Assembly (NCBI GenBank): GCA_041571435.1
Contig: JBFFUI010000004.1
Coordinates: 1-64,000 of the forward strand
Length of the DNA: 64,000 nucleotides
From: Sulfurimonadaceae bacterium
GTDB lineage: Bacteria; Campylobacterota; Campylobacteria; Campylobacterales; Sulfurimonadaceae
Direction: 5' to 3'
This document shows, in pieces, positions 1 through 64,000 of this stretch. Below the pieces are notes generated by a model that was not told the DNA's origin, did not search any database, and saw nothing but the letters and a program-made list of their open reading frames with translations. Every line of letters starts with the position of its first letter. Positions within the stretch are counted from its first letter, which is position 1. The position numbers were made by a program, and so were the translations under genes.

Positions 1-4
1 GATT

Positions 5-123
5 GTCTAGGTGGCTATAGAGAGAGGGAAACGCCTGGCTCCATTCCGAACCCAGAAGCTAAGCCTCCCTTCGCTGATAATACTGCACCTTTCAGGTGTG
101 GAAACGTAGGTCGCCGCCTAGTT
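5..123 (+). rRNA. rrf: 5S ribosomal RNA (end of an rRNA operon lying upstream of the window)
   Basis: Conserved 5S motifs CCATTCCGAACCCAGAAGCTAAGC and GTAGGTCGCCGCC; terminal helix CTAGGTGGC (7-15) pairs with GCCGCCTAG (113-121). Confidence 0.95.
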
Positions 124-370
124 CTCGGATTAATCTTTCACTTCTATCACTACTTAAACATCAAACAATATAAACTTTTTAACAGTACATTCTTACGCGT
201 TTGTCTGCGTATTCATTTCTTTGCATAGGCTGTATCCACCTTTTATTACAAAAACTTATTAACTAATCACTTTTTTTCTATCAATATTGATGACAGTTGA
301 TTATTCTTTTATATATTTATATAGACTTGTAGGATTTTAATAGTCAATTTGATTATGGTATATATTTGGC

Positions 371-376
371 TATAAT
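371..376 (+). promoter_or_regulatory. Sigma70 -10 box (TATAAT) for the 403-4733 operon
   Basis: TATAAT in an AT-rich spacer about 27 nt before the GTG start; typical of Campylobacterota promoters. Confidence 0.55.
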
Positions 377-402
377 AAAACATTATTATTGGGGTTGTTA
401 GT

Positions 403-666
403 GTGGTAAAGTCTCTTCTACTTTTATTTCTATCGGTACCTGTCGCTTTCGCACATAGTGATCATACAATCGAAAAGATATGTAAAGAACTAAAGCTGGT
501 GCCTGCCTCCAAAGCTATTGTACAGTGGGAACGTGTGTTCAGCAGTGAAAAGCGTATGAAACGCTACCGTATCGATCAGCTCTCACCGGAAGTACAGAAA
601 GAACTAGAAATCTACTTAATACAACATGCTGCTGATTCTTCGCAGCCAATGGTCCCGGGTTTGTAA
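403..666 (+). CDS. Small exported protein resembling the small cytochrome c-like partners of DUF3373 porins, but lacking CxxCH
   Basis: Signal peptide ending AFA; PASKAIVQWERVF and YLIQHAADSSQP motifs; only one Cys; 3 nt upstream of the DUF3373 gene. Confidence 0.7.
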   Translation: MVKSLLLLFLSVPVAFAHSDHTIEKICKELKLVPASKAIVQWERVFSSEKRMKRYRIDQLSPEVQKELEIYLIQHAADSSQPMVPGL

Positions 667-669
667 AGG

Positions 670-2103
670 ATGTTGATGCGATTTATATTTTTATTGATCC
701 CATTATTGCTCTCTGCTGATATTGATGAAGACAGGATCAAACGTTTAGAAGCTCGAATAGCACAATTGGAAGGTGAACAGAACAACACGGTATCGACACT
801 GGAAGACATGGAGATCGTTGTTGACAGTGTCGAACGCAAGTCTTTTATGGATGTTCTCGACTTCACACCAGAGGTCCGACTCCGTTTTGACAGAATGGAC
901 TATGAAGTAGGTGTTTTTGAACCGGGTATAGGAACACCAATTAAAGATGAAAACGGTATTGATATTCCAGGAACTAGAAATAGAGATGATTTTGACAAAG
1001 ACTTCGGTATCGCTTCATCCGTGCGCTTCAGACTTAATATGCGTGCGAATGTCCTGGATAATGCCTCTTTTTATGGCCGGTTGGTCTTTCAGCACTCGAC
1101 ACAGTCGAATGAGCGGTTGTGCATTTTATCACATGATATCAAGTCATCAGGCGCATTGACAGGTATTGATTTGGACCGTGCCTATTTTGATTACAAGTTA
1201 AATCCCTCTTCCGATTACCCGTTCATCTTCAGTCTGGGTATCCTGCCGACATCCGGCGGTACACCGATGCAGTACGGTGAAGTCAGAGCGAGACAATCCG
1301 TTTTTCCTGCTCTCGTATTTGACATGGACAGTTACGGTATGATCCTTACTACAGAGTTGACACATCTGTTTGGCGGCAAAAGCTTTTTGCGTGCTATTGT
1401 CGCACAGGCGTATACGTTAGACCCCAATATCTATCCGTATCAATGTAACCGCGAGACGATCGATAATGCCAATATCTACGGGCTCTACTTCGACACCAGG
1501 TTTACCTATAACTCTTTGTTGAGTCTCGGGGTCAACGTTCTTGACCATTTTAAAGCGCACCCTTATCTGGGTCCCGATGTATCGGCTAATGATGCGCATG
1601 ATCTCGGAACAATCGTCACCTTTGGTCTAGGCATGGATGTTAAACAGCTCGCCGGAAGCGGTTTGACAGCTTTTGCACATGGTGCAACATCACACGGTCA
1701 AAGCAACGGGAACATAGATGACTATGGACCAACGTCACCGATAAACTTTACGAATTCATCGTATGCCACTGGATCATTGATAGAAGATTGGGGGTATGCA
1801 CTCTATGCTGGCCTTCTTTATGATCTGACATCATCATGGACATTGGGCGGTGAATATAACTATGGAAGCAAATACTGGTTTGCCGCGACGCAGGGTGCTG
1901 AAGATATGTATAACAAACTGGCGACGCGGGGGCATGTCAGTGAGGGCTATCTGATCTGGAAACCCAACAGACACTTTTTTGCCAAAGCAGGGTATATGTA
2001 TTCATATGAGGACTATACCGGTTCCGGCTGGCACTTTGGCGAACCGATAGAAAAAGGCGGCAGACAACATGTTAGTTACCTGCAAATGAATGCGAGCTTC
2101 TAG
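670..2103 (+). CDS. DUF3373 family outer-membrane beta-barrel (porin-like) protein
   Basis: Signal peptide, N-terminal coiled coil, RFRLNMRA, DRAYFDY, EYNYGSKYW, KLATRG and YTGSGWHFG motifs, C-terminal Phe. Confidence 0.85.
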   Translation: MLMRFIFLLIPLLLSADIDEDRIKRLEARIAQLEGEQNNTVSTLEDMEIVVDSVERKSFMDVLDFTPEVRLRFDRMDYEVGVFEPGIGTPIKDENGIDIPGTRNRDDFDKDFGIASSVRFRLNMRANVLDNASFYGRLVFQHSTQSNERLCILSHDIKSSGALTGIDLDRAYFDYKLNPSSDYPFIFSLGILPTSGGTPMQYGEVRARQSVFPALVFDMDSYGMILTTELTHLFGGKSFLRAIVAQAYTLDPNIYPYQCNRETIDNANIYGLYFDTRFTYNSLLSLGVNVLDHFKAHPYLGPDVSANDAHDLGTIVTFGLGMDVKQLAGSGLTAFAHGATSHGQSNGNIDDYGPTSPINFTNSSYATGSLIEDWGYALYAGLLYDLTSSWTLGGEYNYGSKYWFAATQGAEDMYNKLATRGHVSEGYLIWKPNRHFFAKAGYMYSYEDYTGSGWHFGEPIEKGGRQHVSYLQMNASF

Positions 2104-4071
2104 ATGAACCTACGAATCAGCAGTTACATATTGATCTTCATCTCTATTTTCTTGTTCATCATCCCTCTTTATATCGGGAACAGTGCCCTGTCCAAATCTA
2201 CAGAAGTGGTTGAGAATATCCAGGAAGATCTGCTGGAGATGGTAGAACTGACATATGCCATCGAGCATAATGTCTATAAGCACCGTAACGCGCTTTTGGA
2301 GAAGATTATAAAAAACGAGGCGGTTGATTTGGAGTTGGAGGGGTTGGATCTTGAAGAGAACATAGCGCTTCTTGATACGACGATCAACAAAACCAAGGAT
2401 ACTGAGCTCAAATCCATTCTCAGCCGTCTGCAGAAACGGATTGTTGCGTTTGGATATGTCGAAGAGTCTATGGTTGAGGCATGGGATTCAAAAAACCACA
2501 TAGATTTTGAGGATGCACTGGCCGGATACAGCAGCGTTGCCCGAAAAGTAGCAAGCGATGTGGTCGAACTGCAGGACTTGAGCGGTATCCATCTTAATGA
2601 TGCGATTGCTGAAGTCCGTGAGGGTACCGAAGAGGTCAAAGCTAATGTGACCTACTCTGTATTTGGCGGCATCGCCCTCCTGCTTTTTGCTTTTTACTCG
2701 ATGCAGCGGCTCAACACAAAGTACAAAGTCCAGACGGAACGTGCGTTGGAGGCGGAAAAGGAACAGAGGAAGCTTCAACAAAAACTGGAGAATTACTCGT
2801 TAGACCTTGAGCGGGATGTGGCTAAAAAAACAGAAGAGCTGGATCACCGTTACTATCATCATCCGTTGACGCAATTGCCAAACCGTAACCGTCTGATTGA
2901 GGACATCAAATCGATGGGCGCTATCAACATCGCGCTGTTCAACCTGGACAAATTTCAGGAGTTTAATGACTATTTCGGTGAAGAGCTTGGAAATGTCGCG
3001 ATCAAAGAGATGGCAAAGTTCTTTCAGGAGAGTACGCCGGATTCGTGCAGGCTCTACCACATCAATGGTGATGAATTTGCCTTTGTCAACACTAAAGTAG
3101 CTCTCAAAGATAAGTTTATAAAAGGGATAAAAGGGTTGCAAAAGAGCCTTAACTCAAAGCAGTTTTCCTATGGTGATGAAGTGTACATCCTGATGGCAAG
3201 TGTCGGGATCGCTTCAAGCAGCGTGAACCAGCTGGCCTGTGCCGACATCGCACTGAAAGAGGCAAAGAAACACCATTCCGGACTGGCAGTCTATAACTCA
3301 TCGATGGAGATGGAAAAGGCTTATGAAAAGAACCTGCTCTGTTCCAAGAAGCTGGTCCAGGCGATGGAACGAGATAATATCGTACCTTATTATCAAGCGA
3401 TTGTTCCACTTAAAGACAGTAGTATGCCGATTCGCCATGAAGGGTTGGTCCGTATGATAGAAGAAGACGGAACGGTAACACCGCCTTTTCAATTTCTTGA
3501 TATCGCCAAACGATTGCGCCTCTATCCTAAGGTAACCCGGACAATGTTCTACAAGGTACTTGATACGATCCAGAAAGAGAAGATCGCGATCTCCATCAAC
3601 CTCTCTGTAGACGATCTGAACAATAACGATATTGTCAGTATGATCATCAACACGCTCAGCTCGTTCGAATATAATCATCTAGTGACCTTTGAGATCCTCG
3701 AAACTGAGGCAATGGAAAACTATGGCGATGTCCAACTCTTTATTGATTCGGTACGTTTCCACGGTGCCAAAGTCGCCATAGATGATTTCGGATCGGGGTA
3801 TTCCAACTTTTCGCATATCTTAAACATGCATGTCGATTATATAAAGATCGATGCCTCACTGATCTCAAATGTTGATACGGACAAGAACTCCAGATTGATG
3901 GTCGAGACTATTGTCAAGCTTGCCCGTCAGTTGGATATTGAAACCGTGGCCGAGTTTGTGAGTACTGAAGAGATATACAACACGGTCAAAGAACTTGGCG
4001 TCGATTGGGCGCAGGGCTATTGGCTGGGTAAACCGGTATCACTTGATGAGATGCTTAAGAGCATTGCCTGA
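2104..4071 (+). CDS. Membrane-anchored GGDEF-EAL protein (probable c-di-GMP phosphodiesterase) with periplasmic helical sensor
   Basis: Two TM segments flank a helical domain; LTQLPNR and variant NGDEF; EGLVRM, IDDFGSGYS, KID and AEFV EAL motifs. Confidence 0.9.
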   Translation: MNLRISSYILIFISIFLFIIPLYIGNSALSKSTEVVENIQEDLLEMVELTYAIEHNVYKHRNALLEKIIKNEAVDLELEGLDLEENIALLDTTINKTKDTELKSILSRLQKRIVAFGYVEESMVEAWDSKNHIDFEDALAGYSSVARKVASDVVELQDLSGIHLNDAIAEVREGTEEVKANVTYSVFGGIALLLFAFYSMQRLNTKYKVQTERALEAEKEQRKLQQKLENYSLDLERDVAKKTEELDHRYYHHPLTQLPNRNRLIEDIKSMGAINIALFNLDKFQEFNDYFGEELGNVAIKEMAKFFQESTPDSCRLYHINGDEFAFVNTKVALKDKFIKGIKGLQKSLNSKQFSYGDEVYILMASVGIASSSVNQLACADIALKEAKKHHSGLAVYNSSMEMEKAYEKNLLCSKKLVQAMERDNIVPYYQAIVPLKDSSMPIRHEGLVRMIEEDGTVTPPFQFLDIAKRLRLYPKVTRTMFYKVLDTIQKEKIAISINLSVDDLNNNDIVSMIINTLSSFEYNHLVTFEILETEAMENYGDVQLFIDSVRFHGAKVAIDDFGSGYSNFSHILNMHVDYIKIDASLISNVDTDKNSRLMVETIVKLARQLDIETVAEFVSTEEIYNTVKELGVDWAQGYWLGKPVSLDEMLKSIA

Positions 4072-4733
4072 TGCACGAGCAGAGCAGCTGGCGAAATAAA
4101 CTCTCTTCAGAATTTGAGAAAGAGTATTTTAAAGACCTGATCAAGTTCCTTCGTGACGAAGAGGTGTCGCAGACGATCCTCCCCCCTAAAAAAGAGCGTT
4201 TCAGTGCGTATAACATCACCCCGTTTGAAAATGTAAAAGTCGTCATCTTGGGCCAAGATCCCTATCACGGCCTTGAACAGGCTCACGGTCTTTCGTTCTC
4301 CGTCAAAGGGGAGCAGCCGCTGCCGCCATCACTGAAAAACATCTTTAAAGAGTTAGTCGATGATATTGGCTGTGCGATGCCGAAAGAAGGTGATCTTACC
4401 CATTGGGCAGAGCAGGGTGTGTTTTTGCTTAATGTCGTTTTGAGTGTGCAGGTGTCTCAGGCCGGTTCGCATCAGCAGAAGGGATGGGAAGCGTTTACCG
4501 ATGCAACGATAAAGCTTTTGAGTGATGAGAAAGAGCACCTGGTCTTCATATTGTGGGGAAAACCGGCGCAAAGCAAAGAGAAGCTGATCGACACCAACAA
4601 ACATCTTGTCCTGAAAGCACCGCATCCCTCACCGCTCTCGGCATACCGAGGGTTCTTTGGCTCGAAACCCTTCTCAAAGACCAACGACTATCTTCGCACC
4701 AACGGCATCACACCGATCGATTGGGCCTTATAG
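4071..4733 (+). CDS. ung: Uracil-DNA glycosylase (family 1)
   Basis: GQDPYH and HPSPLS catalytic motifs; TGATG overlap with the upstream gene. Confidence 0.97.
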   Translation: MHEQSSWRNKLSSEFEKEYFKDLIKFLRDEEVSQTILPPKKERFSAYNITPFENVKVVILGQDPYHGLEQAHGLSFSVKGEQPLPPSLKNIFKELVDDIGCAMPKEGDLTHWAEQGVFLLNVVLSVQVSQAGSHQQKGWEAFTDATIKLLSDEKEHLVFILWGKPAQSKEKLIDTNKHLVLKAPHPSPLSAYRGFFGSKPFSKTNDYLRTNGITPIDWAL

Positions 4734-4756
4734 CGCTCCGAAAAGGCCTTGTGCTC

Positions 4757-5761
4757 TCAGCGTATTGAAAAGAGGGCAGAGATGGGAAGATGGTCCGAGT
4801 AGCCTCGTGCCATATGGTGTTTCGGATAGTTTCGGCTGCGTTGCCATCGGTAGATCTTTTTGTTTTTGTAAAGATAGGCCGGTTCAAATTTTTGAAAACT
4901 GCCGCTGACGTACTCGATTCCCTTGCCGTCGTTTAGTTTTGGGGAGATAATAAGACTGTCCAGCCCCTCACCCCTGCCACGATATTTATGGCTCCATCGG
5001 CTCTCTGGTGGCAGTTCATACCAGAGGTTGTAGGCACAACCGTTACATGACTTCAGGTCGTTCAGTGTGACCGGTCTGTTGTTGCTGAGTGTCTGAAGGA
5101 TATGGTTGATTCCCGTAATACCGTCGGTGTCATTGTGCTTTCGTTTTCGCACAAAGGTCTCGTACTCTCTGTAATCCGAGTTGAAATCACCCAACAGGAT
5201 GTAGTTGACATCTCCCAGGGTGTTCAGTCGCTCTTTTAACACCTTGGCCGAGACAATACGTTTGCTCTCGGGACCGGACTTGGACTTCCAGTGGTTGACG
5301 AAGAGGTAGAGGGTCTCAGTGCCCAGCTGCACCTTTGCTTCGAGGATGTTACGGTATTTGTATGCGGCCGTGACACGCAGCTCTTTGGTCTGCAGCGGGT
5401 ATTTTGAAAGCAGCGCGACTTTGACTGTCGTATCTTTGGATGAGGCGATGGCGTAATACGGAAAATAGAGCCCGTCGCGCTGTAGCTGCGCTTTGAGGTC
5501 TTTAAGCGCCTGCAGTGATTCGATCTCCTGCAAAGCGATGATGTCCGGAGCCATATCGACAATGACCTTGGCGATGTTTTTGAGTTTGACACGGTAGGTG
5601 TCACTGTTCCATCGCCACGAGGTGTTGGGGATATACTCTTCATACTCATGGCCGCTGTAGTTGAGATCGAAAAGGTTTTCGACATTGTAGGTGGCTATTT
5701 TCATTTCAGCTCCTGAAAGTGCGATGGCCAGCCATAAAAAAAGCGGGAGAAGTTTTTTCAC
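4757..5761 (-). CDS. Exported endonuclease/exonuclease/phosphatase family protein
   Basis: Signal peptide; TYNVENLFD, LQEIE, NHWKSK, GDFNS and SDHLP motifs. Confidence 0.9.
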   Translation of the reverse strand: MKKLLPLFLWLAIALSGAEMKIATYNVENLFDLNYSGHEYEEYIPNTSWRWNSDTYRVKLKNIAKVIVDMAPDIIALQEIESLQALKDLKAQLQRDGLYFPYYAIASSKDTTVKVALLSKYPLQTKELRVTAAYKYRNILEAKVQLGTETLYLFVNHWKSKSGPESKRIVSAKVLKERLNTLGDVNYILLGDFNSDYREYETFVRKRKHNDTDGITGINHILQTLSNNRPVTLNDLKSCNGCAYNLWYELPPESRWSHKYRGRGEGLDSLIISPKLNDGKGIEYVSGSFQKFEPAYLYKNKKIYRWQRSRNYPKHHMARGYSDHLPISALFSIR

Positions 5762-7713
5762 CCGATCCCATTTAGGCGTAACAGACTCTGTGTCTGAGGT
5801 TCACGGCCGAGCAGCTCTTTAAAGAGTACCTGCATGCTCTGTGATCCCCCTTTGGAAAGGATGATGTCCAGGTAATCCCTGCCGAGTTTTGTGTCGAAGA
5901 TACCCTGGTCGACAATGGCAAAAAACGCGTCAGCACTCAGAACCTCCGCCCACTTGTACGAGTAGTATCCGGCCGCGTAACCGCCGGCAAAGATATGTGA
6001 AAACCCGTTCTGGAACTTGTTGTAGCTTGGCGGCGTGATCAGTGCGGTCTTCTGGCGTACACGGTCAAGAAGGTTCTGGACCTCATTGCCTTGATAGAGG
6101 CTCAGGTGCAGCTTGAAGTCAAAGAGCGAGAACTCGAGCTGACGCAGCATGCCCATGGCGGATTGGAAGTTCTTGGCACGGACCAGCTTCTCTATCATCA
6201 GGTCGCTCAGTATCTCACTGCTTTCATGGTGTTTTGCAAAGAGTTTAAGCACTTCCGGCTCATACGCAAAGTTTTCCAAAAACTGTGACGGGAACTCGAC
6301 CGCATCCCACTCGACACCGTTAACACCGCTTACACCGTTCTCATTGACGGTAGAGAACATATGGTGCAGAGCATGACCCATTTCGTGAAAAAGGGTGACC
6401 ACGTCATCATGGCGTAGTAGAGAAGGGCTCTTTTCCGATGACGGCGGGAAGTTACAAACGACGAAAGCAGAGGCAAGCTGCTCATGACCGTTCTCGTCTT
6501 TGCAGTGGCTCTGCCAGTTGTGCATCCAGGCACCGCCGCGTTTGCTCTCGCGGGCCTCAAGGTCCAGGTAGAGACGGGAACGAAGCGTATCATCGACATA
6601 GAGGTCGTAGGCTCGCGCTTTATCGTCCCACAGTGCCACCTCCGCCTCTCGGAAACTCACCCCGAAAAGGCGGTGCAGAAAGACGAACATCCCCTCCACG
6701 ACAGAGTTCTGCTCAAAGTAGGGACGGTATGCCTCTTCATCGATGTCATATTTCTCTTTTTTCAGGATCTCGCTGTAGTAGGCGGTGTCAAAGCTCTCGA
6801 GCGGCGTTTCGCTCATCTCTTTCAACACTTTTAATTCGTCCTGACCCTGCTGGTGTGCATTGGCCGCAAGCTCTTCCAGAAAGTCGATGACGCTCTGCGT
6901 TGTCGGTGCCATCTTGGTGGCGATGGAGTACTCGGCGAAGCTGGTAAAACCAAGCAGTTGGGCTCTCTCCATCTTCAAGGCAAGCAGCTCATCGATGATC
7001 GCAGCGTTCTGGGGTGCTCTGGAGGTGTAGGCACGGTAAAGCTCCTCTCTGTACCCGCGGTTTGGCCCGTAGGTCATATAGGCGATGTATGAAGGCATCT
7101 GCAGGGTGAAACGATAGACGGTCTTACCCTCTTTCTCTGTTTTGGCTGCCTCGATGTCACTTTTCGGCAGCCCTTTGACATCCTCGGCATCTTCGATCAG
7201 CAATTCATAGGCATTGGTGGCATCAAGCAGGTTCTGCGAGAAGGCGTTGGTAAGTTCGCTTTTGCGCAGATTGATCGCTTTTAGACGCTCTTTGGGACCG
7301 AGGTCAAGATGCGCACCGGAGAGCTCAAAACCCTGGATGTTCAGGTCGACAACGCGTTGCTGTTCCTGGTTGAGCGAGCTGTACTCTCTCTCTTTGATGA
7401 TCTTGAACGCTTCATAGATCGCAAGGTTGTGCCCGATCTCTGTAGAGTATTCGGTCAGGATAGGCAGGGCATCTGCATAGACCTTTTGGGTTGTCTCGGA
7501 GTTGTTGACGGCATTGAGGTGCGAGAGCGGCGTGAAGAAGTGGTCAAGCCGTTCATCCATCATCTCAAAGGGTTTGACAAAGTTCTGGTAACTCTTCTCT
7601 TTGATGTCGAGAAGCTGTATGAGTGTTTTACGGTTCCGGTCAAGGTGGTCGTTAAGTTCGCTGATAAAGCTGTCGAGGTTGGTCTGAAAAGGGATAAAAG
7701 GTGATTTGCTCAT
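5758..7713 (-). CDS. prlC: M3 family metallopeptidase (oligopeptidase A)
   Basis: FHEMGHALH zinc motif, DAVEFPSQ, HIFAGGYAAGYYSYKWAEVL. Confidence 0.92.
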   Translation of the reverse strand: MSKSPFIPFQTNLDSFISELNDHLDRNRKTLIQLLDIKEKSYQNFVKPFEMMDERLDHFFTPLSHLNAVNNSETTQKVYADALPILTEYSTEIGHNLAIYEAFKIIKEREYSSLNQEQQRVVDLNIQGFELSGAHLDLGPKERLKAINLRKSELTNAFSQNLLDATNAYELLIEDAEDVKGLPKSDIEAAKTEKEGKTVYRFTLQMPSYIAYMTYGPNRGYREELYRAYTSRAPQNAAIIDELLALKMERAQLLGFTSFAEYSIATKMAPTTQSVIDFLEELAANAHQQGQDELKVLKEMSETPLESFDTAYYSEILKKEKYDIDEEAYRPYFEQNSVVEGMFVFLHRLFGVSFREAEVALWDDKARAYDLYVDDTLRSRLYLDLEARESKRGGAWMHNWQSHCKDENGHEQLASAFVVCNFPPSSEKSPSLLRHDDVVTLFHEMGHALHHMFSTVNENGVSGVNGVEWDAVEFPSQFLENFAYEPEVLKLFAKHHESSEILSDLMIEKLVRAKNFQSAMGMLRQLEFSLFDFKLHLSLYQGNEVQNLLDRVRQKTALITPPSYNKFQNGFSHIFAGGYAAGYYSYKWAEVLSADAFFAIVDQGIFDTKLGRDYLDIILSKGGSQSMQVLFKELLGREPQTQSLLRLNGIG

Positions 7714-7854
7714 AAGAATCCTGCTGTTTATTGTTGTTGTGTTCTTTGAATAAAACAGATATGCAATATCTATTCAAAGATCTCTATTGTTAATGAATAT
7801 TAGTCTATTAAAGTTAATCTGCTTATAATTATTGCATAAAAATGAGGACAAAAC

Positions 7855-8424
7855 ATGAAACGACTGCTTATGACACTGCTAGCAACAGCAGGGCTCTTAC
7901 AGGCGGAGTGCTGTCTTGAGATGGCTACGCCGGTGAAGGTTGAGTGGACAGCCTACAAAACACCCAAAAAAATCGGTGTTGACGGCGGTTTTCTGGCAAC
8001 CGTTTACCATGGTAAAAAAGAGGCCGCGGATCTTAAGGGCTTGCTGCTTCACAGCCGTGTTCAGCTCGAGGTCAACAATGTCGATACGAAGGACCCTTTC
8101 CGGGATGCGAAGCTGGTACAGTTCTTTTTCAACATGATGCAGGGGGCGGTGATCGAAGCGGATGTCGTGTCCATAGAAGGTGACGACATGAAGGGTACTC
8201 TAGTGGTCAATATCGCGATGAACAACCGCGCCATCGATGTGCCGCTGGCGTATAGTGTTGATTCGGGAAGGTTCCGGGCCAGGGGTGTTTTAAACCTTCT
8301 TGACTTTAATGCAGAGGAGCCGTTGAAGATGTTGACCCTCAACTGTTATGCACCACACGAAGGCAAGACCTGGGAAGATGTGACTGTTGGTTTCTCTTTT
8401 GATCTGGCTAAGCGCTGCGACTAG
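7855..8424 (+). CDS. YceI-like periplasmic lipid/isoprenoid-binding protein
   Basis: Signal peptide; WTAYKT..GV.G.F and VDTKDPFRD motifs. Confidence 0.8.
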   Translation: MKRLLMTLLATAGLLQAECCLEMATPVKVEWTAYKTPKKIGVDGGFLATVYHGKKEAADLKGLLLHSRVQLEVNNVDTKDPFRDAKLVQFFFNMMQGAVIEADVVSIEGDDMKGTLVVNIAMNNRAIDVPLAYSVDSGRFRARGVLNLLDFNAEEPLKMLTLNCYAPHEGKTWEDVTVGFSFDLAKRCD

Positions 8425-8430
8425 CCTTTT

Positions 8431-9522
8431 TTATAACTCGTTTTCATCTCGCATCGGGCGTGTCGCCCCGAACCTCTGTATCAGGATATCATCATACTTG
8501 TTTGCCGCTTTTCTGAGCCGTTCTAGACCGATCTTGCCCTCTTCAAAAGTCAATGAGGAATCGATGGTGAGATAAGAGAGGATGATGCTGTTTTCACTGA
8601 TGGAGAAGAGGAGGTAGTTGAAGGTGTCATTTTTGTCCAGCAGGTAGTCATACATCGCTTCGATGTTCTCTTTAGGCATGTTGCAGAGCAGGGCATCGGC
8701 CATGATAATGCCGTTCTCATAGAAGTTGAGATGGATACGGGCGCTGCCCTCGTCAAATTTCCAGCTGCGCTGACTCTCTCTGGCGATGGTGACATCGATA
8801 TGAAGGGCAGAAAGTATCTTTTCGATGAGGGCGACGACGCCGGATGGCCGGTAGCCCAGACGGCGCTGCTTGGCGACATCGAGTTTGACACCGCAGCTCG
8901 GGCAGAAGTCATTGATGATCTGCGCCTCTTCAATAAGGTTCTTGCAGGAGAAACAGCGGATGATATTCTTTTTGCCGAGGGCTTTAAAGGCGTCGATCGC
9001 TTCGCGGACATAGTAGTAGGGAAGGGCAAAGCCGAGGTTCTGTGTGTTGAGCAGGATAAAGGTGTTGACCCCGATGACTTCGCCGTCGGCATTGAGTACC
9101 GGACCGCCACTGTTTCCGGGGTTGATCGCGGCATCGATCTGAAGGTATTCGACGTCGCCCTCGAGCCTATTCGATTTGGAGACGATCCCCTCCGTTGTTG
9201 AGTAGTTGAGGCCGTAAGGGTGGCCGATAGCGATGGCGACATCCCCGTCGTGGACGGTTTCTGAACTCAGGACCAGATGATTGTCGATACGCATCTGCGG
9301 CCGTGCGATAAAGGCAAGGTCCAGGACCTGGTCATCATAGATGACGGCCGCCTTTTGGCGTTTGAGTGTCTTGGCCGAGATCACCACCTCTTTGAGACCG
9401 CTGACAACATGGGCGTTCGTGATGATGAGGTCATCGATGACAAAGCCGCTGCCGCTGCCGTATGGGGTGCTGATCTGGATGATGTTGTTGATGTAGGTCT
9501 GGAGTATGGTCTGTGTGTTCAT
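8431..9522 (-). CDS. Cytoplasmic trypsin-like (S1C) serine protease with Zn ribbon and C-terminal YbjN/CesT-like domain
   Basis: GSGF, TNAHVV, DLA and INPGNSGGP triad motifs; CFSC...CPSC; no signal peptide and no PDZ domain. Confidence 0.88.
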   Translation of the reverse strand: MNTQTILQTYINNIIQISTPYGSGSGFVIDDLIITNAHVVSGLKEVVISAKTLKRQKAAVIYDDQVLDLAFIARPQMRIDNHLVLSSETVHDGDVAIAIGHPYGLNYSTTEGIVSKSNRLEGDVEYLQIDAAINPGNSGGPVLNADGEVIGVNTFILLNTQNLGFALPYYYVREAIDAFKALGKKNIIRCFSCKNLIEEAQIINDFCPSCGVKLDVAKQRRLGYRPSGVVALIEKILSALHIDVTIARESQRSWKFDEGSARIHLNFYENGIIMADALLCNMPKENIEAMYDYLLDKNDTFNYLLFSISENSIILSYLTIDSSLTFEEGKIGLERLRKAANKYDDILIQRFGATRPMRDENEL

Positions 9523-10847
9523 CGTTCGGTATAGTTCAGGTTTTTTAGATGCAGAAAAAAACTGTGGCTGAACTCCTCCACTGTGGTATAGTCGAGCGTT
9601 TTTCCAAAAGGCTTGAGATGCGTGAACTGCTTCTGATAGGGGGTGATGGCATCACTGATCGCGGTGATGATGGCATCTTTTTCAAAGCGGTTCTTCTCTT
9701 TGTGGTAGTAGGCTTTATAGCCCAGTGTGACAAAGTAATCGCTGTTTTGGACCTCGACGATCAGATGCAGCAGTGCCCGGTATGAGGGGTGTAGTCCATA
9801 GTTGTAGAGGATATAGAGCGGGATATAGCGGTTGATCGTCGATGCCACGTGTTCATAACGGTGGTGTCTGAACCAGCGAAACTTCTCCAGGGAGGCCTCG
9901 ATGAAGAGGTTCAACTCCTCCATGGTGGTGTGCTCCATCGGCGAGAAGGTGTAGTGTGCTTTGTAACACTGGGAGACGAACGCTTCATAGGGAAGCTTTT
10001 GCAGCGACTCAATAAAGAGAAGCAGCTCGTCGTTCTTCTGTTCGACAAGGCGCTCATCATCCGTAAAGTAGCTGTTGATCTTCTCAAAGGTCTCCTGCAT
10101 GATATCTTTGTGCGGGACGATGAGGTAGTCGATCTGAAAAAGCAGACTCAACAGTGTGAAAGAGACGGTACTGATGTTGTCATTGGCGGGGAGCTGCGTG
10201 AGATCTTTTTGACAATCCGTGATCCAGCTCTGCATGGCGTCGTACTTGATACGAAGCTCATTGTCGTCGATCGGCAGCAGGTGGTCGACTTCGATGAGAC
10301 GTTTCTGTTTGTAGTGGTAGTGCAGATACTCTTTCTCATAGTCGGCATTGAGCGCAAGCTCACGAAGGGGGTAGAAGATCTTCTGGGGTGTCATGGTGGT
10401 GTTGTCAAGATAGAGCTTGAGCATCAGAAAATCTCCGTGCGTATAGTAGCGGATGTAGGTGAGCTGCTCGTTGCGCTCCAGGATATGGCGTTTGATCGCG
10501 ACGTTCATCAAGTCCCTGCTTGTAATGATACTGTGGGCTTCGAATGTCTTCTCTGTGACGGTTCCGCGAATGATAGCCGTTCCCTGATAGAGGGTAAAGT
10601 GAAGGGTCTCCTCTTCATAGTGGAGCCGGACGTTCTCGTTGGAGAGAGCGGCATTGAAGTTTTCCAGCGAACGGAGATAATATTCGAACGCTTCCACTTT
10701 CTTGCCTTCGCGAAAAGCCTCTACCGCCTGGTTGAAGAGTTCGTGTTCCTGGGGGTTGAGCTGGGCGTTGATACTGCGGCCGAAATGGTGGACAATGGGT
10801 TTTGCAGTCTTGGCGTGATGGAAGAGACGATAAAACCAGTCACTCAT
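9519..10847 (-). CDS. Hypothetical protein with N-terminal TPR-like hairpin, YbjN-like domain and helical C-terminus
   Basis: About 442 aa ORF; RBS AAGGAG 5 nt before ATG 10847; ATGA overlap with the protease; QGTAII...ILERNEQLTY...ELALNAD pattern parallels the protease C-domain. Confidence 0.75.
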   Translation of the reverse strand: MSDWFYRLFHHAKTAKPIVHHFGRSINAQLNPQEHELFNQAVEAFREGKKVEAFEYYLRSLENFNAALSNENVRLHYEEETLHFTLYQGTAIIRGTVTEKTFEAHSIITSRDLMNVAIKRHILERNEQLTYIRYYTHGDFLMLKLYLDNTTMTPQKIFYPLRELALNADYEKEYLHYHYKQKRLIEVDHLLPIDDNELRIKYDAMQSWITDCQKDLTQLPANDNISTVSFTLLSLLFQIDYLIVPHKDIMQETFEKINSYFTDDERLVEQKNDELLLFIESLQKLPYEAFVSQCYKAHYTFSPMEHTTMEELNLFIEASLEKFRWFRHHRYEHVASTINRYIPLYILYNYGLHPSYRALLHLIVEVQNSDYFVTLGYKAYYHKEKNRFEKDAIITAISDAITPYQKQFTHLKPFGKTLDYTTVEEFSHSFFLHLKNLNYTER

Positions 10848-10920
10848 CAATGCTCCTTACTGCAATTGGTATGATTTGAGTATAGAGCGTAGCGCCTGAA
10901 AATGTCTTTAGAACCGCACA

Positions 10921-11451
10921 CTATTGTGGAAACCTCTGCATCAGGGCTTTGACCACTTTGTTGATATATGCGGTTCGCTTCTGCGGGGTCTTCATGCTTT
11001 TGAGATGATCCACAGCCGTACCGCGCCAGATGATCTTGTTTTGGCGCGGCACAACGGCATCGACGATCAGTTTGGCTTCGTCATAGGTGTAGGTCCGTGT
11101 TTGCGGTACAGCGACCATGTTGTAACCGTAGCCGTATGAGTAGGGATACATGTTCATATACTGATAGTCCGTATCGATGCGTGTTTTTGATGTGACACCG
11201 GTATGAAAGAGCACGTAGAAATCCGCGGACTCGATGCCTGCCTCCCTGTATCCCTTTTGGATAAGCTCGTTTTTGAGCGCAGCGATAATGCGGTCGGAGG
11301 TCAAGGTGTCTTCACCTTCGAGCGTCTTATGGACGATAGCAAAGTTCTTCGGTGGTGTGAGGTCAGCGTTCGGATCATAATCGGTTACGACTTTCAGTGA
11401 TGAACACCCGCCGATCAGGAGTGCAAGAAAAAGAGCAGACAAGATACGCAT
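10921..11451 (-). CDS. DUF4136 family lipoprotein
   Basis: Lipobox IGGC, DYDPNAD, KGY....ADF, Y.E..L.VD and IWRG motifs; RBS before ATG 11451. Confidence 0.85.
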   Translation of the reverse strand: MRILSALFLALLIGGCSSLKVVTDYDPNADLTPPKNFAIVHKTLEGEDTLTSDRIIAALKNELIQKGYREAGIESADFYVLFHTGVTSKTRIDTDYQYMNMYPYSYGYGYNMVAVPQTRTYTYDEAKLIVDAVVPRQNKIIWRGTAVDHLKSMKTPQKRTAYINKVVKALMQRFPQ

Positions 11452-11553
11452 GCTAATCCTTTTCGGCATCCGGAGTGGGATGCCTTTTATGTTGTCAAGT
11501 ACACTATTGTAGCAATTTCTGTGGCGATCATATTCAAAAATGCAGCCGGAGGC

Positions 11554-12156
11554 CTATTCCGTCACCGGTTTCCTTGACCTTTTCCCCCAAATGCTGTGCA
11601 GCACCAGCGCGAGCAGTGCACCGATAATGGCGAAGGCCATATCTTTTTGCGCGTCCCAGATGTCTCCCTGGGTAAGTGCCTGAAAACAGGCATCTTTCGT
11701 TTTCGGGCAAAAGACCTCCATGCTGAGCCACTCCAGGACCTCATACCCCGCACCAATACTGGCAATGAACAAAAAGGCGATGAGGTAGCTGAGCCGTCTG
11801 GAGAGGCCTTGATGGTAAAAGACCTCAAAAAACGGCACAAAGACCATAAGCCCGAAAAGAAAATGGATGAACTGGTCGTAGTAGTTTCTCTGAAAACCGA
11901 ACCAGTCCGAATACCAGATGAAATAGGTCATGTTGTTGTAGGTCATGTTGGCGCCAAAGAGGTGCAAGCTGACAAAGGCTGTCAGTGAGAGGTAGGTCAG
12001 GTTGTTAAAGTCGTAACGTCTGTCGAGCCAGAGCACCATGGGAAAAAAGGTGACGACCAGAACATTTTCGAGCGCCCAGATACCGAAATCGGTCGGGTTG
12101 ATCGCCAGCGCGATCCACAGTGTGACAAAGATGACGATAAGAGTTTTTTTGAACAT
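11554..12156 (-). CDS. DUF2238 (YjdF-like) inner membrane protein
   Basis: WALEN, RNYYDQFIHFLFG, YEVLEW and QGDIWDAQKDM motifs. Confidence 0.88.
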   Translation of the reverse strand: MFKKTLIVIFVTLWIALAINPTDFGIWALENVLVVTFFPMVLWLDRRYDFNNLTYLSLTAFVSLHLFGANMTYNNMTYFIWYSDWFGFQRNYYDQFIHFLFGLMVFVPFFEVFYHQGLSRRLSYLIAFLFIASIGAGYEVLEWLSMEVFCPKTKDACFQALTQGDIWDAQKDMAFAIIGALLALVLHSIWGKRSRKPVTE

Positions 12157-12287
12157 GACTGTTGAGTACTTCCCTTGTTAACGTCTATAGCTTTTTAAAT
12201 GATTTTAGCATAGTTGTGTGGATTTTGTCTCTGTCACGCTCCATTTTTATGAGATGGAGTGCAGACAGTAGTGGGAAGGACAGGAAT

Positions 12288-12725
12288 CTAATCTTTTGGG
12301 TGCAGTTCCAAAATGGCATCGATAAGCGTATTGGAAAATTCGACGCCTCTGGAGACGTTGCAGTTGAATTGATAGGAAGGTTCGCCCCGGTATGCGGCAC
12401 GAAATGCTTCAAGCCGGATCATCATGCTCTGCCAATACCTGTTCACATCTTGATGCTCTACTTTACTTGTCACTTCCTCGACCTTTCCGACGACGCACAG
12501 GCCTAAGGCCTTGCACCCTTCGGACTTCTCATTGGTCTCGATCTCCCTGCGGTACCGGTCCACAATGGCCTGTACCTCTTTCATGTGCTGTGGCTCAGCC
12601 GGTGGCGGAGTCTCGGGTTCAACAACCGTTTCGACCGGCTGCGGCTTCTTTTTAGACCTGATAGCGGCGACTATAAAATAAACAAGCGCTGCGATAACGA
12701 TAATTACAAGTGTCTTTATAAGCAA
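12288..12725 (-). CDS. Hypothetical membrane-anchored protein
   Basis: RBS AGGAG; N-terminal TM helix, Pro-rich linker and small globular domain. Confidence 0.65.
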   Translation of the reverse strand: MLIKTLVIIVIAALVYFIVAAIRSKKKPQPVETVVEPETPPPAEPQHMKEVQAIVDRYRREIETNEKSEGCKALGLCVVGKVEEVTSKVEHQDVNRYWQSMMIRLEAFRAAYRGEPSYQFNCNVSRGVEFSNTLIDAILELHPKD

Positions 12726-12888
12726 CTTACTACTCCTGTTGTGATTTAGTCGACATTATACCTGTGAGGGTTTAATATTTAATATATTGCATTTTTGGTT
12801 CCCACGCAGAACATGGAATGAGGAACGTGTTGTTCAAATATTGTCTTGCTGAGCCGGACAATGAAAAAGGCGATCCCTTTCTCCCCTA

Positions 12889-15120
12889 TTACCGGGGAGG
12901 AAAGAGTTTTCTTCTGGCTATCACGGCGCCGATAGCAAGAAATCCGAGGATCATCAGAACAAGAGTGGAATTGTCAACCGTATCGAACAGCTGCACAACC
13001 GTATCACTGTTGTGCTGCGGGGTCACATCATCTTCAGGCGGCGGTGGTACGACGACTGTCCCATCATCAGAAGTGGATACGCTGAACTTCGTATAGGAGC
13101 CGCCGAGCCCCGCCTCGTTATTGGTCTCGTTCCATACGGCGAAGACGATATTGCCGGCCGGCGTCGCACGCAGCTGCGACTCGGCACGGTAGCTGCTGCC
13201 GATACCCTCGACGACAGTCGTCGGCGTGTAACTCTCCCCCTTGTCTCTTGTCCTCGTATAGTAGATATCGCCGTCGACCGCACCGCCGATAAGGTCATAG
13301 ACATTGCTCTCCACACCCCACGCTGCGATCAGGACACTCTTGTCCTGACAGTTTTCAGGGTTTGTGATATTGCCCGGGTCAGTGCATCCCGGACCATTTC
13401 CCATCATACCGACAAGACGGGGTTCTTTGACATTGATCTTCTTGTCAGCTACCCCGGAGAGATTTTTGGCGACACTCCAACTATTCGTCGGTGCATGGTA
13501 GCGGCGCACCCAGAAGTTATAGTTCTCCAAGTCGGTATATCTAGACACTGCCCAATCTTTTGTGTAGGTGTAGCCGATATGAAAGTCGTCTCCGCGGATC
13601 ACTGCACGATGCGCCCTTGCATCTTCATAGTTGTTTTTCTCCGTACTGTCCTCCAGCGTGTTTGTCGGCGGCTCTTCCGCACCGCCAACCGGTGTCCAGG
13701 GGATGGTGTTGCTGCTGATGTTGTAGGCGGGGGCATTGTTGAGTGCGATCGCTTCGGCATAGACCGAAGTCCTCGCATTCGCATCGACAGGCGGTACCAT
13801 GTCTTCGGGTCTGAGACCCGTGGAGGCGGAGTCGCCGCTCGTCTTAAAACCTAGACGGACCATAATGTCTGCCGGTCCGCCCTCGACGGCATTGCCCTGT
13901 CGCCACAGTACTCCCATGCGCATGCCGTCAGCCGAAGGCTTGGTCTGCGTCACAAAACGGACGCGGCGGCTGTTCTCCGCCGGATCACTGATGATGGCAC
14001 CGGACTGCCCAATATCAGGCGCATTGAACGCAAATGAATGGTAACGGACATACTTTCCTTCGTCCAGCCCGGACGACCCCTTTGTCTCCTCGTAGGCGAC
14101 GATGGCGGTCGGGACCGTCTCGCCCGGCATCAATCCGACCAGCGCCGTATTGGCACGCGATGCACCGCTGCTTCCGGTCTCGAGAGCTGTGATCTCGGTC
14201 GTGCCGTCATGCGAGAAGACGGGGTTGTTGATGCCTCCGCTGCCGACATTGGTAAAGTTGTCCGTGAGCCGGGTCGGCGTGTTGGTGAATCCGGCCATGA
14301 GATCTTCGGTATAGGCGTACCAGATATCGGTACCGTGCGTCACCTTGGCGCCGGAGGAGCCGTCACCCGGGCCTTCGGCATTACCGATCTGTAGACCGTG
14401 CGGGTCCTCCTGCCAGGTAATGACCCATTTCCCCTTTGCCGGCGACCCCATGCTGAGGCCCCTGTTGACGTCCTGTTTCGCGTCGCGGATACCGCTTGTC
14501 AGACGGCTTGTGACCCAGGTCGGTGTCGCATCCGCAAAGTTGATATGGGACTCGTAGACGCAGGAGAAAGGTAGCGAGAGGCCGCCTCTCTCGATGTAGC
14601 TGACGATCCGCTGTTCGGTCTCGTCGCAGTACTTGTCTATCCAGGTGACCACGGTGAAGTTCCCGGAACTGAAGATGTTCGGTTTCTCGGAATCACCGTA
14701 ATAGGGCTCTTCCGACCCGAGGACGCCGTTCGTCCTGCGCCATCTTGTCGATATACTGAAATTGTCCGCCGTATTTGAGATGTTGATGGCAGGCGTCCAG
14801 TCCGACTGCGAGCTGCAGTAGCCGTTTGTGGCCGTCGGCATACAGGTACGCACAAAGATGTCCCTTGCTTTTCGGATCTTATCGTCCTTGAGATCGTAGA
14901 CATCATGCTGGCTGGCAACAGCATCGCCATATACGGCGATCAGCAGACCCTTTCCAAGCCTTACCAGCTTTGTCTTTGACGCCGACCCGTCACCGTTAAC
15001 CACGCCGTCCGATGAGAGTGTTTCGGGCGGTGTAAATCCGAGAGCCCCAAAGAGAGTTGTCCCCATCAATAAAGCACTCACACCTAAATGCATCACTCGA
15101 TTATGTAACATGTATCGCAT
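12889..15120 (-). CDS. Large secreted protein with C-terminal membrane anchor (choice-of-anchor O-like)
   Basis: Signal peptide; WQEDPHGL...EGPGDG.SGA...GTDIWY motif; Asp-box-like TRDKGESY; Pro-rich linker, TM helix and basic RRKLFPPR tail; RBS GAGGAG. Confidence 0.75.
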   Translation of the reverse strand: MRYMLHNRVMHLGVSALLMGTTLFGALGFTPPETLSSDGVVNGDGSASKTKLVRLGKGLLIAVYGDAVASQHDVYDLKDDKIRKARDIFVRTCMPTATNGYCSSQSDWTPAINISNTADNFSISTRWRRTNGVLGSEEPYYGDSEKPNIFSSGNFTVVTWIDKYCDETEQRIVSYIERGGLSLPFSCVYESHINFADATPTWVTSRLTSGIRDAKQDVNRGLSMGSPAKGKWVITWQEDPHGLQIGNAEGPGDGSSGAKVTHGTDIWYAYTEDLMAGFTNTPTRLTDNFTNVGSGGINNPVFSHDGTTEITALETGSSGASRANTALVGLMPGETVPTAIVAYEETKGSSGLDEGKYVRYHSFAFNAPDIGQSGAIISDPAENSRRVRFVTQTKPSADGMRMGVLWRQGNAVEGGPADIMVRLGFKTSGDSASTGLRPEDMVPPVDANARTSVYAEAIALNNAPAYNISSNTIPWTPVGGAEEPPTNTLEDSTEKNNYEDARAHRAVIRGDDFHIGYTYTKDWAVSRYTDLENYNFWVRRYHAPTNSWSVAKNLSGVADKKINVKEPRLVGMMGNGPGCTDPGNITNPENCQDKSVLIAAWGVESNVYDLIGGAVDGDIYYTRTRDKGESYTPTTVVEGIGSSYRAESQLRATPAGNIVFAVWNETNNEAGLGGSYTKFSVSTSDDGTVVVPPPPEDDVTPQHNSDTVVQLFDTVDNSTLVLMILGFLAIGAVIARRKLFPPR

Positions 15121-15407
15121 GGTATACTCCTCACATCTGCAGGATTATATTGCTCTAGAACATTTCCGATGCATCCTGCAAAAGAGTTATATTATAAATA
15201 TTCATAATACAGCAAATACTTTTAACACAAAATATACTTTAGCAACAAAGCAATTTGCATTTCACAATATTAAGGATCTTCCGATGAAGATAACGATACT
15301 TCTGATGATGGATTTTGCTGTCTACCTGACCATAGGCGAGACGCTCTTCTTCACGAAGGGCGCTGTTGGCCAGTGTCAAGAATGAAGCGCTGTTAAATGT
15401 TTTTTGA

Positions 15408-16139
15408 CTAAGCCGGAAAAGGGACGCCGGTGACCTCTTCACAGATCGCGAGCAGTTTCTCCTGCAGGCCGACGTCGCGTGCCTTTGCAAAACAGTGCGT
15501 CTCTCTCTTGTGGAAAAGATACCGGCCGCTGACCTTGGCATCGGCATCGTCACTCACTACAAGCCATGCCTGTGTCTCCGCCCCTTTTTGCAGGTCGTCC
15601 GGCGCACCCGGTCCACCCATCTTGGTCGGTACCCAGCCGGGGTCGACGGCGTTGACCGAGACCTCCGGCCATCTGCGTGCGACGGCCATGGCGAGCATGA
15701 CATCATGGAGCTTGCTGTCAGAATAACTTGCGCCTCTCTCAAGGGAGAGGTCGCTCAGCGTCGCATCGCCGTAGGCATGCATGTCGGAACCGGTGTAGAT
15801 GAGGCGTTCAGGCCTCTCCATGAGACAGGTCAGCATATACGGTGCCAGCGTGTTGACCGCAAAGATCTCCCTCTCTGGTACCTGGTAGACCCCGGCATTA
15901 TGGATTACCGCGTCGAAGCACCCCAAGGCGTTGGCCTCCGCCGCCAGTTCTTTCATCTCTTCAAGATTCGAGAGGTCCGCTACCAGCACTGTTTCGGCCG
16001 TCGGCAGTCTGCCCATGACCTGCGCCGCCCGCTCGATATTGCGCGCATGCAAGACAACATCATGCCCCTCTCTCAGCAGCGCCTCCGCCGCCAAGAAACC
16101 GATGCCGTCTGTTGAGCCTGTAATCAATACTTTTGCCAT
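15408..16139 (-). CDS. Short-chain dehydrogenase/reductase (SDR)
   Basis: TGSTDGIG, HNAG, YSDSK and DPGWVPTKMGG motifs. Confidence 0.92.
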   Translation of the reverse strand: MAKVLITGSTDGIGFLAAEALLREGHDVVLHARNIERAAQVMGRLPTAETVLVADLSNLEEMKELAAEANALGCFDAVIHNAGVYQVPEREIFAVNTLAPYMLTCLMERPERLIYTGSDMHAYGDATLSDLSLERGASYSDSKLHDVMLAMAVARRWPEVSVNAVDPGWVPTKMGGPGAPDDLQKGAETQAWLVVSDDADAKVSGRYLFHKRETHCFAKARDVGLQEKLLAICEEVTGVPFPA

Positions 16140-16287
16140 TGCATCCGCCTTTTTATTGATATCTTCTCGTACTTGTATTTTGATTATGTGCTTATTGTAC
16201 TACAGCTTTTGGGAGAAGCTTGCTTGGTTTAGCTGGCTGAAGTAGGCATTCCAATGTATCACGTGGAAAAGAGAAGATCAGTGTGGC

Positions 16288-16776
16288 TTATTTTTTTGCA
16301 CAGCAATCTTTGTATTTTTTGCCGCTGCCGCAAGGACATGGCTCGTTACGTTCGATCTTAGACTTGAAGATGACGCCGTCGCGGTAGTACCATTTGCCGT
16401 CTTCAAAGACAAAGTGACTGTGTTCATGCAAGACATGCATGTTTTCGTCAAAGTCCCTGTAGTAGGCTCTAAACTCCACCTCGTTTTTTGTGGAGTCGAT
16501 GACATCGAGCTTTAGCCACTCCACGTTGTCAAACTCGCGTTCAAGCCGTTTGACCTCTTTATCGTTAATGACCTGCCGGTAGTTGGTCTCTAAGATGTAG
16601 TTGGCATTTTTGAGTACAAATGCCGTATACCTTGAACGCATCAAAAACTCAACGTTCGGCACTTTTTTGCCCTCTTCAATGTAAAGCTTACAACACGACT
16701 CATATGTTTTTCCAGAACCACACGGACAGATCATCTTACCCCTTTGTATCATTGCCAAATCGTTCTTGGAATGCAT
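16288..16776 (-). CDS. YchJ family protein with N- and C-terminal SEC-C motifs
   Basis: CPCGSGKTYESCC, LMRSRYTAF, HEHSHF...W.Y.DG and RNEPCPCGSGKKYKDCC; true start may be slightly downstream. Confidence 0.9.
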   Translation of the reverse strand: MHSKNDLAMIQRGKMICPCGSGKTYESCCKLYIEEGKKVPNVEFLMRSRYTAFVLKNANYILETNYRQVINDKEVKRLEREFDNVEWLKLDVIDSTKNEVEFRAYYRDFDENMHVLHEHSHFVFEDGKWYYRDGVIFKSKIERNEPCPCGSGKKYKDCCAKK

Positions 16777-16870
16777 CTATAACTGTTTAATTTTTTTTCA
16801 ATAAAGGATTATACCCGTTAAGCCCTCATAGTCTCTGCGCGGCTGTACTGAGAAACTTTTCTTTAGAGGT

Positions 16871-17431
16871 TCATTGAGCGTTACGGATATAGGTATTTAG
16901 CCCCTTAAGGCTTTTATAGGGGATCTGCCAAGCCATGAGGTTGACCAGCCAGCTCGGGGGAAAACCGCCCGGGTCCCCGTGCAGCGTGAGCGTGACCTGC
17001 GTTTGACGATCTTCTCTCTCTTCGAGTATAAATTCGGCATAAAGATAGTTGAACCAGACCCCGCTGTTTACACTTTCATATTTTTTGATGGAACGCAGCG
17101 TAATAACCTGCCTGTCTGCAGACTCTTTTTTCTGTATCTCTGCCCAGACCTGACGCTGGTCAAGCGGCCAGGGCGGCTGCATGAGAAGATAGACCTGTTT
17201 ATCGACGCTCTCTGCTGCTATGCAATCTGCCAACCAGGAAGGATAGGTCTGTGCGTTCATTAGAGTGTTGGAGATGAGTTCAGAAGAGTAGGGCATCTGT
17301 GTCTGGGCTTTAAACTGGACGAACTCGTACTTTTTGTCATACTTCTTATAGATCTTGATGCCGTCGATCTCTTTGTACTCCTGCCAGGAAAAAAGGAGTA
17401 CGGGAAGCAGTAACAACAGTAACTTATGCAT
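16871..17431 (-). CDS. START-domain lipid-binding protein, apparently exported
   Basis: Signal peptide; W...K..DGIKIY, PWPLDQR and DPGG..PSWLVN motifs. Confidence 0.8.
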   Translation of the reverse strand: MHKLLLLLLPVLLFSWQEYKEIDGIKIYKKYDKKYEFVQFKAQTQMPYSSELISNTLMNAQTYPSWLADCIAAESVDKQVYLLMQPPWPLDQRQVWAEIQKKESADRQVITLRSIKKYESVNSGVWFNYLYAEFILEEREDRQTQVTLTLHGDPGGFPPSWLVNLMAWQIPYKSLKGLNTYIRNAQ

Positions 17432-17885
17432 CTGAAAGCTTTCTAATGATCATCTTTTTTCCTTCCAGCATGACACGCATATGGCTGTACTTGATGAGAC
17501 GTTTTCCGTAGGGAAGTAAGGAGACGAACCTAAGCAGAAAATGGTGTGTACGCAGATGCAGGTACAGTGTTGAGAAGGTCTCATCGCCATGTTCACGCAG
17601 TATCCATCTGCCCTGTCCGGAAAAGTCGCCGCCGACGTTAAATGAGGCATAAGAGGGTTTTTGCAATCGTGAGATATGAATGTCAAAACGCAGGTGAACA
17701 ATATAAAAGAGAGTGAAATAGCAGTCGATCTTGGAGTGCGGACCGATCTCGCCCTCCGTATGGATCTGCACCCGGTAGACATGTTTCCATAACACAGGCC
17801 AAGCCGTCACATTCAAAACGGTGTCCCAGATATTTGCGCGTGAATATAGAAAGGCATCTCTGTCAACAAAGGTGAAATATTGCAT
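17424..17885 (-). CDS. SRPBCC (polyketide cyclase/Bet v1-like) family protein
   Basis: IWD.V.....WP.LW and GDFSGQGRW motifs; overlaps the START gene by 8 nt. Confidence 0.72.
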   Translation of the reverse strand: MQYFTFVDRDAFLYSRANIWDTVLNVTAWPVLWKHVYRVQIHTEGEIGPHSKIDCYFTLFYIVHLRFDIHISRLQKPSYASFNVGGDFSGQGRWILREHGDETFSTLYLHLRTHHFLLRFVSLLPYGKRLIKYSHMRVMLEGKKMIIRKLSDA

Positions 17886-18031
17886 GTCTTATTGTAACCT
17901 GATATTTTGCGGTTTAAAGAAATACGCGGATAATATTTTTAAATGAAGGATAGGTGCTTGAGGGTGGAAAATATTCTGTAACCGTTCTCTTAAGTGGAAC
18001 CTAGGGAAAGAGAAAACTATGTGAGGAACGT

Positions 18032-18529
18032 CTAAAATGTCATAACAAATAATCCTATACCAAATAACAACATCGCAATAATTATATAACCAAAAATTTG
18101 TATACCCTTCTCTTTGCTACAACCTTGAACGATTATGGATTGTGAATTATTTTTTGGATTAACCCACACATCGATATTTTCGCCTTTTGAAAAACGTTCT
18201 ATTATTTTTTTGGCATCTTGCTCCATGTTAAATCTAAAGTCATTGTCTATTGGGCTTAATTGTGTAGAAGTATGCATTTTAGAATCGATTACATATTGAT
18301 ATTGGATAGCAGGGATATACTTCTTTATGGACATGAAATCCATCTGAAAAGGTATGATGTCATCAATAACTTTGGAATCTATCACAACTCCAGAGCACCT
18401 TGTCCATGAACGATATTGCATAATATTATATATCCATCTCAGGCTTATTAATAACAAAGTAATACCCAACCCAATAAAGAGGCTTCCATAGAAAATATTG
18501 TCACTGAACATATGCATCAAATTTGTCAC
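18032..18529 (-). CDS. DUF3592 domain membrane protein (AT-rich gene)
   Basis: TM, then SW....G.VIDS, P.I.YQY, V.VNPKN..QS, then a C-terminal TM. Confidence 0.75.
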   Translation of the reverse strand: MTNLMHMFSDNIFYGSLFIGLGITLLLISLRWIYNIMQYRSWTRCSGVVIDSKVIDDIIPFQMDFMSIKKYIPAIQYQYVIDSKMHTSTQLSPIDNDFRFNMEQDAKKIIERFSKGENIDVWVNPKNNSQSIIVQGCSKEKGIQIFGYIIIAMLLFGIGLFVMTF

Positions 18530-18558
18530 TAAGAATTAAAAACGATACGGTCATTTGC

Positions 18559-19062
18559 TTACTGCTGCGAAAACATCGCCATCATAGTAGACAACATCGT
18601 AAAGACAGAGATCCACATAAGAACGTGCAGGGCGACGGCGAGCCAGATGGCCCAGTCGTTGTAGCCGCCGACGGCGCGCATGGTCTCGATGCGTTTCTGC
18701 TCGTCTGCTATGTTCGCTTCGATCTCCGCTTTTTTACTCTTGTAAGTCTGGTAGACGAAGTAAGGGGCGAGGCCGCCGGTGACGATCCAGACGATGAGGC
18801 CGCCGAAAGGAATGGCGAAACTGACGATGGTCAGGACAAAAAGCCCGAGGGCAGGGAGGTAGGCTTTGCGGTAGAGCAGGTAGAAAACGCCGCCGAAAAA
18901 GGCCCACCAGCTCCAGACCCATGACATCTTGTCAATGCCGTTAACGTTGTAGCGGCTAAACGCCATTTTGTACCAGGCCGTGACCTCGGGTTTGTTGACA
19001 AATGCCTCGATCATCTGGTCGTCGTAGTCGTTCAAAGTGTTGGCATTCGATACCATTTCCAT
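18559..19062 (-). CDS. DUF2628 domain membrane protein
   Basis: WSWWAFFGGVFYLLYRKAY motif and several TM helices. Confidence 0.8.
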   Translation of the reverse strand: MEMVSNANTLNDYDDQMIEAFVNKPEVTAWYKMAFSRYNVNGIDKMSWVWSWWAFFGGVFYLLYRKAYLPALGLFVLTIVSFAIPFGGLIVWIVTGGLAPYFVYQTYKSKKAEIEANIADEQKRIETMRAVGGYNDWAIWLAVALHVLMWISVFTMLSTMMAMFSQQ

Positions 19063-19148
19063 ACCTTTGTTAATAAATATGAAAAACTATATCGAATAAA
19101 TGGTTAAAAGAGGAGGGTGTACTTTTAGCGACAGCCGAGCAGCGGGTT

Positions 19149-19373
19149 TTAGGCGCTGCGCTGTAGGTTGACGTACCAGTCGTCGCTGCGGTAGCTTCGT
19201 TCGCGTTTTAGCGTCAGCTGAAAGGCGTGGTCATAACAGGTGACCTCGTCGATGAGCTCTTTGGGGGCCTCAAGCTCTTCGAGGCAGTAGAGTTCGATGT
19301 CGCTTTCGTTGTCGATGTCGGGCCAATCCCAACCGTTGTCTAAAGAGCGGATCACAAAAACATTATCTTTCAT
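19149..19373 (-). CDS. Small acidic hypothetical protein
   Basis: 74 aa ORF with AAGGA RBS. Confidence 0.55.
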   Translation of the reverse strand: MKDNVFVIRSLDNGWDWPDIDNESDIELYCLEELEAPKELIDEVTCYDHAFQLTLKRERSYRSDDWYVNLQRSA

Positions 19374-19501
19374 AAACAGATGTCCTTCTATCTACATTGG
19401 GGGTAGATTGTTTATTTTAAAATATATATTTGGGAAATGATATCAAAAGTGGGGCATATAAAAGGCAGTAAGGTGATGATAAAATAGGTAATAGGCGTTT
19501 G

Positions 19502-19867
19502 TTACTGTGACAACCACGCCTCCGCTTCGACTTTCTGGTCCCGTTTGAACGCCTTGATCTCCAAGTCCGGGATGACGGCCCCTTCAAACTCACTGGCCAT
19601 CTTCAGCCACGTCTTGTCCGTCAGGACGGCGGCTTTTTTGAACTGTTTCATAAAGCCCATCATCGCAGGAAAACGTGAGAACTCGAGGATGATCGCGTCA
19701 AACGTGGGGAGTTTGTACTCGACAATGTCATAGAGCATCCGGCCGTTTACAATGCCTTCGGACTTCTCGACCAGCTCGTCCAGGGCCTTTTGCATCTGTT
19801 CGGTATCCAGTTTCCCGCTCATCTCGATATCCAGACGGTTCGCATCGACACGGGTGATTGTAAACAT
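19502..19867 (-). CDS. STAS/SEC14 (SpoIIAA-like) domain protein
   Basis: SGKL, AAVLTDKTW and IKAF...EAEAWL motifs; AAGGAG RBS before ATG 19867. Confidence 0.85.
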   Translation of the reverse strand: MFTITRVDANRLDIEMSGKLDTEQMQKALDELVEKSEGIVNGRMLYDIVEYKLPTFDAIILEFSRFPAMMGFMKQFKKAAVLTDKTWLKMASEFEGAVIPDLEIKAFKRDQKVEAEAWLSQ

Positions 19868-20041
19868 GGTGAACTCCTTGGCGTGTGTTTTACTATCATA
19901 TAGCGATTGGCCTGAAAAAGTGCCCACAGCTGAAACGAAAGCGAAACTTGCTGAGAAAAGCGAGATGGCCTGAACTCTTAACGACGCTCTCTGTGTTCAT
20001 ATACTATAATTACACCACATAATGACGACAAGGCGATACCC

Positions 20042-21505
20042 GTGCAGACACCCTCAAGCAAGACACAAAAATTTATTTTAAAATTTTTCCCCGAGATCAT
20101 GATCAAAGGCTCTTCGGCCAAACGGCAGATGGTGGGGCAGCTCTACAGCAACCTTGTCGATATCCTGGGACGGATCGATCCCGAGATCGCCATCAGAAAG
20201 TTCGGCGATAAGATCGAAGTGGTATCGCCTCTCAGTGTCGTGCCCGAAGTCAGAGTCGCACTGGTCAACACCTCGGGCATCGAACAGGTGCTTGAAGCGC
20301 TGCAGTTCGACGGCATGGACACCCTGGAGAAGATCAAGGCGAAAGTGGGCGAGCTGATGGCCGAGAAGATCGCGGGCAAGACCATCGTCGTCCGGGTCAA
20401 ACGCAGCGGGACCCACAGCTTTACGTCAACCGAAATCGAGCGGGCGGTCGGCGGGTACCTGCTGGCCCATACCGAAGCCAAAGGGGTAGACCTTAGAACG
20501 CCGGATGTCACGGTCCGTCTGGAACTCATCGAGTCGCAGCTCAACGTCATTACGACGGCCTATAAAGGGCTGAGCGGTTTTCCGCTCGGGACGCAGGGGG
20601 ACATTCTCTCTTTGATGTCGGGCGGTTTCGACTCGACCGTCGCTTCATACCTGACTATGAAACGGGGGATCAAAACGCACTTCGTCTTTTTCAACCTCGG
20701 CGGCATGGCGCATGAGATCGGGGTGAAACAGGTCGCCCTCTACCTCTGGTCGAAGTACGGCTCTTCGCACCGGGTCAAGTTCGTCACGGTCAATTTCGAG
20801 AGTGTGGTCGAAGAGATCTTCCGTTCGACGGCGCCGACCTACATGGGGGTGACGCTCAAACGCCTGATGCTGATGGCCGCCGAAAAGGTCGCCGACACCC
20901 TAGAGATCGACGCCCTCTTGACTGGCGAGAGCGTTGCCCAGGTCTCCAGCCAGACCCTGCGCAACCTTGCGCTCATCGACCAGGTGACCAACAAACTGAT
21001 CCTGCGCCCGCTCTCAACGGTCAACAAGCCGGAGATCATCAAGATAGCCAGCGAGATCGGCACGAAACAGTTCGCTGAGAGCATGCCGGAGTATTGCGGC
21101 GTCATCTCCCAAAACCCGATCATCCACGGCTCGTTCAAGCGGATGGAGAAAGAGGCGAAAAAGTTCAACTACGAGGTACTGGACAAGGCGGTCGAGGAGG
21201 CACAGTACATCTACGTCGATGAGATCGTCGCCGACATCAACAAACTGGCCGCGGTCGAGGTGGTCCATGATCTTGACCCGGAGAAAAACGTGGTCATCGA
21301 CATCCGCGCCGAAGAGGAGTGCATCGAGACCGCATGCGAATGTATCAAGATCCCGTTCCACCAGCTCAAAACGGAGTTTGAAAAACTGCCGAAAGACAAA
21401 GAGTATCTTCTCTACTGTGACAAAGGCGTCATGAGCCAGCTCCATGCCCAGTACCTTCGCGACGACAAGAAGTGTGAGAACATCAAGGTTTACCGACCGG
21501 AGTAG
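20042..21505 (+). CDS. thiI: tRNA 4-thiouridine synthase ThiI with C-terminal rhodanese domain
   Basis: THUMP domain, SGGFDS PP-loop, GES.AQVSSQT, PEYCG and YCDKGVMS rhodanese Cys. Confidence 0.95.
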   Translation: MQTPSSKTQKFILKFFPEIMIKGSSAKRQMVGQLYSNLVDILGRIDPEIAIRKFGDKIEVVSPLSVVPEVRVALVNTSGIEQVLEALQFDGMDTLEKIKAKVGELMAEKIAGKTIVVRVKRSGTHSFTSTEIERAVGGYLLAHTEAKGVDLRTPDVTVRLELIESQLNVITTAYKGLSGFPLGTQGDILSLMSGGFDSTVASYLTMKRGIKTHFVFFNLGGMAHEIGVKQVALYLWSKYGSSHRVKFVTVNFESVVEEIFRSTAPTYMGVTLKRLMLMAAEKVADTLEIDALLTGESVAQVSSQTLRNLALIDQVTNKLILRPLSTVNKPEIIKIASEIGTKQFAESMPEYCGVISQNPIIHGSFKRMEKEAKKFNYEVLDKAVEEAQYIYVDEIVADINKLAAVEVVHDLDPEKNVVIDIRAEEECIETACECIKIPFHQLKTEFEKLPKDKEYLLYCDKGVMSQLHAQYLRDDKKCENIKVYRPE

Positions 21506-21549
21506 GGCCTCTTTATTTCAGAGTATACGCTTGATTTGTGCGCGCCGCA

Positions 21550-22080
21550 TCAATGCATGTAGAACAAAATTAACATGGAGATCGAGTAGACATTAAAGCT
21601 CTCTCCGTTGACTCGGTAGTGGTGAAAGTCCATCATGTGAAGGGTGACGTACTTAGTAGGGGCGACGAGTGCGAGGCCGAACGCCGGCCCTATGCTGCTC
21701 TCATCTTTGCGGGTCGTATAGTAGTCGGCGTGGACCATGCCCAACTGAAACTGAAGCCACCAGTTTTTCGGGCGGGCGGTCAGGTAGAGTGCCTGCGAGT
21801 CGTAGGCCAGCCTGGTGCTGTCCTCTATGCCGTACGCTTTGTCTTCGTCTACGTCACCCTTGGTAGTTATTCCGCTGATGAGATGCAGCTGTGCACCGAA
21901 ATTCCATTTTTCAACTTCCAGCATCTCATAGCCGAGTTGCGCTTCCACGCCAAAATCGAGCTCACCGCTCTGTGCCCCGAGATAGTTGAATCCAAGACCA
22001 AGATCAAAGTCATCCGCCTTGGCCTCGGAAAGGACAACGAACGTCAGTAAAAGTAGAGACCATAGTATGGATCTGTTCAA
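21550..22080 (-). CDS. Small putative outer-membrane beta-barrel protein
   Basis: Signal peptide and alternating amphipathic beta strands; TTG start with AAGGA RBS. Confidence 0.6.
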   Translation of the reverse strand: MNRSILWSLLLLTFVVLSEAKADDFDLGLGFNYLGAQSGELDFGVEAQLGYEMLEVEKWNFGAQLHLISGITTKGDVDEDKAYGIEDSTRLAYDSQALYLTARPKNWWLQFQLGMVHADYYTTRKDESSIGPAFGLALVAPTKYVTLHMMDFHHYRVNGESFNVYSISMLILFYMH

Positions 22081-22244
22081 GCCGTATCCTTTTTTGCACT
22101 GTTGAGTGCAATGTCATTATTGTCAATGATATAGGAATCTGCTTAAAAGTATAATTATCAGAAGAGAGAGATCCCATTGTATATCGTAGACCCTAGAGAA
22201 GTACGGTGAACGCTTTGTACGTTTGTCCTAATCCTGATGTTTTG

Positions 22245-23945
22245 TTACGAGGGCTTGTCATTGTTTCCGTTTTCAAGACCAGTTTCTTGCGCTTCGTCCG
22301 AAAGCGGCGGTGTCGTCTGCAGTCGAAGCACATTGCGCAGGGCCTTGGTAAAGCTTTTGCTCAGGTGCAGATCGTTGACGGCGACGGTGGTCATCTCGGA
22401 GGGAATGGCATGATTGTTGACAATGTCACGGATCAGAACCATGCTGTTTTTGTTGGACGCATTGATCTGTCCGTAGACCTCTTCCATCGCCTCGGTTGAC
22501 TCGATGCCGTTGCAGACATCTTCAAAGACCTTCACACTGTTGAGAATCTGATAGCGCAGGTTGCGCAAAAATGCCTTCTCTTCGAGGGTATCGGCATTGT
22601 AGAGCCGTTCGATGTCGTGGAGCATCTCTTTGATGCTCTTGGCGGCGGTGGCAAGGTTGGCGGTTTTTTGTGCGAAGGTATCGATGCGCTTTGCGAGTTC
22701 GGGTTGCGTAGCTGTAAGTGAAAGTGCAGCAATATAGCGGAAGATCTTTCCCTCCAGGTGTCTGATATGGTCATAAAGCTTGTCATAGGAGAGTTCCATA
22801 TTCTCCGGATAGCGGTCAAGAAGCTTTTTGATTGAAACGCCCTTTTCAAGTGCTTTCGGGGGCGGGACATTGATCGCCAGCAAGGCGAACTCCTCTATTT
22901 TGTGGCCGAGATGGCGCACCTCGCTCTGCAGGGCATCGAGTGCGACATCGGGAATATCGACAGGGACCTTGTAGAGATACTTGGTGACATGGACCGGCTC
23001 TTTTTTGAAAAAACGGTGCAGCCACTGTGCCAATATGGCAATAAATGGAAACCACATCAGCACACCGACAACATTGAAAATAGTATGGAAGAGGGCGATC
23101 TGGATGACGGTGTCGGCTACAGGCATGATGTGCACTGCGAGCCAGACAAGCGGTTGCAGGGCCAGCAGTGCGACGACAGCGGTGGAGAGGTTGAATAAGA
23201 GATGCGCCAGCGCCGTCCGTTTTTTATCGGAGGTGCCGCCGAATGAGCCGAGAATAACGGTGACGGTCGTCCCGACATTGGCGCCGACGACAAATGCAGC
23301 GGCGGCCTCAATACCGATGAGCTGTACAAAGAGGGCACTCTGGACAATGGCGATTGCAGCGGAGCTCGACTGGATGAGCGCTGTTATACCGAAACCCAAC
23401 AGTGCATACCAGTAGAGATTGTCCGGACTGTAGTCGGTAATATCAAAGCTTTCTGAAAAGGTCGAAAAACTCTCTTTCATCCCTTCAAGACCGAGAAAGA
23501 TCAGTCCAAAACCGACCAGCCCTCCGAAATGGCTTTTCCAACGACTCCCTTCGTCGACCATGATACTACCAAGACCGCCGATACCGATAAAGACATAGGC
23601 AATGAGCTTGATGTCCATCTTGAAGCCGACCAGACCGACAACCCAGGCAGTGACCGTTGTACCGATATTGGAGCCAAAGAGCATCGCAATGGCGCTTTCG
23701 AGGTTGATGAGCTGCGCCCCTATTAACGAGAGCGCCATAAGCGAGACGATCGAAGAGCTTTGAAAGAGGGCTGTGGCAGAGAGACCGGTCAGAAGGCTTT
23801 TAAGGGTCGTATTGGTTGTTTTCTGAACCCAGCCCTTAAAGGCACGTCCGGCGGATGCTTTGATCTGTACCTCAAGATAGAGCATACCAAAGAGAAAAAG
23901 TCCAAGCCCGGCAAAGGCCTGTATCCAGATCGAGAGATGTGCCAT
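22245..23945 (-). CDS. Na/Pi cotransporter family protein
   Basis: Duplicated QSSS...G.N.GTT repeats and helical PhoU-like C-terminus. Confidence 0.9.
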   Translation of the reverse strand: MAHLSIWIQAFAGLGLFLFGMLYLEVQIKASAGRAFKGWVQKTTNTTLKSLLTGLSATALFQSSSIVSLMALSLIGAQLINLESAIAMLFGSNIGTTVTAWVVGLVGFKMDIKLIAYVFIGIGGLGSIMVDEGSRWKSHFGGLVGFGLIFLGLEGMKESFSTFSESFDITDYSPDNLYWYALLGFGITALIQSSSAAIAIVQSALFVQLIGIEAAAAFVVGANVGTTVTVILGSFGGTSDKKRTALAHLLFNLSTAVVALLALQPLVWLAVHIMPVADTVIQIALFHTIFNVVGVLMWFPFIAILAQWLHRFFKKEPVHVTKYLYKVPVDIPDVALDALQSEVRHLGHKIEEFALLAINVPPPKALEKGVSIKKLLDRYPENMELSYDKLYDHIRHLEGKIFRYIAALSLTATQPELAKRIDTFAQKTANLATAAKSIKEMLHDIERLYNADTLEEKAFLRNLRYQILNSVKVFEDVCNGIESTEAMEEVYGQINASNKNSMVLIRDIVNNHAIPSEMTTVAVNDLHLSKSFTKALRNVLRLQTTPPLSDEAQETGLENGNNDKPS

Positions 23946-24170
23946 CTTACAGGCTTCTCAAAAAAGGTATGTAAAAAAGTCTCAGATGCGAATAATTAAT
24001 CTTCATATATAAATTGTAGCAAAAACAGGCAGATATTGTACTGGTGTGCCGGGTTGTCGCAGATGTTTAAACTATGACGTATCTATCTTGGAAAGATGGT
24101 CGTTTTGAAATACAATGAAAGAGAAACACACAGAAGGGCGGGGATGCCTTCTGTCGGATAGGTTCCGGGC

Positions 24171-25274
24171 TTAGCGTTTTAGATCGTAGGCGATGCGGTC
24201 ACGTTTGTCAAGAAGGACAAAACGATGGTTGGAGAGTCTGTCGACTTTATAGATACGGTGAATGTCTGTCTCACGTGTATGGACATTGCGCTGTACCTTT
24301 TTGATGCTCATCATAAAGATGTTCTCTTCGCTTTTCCATGTTCCTGAAATCGTCAGGGTACCGTCATCTTCGACTTGCTCAAGAACGAAGTTTCTGTCCT
24401 TACCGATATTAAGCGTGATCACCTTCTCACTGCTGACCTGTTTCCAGGTGCCGACCAGCTCTTTGTCAGAGACGCTCAGCGGCGCAGCTTCAACAGCTTC
24501 GGCAGTGACCGCATCTTCTGCAGCAACTGTATCTTCAGCATCTTCAGCAGCGACTGCGGCTGCCGGAGCGACTACAGCTGCCGGAACAGCAACAGCTTTA
24601 GGCTTTGGTGCAGCCGCTTTTTTCGCGGCAGCTTTTTTCTCTGCTGCGGCAGCGGCTTTACGTTTTTCTTCTGCTTTTTTCGCGATAGCAGCTTCCTTAC
24701 GCTTTTTCTCGGCTGCTTTAGCTTTACGTGCTTTGTCCTCTTTCGCTTTTTTAGCCGCTAGTGCATCTTTTTTCTTTTTCTCTTCAGCAGCTTTTTGGGC
24801 TGCAGCTGCTTTTGCTTCGGCATTCTTTTTTGCTGCTGCCTCTTTGCGTTTTTTCTCTTCAGCAGCTTTTATAGCGGCAGCGGCATCCTTTTTCTTTTTC
24901 TCTTCAGCTGCTACGGCAGCAGCTGCAGCAGCCTTTTTCTCAGCTTCGATATTGGCTGCTTTATCGGTTTTTGCTTTCTCTTCAGCCGCTTTTTTCGCGG
25001 CAGCATCAGCGGCAGCTTTCTCTTTGGCCTGGATCACACGCTGCTGTTCCGCATCCAGATATTCAAATATCTTCATCTGCAGTATGTCATCACGGTCGAT
25101 ACTCTCATGGCCACCGTCTGCAATCGCTTTGACTGTCGCTGTGTCATGTTTCTTCATCGCTTTCAGAAGGGCACCCTTAAGTTTGGCATCATCTTCCGCT
25201 GAAGCAGAGAGCTGCGTAAAGATCAGAGCATTAAGAAGTAGGATAAGTAAAGAAATACGCAAAGTTGAACTCAC
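24171..25274 (-). CDS. TolA-like Ala/Lys/Glu-rich exported protein with C-terminal lipocalin-like domain
   Basis: Signal/TM segment, long AKE low-complexity helix, C-terminal LVGTWKQ...SGTW; GTG start uncertain. Confidence 0.7.
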   Translation of the reverse strand: MSSTLRISLLILLLNALIFTQLSASAEDDAKLKGALLKAMKKHDTATVKAIADGGHESIDRDDILQMKIFEYLDAEQQRVIQAKEKAAADAAAKKAAEEKAKTDKAANIEAEKKAAAAAAVAAEEKKKKDAAAAIKAAEEKKRKEAAAKKNAEAKAAAAQKAAEEKKKKDALAAKKAKEDKARKAKAAEKKRKEAAIAKKAEEKRKAAAAAEKKAAAKKAAAPKPKAVAVPAAVVAPAAAVAAEDAEDTVAAEDAVTAEAVEAAPLSVSDKELVGTWKQVSSEKVITLNIGKDRNFVLEQVEDDGTLTISGTWKSEENIFMMSIKKVQRNVHTRETDIHRIYKVDRLSNHRFVLLDKRDRIAYDLKR

Positions 25275-25695
25275 TTTTTATACTGAATTGATATAGAAAC
25301 AGATGTTCGTCAGACAGCATTGAAATAAATTTTGTACCGTATCGCATACTAGGGTATGCTAGGGTATGGTTGTAATAATACTATAGTAACATAAATTTTT
25401 TATTATGTTTACCCCAGTATTACAAAATTCTATACCTGCAATGTCTACGTGTCTCTTTTTTAGGCACATTTGCACATGATCACTTGTTTGACTGCGTACT
25501 ATTTCAGCATAGAGCAATGGTGTTTTTTAGGGGGATACCTGGCAGGCAGAAACAATTTTTACTGAGCTGAACGAATTTCATGCGGCCTATCAAGCCTCTA
25601 TGCTAGACTTCGATTGGAGAAGTCAAGCACTACGGATTTCCTATCATCTTCGCATATCGGAAATGCTTCAAAGCACTTTTAAAGCAATTCTTAAG

Positions 25696-25701
25696 TATAA
25701 T
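25696..25701 (+). promoter_or_regulatory. -10 box for pyrH-rpoZ
   Basis: TATAAT about 28 nt upstream of the pyrH ATG, followed by GAGG RBS. Confidence 0.6.
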
Positions 25702-25714
25702 CCAAAAATTTTAA

Positions 25715-26440
<726 letters not shown>

Positions 26441-26450
26441 GGAAGATAAG

Positions 26451-26666
26451 ATGAGAACAGAAGAATTAACAGCAAAAGCACTAGAGACAGCTAACATTGA
26501 TCCATACCAACTTGCGATCGCAGTTGCAAAACGCTCGGAAGACCTTTTAAACGGTGCGAAAAGCAAACTAAACGTAGACCTTAAGACGATGAAGGCTGCT
26601 GACCTTGCGCTTATGGAGATCGCTGAAGGTGTTGTGTCGATCAAAGGCTTCGTAGACAAGGACTGA
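26451..26666 (+). CDS. rpoZ: RNA polymerase omega subunit
   Basis: Y.L..AVAKR and ALMEIAEG motifs; position between pyrH and spoT. Confidence 0.93.
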   Translation: MRTEELTAKALETANIDPYQLAIAVAKRSEDLLNGAKSKLNVDLKTMKAADLALMEIAEGVVSIKGFVDKD

Positions 26667-26670
26667 TCCT

Positions 26671-26704
26671 GCATGAGGTTTTACCTCATTGCCACCTCTT
26701 TTTT
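26671..26704 (+). terminator. Putative intrinsic terminator after rpoZ
   Basis: Hairpin ATGAGG/CCTCAT followed shortly by a T-run. Confidence 0.4.
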
Positions 26705-26763
26705 AACGCAAAACACCCCTTCTTTTAACACCCAGAATTCCACCATATTTTTTAATTTAGCCC

Positions 26764-26772
26764 TGCTATAAT
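26764..26772 (+). promoter_or_regulatory. Extended -10 promoter (TGnTATAAT) for spoT-tyrS-fabX-amiA
   Basis: TGCTATAAT about 39 nt before the spoT start. Confidence 0.6.
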
Positions 26773-26810
26773 TCATAATAATTATACAAAGACATCAGGT
26801 AAGGATCACT

Positions 26811-28964
26811 ATGGATCAGGTCGATACAGCCGCTATTCAAGACACAACAACGGTTGAGGCCGCAATCGCACGCCTTAATGAGGCGATTACTCCCAGCGAA
26901 AGAATCAGTGACGCACTTGAATTTTCGACCGAAGCGCATGTCGGCCAGTATAGAAAAAGTGGTGAACCGTATATCATCCACCCGATCCTGGTGGCCTCTA
27001 TCGTTGCCAAGATCACCGAAGACGAGTCAATGGTCATGGCGGCTTTGCTGCATGATGTTGTGGAAGACACGCCTGTCACAATCGAAGAGGTACGAACGCG
27101 ATACGGTGATGATGTCGCACACCTGGTCGGCGGTTTGACCAAGATCGATTCGCTTCGCGACGCTAACCTGGTTAGCTCATCTTCAGATGAGAAACTGGTC
27201 GTCTCGGCGCTCTCGTTCAGGAAGATGCTCTTGGCGTCAATCGAAGATGTCCGTGTACTGGTCGTCAAGCTGTGCGACCGCCTTCACAATATGTTGACGC
27301 TGGAGGCGCTGCCGCCGCATAAACAGGAACGAATTGCAGAGGAGACCCTGGTCGTTTATGCTCCTGTAGCACACCGTCTGGGTATCTCTTTTGTTAAAAA
27401 CCTCTTGGAAGATCTCAGTTTCAAGTACGTTTTCCCGCATGAAGACCAGGAGATCGCTCAATACCTCAATGAAAACTACCATGCGATCGAGCTGAAACTT
27501 AACGCCTTTCAGCAGGAGGTGACCAAACTGATCCTGCAAAACGGCTTTATGAAAGAGGATTTCCAGATTAAGAGCCGGGTTAAACACCACTACTCCATCT
27601 ACCTGAAACTGCAACGCAAAGGGATCGGTATCGATGAAATACTGGACCTTTTAGCGGTGCGTATAATGGTCAAGAACCCGGTCGACTGCTACAAGATACT
27701 GGGACTGGTCCATCTCCATTTTCAACCGCTCTCTTCACGTTTTAAAGATTATATTGCGATCGCAAAAGAGAACGGCTATCAGACGATTCACACCTCGATC
27801 TTCCATCAAAGTTCTATTCTCGAAGTGCAGATCAGGACCTTTGAGATGAATCGTACGGCAGAACTCGGGGTCGCTGCGCACTGGAAATACAAAAGCGGCG
27901 GCAACAGCATCAACCTGGACTGGCTGAACAACCTTCAATATCAGGATGAGTCTGCCGAAGACTTTTACGAGATGATCAAGAACGACCTCTACTCTGAAGA
28001 CATTACGGTCTTCTCACCGAAAGGCAAGCCTTTTACGCTGCCTCGCGGTGCGGTCGCACTTGACTTTGCCTATGCGATACACTCGGAGATCGGTGACAGT
28101 GCAGAGTACTGTCTTATCAACAAAGAGCGTGCTTCTCTACTGAGTGAACTGAGTAACGGCGACATTGTCAATATTCATACGGCGGAGGAGAAGATCACGC
28201 GCTGCTCATGGCTAGATGCGGTCAAGACGACACGTGCCAAGAGCAATATCCGTACCAACTGTAATCAGCGGATACGTGCGATCGACAGCCAGAGCGGTCT
28301 GATGATCCTGGTCGGCATCCTTGGGCTTAAGCCTTCGCGCCTGAACGAGTGGAGCCATGACAACGGCAACACCGATAACCGCGTCCGTTTGGCACGTGAC
28401 ATCGATTATCTTAAAGAGATCGTCAACTCCTACTTGCATGACATCCAGGCAAGAGGACGTTTTACCCGCTTTTTGACTTCACGCCGTTTTAAACTCAAAG
28501 AGTACCATTTCGGTTCGCTCGAGATCTTCTCAAACCAGACGATCTCGGATGTGGTCTTTGACTACTGCTGCCATCCGAAAACAGGTGATGAGATCGTCGC
28601 TTTCAAGCTGGACTCCAAAGCGCATGTCCACCATAAGATGTGTAAACATGCGGCGAAGATGATGGACGAGGAGCATAAGATGCTGTTTATACGCTGGCGC
28701 AAAGAGCGTGTCTTCAACTACCATATGATCGTCAGTATGCACAATGCCAAGGGTGCTTTGGCCGGTTTTCTGACCTACCTTGCCAAATTGAACATAGAGA
28801 TCAACAGCATTGAGCTGGGCAAGGAAAAAGAGGAACATATCCGCTATTGTGAGCTCGAATTCCAGTCTCCAGAAGGCGATCTTAACCGTCTACGCGCTAA
28901 AATAGAGCAAAAGATTAAGGTCATACAGTTTTTCCGTACCGATGATGCATATCGAAGTAATTAG
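26811..28964 (+). CDS. spoT: Bifunctional (p)ppGpp synthetase/hydrolase RelA/SpoT
   Basis: HD domain (HDVVED), KLCDRLHNM, synthetase EVQIRT, TGS and ACT domains. Confidence 0.96.
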   Translation: MDQVDTAAIQDTTTVEAAIARLNEAITPSERISDALEFSTEAHVGQYRKSGEPYIIHPILVASIVAKITEDESMVMAALLHDVVEDTPVTIEEVRTRYGDDVAHLVGGLTKIDSLRDANLVSSSSDEKLVVSALSFRKMLLASIEDVRVLVVKLCDRLHNMLTLEALPPHKQERIAEETLVVYAPVAHRLGISFVKNLLEDLSFKYVFPHEDQEIAQYLNENYHAIELKLNAFQQEVTKLILQNGFMKEDFQIKSRVKHHYSIYLKLQRKGIGIDEILDLLAVRIMVKNPVDCYKILGLVHLHFQPLSSRFKDYIAIAKENGYQTIHTSIFHQSSILEVQIRTFEMNRTAELGVAAHWKYKSGGNSINLDWLNNLQYQDESAEDFYEMIKNDLYSEDITVFSPKGKPFTLPRGAVALDFAYAIHSEIGDSAEYCLINKERASLLSELSNGDIVNIHTAEEKITRCSWLDAVKTTRAKSNIRTNCNQRIRAIDSQSGLMILVGILGLKPSRLNEWSHDNGNTDNRVRLARDIDYLKEIVNSYLHDIQARGRFTRFLTSRRFKLKEYHFGSLEIFSNQTISDVVFDYCCHPKTGDEIVAFKLDSKAHVHHKMCKHAAKMMDEEHKMLFIRWRKERVFNYHMIVSMHNAKGALAGFLTYLAKLNIEINSIELGKEKEEHIRYCELEFQSPEGDLNRLRAKIEQKIKVIQFFRTDDAYRSN

Positions 28965-28987
28965 AGACGTAAGATAATAGGATAGAG

Positions 28988-30187
28988 ATGATTCAAGAAG
29001 CACTACAAGAGATACAACGCGGCAGCGCCGAGATAATTGACAACGAGCGCATAGAGAAGCTGTTAAAAGCGTATTTTGAAGAGGGTAATGGTTACACGGT
29101 TAAAGCAGGCTTTGATCCGACCGCTCCGGACCTTCACCTAGGCCACACCGTACTGCTGCACAAGTTGGCGACCTTTCAAAAATATGGTGCAAAAGTCCAG
29201 TTTTTGATCGGTGATTTTACGGCTCAGATCGGTGATCCGACCGGAAAGAGCGAGACCCGTAAAAAACTGCTGCCGGCGGATATCGCGAAAAATGCAGAGT
29301 CCTACAAAGAGCAGGTCTTTAAAATATTGGACCCGGAAAAAACAGAGGTGGTCTTTAACTCCGAGTGGATCAATCCGCTGGGTGCAAGCGGAATGCTTGA
29401 ACTGACTACGACCTTCAATGTTGCCCGCATGCTGGAACGTGATGATTTTGAAAAACGCTACAAGAGCGGTACGTCGATCTCTATCAGCGAATTCATCTAC
29501 CCGCTTCTGCAGGGGTACGACAGTGTCCATCTCAAGAGTGACATCGAGATCGGCGGAACAGACCAGAAGTTCAACCTTTTGATGGGGCGTCATCTGCAGC
29601 GTGCCTATGAGATAGGAAAAGAGCAGGCTGTCTTGATGATGCCGATCTTGGAAGGTCTTGACGGTGTCCAGAAGATGAGCAAGAGTCTGGGCAACTACAT
29701 CGGTGTCGAAGACACGCCAAACGACATGTTCGGAAAAGTACTCAGTATCTCGGATGATCTGATGTGGCGTTATTATGAGCTTTTAAGTGCCAAGAGTCTT
29801 AAAGAGATCGAAGAGATCAAAGCAGGTGTAGCCGATGGCTCACTTCACCCTAAAAAAGTGAAAGAGGCCCTGGCGCAAGAGATCACGGCGCGTTTCCATT
29901 CACAGGAAGAGGCTGAAGGTGCAAAAGCTGAATTTGACAAGGTCCATGCACAGAGCCAAATCCCTACGGATATGGACGAGTTTGAACTTGAGGGACCAAT
30001 CTGGATCGCTAAAGCCCTTCAGGATTGTAAAATTGAACCGTCTACTTCACAGGCACGGCGTGATATTAAGCAAGGTGCTGTTAAAATTGATCAAGTAAAA
30101 GTATCGGACGAACAGTTACAGCTTGAAAGCGGCGAATATGTGCTTCAGGTTGGTAAGCGTAAATTTGCCCGATTAAAGGTGAAATAA
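28988..30187 (+). CDS. tyrS: Tyrosine-tRNA ligase
   Basis: HLGH and KMSKS motifs, GGTDQ, C-terminal S4 domain. Confidence 0.98.
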
Positions 30188-31278
30188 TGGCATTGACACC
30201 ATTGAAAATTGGAAAATATACTATTGAAAAGCCGATTGTGCAAGGTGGTATGGGTGTTGGGATCAGCTGGGACCAACTGGCAGGAAATGTTTCTAAAGAG
30301 GGCGGTCTGGGTATCGTCTCTTGTGTAGGAACAGGGTACTATCAAAACAAAGAATTTTCACAAAAACTGGTAGCCGATCGTCCGTTGGATGTAGCGAACT
30401 TCTACTCCAGAGCAGGACTTCAGGCTATCTATGACAATGCGCGCAAGATCTGCGGGGATAAGCCTCTTGGTGTAAACATCCTTTACGCTATTAACGATTA
30501 CGGTCGGGTAGTACGCGATGCCTGTGAGATCGGCTTTGACATCATCATCACCGGTGCCGGTCTTCCGACCAACATGCCGGAATTTACAGAGGGCTATCCT
30601 GATGTTGCCCTTGTGCCGATCGTCTCTTCACCCAAGGCACTGAAGATCATCGCTAAACGTTGGCAGAAGCGTTATGACCGTCTTCCCGACGCTGTGATCC
30701 TGGAAGGGCCGAAAAGCGGTGGTCACCAAGGCTTCACATATGAGCAGTGCGGGCTTGAAGAGAACCAGCTTGAAAACCTTGTCGAACCGGTTGTCGCTGA
30801 AGCAGCTTTATGGGGTGGTATGCCGGTTGTCGCTGCGGGCGGTATCTGGGACAAAAATGACATCGATCAGATGATGGCGCTTGGCGCTGCCGGTGTGCAG
30901 ATGGGAACCCGTTTTATCGGTACCCATGAGTGTGATGCACATGATAATTTCAAAGAGGTCCTTCTTGCGGCAAAAGAGGAAGATATCCAGCTGATGGGCT
31001 CACCTGTCGGGTATCCTGCACGCGGTGTCCGTACTAATCTTACTGCCCTAATAGAGACGCGTACTGGTCCGGAGATCAAATGTATCTCTAACTGTGTTGC
31101 ACCATGTAACCGCGGTGTTGAGGCAAAAGAGGTCGGTTTCTGTATTGCTGACCGTCTGAGCGATGCCTATGAAGGCAACAAAGAACTTGGGCTTTTCTTC
31201 TCCGGAACGAACGGCTACCGTCTGAATGAACTTATCTCAGTCAAAGAGTTGATGGTAAAACTGACAGAAGGTGAATAG
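30187..31278 (+). CDS. fabX: Nitronate monooxygenase-family flavoprotein, probable FabX acyl-ACP dehydrogenase/isomerase
   Basis: QGGMGVG, EGPKSGGH, GVQMGTRF and CISNCVAPC...FCI Fe-S cysteines; tyrS-X-amiA synteny as in Helicobacter. Confidence 0.8.
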   Translation: MALTPLKIGKYTIEKPIVQGGMGVGISWDQLAGNVSKEGGLGIVSCVGTGYYQNKEFSQKLVADRPLDVANFYSRAGLQAIYDNARKICGDKPLGVNILYAINDYGRVVRDACEIGFDIIITGAGLPTNMPEFTEGYPDVALVPIVSSPKALKIIAKRWQKRYDRLPDAVILEGPKSGGHQGFTYEQCGLEENQLENLVEPVVAEAALWGGMPVVAAGGIWDKNDIDQMMALGAAGVQMGTRFIGTHECDAHDNFKEVLLAAKEEDIQLMGSPVGYPARGVRTNLTALIETRTGPEIKCISNCVAPCNRGVEAKEVGFCIADRLSDAYEGNKELGLFFSGTNGYRLNELISVKELMVKLTEGE

Positions 31279-31284
31279 CGCATA

Positions 31285-32706
31285 ATGCTGCGTCCGTTTC
31301 TTCTCCTGATTGTATTAACGACACTCCTTCTCGGCGGCTCGGTCCAGCAAGAGCTTGATGCCGCCAAAAAAAACCTCTACTCCTCCTCCAAAGAGAAACA
31401 GTTCCAAGCGTACGACACCTATAAACGCCACTATATCAAAGCCTTGTTCAACGGTGATGTCAAGACACAGATACGCTGTCTTGACGGCATCTGTATTGCC
31501 GGCAAAAAGCTTCGGATCGATGTCAGTGAATATGAGCAAAAGCGTGCTGGTATTGCGGCAGAAAATGCATTAGAGCAGAGTACAGAAGGTACTGCGGGTC
31601 CGACAAAAACAGAACGGATAAAACCGCCAAAACCGCCAAAAGATAAACAGGTGGAGATCCGGTCCCAGCATGCTCTCAGAGGTTTTAGCTGGGAGGGCAA
31701 TGCCCTTGTGCTTGATTTTGATTTTACGCTCCAAGCCAAGGATGTCAACTACTTCAAGCTCAGACCGGAAGGGAAGAAAGGACACCGTTACATCTTTGAC
31801 ATCCATGCGATCGTACGTAAAAAACCGGTCATCAAACATAAAGAGATCAAACGCATTACGATCTCCCAATACAAGCGCGATACGATTCGTCTTGTCATAG
31901 AGAGTGACAAAAAACTGAAGCCGCGGTTCAGACTTGATGGCAGAGATTTGATAATCACACTGGGGGTCTCCAAAGTGTTTGCACCCAAGGCGAAGCAGAT
32001 GCCGCGCGTAACCAAGAAAAACAAACTTATCATCATCGACCCAGGTCATGGCGGTCGCGATGGGGGTGCTGTCGGGTTTAAAAAGTATCTTGAAAAGAGC
32101 ATTGTGCTGCAGATATCCAATCGTCTGGCAAAACTGCTGCGTGAAGAGGGATACCAGGTGAAGATGACACGCGACAGCGACAAGACGCGCTCATTGAAGT
32201 GGCGTACCCGGTTTACCCGAAAGAACAAGCCCGATCTCTTTCTCTCTATCCATGCCAATGCCGTTCCAAAGAAAAATGCATACAAGGCCAGTGGTGTCGA
32301 GATCTATTACCTGGATCCAAAAAAAGGGTCAAAGCGTTCAAGCCGGCTGGAACGTAAAGAGAATGCCGCGGACTATAAAGCGATGGACAAAAGTATCAGT
32401 GAGCTCTTCAGTGCAACACAGAGCCGTGCCAAAGTGCTTGAGTCCAACTTCCTGGCAATCGATCTGGGACAGAATGTGGTGAGCCGTCTTCGAGAGAAGA
32501 AGTATTCGCTCAAAGATGCGAAAGTCGCCGGGGGCAACTTCTGGGTTTTAGTCGGTGCAACGTCGGCAGCAGCCCTTGTCGAAGTCGGTTTTGTCACACA
32601 CTCCAAAGAGGTAAAGCTCCTTGTCAACAAGCGTTACCAGCAGGCATTTGCCGAGGGATTGGCAGATGGTGTCGATCAGTACTTTATGAACAAAGAGCGT
32701 CGCTGA
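31285..32706 (+). CDS. amiA: N-acetylmuramoyl-L-alanine amidase (AMIN + Amidase_3)
   Basis: IDPGHGG, EK, SIHAN and LVEVGF zinc/catalytic motifs; signal peptide. Confidence 0.93.
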   Translation: MLRPFLLLIVLTTLLLGGSVQQELDAAKKNLYSSSKEKQFQAYDTYKRHYIKALFNGDVKTQIRCLDGICIAGKKLRIDVSEYEQKRAGIAAENALEQSTEGTAGPTKTERIKPPKPPKDKQVEIRSQHALRGFSWEGNALVLDFDFTLQAKDVNYFKLRPEGKKGHRYIFDIHAIVRKKPVIKHKEIKRITISQYKRDTIRLVIESDKKLKPRFRLDGRDLIITLGVSKVFAPKAKQMPRVTKKNKLIIIDPGHGGRDGGAVGFKKYLEKSIVLQISNRLAKLLREEGYQVKMTRDSDKTRSLKWRTRFTRKNKPDLFLSIHANAVPKKNAYKASGVEIYYLDPKKGSKRSSRLERKENAADYKAMDKSISELFSATQSRAKVLESNFLAIDLGQNVVSRLREKKYSLKDAKVAGGNFWVLVGATSAAALVEVGFVTHSKEVKLLVNKRYQQAFAEGLADGVDQYFMNKERR

Positions 32707-32790
32707 CATCGAGGCAGCTTTATTCAGCAAAGCGACTATTCAAAGAGAAAACACACAGTCTTCGATTTGTGATCGTTGCAGAATCTACTT

Positions 32791-33864
32791 CTAGTCGGTC
32801 TTGTACTCTAATTTACCGGGCATGGCCTCTTTGGCATGGATAAGGTTCTCGATCTGTGTTTTGACCTTGTCGTAGCGGAACTGCTCTTTAAAGCCTTGTA
32901 TGCGTCCACCGGCAGCATTCGGATGACCGCCGCCGCCAGCCCACTCTTTTGAGATCTGTGCAACGTTGACCTTGTTATTGGCACGAAGGCTCATCGTACC
33001 GCGCGTCGAGACATCAACGATAAAGTCGTACTCAGGATAGGTGACCAGAAAGCCATTCCCGATGATAGAGGTGTTGCCTACGCCGTAGCTGAGAAATCCT
33101 TTGTACCCTTTGTAATAGATCGTCATTGTCTCCATTTTGCTGCCCAGCAGCTTGACGATGAATCGTGTTGCGAGGTTGTCCAGCGTATCATCTGACGATT
33201 CGCGGAAGAACTCTTTTTTAAGTGCATGGATCTTCTCATCCAGCAGAATGTTGGCGTTCTCCACATTGACCATCTGTGCGGCCTCTTTAAGCAGGGCGAC
33301 CTTGTATTTACGGTCTTCATCGCCGAAGACCACACGGTTCAGTTCGCGTGTTTCGGTGACCAGGCGCATGCAGACCTTGCCGTATTCAAAGTTATCAACT
33401 TCGTTTTGATGCCATAGATCAACGGCATCGACTACGGCAACATACTTCGGCATCCATTCGGGTTCATCCAGCTCAAACATCTCCCGTGCATATTCGTAAG
33501 TGAGTTTAGTGGCACACTTTTCCGTGTCTAAAAAGTACCAATCATACTTGTTGGCACAATCTTGACCGCTGCCATGATGGTCACGAAGGATGATCTGGAC
33601 CTTTTTCCCCTTTTCATTTAGGTTCTCTACCTCTCTGTTAAGCCACTTTGCCTCATCAGCTGTCAGGTTAAGGTCGGTAATAAAGATAATAGACTCCTCA
33701 TCACTCTTCTTGAGACATTCCAGAATCTCATTTAGACGTTCAATGACTTCCGCACCGTAGTTGGCATTATAGGCGTGAACCTTGTAGGGCGTGTACTCCA
33801 TGATAAGCTGGCATGAGTAGCCGTCGAGGTCAATGTGGGAAAGATGATAGATCGTAGGTCGCAT
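32791..33864 (-). CDS. DHH family phosphoesterase (NrnB-like nanoRNase)
   Basis: SHIDLDG, ITDL, DHH and GGGHPNAAG motifs. Confidence 0.9.
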   Translation of the reverse strand: MRPTIYHLSHIDLDGYSCQLIMEYTPYKVHAYNANYGAEVIERLNEILECLKKSDEESIIFITDLNLTADEAKWLNREVENLNEKGKKVQIILRDHHGSGQDCANKYDWYFLDTEKCATKLTYEYAREMFELDEPEWMPKYVAVVDAVDLWHQNEVDNFEYGKVCMRLVTETRELNRVVFGDEDRKYKVALLKEAAQMVNVENANILLDEKIHALKKEFFRESSDDTLDNLATRFIVKLLGSKMETMTIYYKGYKGFLSYGVGNTSIIGNGFLVTYPEYDFIVDVSTRGTMSLRANNKVNVAQISKEWAGGGGHPNAAGGRIQGFKEQFRYDKVKTQIENLIHAKEAMPGKLEYKTD

Positions 33865-33941
33865 TAAGATCCTTTAGAATGGATGGTTTTTGAATATGTT
33901 TTATGTTCAGTCGCTGCGCAGTGTGGAGCGAAAGAGAAGCG

Positions 33942-34346
33942 TTATTGTTCCATGATGTCAGCCAGGGTCAGCTGTTCAAGAAAATTGTCGATCTTACCCT
34001 GCAGACGATTTAAAAATGGCCAAATAGAACAGGCCGACGCTTTTTCGGAAGGGCATTTGTTCTCACTCGAAGCACAGTCGAAAACGGCCGGCGATTTTCC
34101 TTCAGCTGCGCACATGATGGCATGGACAGTGATCTCGCTACTCTCCTGTGCCAGGGCAAACCCCCCATGGGCCCCCTTAAATGAGTTAAGAATACCTTTA
34201 CGTGCCATCGCCTGAAGTATTTTGGCCAAAAAGCTTTTGGAGATATCCAGTTCACGAGAGAGGGTATCAGCATCCATAGGCTTGTCAGCTTTTGCAAGCA
34301 CGATTAGTGATAAAAGAGCGTATTCGCTTGCGCGGGTCATTAACAT
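33942..34346 (-). CDS. Rrf2 family transcriptional regulator
   Basis: SEYAL, S.SFLAKILQ, G.HGGF.L and three Cys; start moved to ATG 34346 because the longer ORF overlaps a TGCTATAAT promoter. Confidence 0.92.
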   Translation of the reverse strand: MLMTRASEYALLSLIVLAKADKPMDADTLSRELDISKSFLAKILQAMARKGILNSFKGAHGGFALAQESSEITVHAIMCAAEGKSPAVFDCASSENKCPSEKASACSIWPFLNRLQGKIDNFLEQLTLADIMEQ

Positions 34347-34546
34347 GGCATCATCTCGGATAATTTTTGTATGATTATAGCACACCGAACTTTGAGGGTT
34401 TGCAGTAGTCGCGAAGTGTAATAAATTTTTTACATTTGAAAATTGGAAGATTTTATAGTCGGTGATAGGAAAATAAAGAATAATTAGCTATAATTCGCGC
34501 TCAACAATCATTGTGATTGAAATTTTATACCCTTACGGAGGCTATT

Positions 34547-34822
34547 ATGGCTTTAGATGCGGCGAAAAAACAAGAAATTGTAAGCAAATTCGGAAAAAAT
34601 GACACGGACACTGGTTCTACAGAGGTTCAAATTGCACTATTGAGTGCTCGTATTACAGAGTTGACTGAACACCTTAAGTCTTTCAAGAAAGATCACGCTT
34701 CACGTCTTGGTCTTCTTAAATTGGTTGGTCAACGTCGTCGTTTGATGCGTTACCTAAAACGTAAAGACAGAGAAAGTTACCTCAAAACGATTGAAGCACT
34801 TTCAATCCGCGACAACATCTAA
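34547..34822 (+). CDS. rpsO: 30S ribosomal protein S15
   Basis: [12 protein letters not shown] and [33 protein letters not shown] at 34489-34494. Confidence 0.98.
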
Positions 34823-34829
34823 TTTCTCT

Positions 34830-34853
34830 TGCAACGCATCTGCGTTGCACTTT
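34830..34853 (+). terminator. Intrinsic terminator after rpsO
   Basis: Inverted repeat TGCAACGCA/TGCGTTGCA followed by CTTT and a T-rich tract. Confidence 0.7.
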
Positions 34854-35001
34854 ACTAACCTTTTTATTTCCCCCTGTTTTACACACTATTCAACTTTTAT
34901 CGTGAGATATATATCACTTTTGCTTATTATAACCATCCACTTGCTACTCTTTAGCCATTTAAAAAAATGATAATCCAGCTCTTTAGAGGTTAGATAAAAG
35001 A

Positions 35002-36288
35002 ATGTATAAAACCGTATTATTACTATGTATGTCAATGTTGATCTTAAATGCACAGGGCGATTCAAAAAAAGAGGGCGCTTATGTCACTTTGATGCACCAG
35101 AACGCTTGTGCTGCAAGCGAAAAAGAGGCGATACTGCAAGTGGATACACTGCTCAAGAAGAGGTGCGGTATCGATTCAATTCATCTCTATTCCAAAAACA
35201 TCTACATCCGTCAAAACAGAAACGCTAAAGGCGAGTATTGTGTGAAAGGCATTGTGACACAAGAGGGGTTTGAACGTTACAGAGCTGAACTTGCAGCGGA
35301 ATATGAATCCATCATGGGCGAGATCGAAGATCTTAATGACGGTATCAGTTATATAAAAAAGCAAGAAGAGGTTGACAATCTCTACCAGGAAGTGCAGCGC
35401 TTAAACGAAAAGATTGCTGCTGCCGAGAAGATCGCGCCGATTGCGATTGAACAGATTGCTGCGACAAAGGCTTCTTTGAGCAAGATGATCAATGCTGCAC
35501 CGGTCGTGAGTTTCAAGGTTACCGGCTGTAAGGGGAAGTATGAAACAGCATGCCGATTGGTATTTGTCTCATCTATTCAAGACGACTCTTCAACGGTTGT
35601 GTATGACTGGAACTTCGGTGACGGCACGCACTCCAAGCTCATCAACCCGGTACACTATTTCCAAAAACCAGGAAACTATAAAGTCACACTGCAGATAACT
35701 GATGGCGGGGAAAAACAGACTAAAGTGAGTAAGCGACTCCATGTGTCGTCAAAACTAAAACCAGCAATCAATCAGAAACCGGATGCCGGTTTTAAAACAG
35801 ACAAAAAAGTGTATGTCAGCGGAGAGAGTGTCAATTTTATCAACCTCTCAAGCAGTAAAAATTCCAACATGACAGAATACAGCTGGAACTTTGGTGATGG
35901 CCAAAACTCCAAACTGGATCATCCAAAACACAGTTTCAAAAAACCGGGCGCCTACAAGGTGCGTCTTGTCGCCAAAGACAGTGACGGCCTGCAAGCTGAT
36001 GTAGTACAAACGATACATGTCGTTCATCCTGCCATAAAGTATGCCGAAAAAGGGGTAAAGTTTACCCGGGTCGTACGCAAGTACGGACAGCCTGAAAAGT
36101 CGATCGTCAAAAGCGGAACGTTGATTCAGGCATATCAATATGGAGATGATTGGCTTTTGGTAAAGCAGAATAAAATTGCGTGTCGAATACAAGGCGGCTC
36201 ATTCAAGACAAACATGATGGGGAGTCCAAAAGACTGTAACTGGTATGAAAAACATGCGGCTTCGGCCATGTATTTTTCAGGCATGTAA
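35002..36288 (+). CDS. Exported PKD-domain protein (two PKD repeats), paralog 1
   Basis: Signal peptide; YDWNFGDG...NPVHYF..PG.Y.V.L and YSWNFGDG...HPKHSF..PG.Y.V.L. Confidence 0.88.
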   Translation: MYKTVLLLCMSMLILNAQGDSKKEGAYVTLMHQNACAASEKEAILQVDTLLKKRCGIDSIHLYSKNIYIRQNRNAKGEYCVKGIVTQEGFERYRAELAAEYESIMGEIEDLNDGISYIKKQEEVDNLYQEVQRLNEKIAAAEKIAPIAIEQIAATKASLSKMINAAPVVSFKVTGCKGKYETACRLVFVSSIQDDSSTVVYDWNFGDGTHSKLINPVHYFQKPGNYKVTLQITDGGEKQTKVSKRLHVSSKLKPAINQKPDAGFKTDKKVYVSGESVNFINLSSSKNSNMTEYSWNFGDGQNSKLDHPKHSFKKPGAYKVRLVAKDSDGLQADVVQTIHVVHPAIKYAEKGVKFTRVVRKYGQPEKSIVKSGTLIQAYQYGDDWLLVKQNKIACRIQGGSFKTNMMGSPKDCNWYEKHAASAMYFSGM

Positions 36289-36367
36289 GAGCTCTTAGAG
36301 AGAGATAAGGACTTTTATGTATAATAAAGATAATTTTTAAAACATTTAATTGTAATAAAGGTCTGGC

Positions 36368-37768
36368 TTGCGATATTTTAGTTTAATCAGTGTTGTTTTG
36401 TTACTGTTGTTGTTCTCGGGGTGTAAAGTCGAGTTCGTATCGAGAGCGGATAACTCCAAGGTCTATGCGTCCGGATCAGCTTGTGGCAGTAAAAGAGAAC
36501 AGGTACAGGAAAATGCCGTCAATGCATTAATCCGAGAATATCCACTGATCGCTGAAGATCTGAAACCTTACGTCAAAATCAATAAAGTCGATGCAAACAG
36601 GACACTCTGTTATGATGCCGTCATCACTAAAAAAGCGTGGAGCCGCTTCAGCGATACCCTTCAAAACAGAAAAGATGAGATCAACAAATACAGTGAAAAA
36701 AATCAGAAGGTCTTTGAATACAACAACAAAGATATCCTGATAAAGACGATGATAACTGAACGTCGTCAATTCAACAATAAGTTGGCAAGTGCAAAAAAAC
36801 TTGCGCCTGTCGATATCGAACCTTTTGCCGTTGATTACAATAAAGTGAAAAAATCTATCAATGTGCTTCCTTCTGCCAAGATCATAGTGCGTTCGTGTAA
36901 TAAAAGCAAAAATTACAACTGCCCCGTCACTTTCGTTGCAGAGGTCAACGACGAATCGAAAAACCTGACTTATGCGTGGGATTTCGGAGATGGTTCCAAA
37001 TCGGAAAAGAAAAACCCGATCTATACTTATAATGAAGAGGGCCGGTACAATGTCTCGCTTGAAGTGACAGATGAGACAGGTCTAAGTACCTACCGATCCA
37101 AAGATATTCTGGTAAGCAAAAGTAAACAGCGTCAGGAGACCGGTCGCAAAAATAACCTGAAAGCCTATTTCATTATGCATCAAAAGTCCTACACTGTCAA
37201 TTCGCTAGTAGAGTTTGACAACCGTTCTCAAAGCGACTACAGTAAGATCAAGAGCTATTTATGGAAGTTCGGTGACGATACGGAGTCAACTGAACGCAAT
37301 CCTAAACACCGTTATAAGAAAGAAGGAAAATATGTTGTCAAGTACAAGGTCTGCACGAATGATGATGTCTGTGCCTATGCTTCTACAAGTGTCAATGTTG
37401 TTCCGAAGCCTCAGAAAACAAAGCCGGTAACAGCGAAAAAGACAAGTGTTAAAAAGACAAGTGCTAAAAAGACAAGTGTTAAAAAGACAAGTGCTAAAAA
37501 GATCAAGCGAGCTGCAATCGATGCCAAAGCGGGTGAAGATATCCAGGCCTATATCGCAAGTCACGGTCAACCGTCTAAAAAGATCATCAAGAAAAAAGGG
37601 ACGACCAAAGCGTACAAATATGGCAATATATGGCTACTGGCCAAACGTGGAAGGATCGAGTGTGCCGTACTGGACAAGGGCCTTTCGACCAACCTGATGG
37701 GTCAGCCTAAAAAGTGCCACTGGCATGAAAAACATGCCAAACAGTATATGGTCGATCTGCAAGAATAG
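36368..37768 (+). CDS. PKD-domain lipoprotein (two PKD repeats), paralog 2
   Basis: Lipobox FSGC; YAWDFGDG and YLWKFGDD PKD motifs; C-domain shared with paralog 1; TTG start. Confidence 0.88.
   Translation: MRYFSLISVVLLLLLFSGCKVEFVSRADNSKVYASGSACGSKREQVQENAVNALIREYPLIAEDLKPYVKINKVDANRTLCYDAVITKKAWSRFSDTLQNRKDEINKYSEKNQKVFEYNNKDILIKTMITERRQFNNKLASAKKLAPVDIEPFAVDYNKVKKSINVLPSAKIIVRSCNKSKNYNCPVTFVAEVNDESKNLTYAWDFGDGSKSEKKNPIYTYNEEGRYNVSLEVTDETGLSTYRSKDILVSKSKQRQETGRKNNLKAYFIMHQKSYTVNSLVEFDNRSQSDYSKIKSYLWKFGDDTESTERNPKHRYKKEGKYVVKYKVCTNDDVCAYASTSVNVVPKPQKTKPVTAKKTSVKKTSAKKTSVKKTSAKKIKRAAIDAKAGEDIQAYIASHGQPSKKIIKKKGTTKAYKYGNIWLLAKRGRIECAVLDKGLSTNLMGQPKKCHWHEKHAKQYMVDLQE
37436..37502 (+). repeat. 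In-frame tandem repeat, 4 x 15 bp (AAAAAGACAAGTGYT) = 2 perfect 30-bp copies, encoding KKTS(V/A)
   Basis: Read directly from the sequence. Confidence 0.95.
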
Positions 37769-37894
37769 TCGTTGTAAAAACGTAAACATAACGTTCACAC
37801 ATGATGTATATAACTGTATACGCGTTGACGTTACAGTTAGAGTCTCGTCCATCTTTTATTGGCAGAGATATTCTGCAATGAGATGAGGAATACT

Positions 37895-38473
37895 CTACTT
37901 GAAGAATGCTCTTTTTGTGATGATCTCGTCTTGAAACTGCAGAAATGCAGAACGTGATGCGATCTCAACGGCGTGAGTCGGGTTGCGTTGGTAATCGCCG
38001 AAGTTGGCGATCCCTTTACCCTGTGCATAAGTCGTGAAGAGCTCTCTGTTGTCGCTGCCGGTTACCCTGACCTTTAAGATCATATTGAACTTGGTCGGCT
38101 GCCAGTCAACATTGGAGTTGGAGAAAGAGAAAGTCTCTATCTCAGGGACAAAGAGAAATTGTATAAGGTGCTCTTTGATCTTGGCATCATCGAGCGAGTC
38201 GATCTTATAGACTTTGGTAAAGATATTGTCCAGTACCTTTTTGAAAGCAGATTCGGTATCTTTATAGGGTGTGTAACGCAGTTCGTCATTGTTACCGCCG
38301 GGTGTCGTGATACGCTGCACAAACCGATCAGGCGGAATGTAATAGGCGACCGTTCTTTCTATGGTGACGGGACGGACCTTCTTGACCTTAGAGAGCTCAG
38401 GGGCTACTGAGATATCATGGATACATCCGCTCAGCATGAGCAGTACAAAAACGGAAGAGAGCAGTTTGAACAT
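37895..38473 (-). CDS. Hypothetical lipoprotein
   Basis: Lipobox LSGC; starts immediately after the kdsB stop. Confidence 0.75.
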   Translation of the reverse strand: MFKLLSSVFVLLMLSGCIHDISVAPELSKVKKVRPVTIERTVAYYIPPDRFVQRITTPGGNNDELRYTPYKDTESAFKKVLDNIFTKVYKIDSLDDAKIKEHLIQFLFVPEIETFSFSNSNVDWQPTKFNMILKVRVTGSDNRELFTTYAQGKGIANFGDYQRNPTHAVEIASRSAFLQFQDEIITKRAFFK

Positions 38474-39217
38474 CTACTTCTCTTTTAAAAAGATCTCTTT
38501 GGCACGCGCAAGATCCTCTTCGGTATCGATACCGAAACCGGTGCTGGCAACCTTGACCATTGAAATCTTGCGGCCGTGATAGATAGCACGCAGTTGCTCG
38601 AGTTTTTCGATATCTTCGATAGGTGCGTCATCTAGTGAACAGAAAGTGTGCAGACTATTTTTTGTAAAACCGTAGATACCGATATGGCCGAAGTAGGTGG
38701 CGGCACCACTACGGTTGTAGGGAATCATTGAACGGGAGAAATAGATGGCGTTGTGATCAGCGTCCATGATGACTTTGACGAGGTTCGGATCATCCGCCGC
38801 TTCAGCATTGATCGCGTTGTAACAGCTGGCCATGATGAAAACACGCCCATCCTCTTTAAGGCTATTGAGCCGATCAATAAGGGAGATAAGGACCTCCGGT
38901 TCGATAAACGGCTCATCTGCCTGGATGTTGATGACCAGCTCATCGTCATCAATGTCAAGGAGCTGGGCACATTCGTTAATGCGGTCGGTGCCGCTTTTGT
39001 GGGTCGTGGATGTCAGCATCGCTTTGATGCCGTGGCTTCTGCACACGTCGATGATCTTCTCGTCATCGGCTGCAACTACCACATCATCAAGATGCATTAC
39101 CTGTTTTGCTGTACGCACGACCATCGGCAAACCACCGATGTCGGCCAAGACTTTGTTGGGAAAACGTGTGGATGCCATACGCGCCGGGATAATGATCATA
39201 TAATGCCTTCTATTCAC
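38474..39217 (-). CDS. kdsB: 3-deoxy-manno-octulosonate cytidylyltransferase
   Basis: IPARMASTRFPNK, SGTDR, HIGIYG and EKLEQLR; true start may be the Met 6 codons downstream. Confidence 0.96.
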   Translation of the reverse strand: MNRRHYMIIIPARMASTRFPNKVLADIGGLPMVVRTAKQVMHLDDVVVAADDEKIIDVCRSHGIKAMLTSTTHKSGTDRINECAQLLDIDDDELVINIQADEPFIEPEVLISLIDRLNSLKEDGRVFIMASCYNAINAEAADDPNLVKVIMDADHNAIYFSRSMIPYNRSGAATYFGHIGIYGFTKNSLHTFCSLDDAPIEDIEKLEQLRAIYHGRKISMVKVASTGFGIDTEEDLARAKEIFLKEK

Positions 39218-39326
39218 CCTACTAGGGTATAATTTTGGTAATTATAACATAGGCACAATATTACGAAACCGACGCTATCATCAGATGTCTGGTTCCTTGT
39301 GTAATCAGATGCCAAGAGGAAGGTCT

Positions 39327-40022
39327 ATGCTGTTCTATCAGCCTGAAAGCGGTTATCGTTACAATAGTGACTCTCTCTTTTTGTATGATTTTATCTCCTC
39401 ATTCAACCCGCGCGGCCGTATGCTTGATGTCGGTGCGGGAAGCGGTGTGGTCGGTCTTCTGGTTGCACGCGACAATCCAAGGGTCCATCTCGAAGCGGTT
39501 GAGAAGCAAGAGGCCTTCGTCTTTCTGGCAACCAAGAATGCAGCAATAAACAAGATTCCGTACACCCTTCATCAGACCGATTTTTTGGAGTATGAAGATG
39601 AAGCGGGTTTTGAATATATCGTCTCCAACCCGCCTTTTTATCATGAAGGGGCATCCCGAAGCGAAGACGAGATGGTCCATACTGCCCGGTACAACATCCA
39701 TCTTCCGATTGGGAAGTTTGTTAAAAAAGCGGCGTCGCTTTTACGGCCACAGGGCCATTTTATATTTTGTTACGATGCGCAGCAGTTCGGGCTTTTGTGT
39801 GCGGCTCTGGACAACGCGAAATTAAGAGTTGTTGATGTACAATTCGTCCACTCGAAACGTGACAGAAAGGCCTCGATAGTGATGGTCCACGCACGTAAAA
39901 ACTCAAAGTCTCTGATGACGGTATGGCCCCCTTTTTTCGCGTTTGAGGGGAACGAATATTCCAAAGAGGCGGCAGCGATCTATTCTAAAGCAAGGACACA
40001 TACATTACGATGTCAGATCTAA
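39327..40022 (+). CDS. tRNA1(Val) A37 N6-methyltransferase-like SAM methyltransferase
   Basis: YQP..GYRYNSDS, LDVGAGSG and SNPPF motifs. Confidence 0.85.
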   Translation: MLFYQPESGYRYNSDSLFLYDFISSFNPRGRMLDVGAGSGVVGLLVARDNPRVHLEAVEKQEAFVFLATKNAAINKIPYTLHQTDFLEYEDEAGFEYIVSNPPFYHEGASRSEDEMVHTARYNIHLPIGKFVKKAASLLRPQGHFIFCYDAQQFGLLCAALDNAKLRVVDVQFVHSKRDRKASIVMVHARKNSKSLMTVWPPFFAFEGNEYSKEAAAIYSKARTHTLRCQI

Positions 40023-40390
40023 TACGCCAAGACGGTTTTGATTATGCTTTTGTCCCATCCGCTTGTGATAGCTGCGAAGGGCGCTGCTGTACAGGTGAGA
40101 GCGGAAATATCTTCGTATCGCCACAGGAGATCGCTGAATTGGCCTTGCATCTTGACATGGATGAGCAGCTCTTCCGTGATACCTACCTGCTTAAAAAAGG
40201 GTACAAGTTCTCATTGAAAGAGCGTATTGTCGGCATGTCACATGACTGTATTTTTTTCGATCGGAAGATCGGCGGTTGCGGTGTGTATGAAGCCCGGCCT
40301 CTACAGTGCAGAACCTTTCCTTTTTGGGACTATTTTAAAACACATCTTGGTGAACTGAAACGTGAATGTCCGGGAATCGTTGATGTATAA
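40010..40390 (+). CDS. YkgJ family cysteine-cluster protein
   Basis: CDSCEGRCC, CIFF, C.VYEARP.QCRTFPFW and ECPG. Confidence 0.9.
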   Translation: MSDLIRQDGFDYAFVPSACDSCEGRCCTGESGNIFVSPQEIAELALHLDMDEQLFRDTYLLKKGYKFSLKERIVGMSHDCIFFDRKIGGCGVYEARPLQCRTFPFWDYFKTHLGELKRECPGIVDV

Positions 40391-41684
40391 AACAGTACTC
40401 ACTTCGTTGCTGACCCTGACACTTTTTAGCGGCTGTTCTATGCATGTAAACCGCGAGCACGATCTACAAAAACAAGAGCCGATGTATGTGGATGAAAATA
40501 CATTGGCCATGTTTGCATTTGATGCGTTAAACCGCAACAACAGTGCGGAAGCGGTCGGCTACTTTGACCTGTTGTATGAGAAAACCGAAGACGATATATA
40601 CCGAGACCAAGCTATGAGTATCTTGATGAACGGGGGCTACTACAGCGATGTCGCTGCCCGATTGAACGACAGACGCCAAAAGGGTGAAGTACTTTCGGAC
40701 GAAAATCGGCGTTATCTGGTTGTGGCGCTGTTAGCGAAAAATGAGATGGTGGCTGCAAAAAAAGAGGCGCTTGAATTGGCTGAGAAGAGTCCGATTGAAC
40801 AAAACTATATGGTGTTGGCGCAGGTCTATTTGCAAGAGAAGGACTACATCAACGCTTTGGCGACACTCGAAGAGGCCTATCAGCTTAACTATTCAGAGCA
40901 GGCTCTAGAAAAGATTGCGGTGATCACCTATGTCAATCTGAATAACCCCTATAAGGCCATATCAAGGATAGAAGAACACAGTAAAAACCTCGGCTACTCG
41001 CTGCTTTTGACAAAACGTCTGGTCTCGTTTTACGGTGATCAGCAAGATGAAGCGGGCTTATTGAAAAACTATCCCCACCTCTACGAGCTGGAACCGACAG
41101 AGAACAATGCCGGTATACTGATACAGCTCTACTGGAATGCGAATAAGATACCGGAACTGACACAGTTTTTGGAACGCACCCACACGAACGATGCCCTGTT
41201 GTTAAAGATCTATGTCAGTGAAAAAGTGTATAAAAAAGCGGTTCCTCTCTCTCAAAAGCTTTATGAAGCGACAGGCGAACTCGACTATCTGGGGCAAAAA
41301 GCGATTTATCAGTATGAAGGGGCCGCAAACAGAAGTGACGAGCAACTTTTGGACAGTGTCATCGATGACCTGACGAAAGTCGTTGAAGTCAAGGAAGAGG
41401 GCTATTATCTGAACTATCTCGGTTACTGTATGATCGAACATGACCGTAACATTACGGCCGGGATAGCGTATGTGAAACGCGCGTTGGCGATCGAGCCCGA
41501 TTCGGGGTATTTTATCGACTCTCTGGCCTGGGGATACTACAAACAGGGTGAGTGTCAGAAAGCGGATGCCCTGATGGATCGGGTCGTTGAACTTTTGGGT
41601 GCCGATGATCCGGAAGTTAAAAACCATCGCAACGCTATCAACAAGTGTCTGGAAAGCTCTAAAAAAAGGAAAAACAGTAAATGA
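40383..41684 (+). CDS. TPR-repeat lipoprotein
   Basis: Lipobox FSGC; helical repeats; LNYLGY and DSLAWGYYK motifs. Confidence 0.85.
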
Positions 41685-42472
41685 TATTAGATGAGATTAT
41701 CGCCAAGACCAAGGAAGACCTTGCCATACGCGAAAAAGAGTTTTCGATGGAGTGGTTGGGGCGTTCACTTGCTTTTAATGCACGTGCACCGCGTGATGTT
41801 ATTCCGTATTTAAAGTCGACGGAAGAGGACAAATATCGCATTATTACCGAGGTGAAAAAAGCGAGCCCGTCCAAGGGTATTATCCGTGAGGATTTTGACC
41901 CGTTGGCGATCGGCCAGGCGTATGAACGCGGTGGTGCCAGTGCGATCTCGGTTCTGACCGAACCGCACTATTTTAAAGGGAGTCTTGATTATCTTTCGGC
42001 GCTTCGCCGTTATGTCAGTATCCCACTGCTTCGTAAAGACTTCATCGTCTCGGAATACCAGCTATTGGAAGCGCTGGTCCATGGGGCGGACTTTGTGCTG
42101 CTTATCGCAGCAGCTCTCTCTCGTAAAGAGCTCAAACATCTTCTCAACTATACGCGTCACCTGGGTATGGAAGCGCTTGTCGAAGTGCATGACAAGTCGG
42201 ACCTGACCAAGGCGATCTTCGCCGGCGCCGACATCATCGGTATCAACCACCGAAACCTGCAGACTTTTGAGATGAACATGAACCTCTCGTATGAGCTGAT
42301 CCCGCTGATTCCCAACGGAAAGATCATCGTGGCCGAAAGCGGTATCTATGAACACGGACAGCTGGAAGACCTGAATAAAGCGGGTGTCGATGCTTTCCTG
42401 GTCGGTGAATCACTGATGCGCCAAGATGATGTTGAGAGTGCCGTACGCTGTCTTAAAACAGGTGACTGCTGA
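41681..42472 (+). CDS. trpC: Indole-3-glycerol phosphate synthase
   Basis: [23 protein letters not shown] and LVGE motifs. Confidence 0.97.
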
Positions 42473-43164
42473 TGAGAGGTCTGTTTCTGTCGCTTCTGGC
42501 TCTTCTTGTCATGACAGGCTGTTCAACGTCGCCTAAAGAGCAACCGCAGCCGCAAGAGCGACACAAAAGCCAATCGCCGCATATAGACTTCAACAGTGAA
42601 AAGAGTAGTGCCGCATTTATCGTACCGACCTACCATGAAGAGAGTATGGCAGACAGTGACCATGACGGTGTGGAAGATGGTAAAGACCGCTGTACAGAGA
42701 CCCCTATCGGTGTCGAAGTCGATGCAGAGGGGTGTGCATACGATCGAGACAAAGACGGTATCAAAGACTATGAGGATATGTGCCCTGACTCAATGCCGCA
42801 TGCCAAGATAAAAGCGGACGGTTGTGCCGACTTTATCTCGTTTAACCTCTACTACGCACCGCGTGTGAATGAGATAACGCCTAAGTCGATGTCCATTCTT
42901 GAAAAAGCGGTTGGTTACCTTGAAGAACACCCGGAGTATAAGGTCAAGATCACAGGCCATACCGACAATGTCGGCGATGAGGCGTACAACCTGAAACTCT
43001 CTAAAGAACGTGCAGAAGATGTTTTGAAACTATTTAACCGTAAAGGGATCAACTTCAACCGATTAAGTGCTACAGGTAAGGGTGAAGCCGAACCGATCGA
43101 AACGAACGAGACCGATGAAGGGCGTGCCATTAACCGCCGTATTGAGGTCGAGCTCTACCAATAA
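42472..43164 (+). CDS. OmpA-family lipoprotein with thrombospondin type-3-like Ca-binding repeats
   Basis: Lipobox MTGC; DSDHDGV.D..D.C repeats; GHTD, NLKLSKERA and NRRIE. Confidence 0.92.
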   Translation: MRGLFLSLLALLVMTGCSTSPKEQPQPQERHKSQSPHIDFNSEKSSAAFIVPTYHEESMADSDHDGVEDGKDRCTETPIGVEVDAEGCAYDRDKDGIKDYEDMCPDSMPHAKIKADGCADFISFNLYYAPRVNEITPKSMSILEKAVGYLEEHPEYKVKITGHTDNVGDEAYNLKLSKERAEDVLKLFNRKGINFNRLSATGKGEAEPIETNETDEGRAINRRIEVELYQ

Positions 43165-43425
43165 AGAGCGGTGTCTCTGTACGTTTACGGCCGAGACGAC
43201 ATCGAAGAGCTAAAACCTTCGCTCTTTTCAACATGCCCCTTCTATAGTCAGTGTAAATTTTTCCTCACTAACCATCGCAATTCCATAAAGATCAATGCTT
43301 TTTTACGGATTCCCTTTTTAATACGTGTGTTGTTTTATCGGTTTGTCCCAGTATTAAAATTCTTGGGGACCGGTTTCAGACAGTATCGGTACAGAGGATC
43401 TAGTCAGGCAGATCTCCGCTGACTT

Positions 43426-44301
43426 TTAAAAGCGGATGGAGACGTAGAAGCTTAGGTCAAAGGTCATGTCATCCGAGAGGAAGTTGTTTCTTCGGTAGAG
43501 AACATAAGAGGGCTTTGTTGTCGTCTCGTATTCGCTTTTAGGAAGCCACTCATGGTAGACCCAGTGGATGAACTTCAGGCTGTCACCGTGTTTTCCTTGC
43601 AGATCGAAGCGGGCATAGATACCGTCTGAGATCTTGAATTTCGGCAGGCGGTCACTTTCTACCTCTTCAGCATTATTCGCAACGATACAGGCAATGTATT
43701 GACACTCATCGAGCGGTGTAATGGTCGGGTTGTCATGGAACAGACCGATCTCGTCAAAATCCTCGATCCCTTGTCCCATCGCCCAGGTCTGAAGCTTCTG
43801 CCAGGTCTGTCTTATGGTCGGACCGTACCCTTTATGGCGGATGTAATAACTTTCGATAGCGGGCATCTTGACGATCGTCGGTTCCATGTCACTGAAATCT
43901 GCAGTTGAGCGGACAGCGATCTCAGACTGTTGGAGGATACGTTTTGAGTAACTTCTGTATCCACCGTTGCGCCACGCTTTTGGCGACATCTCAAATCGCT
44001 CTTTGAAGGCTTTGATAAACGAGGAGTGCGAACTGTAGCCGCAGAGGTTCGCGATTTCCGAGATTGTCGTATATTTATTGGTCAAAAGCAGGTTCGAGGC
44101 TTTTTGTAGACGGATCGATTTGATACTTTCGTAAATATTTTTTCCGAAAGCCTCTTTGAAGATCCGGTGCATGTGGAACTTGCTGACGCCAAGATCGCTG
44201 CTCAGCTCTTCGACATCGATGTGGGTATCGATATGCGTGTAGATATAGTACATGATATCATTGGCGATCTTGGTTCGTTTTTGCAGGGTCGTCTTTTTCA
44301 T
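43426..44301 (-). CDS. AraC family regulator with C-terminal GyrI-like ligand-binding domain
   Basis: SKFHMHRIFK, IRLQKA and CGYSS.SSF..AFK HTH; HDNP.IT GyrI-like motif. Confidence 0.92.
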   Translation of the reverse strand: MKKTTLQKRTKIANDIMYYIYTHIDTHIDVEELSSDLGVSKFHMHRIFKEAFGKNIYESIKSIRLQKASNLLLTNKYTTISEIANLCGYSSHSSFIKAFKERFEMSPKAWRNGGYRSYSKRILQQSEIAVRSTADFSDMEPTIVKMPAIESYYIRHKGYGPTIRQTWQKLQTWAMGQGIEDFDEIGLFHDNPTITPLDECQYIACIVANNAEEVESDRLPKFKISDGIYARFDLQGKHGDSLKFIHWVYHEWLPKSEYETTTKPSYVLYRRNNFLSDDMTFDLSFYVSIRF

Positions 44302-44452
44302 ATCACTATTATATAGCAATTATAGACAATTTAATAAACATATATGAATTATATTGAGAGCATATATAGATTAAAATAGGAACACAAAAAATAAAGAATA
44401 AATCGGCGTAACATTCTACAATACTCCCATCATATAAAAAGGTGGAAGCGCA

Positions 44453-45904
44453 ATGCAAAAGATCACAAAAATATTGGTTGCCAACAGGGGCGAAATAGCG
44501 CTGCGAATCATTCGGGCCTGCCGCGAACTGGAGATCAAAAGTGTGGCAATGTTCTCGGAAGTGGACATAGAGGCGATATGGGTCAGAAAAGCTGACGAGT
44601 GCTACCCGATCCTCGGTAACCCTATTGAGGCATATCTCGATTATGAACGGATCATCTCACTGGCGATAAAAGCGGGCTGCGAAGCGATCCATCCCGGGTA
44701 CGGCTTTCTCTCTGAAAGCGCGGAATTTGCAAAAGCATGTGAGGAGAAAGGGCTTATCTTTATCGGGCCGAAGGCAGAACATATTGCGCTGTTCGGTGAC
44801 AAGATGGCCTCCAAGATCGCGATGAAAGCGGTCGGGGTGCCGGTGCTTGAAGGCACTGATGAACCGGTCAGCTCGCTGGAAGAGGGGGCGCGTATCTCTG
44901 AAGAGATCGGCTTTCCTGTCATTATCAAAGCGGCGTTTGGCGGCGGCGGCAGAGGAATGCGTATCGTCAGGGAGGCGAATGAATTTGATGACCTTTTCGA
45001 GTCGGCGACCTCCGAAGCGAAGAAGTATTTCGGTAGGGGAGAGATGTTCATCGAAAAGTATGTCGAGAACCCTCGCCACATCGAAGTACAGATCATTGCC
45101 GATAAATATGGTAAGGTGGTACATCTCGGCGAGAGGGACTGCTCCATTCAGCGCCGTCACCAGAAAGTGATAGAGATCGCCCCCTCCCCAAGACTCAATG
45201 ATGCGGTCAGACAGGAACTTTTCCGTATCTCGACCGAGGCGATGTTGGAGCTTGGCTATGAGAGCGTCGGTACCATCGAATTTCTAGTGGACGAAGCGGA
45301 CAACATCTATTTTATTGAGATGAACACGCGAGTCCAGGTCGAACACCCGGTAACGGAGCTGATCTCCGGTATCGACATCATCCAGCGGATGATCCAGATC
45401 GCAGAAGGGGACGGACTGCGTTACGCTCAGGAGGAGATCGCTTTTCGCGGTTACGCTATTGAGTTCCGTATTAATGCGGAGGATCCGAAAAATAACTTTT
45501 TTCCTGCTGTCGGAAAGATCACCAACTATATGGCACCCGGCGGACCGGGGGTGCGACTTGACACCAGCCTCTACGCAGGCTACACGATCCCGGGTAACTA
45601 TGACTCTATGATCGGTAAACTGATCATCTGGTCATTAGACTGGGAGGGTGTTGTCAAAAAAGCGCGACGGGCTCTAGATGAGTTTTATATCGACGGCATT
45701 GTCACCAATATCCCTCTGCACAGAGAGATAACCAGGGACAGAGACTTTATGGAAGGAACATTTGACACGGGGTACCTTGATCAGAAACTACCGCATTTTA
45801 ATTTAGAGGCGGTGGATCATATTCAAGAGGAAGAAAAACGTATGGCGGATATCACTGCATTGATCGAGACGATTACCAGCAAAAAGATCAATATACGCCA
45901 TTAG
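44453..45904 (+). CDS. Biotin carboxylase (pyruvate carboxylase subunit A-like)
   Basis: ANRGEIA, HPGYGFLSE, GGGGRGMR, ERDCSIQRRHQK, EMNTRVQVEHPVTE and YDSMIGK. Confidence 0.93.
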   Translation: MQKITKILVANRGEIALRIIRACRELEIKSVAMFSEVDIEAIWVRKADECYPILGNPIEAYLDYERIISLAIKAGCEAIHPGYGFLSESAEFAKACEEKGLIFIGPKAEHIALFGDKMASKIAMKAVGVPVLEGTDEPVSSLEEGARISEEIGFPVIIKAAFGGGGRGMRIVREANEFDDLFESATSEAKKYFGRGEMFIEKYVENPRHIEVQIIADKYGKVVHLGERDCSIQRRHQKVIEIAPSPRLNDAVRQELFRISTEAMLELGYESVGTIEFLVDEADNIYFIEMNTRVQVEHPVTELISGIDIIQRMIQIAEGDGLRYAQEEIAFRGYAIEFRINAEDPKNNFFPAVGKITNYMAPGGPGVRLDTSLYAGYTIPGNYDSMIGKLIIWSLDWEGVVKKARRALDEFYIDGIVTNIPLHREITRDRDFMEGTFDTGYLDQKLPHFNLEAVDHIQEEEKRMADITALIETITSKKINIRH

Positions 45905-46159
45905 CCACTGTTTAGTGCTTCGTCGCTCCTGACTGAAGCGCTCTTCTCCTCTAGATGTACTGATTGCATAGGCAAAAATACGGACAAAACCGGGCCAAAG
46001 TTATCGGGAAGCTTTACTCATAACATCAACGCACTCAATTATAATCAAAAGCATCTTTTGGGTTTTCTATGCATTTTGGCAACGGAGAGACAGATTTTGT
46101 CCGCACTACGCTTAAAGTTTTTTCCATCTATTTTTTATCAGTTGCAACCCCTGTTGGAG

Positions 46160-46168
46160 TGTTATAAT
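46160..46168 (+). promoter_or_regulatory. Extended -10 promoter (TGTTATAAT)
   Basis: About 26 nt upstream of ATG 46195 with AAGGAG RBS. Confidence 0.6.
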
Positions 46169-46194
46169 GGACCATAACACTGCAAGGAGCAAGG

Positions 46195-47022
46195 ATGAAA
46201 ATTGCGCTAACCGGTGCCAGCGGTTTTGTCGGTCAGGCACTTCAGGATTTCTATCAAGAGAGTGTGGTTATTGACCGCAACGATGACGAGATGATGATAC
46301 TTAAAAAGCTTGAGGGAGTCGATGTCGTTATAAATCTCGCGGGTGCGCCGATCATCAAGCGTTGGAGCGATCCCTACAAGAAAGTACTTTTGCAGAGCCG
46401 AATTTTGACCACCGAACGGCTGGTCCGAGCCATCAACAAAAGTAGTGTCTCGCACTTCATTTCAACCTCTGCTATCGGTATCTATCCGGATGACCGTCAG
46501 TGTGACGAAGGGTGTAAGGAGCTCGCTAATGACTTTTTGGGACAACTGGCCCGAAAGTGGGAAAACGAGGCAAGGCAGTGCACTAAACCAACGACTATTT
46601 TGCGTTTTGGTGTGGTCTTGGGCAGTGAAGGAGGTGCTTTGAAACAGATGCTGACACCGTTTAGACTTGGTGTCGGAGGGATGATAGGAAACGGGATGAT
46701 GATGACCAGTTGGATTGCCCTTGAAGATTTGATCGATATCTACGACTTCGTGATAAGAGGACAACGCGAGGGGACTTATAATGCAGTATCGCCGAATCCT
46801 GTAAGCAACTACCACTTTACCAAAGCACTCGGCAAGACACTGCACCGCCCAACCGTTCTGCCCATCCCGGAATTTGCGCTGCGTCTGATGTACGGTGAAG
46901 CGGCAACGGTGTTGACCGGTTCCAAAGAGATCTATCCAAAAGCATTGGAAGAGGCAGGTTTTGTGTTCAAGTACCGTGACATAGAATCGGCACTGCAGGC
47001 GATCGTTAAAAATAAGATCTGA
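46195..47022 (+). CDS. TIGR01777 (YfcH-like) NAD-dependent epimerase/oxidoreductase
   Basis: TGASGFVG, INLAGAPI..RW, LRFGVVL and N.VSPNPVSN. Confidence 0.9.
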   Translation: MKIALTGASGFVGQALQDFYQESVVIDRNDDEMMILKKLEGVDVVINLAGAPIIKRWSDPYKKVLLQSRILTTERLVRAINKSSVSHFISTSAIGIYPDDRQCDEGCKELANDFLGQLARKWENEARQCTKPTTILRFGVVLGSEGGALKQMLTPFRLGVGGMIGNGMMMTSWIALEDLIDIYDFVIRGQREGTYNAVSPNPVSNYHFTKALGKTLHRPTVLPIPEFALRLMYGEAATVLTGSKEIYPKALEEAGFVFKYRDIESALQAIVKNKI

Positions 47023-47132
47023 TGTAAGCATGTTGGCACTTATCAAAAACTATGTTATCTCTTTAGTATCCATTATTCACATCTGGGCATAACGTTATAA
47101 GACCGATTAAAAACCTCTAAAGAAAAAATGCT

Positions 47133-47576
47133 TTAGATCACCATTTGGATAAGGCTCTCAGCCCACATACTGAGTTGCTCTTTTGAGAGCGCACTCGTAA
47201 AGCGGTTTACCTCTTGGCCGTTTTTAAACGCGATAACGGTCGGGAGCTTATTGACACCGTACAGGCGTGCAACCTCTTGATGTTCTACGGTGTTGACCTT
47301 CAAAAAACGAACTTCCAGAGCACAGCCTTTTGCAGCTTCTTCGTAATCCGGTGCCATTTTCATACAGGGTGCACAATCGGGAGAATAAAAATCGACGAGG
47401 ACGGGAATATCGTTATCATTGATATGGATCTTGCAGCTACTGTCGGAACAATCGACAGGCGTGGTCTCTTCCAGCGGGACACTGCAGGATGTGCAAGGGG
47501 AGGGGCTCTTTTCGATAACATTTATTATAGTATTGACGGTATTGCATTGGGGACAGACAATATTAAGGGTTTCCAT
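47133..47576 (-). CDS. Thioredoxin 2 (TrxC)-like protein with N-terminal Zn finger
   Basis: CPQC...CTSC Zn motif; VDFYSPDCAPC active site. Confidence 0.85.
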   Translation of the reverse strand: METLNIVCPQCNTVNTIINVIEKSPSPCTSCSVPLEETTPVDCSDSSCKIHINDNDIPVLVDFYSPDCAPCMKMAPDYEEAAKGCALEVRFLKVNTVEHQEVARLYGVNKLPTVIAFKNGQEVNRFTSALSKEQLSMWAESLIQMVI

Positions 47577-47732
47577 ATTCTTCCTTTAGGCTTACAGTGC
47601 ATAATCTGTACTTTTACGAGTCCCTGCGTTTGATAGGTGCGCATTGATACGTTGTTGCATTACTGATACGTTTATGTAGTATCTTTGCAATCGAAGCGCT
47701 ATAGACTGTTTTAAAAAAGAGGAGGAAGTGAT

Positions 47733-47999
47733 ATGTTCATTTCATTAAGAGAGGTTAAGACTTTTGTTGGTAGGGAGATGGCTGTTCGTCTGTGCGAATG
47801 GATCGAAAACTATACACCGGTGACATGCAGACAGGGGCAGGAGGTTAAGGATGGTTTAGAGTTCGACATCGATGAAGCGATCGAGTATGCAAAGATCAAG
47901 ATACATCAGGAGAGTTTTAAACGGGCATTTTTTCCGCATCTGGTAAAGTTGAAACACGATATGGTATGTAACGGCCTTGAGAAGGTCCGCTCAGCATAG
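47733..47999 (+). CDS. Small hypothetical protein, possibly a winged-helix (Xis/MerR-like) DNA-binding protein
   Basis: Strong AGGAGG RBS; ISLREV..FVG...W....PV...G......FD...AIEY pattern. Confidence 0.6.
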   Translation: MFISLREVKTFVGREMAVRLCEWIENYTPVTCRQGQEVKDGLEFDIDEAIEYAKIKIHQESFKRAFFPHLVKLKHDMVCNGLEKVRSA

Positions 48000-48048
48000 A
48001 AGTGCGTACTAAAGCAGTGCAGTAGATCTCAGGCTGCTGGTTGAGTCG

Positions 48049-48492
48049 TTACGAAAGAAGGGCTTTAGCGCATTGGTTGATGCGTTTACCGTCAGCGATA
48101 CCGTTTAGCTCTTTGGATGCTGTTCCCATCACCTTGCCGATATCTTTCATCGATTCTGCACCAACGTTAGCGATGATGGTTTTGATACGTGCTTCAAGTT
48201 CTGCGTCATCAAGCTGCTTCGGCAGGTACTCTTCATAGATCGTTATCTCCGCCATCTCTTTGTCATAAAGGTCGTCACGGCCGGCATCTTTATATTGTGA
48301 CGCGGCGTCCTGGCGTTGTTTGACCTGTTTTTGAATGATCTTCAGTGTGGCTTCATCGTCTAGTTCGATACGCTCATCGACTTCGATCTGTTTGAACGCT
48401 GAGGTCAATAGTCTAAGCGCGTCGCGACGCACTGTGTCTTTGGCTTTCATCGCCTCTTTGACTTCGTTTTGGATCTGTTCTTTTAATGACAT
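48049..48492 (-). CDS. GatB/YqeY domain protein
   Basis: MKAKD, KQR.DA..QY..AGR.DL, YLPKQL and DIGKVMG. Confidence 0.93.
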   Translation of the reverse strand: MSLKEQIQNEVKEAMKAKDTVRRDALRLLTSAFKQIEVDERIELDDEATLKIIQKQVKQRQDAASQYKDAGRDDLYDKEMAEITIYEEYLPKQLDDAELEARIKTIIANVGAESMKDIGKVMGTASKELNGIADGKRINQCAKALLS

Positions 48493-48562
48493 GGTATTTC
48501 CTTTATGTTAAGTAAAACGTACTGAGGCACGTCAATGCGCCGCAAATAGTACGGCGTGCGTA

Positions 48563-50101
48563 TTAATAGTTGACAGCGACTTTGTAGGTCGGGTCGTTCT
48601 CTTCAAAGGTACAGTGCGGTCCCGCATTTTTCATCAGGATCTTACAATCTTTTGAGAGGTGGCGAAGCGTGAGGTTCTTACCGGTCTCTTCGTATTTTTT
48701 CGTCAGCGTGTCGACCGCTTCGATGCCCGAAGCGTCCATAACGCGTGCATTATGAAAGTCAATGACGACGCGCGGCGGGTCCTGGTCGATAGTGAAGGTG
48801 TCCATGAAACTGGTCACCGAACCGAAGAAGAGGGGACCGTCTAGTTCGTAGACTTTGGTACCGTCAGCCTCGACGGTTGTTTTGGAGAAGATACGGGCAT
48901 GTTTCCAGGCGAAGACCAGAGCCGAGATGATGACACCCGAGATCACGGCAACGGCAAGGTCGGAGAAGATGGTAATGACGGTGACGACGACCATGACCAA
49001 TGCATCGCTCTTTGGCATGTGCTTTATGTGGCTGGCACTGCTCCACTCAAATGTCCCGATGCTCACCATGAACATGATCCCGACCAGAACGGCGACGGGG
49101 ATGATGTTCAATAGGTCGGTCAGTGTGGCGACCAACAGCATCAGTCCGACGGCAGCCGTGATGCCCGAAAGACGGCCGAGCCCGCCGGAGGTGTAGTTGA
49201 TGATGGACTGGCCGATCATGGCACATCCTGGCATACCGCCGAAAAGACCGCAGGTCATGTTACCGCTGCCCAGGGCGATACACTCTTTGTTACCCGAACC
49301 GCGTGTACCGCTCATCTCGTCAAGGACAGAGAGCGTCAGCAGTGACTCGATCAGTCCGACCAGTGCGACGATAACGGCATATGGTAATACCATGGCAATG
49401 GCGTCAAGGCTCAAGATCGTTTCCGGGATATGGAACGACGGCAGCTGTCCTTTAAACGCACTGAGGTCTGTCAGGTGTCCGACGGTGATGGTGTTGATGC
49501 TGCCGTAGTAGACAAGCAGTGTCAGGGTGATAATAGCGATCAGTCCTGCCGGGATCGCCTTGGTGTATTTAGGAAGGAAGTACATGATGAGCATCGTTGA
49601 GATGACCAGCAGATACATCTCGGTTCCCTGACCTTCGAAAAACTTGAACTGTGCCATGGCGATCACGATGGCAAGACCGTTGACAAAACCGTACATCGCC
49701 GGTTGCGGGACAAGGCGGATAAATTTACCCATTTTGAAAACACCTGCCATCACCTGTATGAGACCGGCCAGAACAGCCGTAAGGGTGATGTACTGGAGCA
49801 CGCCGAAGGCGAGGTCCTCGCCGCTGAGCCCCTGAGAAGAGAGCATCGTACTGGCCTGTAGGCTCAGAGCGACAAGGACGACCGCTACAGAGCCGGTCGC
49901 ACCCGAGATCATCCCCGGCTTTCCGCCGATCAGTGCCGTAATAAGTCCCAGGATAAAGGCGGTGTAGAGACCGACGATCGGACTGACGTCGGCGATGAAT
50001 GAGAAGGCGATCGCTTCGGGAACGAGAGCAACGGCGACGACAAGTCCGGATAGGACGTCGTTTTTGATGTTTTTGGAAGAGTAGTTGGAGATGTTGAACA
50101 A
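48563..50101 (-). CDS. SulP family inorganic anion transporter with STAS domain
   Basis: ALVPEAIAF, PGMISGATG, GLIESLLT, GCAMIGQS and GPLFFGS. Confidence 0.93.
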   Translation of the reverse strand: MFNISNYSSKNIKNDVLSGLVVAVALVPEAIAFSFIADVSPIVGLYTAFILGLITALIGGKPGMISGATGSVAVVLVALSLQASTMLSSQGLSGEDLAFGVLQYITLTAVLAGLIQVMAGVFKMGKFIRLVPQPAMYGFVNGLAIVIAMAQFKFFEGQGTEMYLLVISTMLIMYFLPKYTKAIPAGLIAIITLTLLVYYGSINTITVGHLTDLSAFKGQLPSFHIPETILSLDAIAMVLPYAVIVALVGLIESLLTLSVLDEMSGTRGSGNKECIALGSGNMTCGLFGGMPGCAMIGQSIINYTSGGLGRLSGITAAVGLMLLVATLTDLLNIIPVAVLVGIMFMVSIGTFEWSSASHIKHMPKSDALVMVVVTVITIFSDLAVAVISGVIISALVFAWKHARIFSKTTVEADGTKVYELDGPLFFGSVTSFMDTFTIDQDPPRVVIDFHNARVMDASGIEAVDTLTKKYEETGKNLTLRHLSKDCKILMKNAGPHCTFEENDPTYKVAVNY

Positions 50102-50104
50102 ATA

Positions 50105-52750
50105 TTATCCTTGTAGTGCGCCAAGCTGATCTTTGATCTTGGCCTGTTTGTCTGTCGCGTCCGCTAGAGCGGCTTTGTTCTGCTCGATCACTTCGGCAGG
50201 GGCGTTGGCAACAAAGCGTTCGTTGTTCAGCATACCGTTGAGTTTACCGATCTCTTTGTCAAGCTTTTCGCTCTGCTTGGTCAGTTTGGTAATGATCGGT
50301 GTCAGGTCGATGCTCGCCGTCGGTATAAAGGTCTCACAGTGATCCGAAATATCGCTGACGGCATTTACGATCTTCTCGGAGGTAAAGGCGATCTCATCAA
50401 CCTTCGCCAATTTGGCGATAAACGGAGTCATCATCTCGATGGTCTCATCATCGATACCGTCGATTTTGACAAAGGCTTTTTCGATCTTCTGGTTGGCCAT
50501 GTCGACAAGGACTTTCGCCCGTCGGATAGAGACGATGGCATCCATGATGATGTTGAAGGTCTCTTCCTCTTTGTCACGTTTTCTAGTCTTGGTCGGATAC
50601 GGCATAACCATGATCGATTCAGAGGTCTCAAGCGACGTGCCTGAGAGTTCATGGTAGAGGTACTCTGTAACAAACGGCATGAATGGGTGCAGCAGCTTCA
50701 TCGACTCTTTAAAGATGGCACCGAGTTCGATAACACTTGCTTTATCCGCTTTGCTGAGCTCGATTCCCCAGTCACAGAACTCATTCCAGATAAAGCGGTA
50801 GATGGTCGTCGCAGCATCATTGAAGCGGTAAGCATCAAGTGCCTCACGCGCCTCTTTGGTCGCCTGGTTAAGACGGGAGACCATGTATTTTCCAAGCGGT
50901 GTGTCCATACAGAAACCGTCAAGGTCAGGAAAGGTGTCGACATTCATCTGCAGGAACTTTGCCGCGTTATAAAGCTTGTTGGTAAAGTTACGGTTGAGCT
51001 CCAGTTTTTTGGGACTCATACGGATGTCACGACCCTGTGCGGCAGAGACGGCAAGAGTAAAGCGCAGGATGTCCGCACTGAATTCATTGACCATGTCCAA
51101 CGGATCGATGACGTTGCCTTTCGATTTGGACATCTTCTGGCCGTGTTCGTCACGCACAAGAGCATGAAGGTAGATGTCGTTGAACGGCAGCTCTTTTTTG
51201 AAGTGCTCACCCATCATCATCATACGGGCAACCCAGAAGAAGAGGATGTCAAAACCGGTGATCAGCAGTGAGTTCGGGTAGAAGTCCTTGATGTCCTGCG
51301 ATTCGAACGTATTGTCCATCTCGGTATCACCGTTGCCCCAGCCAAGTGTCGAGAACGGCCAAAGTGCTGACGAGAACCAGGTGTCTAGGACATCTGGGTC
51401 CTGTGTGATGTTTTTGCTGGCACATTTAGGACAGGCCTCCGGTGCATCCTCTTGCGAAGCGAACTCATGGTCACAGTCATCACAGTAGAAGACCGGGATG
51501 CGGTGCCCCCACCAGAGCTGACGCGAGATACACCAGTCGCGAAGATCACCCATCCAGGCGTTGTAGGAGTTGATCCAGTGAGGCGGATGGAAGGTTGTCT
51601 CACCGTTGTTGGTCTTTTCGATGGACTGTTTGGCCACCTCGGAGCGGACAAACCACTGCTTGGAGATGTACGGTTCGACGATGTTCTTACATCGGTAACA
51701 GTGACCGACCTGGTGAACGTGGTCTTCGACCTTCTCCATAAAGCCCTCTTCTTTAAGACGCTGAACGATGAGTGCACGCGCTTCCATGCGCTCCATGCCT
51801 TTAAACTCGCCGGCGTAATCGTTCAAAATACCTTTTTCGTCAAAGACGGTGATGAACTCAAGATCGTGGCGTTTACCGACCTCATAGTCATTTTGGTCGT
51901 GAGCCGGAGTGACTTTAACGATACCTGTACCGAACTCCATATCGACATGCTCATCGGCAATAACGGCGATCTCGCGATCAAGCAGTGGCAGTTTGACCTT
52001 TTTACCGACCAGTTCTTTGTAGCGTTCATCGTCAGGATGAACCATGACAGCCGTGTCACCGAAGTAGGTCTCCGGACGTGTTGTTGCGACTGTGATATGA
52101 CTTGAACCGTCCGCCATCGGGTAGCGCATGTGGTAAAAGTGGCCGTTGTGCTCTTCGTGTTCGACTTCGATGTCGGAGAGCGCACCGTCATGGGTACACC
52201 AGTTGACCATATAGTTGCCGCGAACGATCAGACCTTCATTGTAGAGGTGGACAAATGACTCTTTGACCGAGTTCTTCAGTCCGGCATCCATCGTGAAGCG
52301 TTCACGGCTCCAGGCAGGTGAAACACCCATCTTGCGAAGCTGGCCGACCATGATTCCGCCGGACTCCTCTTTCCATGCCCAGACGCGCTCAAGGAATTTT
52401 TCACGTCCGAGCTCCTCTTTGGTTGTCCCTTCTGCCAGAAGCTGTTTCTCAACAACGTTCTGCGTCGCGATACCGGCGTGGTCTGTACCCGGCTGCCAAA
52501 GTGTCTTGTAGCCGTCCATGCGTTTGTAACGGGTGATAATGTCCTGTAGGGTGAAGGTGAGAGCGTGACCAATGTGGAGGCGCCCGGTGACATTTGGCGG
52601 CGGCATCATGATAGAGAAGTTCTTATCATCTTTCTGGATCGCTTTGTTGCCGTCCACCTCAAAATAACCGCGTTCTTCCCAGATCTTGTAATAGTTCTCT
52701 TCGATTACATTGGGATCGTAAGTTGCCGCTTTTTTTGTCTCTTCTGCCAT
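50105..52750 (-). CDS. valS: Valine-tRNA ligase
   Basis: PPPNVTG.LHIGH, DWCISRQLWWGH, KMSKS and C-terminal coiled coil. Confidence 0.98.
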   Translation of the reverse strand: MAEETKKAATYDPNVIEENYYKIWEERGYFEVDGNKAIQKDDKNFSIMMPPPNVTGRLHIGHALTFTLQDIITRYKRMDGYKTLWQPGTDHAGIATQNVVEKQLLAEGTTKEELGREKFLERVWAWKEESGGIMVGQLRKMGVSPAWSRERFTMDAGLKNSVKESFVHLYNEGLIVRGNYMVNWCTHDGALSDIEVEHEEHNGHFYHMRYPMADGSSHITVATTRPETYFGDTAVMVHPDDERYKELVGKKVKLPLLDREIAVIADEHVDMEFGTGIVKVTPAHDQNDYEVGKRHDLEFITVFDEKGILNDYAGEFKGMERMEARALIVQRLKEEGFMEKVEDHVHQVGHCYRCKNIVEPYISKQWFVRSEVAKQSIEKTNNGETTFHPPHWINSYNAWMGDLRDWCISRQLWWGHRIPVFYCDDCDHEFASQEDAPEACPKCASKNITQDPDVLDTWFSSALWPFSTLGWGNGDTEMDNTFESQDIKDFYPNSLLITGFDILFFWVARMMMMGEHFKKELPFNDIYLHALVRDEHGQKMSKSKGNVIDPLDMVNEFSADILRFTLAVSAAQGRDIRMSPKKLELNRNFTNKLYNAAKFLQMNVDTFPDLDGFCMDTPLGKYMVSRLNQATKEAREALDAYRFNDAATTIYRFIWNEFCDWGIELSKADKASVIELGAIFKESMKLLHPFMPFVTEYLYHELSGTSLETSESIMVMPYPTKTRKRDKEEETFNIIMDAIVSIRRAKVLVDMANQKIEKAFVKIDGIDDETIEMMTPFIAKLAKVDEIAFTSEKIVNAVSDISDHCETFIPTASIDLTPIITKLTKQSEKLDKEIGKLNGMLNNERFVANAPAEVIEQNKAALADATDKQAKIKDQLGALQG

Positions 52751-52910
52751 AGGAGTGTACCTTTATAGAAAATGCTGTTTTGGTTCAAAAAAATTTAGGC
52801 GGATTATAGCCAACAAGAGGTAAGATTCGACTAAATGATTGTCGATCCAAACCTGCCTGTTCACTCTTGTCACTTGACGATATTGATACACCACACATTA
52901 AGGAATTTTT

Positions 52911-55028
52911 TTGCCTCTATCCCGTTTAAATGATGACCAATACAAAGCGGCAACTGCACCTTATGGCGAAAACCTTATTATCGCTTCGGCGGGAACGGGG
53001 AAAACATCAACTATCGTCGGTAGAATAGGACATCTGTTGAACAACGGTGTTAAACCCGAAGAGATACTGCTGCTGACCTTTACCAATAAGGCCGCGGCCG
53101 AGATGGTGGCGCGTGTTGCACAGTACTTCGGTGTGCAGACCGCCGGTAAGATCGATGCCGGCACCTTTCATGCCATCAGTTACCGCTGGCTGAAGCGTTT
53201 CAACGGCAAGGTGGTGCTCAAGCAGCAGCGGGAGCTGAAGACGCTCTTTCGCAGTGTCTTTGAAAAACGTTCATTTTCGCATCTCAGCAGCGAAAATGAG
53301 CCCTACGGTGCGAACTATCTTTACGATCTCTACTCTTTTTATCAAAACACCGAGATGTCTGAGGATTTTGAGACCTGGATCACAAAAAAACAGCCGGAAC
53401 ACCGTATCTATGCCATGATCTATGCGGATGTTGTGGATGAGTTTGAAGAGTTGAAACTGCAGTACGGCTTTTTGAACTTCAATGATCTGTTGATCCAGAT
53501 GCGCAATATCTGTGAAAAAAAAGAGCTGGGGTACAAAGAGGTGTTGATCGATGAGTATCAAGACACCAATGCCCTTCAAGGCTCTTTGGTTGAAGCGATG
53601 AAGCCGCCCTCGCTTTTTTGTGTGGGCGATTATGACCAGAGTATCTATGCGTTTAACGGGGCAGATATCGGGATCATCGGTTCGTTTACCAAAAAGTTTG
53701 AAAAAGCGGAGGTGTATACGCTTCGCAAAAACTACCGTTCAACGGTGCCGATCCTTTCGCTTGCCAACAGGGTGATATCGCATAATGAGCGCATCTATCC
53801 AAAAGAGTTAGAAGTGACGCGTCAGGAAGAGGCACAGAAGCCAAAACTGCTGATGTATGATGAACTTTTCGACCAGTACCACGCTATTACCGAGATGATC
53901 AAAGCCTCCTCGACGGACAGAGAAGATATCGCCGTAATCTTTCGCAACAACTCGACAGCAGACGGTATAGAGGCAGCCATGCGAGAACAGGGAGTTGCCT
54001 GCAGAAGACGCGGCGGCACCAGTTTCTTTGATGCCAAAGAGATCAAGGCCATACTTGATATCTATACCTTGATGGTCAATGAAAACGACATGATGGCGTT
54101 TATCCACCTGTTTGAATTTGCAAAAGGGATAGGAAGTGCGATCGCCAAAGAGCTCTTTATCGCACTGCAGTACGTCGGTTCAGGGTCACTTCTTTACGGT
54201 ATCTTTACTCCGGACACAAGCATCAGCAATCCGTTTGAAAAACGAAAGCTAAACCAGCAGTTGGGTCTGTTTGATGATTTTCTGGAGCTGGGCTCTGCAG
54301 GCCGATTCGGTTCGCTGGGGTTTGACGCGAAATTTTTAAAAAACCCCGTGCTTAAACATCCAAAACTGACCAAAGACGGCGCAAAGTTCCTATATAACTT
54401 CACGCAGCTGCTTCGTTCTATTCATGGACTGAAACAGCCGAAGACGATCGTCAGCAAGATCAGAACATCGGATTTTTATCACGGTATTGTCGATATACTC
54501 AGCTCCAAGCGGGCTGTTCAGGCAGATGGAACCGTCGATGAACGGCTAAAAAAAGAGTCCACAGAGCGCATCCATAATAAATCGCAGATACTCGTGGAGT
54601 TGACGCGGCCGTACAATGACCATGAACGTTTCTTGAATGCGATGATACTCGGCTCACAAGATCTGACGCAGGGTGAGGGTGTTCATCTTTTGAGTATCCA
54701 TGCCTCTAAAGGTCTGGAGTACAAAGAGGTTTATGTAATTGACTTGATGGACGGACGGTTTCCGAACCGCAAATTGATGACACGCGGTGGAAGCCTCGAT
54801 GAAGAGAGACGTCTCTTTTATGTTGCCGTAACACGAGCAAAAGATATTTTATACTTGAGCTTTGCCAAGTATGACAAGATCAAGAAAAGTGATTTCGTTG
54901 CGTCGCAGTTTCTGTATGAAGCGGGAATGATGCAAGAAGATGAAGCGTATAAAAAAATGCTCGAACGTGAAGAAAAGCGCAAAGAAAAAGAAGAAGCGCT
55001 AAAAGCAGAACAAGCACTTTTAGACTAA
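52911..55028 (+). CDS. UvrD/Rep family ATP-dependent helicase
   Basis: ASAGTGKT, TFTNKAA, DEYQD, VGDYDQSIY, NYRS, HASKGLE and EERRLFYVAVTRA. Confidence 0.95.
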   Translation: MPLSRLNDDQYKAATAPYGENLIIASAGTGKTSTIVGRIGHLLNNGVKPEEILLLTFTNKAAAEMVARVAQYFGVQTAGKIDAGTFHAISYRWLKRFNGKVVLKQQRELKTLFRSVFEKRSFSHLSSENEPYGANYLYDLYSFYQNTEMSEDFETWITKKQPEHRIYAMIYADVVDEFEELKLQYGFLNFNDLLIQMRNICEKKELGYKEVLIDEYQDTNALQGSLVEAMKPPSLFCVGDYDQSIYAFNGADIGIIGSFTKKFEKAEVYTLRKNYRSTVPILSLANRVISHNERIYPKELEVTRQEEAQKPKLLMYDELFDQYHAITEMIKASSTDREDIAVIFRNNSTADGIEAAMREQGVACRRRGGTSFFDAKEIKAILDIYTLMVNENDMMAFIHLFEFAKGIGSAIAKELFIALQYVGSGSLLYGIFTPDTSISNPFEKRKLNQQLGLFDDFLELGSAGRFGSLGFDAKFLKNPVLKHPKLTKDGAKFLYNFTQLLRSIHGLKQPKTIVSKIRTSDFYHGIVDILSSKRAVQADGTVDERLKKESTERIHNKSQILVELTRPYNDHERFLNAMILGSQDLTQGEGVHLLSIHASKGLEYKEVYVIDLMDGRFPNRKLMTRGGSLDEERRLFYVAVTRAKDILYLSFAKYDKIKKSDFVASQFLYEAGMMQEDEAYKKMLEREEKRKEKEEALKAEQALLD

Positions 55029-55060
55029 AGACACTATCCGACAAAGTGCGCAAGAGTTGA

Positions 55061-55090
55061 AAATAAAAAGGAGAAGAACTCCTTTTATTT
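55061..55090. terminator. Bidirectional terminator between the convergent helicase and ctsF-like gene
   Basis: AAATAAAAAGGAG...CTCCTTTTATTT inverted repeat with A/T tails on both sides. Confidence 0.65.
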
Positions 55091-56329
55091 GCCGAGAGCA
55101 GCCTCTCCAAGACTCCACATAGGCAAGAAGATACCAAGTGCAAGCAGTAGAACCATCGCACCGATTACAAAGAGCATGATCGGCTCGATTGCTTCCTGCA
55201 AACCATCAATGATGGCATCAAAACGCATTTTATAGTACTCCGTAACTTTTTGAAGCATATCATCGAGTGCACCCGATGACTCACCGGCTTTGATCATCTG
55301 AATGATCATATTTTCAAAAAGTCCCGTCTCTTCGAGACCCTCGTTCAGGGTGCTTCCTTTTTCTACCGCTTGGCGTATGGTGGAGAGCTTTGCTTTCAAC
55401 GGCAGGTTCTCTGTCATAGCGATCGCGGTGTCAAGCGCCTCGGCAATAGGAATACCGGAACGGACCAGTTCAGAAAAGACCAGGGTGAAACGGCTTAGCG
55501 TTGAAAAAAGAATAATCCCTTTGATAAGATAGGTACGCAATAGAAGTTGATGGACCCTATATTTGAAATCTTCATTATTTTCAATCATATACTTGAGCAC
55601 AACATATATGATTGCAATGCCAGCCAAAATATAGAGACCATAGTTGAGTAGTGATTTTGACAAAAATTGCAAAATGACGGTTGGCAGCGGTAGACCAGCT
55701 TTGAACTTTGAAAAGATCATCTCAAATTTAGGAACAACAAACGTCAGCAAGATACTGAAGGCAACAGCCATTGCGATCATAACATTACGTGGGTATGCCA
55801 TCGCTTTTTTGAATTTAATAACATTTGCACGAATCTCTTCCAGCATAGTAGCCAGATTGTAGAGCGCTTCAGCCATGTTACCGGTTTTTTCACCCAGATC
55901 AATCATTGCCAGGGTCAGACCGCCAAGTTGAGAACGGTAGTTATCCATCGCATTGTAAAGGCTTGAACCGGCATTGATGTCTTCACCACACTTGGCCAGG
56001 ATCTCTTTTAACGTTGGGTCTTCCGTTGCGTCGGCAAGTTCAGAAAGCGAGTCGTGAATAGAGATACCTGCGTTGGTCATGACCGCCAATTGGCGGACCG
56101 CAGCAATATGTGCATCTGGTTTAATCTTTTTCTTTTTAGCATTTTTAAAGAGGTTTGCTTTGAATCGTTCAAACTGCTCTTCCAAAGGTGGGGAAGTCTC
56201 TTCCAGTTTGACCATAATACCGGGAAATTTGACCTTAGCCATATAGTGCGCTTCTTTTTTACTCTCAGCATAGAGTCTGTGCTCCGTTTTTTTACCGCGA
56301 GCAAGTACGGTAGCTGTAAAATGTTTCAT
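55085..56329 (-). CDS. Type II secretion/type IV pilus platform protein (GspF/PilC; CtsF-like)
   Basis: RQLAVM.NAG, GE.TG, AMAYP, GE.SG.LD.ML and IEP motifs. Confidence 0.93.
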   Translation of the reverse strand: MKHFTATVLARGKKTEHRLYAESKKEAHYMAKVKFPGIMVKLEETSPPLEEQFERFKANLFKNAKKKKIKPDAHIAAVRQLAVMTNAGISIHDSLSELADATEDPTLKEILAKCGEDINAGSSLYNAMDNYRSQLGGLTLAMIDLGEKTGNMAEALYNLATMLEEIRANVIKFKKAMAYPRNVMIAMAVAFSILLTFVVPKFEMIFSKFKAGLPLPTVILQFLSKSLLNYGLYILAGIAIIYVVLKYMIENNEDFKYRVHQLLLRTYLIKGIILFSTLSRFTLVFSELVRSGIPIAEALDTAIAMTENLPLKAKLSTIRQAVEKGSTLNEGLEETGLFENMIIQMIKAGESSGALDDMLQKVTEYYKMRFDAIIDGLQEAIEPIMLFVIGAMVLLLALGIFLPMWSLGEAALGK

Positions 56330-58068
56330 GATTTGACCACCCTTAAAATTTCTTCAATAGTTGAGATACCACTCACTACTTTTTTCATGCCGTTTGCAAA
56401 CATTGGCTCAAAGCCTTCTTTCAATGCTTGTTCAATCATATCATCTTTTGATGCACTTTGTGCAATCATACTTGAGAGTTGCTCCGATATAGGTAGCACT
56501 TCGGAGATCATCTCCCGTCCCATATATCCGACACCATTGCATTCCCGACACCCGGCACCCTTGTAAAATACGGTGTCATCAGGGAGATACTGCTTGTAGC
56601 GTTCAGTGACAGCTTCCGGTAACTTCTCTTCGACCTTACAATGCGGACAGATCTTACGGATAAGACGTTGGGCCTGAATCGCAACCAAAGAACCGCTGAT
56701 AAGATAGGGTTCAATTCCCATGTCGACCATCCTTGGGATTGCACTGATAGCATCATTTGTGTGCAGCGTCGAGATAACCAGGTGACCTGTCAACGCTGCT
56801 TTGATAGCAATTTCGAGTGTCTCTTGGTCACGGATCTCCCCGATCATGATCTTATCCGGATCCTGACGAAGGATAGAACGGAGTGCATCGGCAAAACTGA
56901 GCCCGACACTCGCGCGTACTTGAACCTGTTGGATTAGGTTCATCCTGTACTCGACCGGATCCTCTACCGTAATAACTTTCTCTTCAACACTACGCAGTTC
57001 ATTAAGTGCACCATAAAGAGTCGTTGTTTTACCACTACCCGTCGGACCGGTTACGAGAATAATACCATACGGTGTTTTAAGTGCAGAGTGAAGTTTTTTG
57101 TATCCAGCCTCATCCATACCGGCATCTTCCAGACGGATCAGCGCTTTCTCTTTATCAAGAACACGCAGTACGATGGATTCACCATACATAATCGGAAGAG
57201 TCGAAAAACGGAAATCGTACTCTCTGCCGCCGACATCCGTTGAAAAACGGCCATCTTGTGGTTTTCTTCGTTCTGCGATATCGAGGTTTGCCAGGATCTT
57301 CAGACGAGAAGCAAGAGGTGGATAGATGTCTTTGTCAAAGATAAAGACCTCTGAGAGCTTACCATCGACTCGCCCACGTACGGTACAGTTGTTTTCGGTT
57401 GGCTCAATGTGAATATCACTCGAGCGGTTCTTGATACAAGCTTTCAAAATAACATCAATAAGCTGTAGAATAGAGGACGCCTGGGCCTGATCTTTATTCT
57501 GGTCAGTCCCTATGGAATTCAGTTCATTACGAATACTTACTACAAGCTCTTTGACACTGTCTTTGAGCTCAACTTTAAAGAGGTAAGCCTGGATCTGTTT
57601 TTCTGTAGCTGTTGCAATGTCCAGTGGTTTACGTGGAAAGAGACGTTGAAGGGCCTCTTGTGCTTCGATATTCAGCGGATCGGCAAAGGCAACCGTTACG
57701 GATAGGTCATTTTCCTTGATTGGAATGGCCTGGAAACGTTTGAGTTGTGAAAGAGGGGTCCTATCAGTGAGCCTATAATCCATGTCGATCGAGTCAAGAT
57801 CCAGGTATTGTATCTCCATCACCTCTGCAAGATGCTGCACGACGGCCTGTTCATTCAAAAAGTGATACTGCTTTATAATAGCCAGCTCGTAATGACCGGA
57901 ACGAATCTGTTCAACAACAAACCGTTTGACAAAGTTGACAGATACCGCACCGACTTTAGTCAATGTCTCAAGGAGTGTGTCGTCTTTGACACCCACTCGG
58001 GTCAGACGCTCTATCTGCTCATTAGAAATATGGCCTTGTGCCAATAAATCATGGGTTACTCTATCCAT
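56326..58068 (-). CDS. GspE/PilB family assembly ATPase (CtsE-like)
   Basis: SDIHIEP, PQDGRF, GPTGSGKTTT, EDPVE, LRQDPD, TGHLV.STLH and CxxC pairs. Confidence 0.95.
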   Translation of the reverse strand: MDRVTHDLLAQGHISNEQIERLTRVGVKDDTLLETLTKVGAVSVNFVKRFVVEQIRSGHYELAIIKQYHFLNEQAVVQHLAEVMEIQYLDLDSIDMDYRLTDRTPLSQLKRFQAIPIKENDLSVTVAFADPLNIEAQEALQRLFPRKPLDIATATEKQIQAYLFKVELKDSVKELVVSIRNELNSIGTDQNKDQAQASSILQLIDVILKACIKNRSSDIHIEPTENNCTVRGRVDGKLSEVFIFDKDIYPPLASRLKILANLDIAERRKPQDGRFSTDVGGREYDFRFSTLPIMYGESIVLRVLDKEKALIRLEDAGMDEAGYKKLHSALKTPYGIILVTGPTGSGKTTTLYGALNELRSVEEKVITVEDPVEYRMNLIQQVQVRASVGLSFADALRSILRQDPDKIMIGEIRDQETLEIAIKAALTGHLVISTLHTNDAISAIPRMVDMGIEPYLISGSLVAIQAQRLIRKICPHCKVEEKLPEAVTERYKQYLPDDTVFYKGAGCRECNGVGYMGREMISEVLPISEQLSSMIAQSASKDDMIEQALKEGFEPMFANGMKKVVSGISTIEEILRVVKS

Positions 58069-58076
58069 TTTTTTTC

Positions 58077-58625
58077 CTACCAGTATATGTGACGTATAGT
58101 CATTATTTTATCATTATATTCTTCGATTACCATTTTAGGCGAAGAACCGCTTTTAGTTATAAAAAGACGATAGCTTTTATTGACATCATTAGGATCAGTG
58201 TAATTGTAACGGCGTTTATCTTTAGAATCGGTATCGTTGGAGTATAAATCAAAAACTGTTGAAAGTACATACTCTGTCGTTGGTAACTTGATAGGTTTGA
58301 GGTCGTACTGGTCCGAAAGAGCATGTATAAGAAGCTTCTTTTGCATCAGTATAACAGCGAAATAAGCTGCGTTTGCCCGTGCTTCAGGCGTTTTCTTTAA
58401 CAATGTTATGGCAGTTGACAGTTTGTCAAGTTGATCAGAATTTAGACAAGAAAAAGCATAGAGTGAGACAAACTCTTCATCGTCTTTATATTGTTGCAAC
58501 AGCTTCTCACCCGATTCACAAGCCTGTGCATACTCGCCGTTTTGATAGAGTTTGTAGGTATCCATTTTGGCATCGGCATGCATAAACAGTGGTGTAAATA
58601 TCAGCAGTATTAGAAATTTCTTCAT
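58077..58625 (-). CDS. Hypothetical exported protein in the pilus/secretion operon
   Basis: Signal peptide; Y..AC..G and Y..SCL..D motifs; overlaps the neighbouring gene. Confidence 0.75.
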   Translation of the reverse strand: MKKFLILLIFTPLFMHADAKMDTYKLYQNGEYAQACESGEKLLQQYKDDEEFVSLYAFSCLNSDQLDKLSTAITLLKKTPEARANAAYFAVILMQKKLLIHALSDQYDLKPIKLPTTEYVLSTVFDLYSNDTDSKDKRRYNYTDPNDVNKSYRLFITKSGSSPKMVIEEYNDKIMTIRHIYW

Positions 58626-59569
58626 TTGAGAGTTCCTTTTTGAATTTGAACGAGTAGGATCTTCGCCTTGACTGAACCGGACGTCTTAATATAGCTTTGC
58701 AGTTTGCTGACAGCAGTGTCCTTTTCACCAAGTTTTACTAATGATTGGGCATAAAGAAGAACACCATCCTCTATATTGGGATTAATGTCGTAGGTTGCTT
58801 TGGCATAGTACAGCGATTCCTTGTAATTACCCTTTTCATAATATTCTTTTGCGACAAAAAGACTTAAAGCCGGTTTTCGCGTTTGGTTAAAGCGTTTGAC
58901 AACACCGCGCAATTCATCTTCGGAAGTTTCGGACTGACCCACCTGGATTAACGTGTCCTGCGGCTCCTGATCTACGATAGCTTTGTTCGGACTGATGACA
59001 ACAGTCTTTACAGGTGGTGCTGTAACCACTTTTTTTACTGCAGGTTTAACTACTTTTTTCTCGGGAGGCTTTTTAGGTGTTGGTTTGACTGTTTTTTTAG
59101 GTTTAGCAACAGCTTTTTTCTTTTTTTTCGGCTTTGCCGCTGGGGCAGCAGTTTTTTTCGGTTTAGCTGGCGGTGTAATCTGTTCTTCTGTTGCAGGTTC
59201 TTCTGCTTCAGCTGCTGCAAGTATTTGTGCATTATTGTAATTGATGGCTTGGTCTTCAAGGTTGTACATGAAGTCAAATGATGCAACCAATACATTCTGT
59301 TCGTCATCTTTTTCTGGCTGTGCGGTCTGCACAGGTTCAACACTCTTGTTGAGATCAACGCTCGTGTTGACATCAACTATAACAGGGACGTTAACATTCT
59401 TTGGTTCTTCTTTAAACAAAGCTAAAACTGCTTCAGGGTTTGTTACATACAGGTATGAAGATAGGCCAATAATTGCCGTTATAATAGAGGATGAGACATA
59501 AAGAGGAAGCATCTTTTTGAAGTGGTATTTTGACCACCTTTTTTCCAGATCAAGAACATCAAGCATCAA
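58622..59569 (-). CDS. Membrane-anchored protein with Lys/Pro-rich linker and C-terminal TPR (CtsX/MshN-like)
   Basis: N-terminal TM, low-complexity linker, AKEYYEKGNY TPR. Confidence 0.75.
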   Translation of the reverse strand: MMLDVLDLEKRWSKYHFKKMLPLYVSSSIITAIIGLSSYLYVTNPEAVLALFKEEPKNVNVPVIVDVNTSVDLNKSVEPVQTAQPEKDDEQNVLVASFDFMYNLEDQAINYNNAQILAAAEAEEPATEEQITPPAKPKKTAAPAAKPKKKKKAVAKPKKTVKPTPKKPPEKKVVKPAVKKVVTAPPVKTVVISPNKAIVDQEPQDTLIQVGQSETSEDELRGVVKRFNQTRKPALSLFVAKEYYEKGNYKESLYYAKATYDINPNIEDGVLLYAQSLVKLGEKDTAVSKLQSYIKTSGSVKAKILLVQIQKGTLK

Positions 59570-60371
59570 TAAATCCTGTGTAGATTGCGGCCATCTCTAT
59601 CAACTTTATAGGCATTGATTTTTGCTGTAACTTGGCAGGGTTGTTCTCTTCATACCAACTGCATATCTCAAAAAGCCCGTATAAAAGTTTGTTGGTGTGG
59701 CGATAATTACCCTCAGTGAACTTGTGGATAGCTTTTACAGCCTTGGGTGTGAACATATTGGCAAGGTCGAAATAGTTGGCATGTAAAAGCTTCTTATGGA
59801 TATAAATCGCTAATTCGGATGCAGTAGCGTTTTGAAGCTCCTGACTCTCCCAAATACGTGTTTTGAAATGTTCTTTGGCAATAAGGTCCTCTTTTTCTGT
59901 CTTATGAAGAGCAAATATGAATTTGACTTTTCGTGAATCCGAGATAAGTCGGATCTTCTCCATTAATGGTTCAGAGTAGAGTTGTGCTTCATCAAGTATT
60001 ACAATAGGTGTGGTCTCATTTACATAATGGTTTGCAATTTCAATAAATTGGGTAAAGTTGAGTGAATCAGGTGTGTTAAAACGAAAGATCTCATAAGCCA
60101 AGACCTTAAAAAACTCACTTTCGTCTATGACAGGTATCGGTATATAGACAACTTTCTGTTGTGGTGAGAGTTCTTTATAGAGCTTGTTAAGCATCATACT
60201 TTTTCCTGTTCCCGGTTTTCCGAAAACAAGTATCATTTTGAGAGGCTTTTGGATAGCCTCTTTAAGTGCATGGTATATAGCCATGCTACGGTCAAGCTGG
60301 ACATAGTCTTTTGAGTCGACAATATCCTGAAAAACCTCCTGGGAATTGCGGAAGATCTTAGAGCTCTTCAT
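59559..60371 (-). CDS. ExeA/MshM-like AAA ATPase (CtsP-like)
   Basis: GKPGTGKS Walker A, ILDEAQ Walker B, T.GN.R. Confidence 0.88.
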   Translation of the reverse strand: MKSSKIFRNSQEVFQDIVDSKDYVQLDRSMAIYHALKEAIQKPLKMILVFGKPGTGKSMMLNKLYKELSPQQKVVYIPIPVIDESEFFKVLAYEIFRFNTPDSLNFTQFIEIANHYVNETTPIVILDEAQLYSEPLMEKIRLISDSRKVKFIFALHKTEKEDLIAKEHFKTRIWESQELQNATASELAIYIHKKLLHANYFDLANMFTPKAVKAIHKFTEGNYRHTNKLLYGLFEICSWYEENNPAKLQQKSMPIKLIEMAAIYTGFIDA

Positions 60372-62007
60372 TTGCCTCTTTGCTTTCAGGTGCAACTACT
60401 GCATCTGTTGTGATATTTTGATCATCACTGAAAGTTGCTTTTAGGCCAGCCTCTTCTTTAGTTGTTGAGGTATAACCGAGGTCTGCAATTGTAAGTGTGT
60501 TACCAGCTGCTTTGACGATACGTGGTTCAATAACGATAACGATCTCTTCAACCGAACGAACCTTCTCTTCATATTTGAAGAAGTAACCTAGACCAGGAAT
60601 ATCACCCAAAAGAGGAACTTTGTTGGTTTTGAAGTTTTCACGCGAACCGATCAAACCGCCAAGGACAATTCGGTTACCATCTTTTACAGTGACGACAGCA
60701 GACAGTTGACGACGATCAAGGTCAGGCGGCATAGTACGATTTTCCTGATCTTTAGTGTCACTCTGAATTTGGACACGAGTCTGGCTGAGTGACGGATTCA
60801 CTTTGATAGTAATCATGTCATCTTCGCCGATCTCAGGTGTAATATCCAGAAGGACACCGGCAAAGACGGAGTTAACCATGTCATTTTGTGTTGTCGAGAC
60901 AACACCACCGCCTGCACCTTGCTGGTTTTGAGACTGCTGAATTTTATAGAAATACTCCGTACCGACGGTGATAAGAGCAGGCTGGTTGTTCAATGTCAGG
61001 ATCTTTGGATTAGAGAGTGCACGCACTTCACCCTGTTCTTTAAGAAACTTGATAACTTCATTTAGTGAACCAGCGACATTGACCTGTATTAAATTGGCAT
61101 TTTGTCCGTATAAATCTTCAAGGTTACCAATTGATTGGTATGTGTCAATATTTTTTCCATTAAATGTATCAACAGCCACGTTAATGTTCTGCAGCGCATA
61201 AAGCTGTGACCAGTCAATACCGGTTGAAGACTTGTCGTCAAAACTTACGGCGAGCATATTAACATCGATAAGGACCTGTTTTTGGACTTTTTCTTGAAGC
61301 GTTTTTAAATAGGCAGCGATACGGGCTTGTTGACGACCAGTCGCAGAGATCGTGACCAGTCCAGCATTTCTATTAATGATTGGCGCTTCTGCCTGGTAGG
61401 CATCTTCCGGACGGTTAAGAATACGTTGAAGTTCAAGATCAAGTTCATCCCAGAAAACTACTTCGTCCGTATGCTCGATCGAAATTCCCGATTTATTCGA
61501 GCCTACACCACCACCGGCTCCTTCTGCAGGGAAAGAGCCGCCACCTGCTGCTCCGCCTGCTGCTCCACCACTTTGAGCACCTTGGCCGATTTCAGATGAT
61601 GTAGAACTCAGCATGACATCGGTTGAACCTTTGCTCTTTCTAGACGAAAGAATATAGTCGATGTTATAGGTGATCGTCTTGAGGTATGAGATACGCAGGA
61701 TCTCATTTTCAATCGTAAAGTTGAGATTGTTTTCAGTTAGCAAGATATCAAAAACTTCATCAATAGTAAGGTTCTTGATATGTGTTTTGTTCAATTTTTT
61801 GTCCATCAGCTTTTCAGTCTCACTGTCAGCAACAACTAGACTGTATTCGCAGGCAGTAGTCAACTGGTCGACATATTCACCGATAGTGGTCCCTTTTGCA
61901 GATGAGATGCTGAAAAGTTCGTAAGTACAATCAGCTTGCATTGATGTCGCTAGAACGACTGAAGCGGCCAGTGACAGGAGCTTTTTATTTAGTTTTTTCA
62001 TTTTCAT
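60358..62007 (-). CDS. mshL: Secretin, MshL type (CtsD-like)
   Basis: QVLIDV, GIDWS, SNPKILTLNNQPALI, GVLLDITP and VPLLGDIPGLG.FF. Confidence 0.92.
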   Translation of the reverse strand: MKMKKLNKKLLSLAASVVLATSMQADCTYELFSISSAKGTTIGEYVDQLTTACEYSLVVADSETEKLMDKKLNKTHIKNLTIDEVFDILLTENNLNFTIENEILRISYLKTITYNIDYILSSRKSKGSTDVMLSSTSSEIGQGAQSGGAAGGAAGGGSFPAEGAGGGVGSNKSGISIEHTDEVVFWDELDLELQRILNRPEDAYQAEAPIINRNAGLVTISATGRQQARIAAYLKTLQEKVQKQVLIDVNMLAVSFDDKSSTGIDWSQLYALQNINVAVDTFNGKNIDTYQSIGNLEDLYGQNANLIQVNVAGSLNEVIKFLKEQGEVRALSNPKILTLNNQPALITVGTEYFYKIQQSQNQQGAGGGVVSTTQNDMVNSVFAGVLLDITPEIGEDDMITIKVNPSLSQTRVQIQSDTKDQENRTMPPDLDRRQLSAVVTVKDGNRIVLGGLIGSRENFKTNKVPLLGDIPGLGYFFKYEEKVRSVEEIVIVIEPRIVKAAGNTLTIADLGYTSTTKEEAGLKATFSDDQNITTDAVVAPESKEANEEL

Positions 62008-62027
62008 TTCCTTTTTTTACTGATTAT

Positions 62028-62495
62028 TTAGTTGACGTTAAACTGGATTTTGTCATTTTTATGGTTTTGAAAGAGTTTCAGCTCTTTCGTTTTGCTCTTC
62101 AGCGTTGCCTCACCAGGGTTGACATTAACGATAGTGTATTGTCGTATTCTATCACCCTCTTTATACCACTTACCACTGATCTTGACATTTTTATTAATCG
62201 CAGATTCCAGTCTGAGCGGCTTAAGTCTGACTTTCTTTTTGACGGCATAAGTTCTCTTTTTACCGTCGCCTTCTTTCTTGAATAAGATAAACGGACTGTT
62301 GGTTTTGAGCACAGCATTGGCTTGCACACCTTTGCGCGGTGGTTTTATCTCTTGAATCTGTGTATTGATCTTAGCATGATTCGGTGTTCCAAACGGCTTT
62401 TCCTTTTGAACTTCTGCCGGTTTAGGTGCCTCAGTACTTGCCATTACAACCATTGGCACTAAGGACACAATGGATAATATTAGTAGCTTTTTCAT
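62028..62495 (-). CDS. Hypothetical exported protein (MshK/PilP-like)
   Basis: Signal peptide; SPF and L.SAIN..VKISGKWYKEGD motifs; upstream of the secretin. Confidence 0.7.
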   Translation of the reverse strand: MKKLLILSIVSLVPMVVMASTEAPKPAEVQKEKPFGTPNHAKINTQIQEIKPPRKGVQANAVLKTNSPFILFKKEGDGKKRTYAVKKKVRLKPLRLESAINKNVKISGKWYKEGDRIRQYTIVNVNPGEATLKSKTKELKLFQNHKNDKIQFNVN

Positions 62496-63127
62496 TAATA
62501 TGTAATCCCCCATACTGATAGATTAAGATCGAGGTTTAACTTTTCAGTTGCAGCAATTTCCATGTCGTGAAGATCAACAACAAGTTTACTTTTTTCAATG
62601 GCATTCATGAATCTAACCATATTCTTATACGGTGCTTCAGCCTGTATCTCTAGGTTTAGTACATGCCCAAATTTGGTCTTGTCATCTGCAAGTCTATTGG
62701 CAAAGAAGTTAAGTTTGACTTTGTGCTTTTTGGCGTTTTCAGCAATCGAATCGATAAAAGCACCCCAAGTCTCCTGATCATAGAAGAGTTCAGGAATCTT
62801 CGCAATCTCTGCTTTAATGAAGGTGTTTTCATCCTTTAAGGTCACAAGTTTTGTATTAAGATCTTTGATCTGTCGATCTAAACGCACAATTTCACTTTCT
62901 GGATGCATCATAAGATACTGTTTATCTTTTGCTATTTTGTCTTCGACCTTAATTCTAGCTTCTACAATGGCATTGTAGCCTTGTTCCGCACTGTCCCAAA
63001 ACAGGAGATAAGATAACGAGACAAGAACGACAAAGACCATACCATAGATCATCTTGACGTCTTTGTCACTCTTTTGTGAAAAGCTTTGGTCTATATCATA
63101 TAGATATTTTTCTAACATCGCACTCAT
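62495..63127 (-). CDS. PilO/MshJ-like inner-membrane protein
   Basis: TM, coiled coil and ferredoxin-like C-domain (Y.N...F...IE). Confidence 0.7.
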   Translation of the reverse strand: MSAMLEKYLYDIDQSFSQKSDKDVKMIYGMVFVVLVSLSYLLFWDSAEQGYNAIVEARIKVEDKIAKDKQYLMMHPESEIVRLDRQIKDLNTKLVTLKDENTFIKAEIAKIPELFYDQETWGAFIDSIAENAKKHKVKLNFFANRLADDKTKFGHVLNLEIQAEAPYKNMVRFMNAIEKSKLVVDLHDMEIAATEKLNLDLNLSVWGITY

Positions 63128-63999
63128 TTCAGCACCGCCTTCATCTGACTAAGATAGTGTTTTTTCTCTTCATCATATGCAATCTCTTCTAATATAAAGT
63201 GAAAACGTGATGTCTTCTTAGCGGTCAGATACTCAAGCAATCGAGTGATATCTTTGTCTTTTTCAGACACCATGTTGAAGATGAATCCTTTAAAGTTCTC
63301 ATCTTCATGATAAGAGAGTTTTTGCAGTTTGACTTTGTATTTGTTCAGATCACCGGCAAATTCAGTTGTGAGTTTAGCCTTCATCGGGTAGTTGACCTTC
63401 ACATCATGGATTTTCGTCAAGGTGTTCATCTGACGCTCAAGCTCTGCCTGCTCGGCATCAACCAGTTTGTTCACAGCATTTTTCTCAACTGTTTTTATGT
63501 TGATCGTTGCTTCGCGTGTCGTCTTTACACTGTGCACTTCATTGTATTCCGTGTCAAGCATAGCCTTATTGAGTTGTTCCGCAAATGTGAGACTCCAGTA
63601 TGCCACGGGATACGCGAATGCAACTACCAATGCCACTCCCGTAGTGGCGATTAGTTTACCGCTGGCACGCTGTAAGAACTTCGGAGGGCGAGGATAGAGT
63701 GAAAAATTACACTCATAACGTTCGTCGCTCTCTGTCATTGTGTAAAGGTGCATCATCTGATGTATCTGGTCTACGTACTGTCCGTTAGTGTCAAAACCAT
63801 AGTTGAAGTCAAATGATTTGGAGATCAATCCAAGGTAGGTCTGCGAGTACTCATCTAAACCGGCTATCGACCCAATCTGTGATCCGATGTAGATCTGGTC
63901 AATTGTCTCAAGCTCGAAGGCTCGTTTGGCATAAGTAAGTACGTCGTTTATATGTAAAAAGAGCTCACCAAAAAGCTTAATAAGGTCACGCTGGTACTC
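63124..63999 (-). CDS. PilM/PilN-like fusion protein, 5' end outside the window
   Basis: Frame open to the window edge (EYQRDLIKLFGELF...IDQIYIGS...), followed by NFSL, TM and coiled coil. Confidence 0.7.
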   Translation of the reverse strand, partial: EYQRDLIKLFGELFLHINDVLTYAKRAFELETIDQIYIGSQIGSIAGLDEYSQTYLGLISKSFDFNYGFDTNGQYVDQIHQMMHLYTMTESDERYECNFSLYPRPPKFLQRASGKLIATTGVALVVAFAYPVAYWSLTFAEQLNKAMLDTEYNEVHSVKTTREATINIKTVEKNAVNKLVDAEQAELERQMNTLTKIHDVKVNYPMKAKLTTEFAGDLNKYKVKLQKLSYHEDENFKGFIFNMVSEKDKDITRLLEYLTAKKTSRFHFILEEIAYDEEKKHYLSQMKAVLK

Positions 64000-64000
64000 T

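Follow-up and report, generated by a model that had tools for sequence, protein, structure and literature searches.

The window analysed here is a stretch of 64,000 nt from a Sulfurimonadaceae genome (contig JBFFUI010000004.1). It holds, on the reverse strand, a pair of genes, the upstream one coding for a protein here called the partner and the downstream one for a serine protease. The features of the locus are:

10853..10858, reverse strand: Shine-Dalgarno-like AAGGAG, read from the sequence, 5 nt upstream of the ATG at 10847
9519..10847, reverse strand: partner gene, an open reading frame of 442 aa starting with the ATG at 10847 (one residue longer if the in-frame TTG at 10850 is taken as the start)
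10758..10847, reverse strand: N-terminal tail of the partner, residues 1–30, mostly low-confidence or extended (pLDDT 40–85 in the first three blocks), with conserved F22-G23-R24
10308..10760, reverse strand: N-domain of the partner, residues ~30–180, with the T3SS-chaperone/YbjN (TY-chaperone) fold
9546..10265, reverse strand: C-domain of the partner, residues ~195–434, all-helical, ~240 residues, with no specific known relative
9519..9522, reverse strand: ATGA overlap of partner stop and protease start, giving tight translational coupling
8431..9522, reverse strand: protease gene, an open reading frame of 363 aa plus stop
8977..9483, reverse strand: HtrA/DegS-type S1C protease domain, residues ~14–182, triad H38, D68 and S138
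8884..8967, reverse strand: putative four-cysteine zinc ribbon, residues ~186–213, with weak Pfam ribbon matches (C190, C193, C207, C210)
8470..8850, reverse strand: predicted YbjN/TY-chaperone-like C-domain of the protease, residues ~225–351, assigned from secondary structure (AF2), Pfam matches in relatives, hhalign and 2plg_A

In the list of open reading frames the partner begins at the TTG and has 443 aa (9519..10850). As AAGGAG stands 5 nt upstream of the ATG at 10847, we chose the latter start, which gives the 442 aa already reported in a preliminary description of this DNA. The gene overlap reported there is found at the junction cgATGAac, where the protease ATG (9522–9520) and the partner TGA (9521–9519) overlap by 4 nt. 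Promoter and terminator scans gave a signal no better than that of shuffled sequence, and none of 20 sequencing runs listed as containing the stretch was of RNA.

The product of the second gene is predicted to be an active HtrA-family serine protease with intact catalytic residues. It has a chymotrypsin-fold domain with a His-Asp-Ser triad, as in family S1C, and the triad residues lie in the motifs TNAHV (H38), DLA (D68) and GNSGG (S138); the cysteines of the ribbon are spaced C190-x2-C193 ... C207-x2-C210. The triad and all four cysteines are invariant in 27 out of 27 protease relatives. Among 52 orthologues from two phyla the histidine is kept in 51, and the aspartate, the serine and the four cysteines in all. 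Pfam detects Trypsin_2/Trypsin and weak zinc ribbons in the protease and nothing else, and a PDZ domain was matched neither in it nor in its relatives. The NCBIfam Do/HtrA model aligns to residues 22–184 only and scores 147.4 bits, where 416.2 would be needed to reach the cut-off. This was the best value obtained, and thus none of the curated NCBIfam cut-offs (Do, DegS, DegQ, HhoA) is reached. When the own genome was searched, the Do-family model covered the protease through profile positions 57–232 only. A canonical DegP/HtrA is encoded elsewhere in this genome (446 bits, over the cut-off); therefore, the protease described here has to be regarded as an extra, atypical paralogue. Its AF2 model reached a pLDDT of 90.1 and a pTM of 0.86, and 124 relatives were found with its C-terminal part as the sole query. 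A hydropathy scan detected no hydrophobic N-terminal segment in the protease or in the partner; the 19-residue windows with the top values (1.67, residue 229; 1.59, residue 225) are internal and fall within confidently folded domains. From the polar N-termini together with the invariant Cys4 ribbon we infer that the protease is cytoplasmic. Thus, the features which the preliminary description had named for this protein, an intact triad and a CxxC...CxxC ribbon combined with the lack of a PDZ domain and, judged by hydropathy, of a signal peptide, are all confirmed.

Behind the ribbon the protease carries a further domain, for which the AF2 model gives the order helix–3 strands–helix–2 strands–helix. 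The N-domain of the partner has the alpha-beta(3)-alpha-beta(2)-alpha fold of class I chaperones. The sequence patterns previously noted for the two proteins are both present in the translations, W..EGSA.I, LLDKN and KYDDIL..FGA in the protease and, in parallel, F..QGTA.I, ILERN and LALNAD in the partner. In a comparison by hhalign, partner residues 28–185 aligned to protease residues 215–363 over 112 columns (probability 89.6%, E 1.9e-6), whereas two control pairings stayed below 1%. Furthermore, the partner profile also matches a protease C-domain in another genome (G527, E 2.3e-6). On these profile comparisons, the likeness of the two patterns exceeds chance and the domains are homologous. 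Within the protease family (n = 27), Pfam YbjN was matched by 8 sequences (best 8.7e-6), CesT_Tir_1 by 3 and TY-Chap1 by 3; in a cross-phylum set YbjN was matched by only 1 of 17 protease sequences. A profile match to 2plg_A extends over the whole C-domain (E 0.037). A structural search that used the complete protease model extended over residues 1–190 only. Since the C-domain of the window's own protease is below every Pfam YbjN threshold, its fold was assigned from the relatives, the profile comparison and the order of secondary structure elements; at the level of sequence and profile it appears to be YbjN/T3SS-chaperone-like. Of the earlier proposal that both proteins contain YbjN/CesT-like domains, the fold of the partner N-domain, the occurrence of YbjN and CesT_Tir_1 in protease relatives and the mutual homology stand.

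The partner as a whole belongs to no Pfam, NCBIfam or PADLOC family and to no recognisable enzyme or DNA-binding family. In its tail F22 is conserved in 93%, G23 in 98% and R24 in 98% of 99 sequences. Many polar residues are invariant, for example Q88, K156, E163, D169 and D240; they could point to an enzymatic or ligand-binding role which a model of the pair as a proteolysis module leaves unexplained. The source names of the relatives inspected were all 'hypothetical protein' or generic trypsin-like/Do peptidase. Partner stretches are hosted by Sulfurimonadaceae, Saprospiraceae/Chitinophagales and Ignavibacteria, and the partner tree tracks the grouping of the hosts, with the Sulfurimonadaceae forming one clan (support 100).

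The distribution of the two genes was followed in three samples. Among 401 Campylobacterota genomes, strong matches to the partner profile and to the ribbon/C-domain profile occur in the same 19, all of them Sulfurimonadaceae, and the other 16 genomes of this family have neither; within genus g2 the spread is patchy (13 of 21 genomes). A divergent adjacent pair is present in two Campylobacterota genomes of another family (G121 and G274). The upstream gene in G121 matches the partner profile at E 2.1e-5 and is missed at 1e-5 by a profile from a very diverse alignment. Left out of these counts were 33 weak matches to the ribbon/C-domain profile in Campylobacterota (E 2e-4 to 1e-3), which were rejected as orthologues because they cover profile columns 1–60 only and represent zinc ribbons in unrelated frames of ~290 or ~640 aa. 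Both genes occur in the same 16 of 301 Bacteroidia genomes, the partner being absent from the other 285, and in the same 10 of 141 Bacteroidota genomes, 4 of which are shared with the Bacteroidia sample. Because the co-occurrence is exact, the functional link is unusually secure for an uncharacterised pair. Pairwise identities within the partner and the protease family are correlated with r 0.93 over 47 pairs, a value merely consistent with such a link and not independent support for it, since shared descent predicts it.

Conserved linkage, as envisaged in the preliminary description, is likewise seen in the three samples, where the pair is mostly adjacent: in 19 of 19 Sulfurimonadaceae loci as well as in locus L020 and, judged by coordinates, in 14 out of 16 cases in the Bacteroidia and 9 out of 10 in the Bacteroidota sample. 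In 18 further Sulfurimonadaceae loci the gap between the genes is -4 to +5 nt; for 29 loci of Bacteroidota the range is -4 to 127 nt. Adjacency is not obligatory, however, because in a Saprospiraceae-rich set of Bacteroidota it holds for 29 of 72 testable loci, and the other 43 are without an adjacent protease. For five unlinked genomes of the Saprospiraceae type a full-length protease orthologue was located elsewhere in four; in the fifth, G404, none was found.

Conservation of the neighbourhood is confined to the pair itself. In the window it is flanked by genes for an M3 peptidase, a YceI-like protein, DUF4136 and DUF2238, and a secretion-system context was not seen near it. An M3 oligopeptidase gene lies downstream of the protease in 14 of the 18 other Sulfurimonadaceae loci, and at locus L003 the genes for partner, protease and M3 oligopeptidase are strung together, only 2 nt apart from one another. 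It was rejected as a universal third member, since it is missing from the Bacteroidota loci and the linkage is confined to Sulfurimonadaceae.

In textbooks, HtrA proteases exemplify quality control that is gated by PDZ domains and takes place outside the cytoplasm. The protease described here differs from HtrA, DegP, DegS and DegQ (MEROPS S1C) in that it is without signal peptide, membrane anchor and PDZ domain and stays far under all NCBIfam HtrA cut-offs; instead it has a Cys4 ribbon, a chaperone-fold domain and an obligate partner gene. An S1C domain joined to an NTF2 domain is found in RsgI9 of Clostridium thermocellum (7sjy), which is, by the title of the entry, part of an anti-sigma factor; its accessory fold is a different one, and it is not known to have a partner gene of the present kind. 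Class I T3SS chaperones characteristically dimerise. Chaperone pairs and partner-switch proteins of that class are known (SycN-YscB, 1xkp; ExsC-ExsE, 3kxy; CesT-CsrA, 5z38), but the present pair is tied to a protease, and its pairing is suggested by analogy to them. YbjN, AmyR, DR1245 and Tll0839 (2plg) make up a family (Pfam PF10722, clan TypeIII_Chap) termed TY-chaperones (PMC9503650). According to a 2026 review (PMC13466201), the members known so far are small proteins that stand alone and whose roles are poorly defined, and among the branches of the type III chaperone clan YbjN is both the most widespread and the least understood. In the present pair, by contrast, one copy of the fold is joined to a protease and the other to a large helical domain, and both window sequences miss the Pfam cut-off. 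The architecture of the pair is undescribed: in agreement with the preliminary description, which knew of no characterised system of this kind, none was found in the literature covered, that outside subscription journals.

We propose that the two genes form a conserved module on the chromosome which carries out cytoplasmic proteolysis independently of ATP and in which chaperone-fold domains take over the role of PDZ domains, and assign to this reading a probability of roughly 0.5. The HtrA-family protease has lost signal peptide and PDZ and carries a zinc ribbon and a predicted TY-chaperone domain instead, and the first gene provides its dedicated partner, in which a homologous TY-chaperone N-domain is joined to the ~240-residue helical domain. 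By analogy to class I chaperone dimers such as SycN with YscB, the two chaperone-fold domains may pair. The paired platform would then act like a PDZ domain, probably standing in for it as a sensor of substrate or activator, by capturing an extended polypeptide segment and delivering it to the active site or gating the latter, and the helical domain may supply specificity or signal input. The role is likely to be a cellular one, either quality control or regulated turnover, and in Sulfurimonas the M3 oligopeptidase may be coupled to it and clear the resulting peptides. Only tentatively we go further and suggest that the hetero-pair, with one domain on the protease and one on the partner, might replace PDZ, recognise unfolded or extended polypeptides and switch the protease on; the pair would then stand for a new class of cytoplasmic proteases that are regulated and independent of ATP.

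Two other readings also make use of the link between the genes. The partner might be a dedicated substrate or pro-protein of the protease, cut for instance in the FGR tail so that the helical domain is released or activated, or it might inhibit the protease stoichiometrically until a signal brings about its removal. The conserved F22-G23-R24 within an extended, lower-confidence tail would suit such cleavage, the many invariant polar residues suggest an activity of the partner's own, and strict co-occurrence fits an enzyme-client pair equally well. However, a simple substrate relation does not explain why both proteins have homologous chaperone-fold domains, and the partner resembles no recognisable enzyme or DNA-binding family; we consider this reading unlikely. 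Rather unlikely is also that both proteins act independently in one process, such as the handling of unfolded proteins, and are co-inherited through shared regulation only, without forming a complex. Exact co-occurrence in each sample, stop and start codons which overlap or nearly do so in most linked loci, and homologous domains of a fold for which dimerisation is characteristic, by analogy to the class I chaperones, argue against it; in its favour are the unlinked genes in many Saprospiraceae-type genomes, standalone YbjN-like frames of ~150 aa in 3 of 301 Bacteroidia genomes that lack the partner, and a negative search for partner-protease fusions, which is itself weak evidence (no protein of 637–2000 aa with ribbon and C-domain was found).

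A conflict module had been considered in the preliminary description, and phage defence, abortive infection or a toxin-antitoxin system with the protease as effector and the partner as sensor or antitoxin would accommodate the tight gene pair and its patchy spread within genus g2. Trypsin-like effectors occur in NTP-dependent conflict systems, and cytoplasmic trypsin-like domains serve as effectors in several defence systems. Indeed, the PADLOC RT-Protease_XI models match the protease at 2.9e-19, a likeness to retron type XI RT-protease effectors that is restricted to the protease domain. Unlike the defence-system proteases, however, the pair is without reverse transcriptase, NTPase or other sensor, island context or association with mobile elements, and PADLOC yields no match for the partner. 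Of the 94 ORFs that neighbour the pair in 25 linked loci, 7 matched PADLOC at E<=1e-10, and a real defence system stands beside the pair in only one of these loci (L042, a restriction-modification methylase with its specificity subunit). The suspected association with defence islands was therefore not observed; the window flanks are ordinary, too, and no partner relative was present among IMG/VR viral contigs or in the records of phages and plasmids. Moreover, the grouping in the partner tree agrees with that of the hosts, and both genes are kept although unlinked in four of the five genomes examined. That genes lying far apart are nevertheless both retained is easier to reconcile with a stable complex of the cell than with a mobile cassette for defence or of the toxin-antitoxin type. 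Hence, the anti-phage reading is not substantiated; phage defence is an unlikely role of the pair, and a conflict module of any of these kinds appears very improbable.

If the proposed proteolysis module is correct, exchanging PDZ for a chaperone-fold domain plus an obligate partner of the same fold would be a regulatory solution different from the HtrA textbook case. Should the hetero-pair act as the switch suggested above, the widespread, functionally obscure YbjN fold would for the first time have a defined molecular function other than in secretion. The pair would also make the YbjN family accessible to experimental tests. Nor is the partner family small: 275 relatives were found at E<=1e-3, a profile search yielded 631 representatives at 50% clustering, and 359 stretches were confirmed in species-representative genomes.

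The gene pair forms a genuine and conserved module within the HtrA family that has so far not been described. Neither an HtrA-ribbon-YbjN protease nor its partner is described in the openly accessible articles searched, in agreement with the preliminary description, which knew of no characterised precedent for this architecture. The following genes of the window are considered here:

8431..9522, minus strand: protease, 363 aa
9519..10850, minus strand: partner, open reading frame from a TTG, 443 aa
7855..8424, plus strand: YceI-like gene with an N-terminal hydrophobic leader; Pfam match sub-threshold (E 3.3e-4)
5758..7713, minus strand: M3-family oligopeptidase, same strand as the protease and on its downstream side

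Because AAGGAG is read in the sequence 5 nt upstream of the ATG at 10847, the partner likely starts there, which favours the length of 442 aa first proposed. The ATGA overlap is found at 9519–9522, where the junction cgATGAac joins the partner TGA (9521–9519) and the protease ATG (9522–9520) over 4 nt, and every motif quoted in the preliminary description is present in the translations of both reading frames. The pair is flanked by the M3 oligopeptidase and the YceI-like gene as well as by genes for a DUF4136 lipoprotein and a DUF2238 membrane protein. A Gly/Ser/Thr-rich 743 aa reading frame at 12889–15120 (minus strand) is hydrophobic near its N-terminus and again in a C-terminal tail resembling an anchor.

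The protease had been characterised as lacking both PDZ and signal peptide, and this holds: the Pfam search yielded Trypsin_2 (residues 24–152, E 9.5e-24), Trypsin and weak zinc ribbons but no PDZ, and an N-terminal hydrophobic segment is absent from protease and partner alike. The location of the protease is probably cytoplasmic. NCBIfam HtrA/Do models cover residues ~22–184 only and reach 147 bits, versus a cut-off of 416. Since the same genome also encodes a canonical DegP/HtrA which passes this cut-off (446 bits), the protease in the window is an additional, atypical paralogue. The His/Asp/Ser triad and the CxxC...CxxC ribbon, both reported as intact, are indeed present. Among 52 orthologues (the window and 51 loci from two phyla) the His is kept in 51, and the Asp, the Ser, the four ribbon cysteines and W254 in all. 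Judged by this conservation of triad and ribbon cysteines, the protease is expected to be active and metal-binding. An active-looking, PDZ-less HtrA-type enzyme bearing a Cys4 ribbon is securely established, and its C-terminal domain probably has a chaperone fold; classical HtrA enzymes possess PDZ.

AlphaFold2 models, built on alignments of 27 relatives for each protein (A1, A2), reached a pLDDT of 90.0 and a pTM of 0.88 for the partner and 90.1 and 0.86 for the protease. The partner N-domain (residues ~30–180) has the T3SS-chaperone/YbjN fold, as had been suspected; Foldseek concurs, with E. coli YbjN (6vu7) among its matches. To the partner C-domain (residues ~195–434) neither a PDB sequence search nor the ESM Atlas contributed relatives. 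For the protease C-domain the same fold had been proposed, and several lines of evidence agree with it. Within the protease family, this domain matches Pfam YbjN in 8 of 27 members (best 8.7e-6), CesT_Tir_1 in three and TY-Chap1 in three; the cross-phylum profile of ribbon and C-domain (A5) matches 2plg_A across the entire C-domain (E 0.037); and the predicted order of helix, three strands, helix, two strands, helix is consistent with a chaperone fold. Aligned by hhalign, the partner N-domain and the protease C-domain gave a probability of 89.6% (E 1.9e-6, 112 columns), compared to less than 1% in each of two other pairings used as controls. Independently, the partner profile matches the protease C-domain of a Bacteroidia genome (E 2.3e-6). 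A VIA structural search with the complete protease model extended over residues 1–190 only. The C-domain from the window itself stays below the Pfam thresholds, and its membership in the YbjN/chaperone-fold family is called likely, not proven. The term TY-chaperone, uniting T3SS chaperones with YbjN, originates in PMC9503650, and a 2026 review (PMC13466201) describes YbjN as the clan's most widespread branch and the one least understood. Standalone frames of ~143–173 aa in seven Bacteroidia genomes (G449, G593, G599, G571, G605, G445, G489) are matched by the C-domain profile of the protease (E 1e-11 to 1e-12), in its chaperone-fold part only (columns 32/42–165). They probably belong to the ordinary YbjN family and may be ancestors of the fused domain.

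A word-indexed search returned 275 partner relatives, the named ones all Sulfurimonas, Sulfurimonadaceae or Campylobacterota. The exhaustive profile search found 631 representatives at E≤1e-3 (495 at ≤1e-10, 268 at ≤1e-30), the majority ~440 aa long. Of 369 candidate stretches from a scan of species-representative genomes, for which a sub-alignment of distant members was used, 359 were confirmed; the best 80 of these belong to Saprospiraceae, Lewinellaceae, Chitinophagales, other Bacteroidota and Ignavibacteria MAGs. One partner match (G771:C1:1116437-1117348) is interrupted by a single in-frame TAG: the gene may be broken, the TAG may be a sequencing error, or two reading frames may be present. 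Among 401 Campylobacterota genomes 20 have the partner, 19 strongly and all from the Sulfurimonadaceae, and one weakly (G121). A5 matches strongly (E≤3e-64) in the same 19 genomes and at E ~1e-13 in G121 and its congener G274; 33 further matches were rejected as ribbon-only noise. By profile searches, the remaining 16 Sulfurimonadaceae genomes have neither gene. A quick maximum-likelihood tree covered 61 partner rows out of 99 (all 19 Sulfurimonadaceae, four Ignavibacteria and every second of the remaining 76, L020 of G121 being left out). In it the Sulfurimonadaceae group together as a single clan (support 100), which a long branch separates from the Bacteroidota and Ignavibacteria rows.

Linkage, which the preliminary description had proposed to survey, is conserved. 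A full-length protease lies directly downstream of the partner in 19 of 19 Sulfurimonadaceae loci and in L020. Partner and a protease-type A5 match (in a ~300–415 aa frame) occur in the same 16 of 301 Bacteroidia genomes, with 14 pairs adjacent; three more have only standalone ~150 aa YbjN-like frames without partner. Likewise, the same 10 of 141 sampled Bacteroidota genomes, four of them also in the Bacteroidia sample, carry both genes, adjacent in nine. The spacing between the two genes ranges from -4 to +5 nt in 18 Sulfurimonadaceae loci and from -4 to 127 nt in 29 Bacteroidota loci. Yet among the best 80 loci of the species-representative scan only 29 have a downstream protease; 43 lack one despite at least 1200 nt of flank and eight are too short to call. 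In four of five unlinked genomes checked, a full-length orthologue of the protease is encoded elsewhere and has no second partner next to it; in the fifth (G404) no orthologue was found. Pairwise identities of partner and protease correlate (Pearson 0.93, 47 pairs), as shared descent by itself would also produce. A divergent pair exists in another Campylobacterota family (L020, 336–2619; L118 of G274): its upstream protein, adjoining the protease in G274 as well, has 402 aa, 19–21% identity to the partner and a hydrophobic C-terminal end, and its ~357 aa protease shares the ribbon and C-domain. A similar short form of the partner, of ~400 aa, occurs in three genomes of Bacteroidota (G451, G495, G556).

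An anti-phage or conflict role, as suggested in the preliminary description, is unlikely. PADLOC gave seven matches at E≤1e-10 among 94 neighbour frames from 25 linked Bacteroidota loci, and a true defence system, a methylase with specificity subunit, stands beside the pair in one locus only (L042); the other matches are either partial and methyltransferase-like or due to a protease domain. The pair itself is matched through the protease domain only, the partner not at all, and partner relatives are absent from IMG/VR viral contigs, phage records and plasmid records. No third gene is conserved across 29 linked Bacteroidota loci, where the next commonest cluster reaches 10. In 14 of the 18 other Sulfurimonadaceae loci an M3 oligopeptidase gene comes after the protease on the same strand, a link not seen in the Bacteroidota loci. 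As partner, protease and oligopeptidase (3–398) are spaced by 2 nt each in L003, a three-gene operon is suggested for this locus. The YceI-like gene, lying between protease and oligopeptidase on the opposite strand in the window only, and neither in its closest relative L002 nor in other loci, looks like a local insertion splitting an ancestral gene string. A Saprospiraceae locus (L081, 2427–3617, plus strand) has a second HtrA-like paralogue ~400 nt upstream of the partner.

The protease is securely tied in function to a partner with a homologous chaperone-fold domain. That the two genes co-occur exactly, even in genomes where they are no longer neighbours, speaks for a shared role in the cell and against a mobile cassette of the defence or toxin-antitoxin type. 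In the mechanism we prefer, the two chaperone folds would pair in the manner of class I chaperones and might form a platform binding substrate or activator, the role of PDZ in classical HtrA enzymes, while the helical domain of the partner may confer specificity or serve as a signal module. In the main rival explanation the partner would be a dedicated client or inhibitor, maybe cut in its conserved N-tail. Of the partner positions, 50 reach at least 90% identity across 99 sequences, an F-G-R motif lies in the extended N-terminal tail, and conservation peaks at 156–170, the final helix of the chaperone-fold domain. Conserved polar residues include R24, N72, Q88, R120, E124, N126, K156, E163, D169, D240, K271 and T300.
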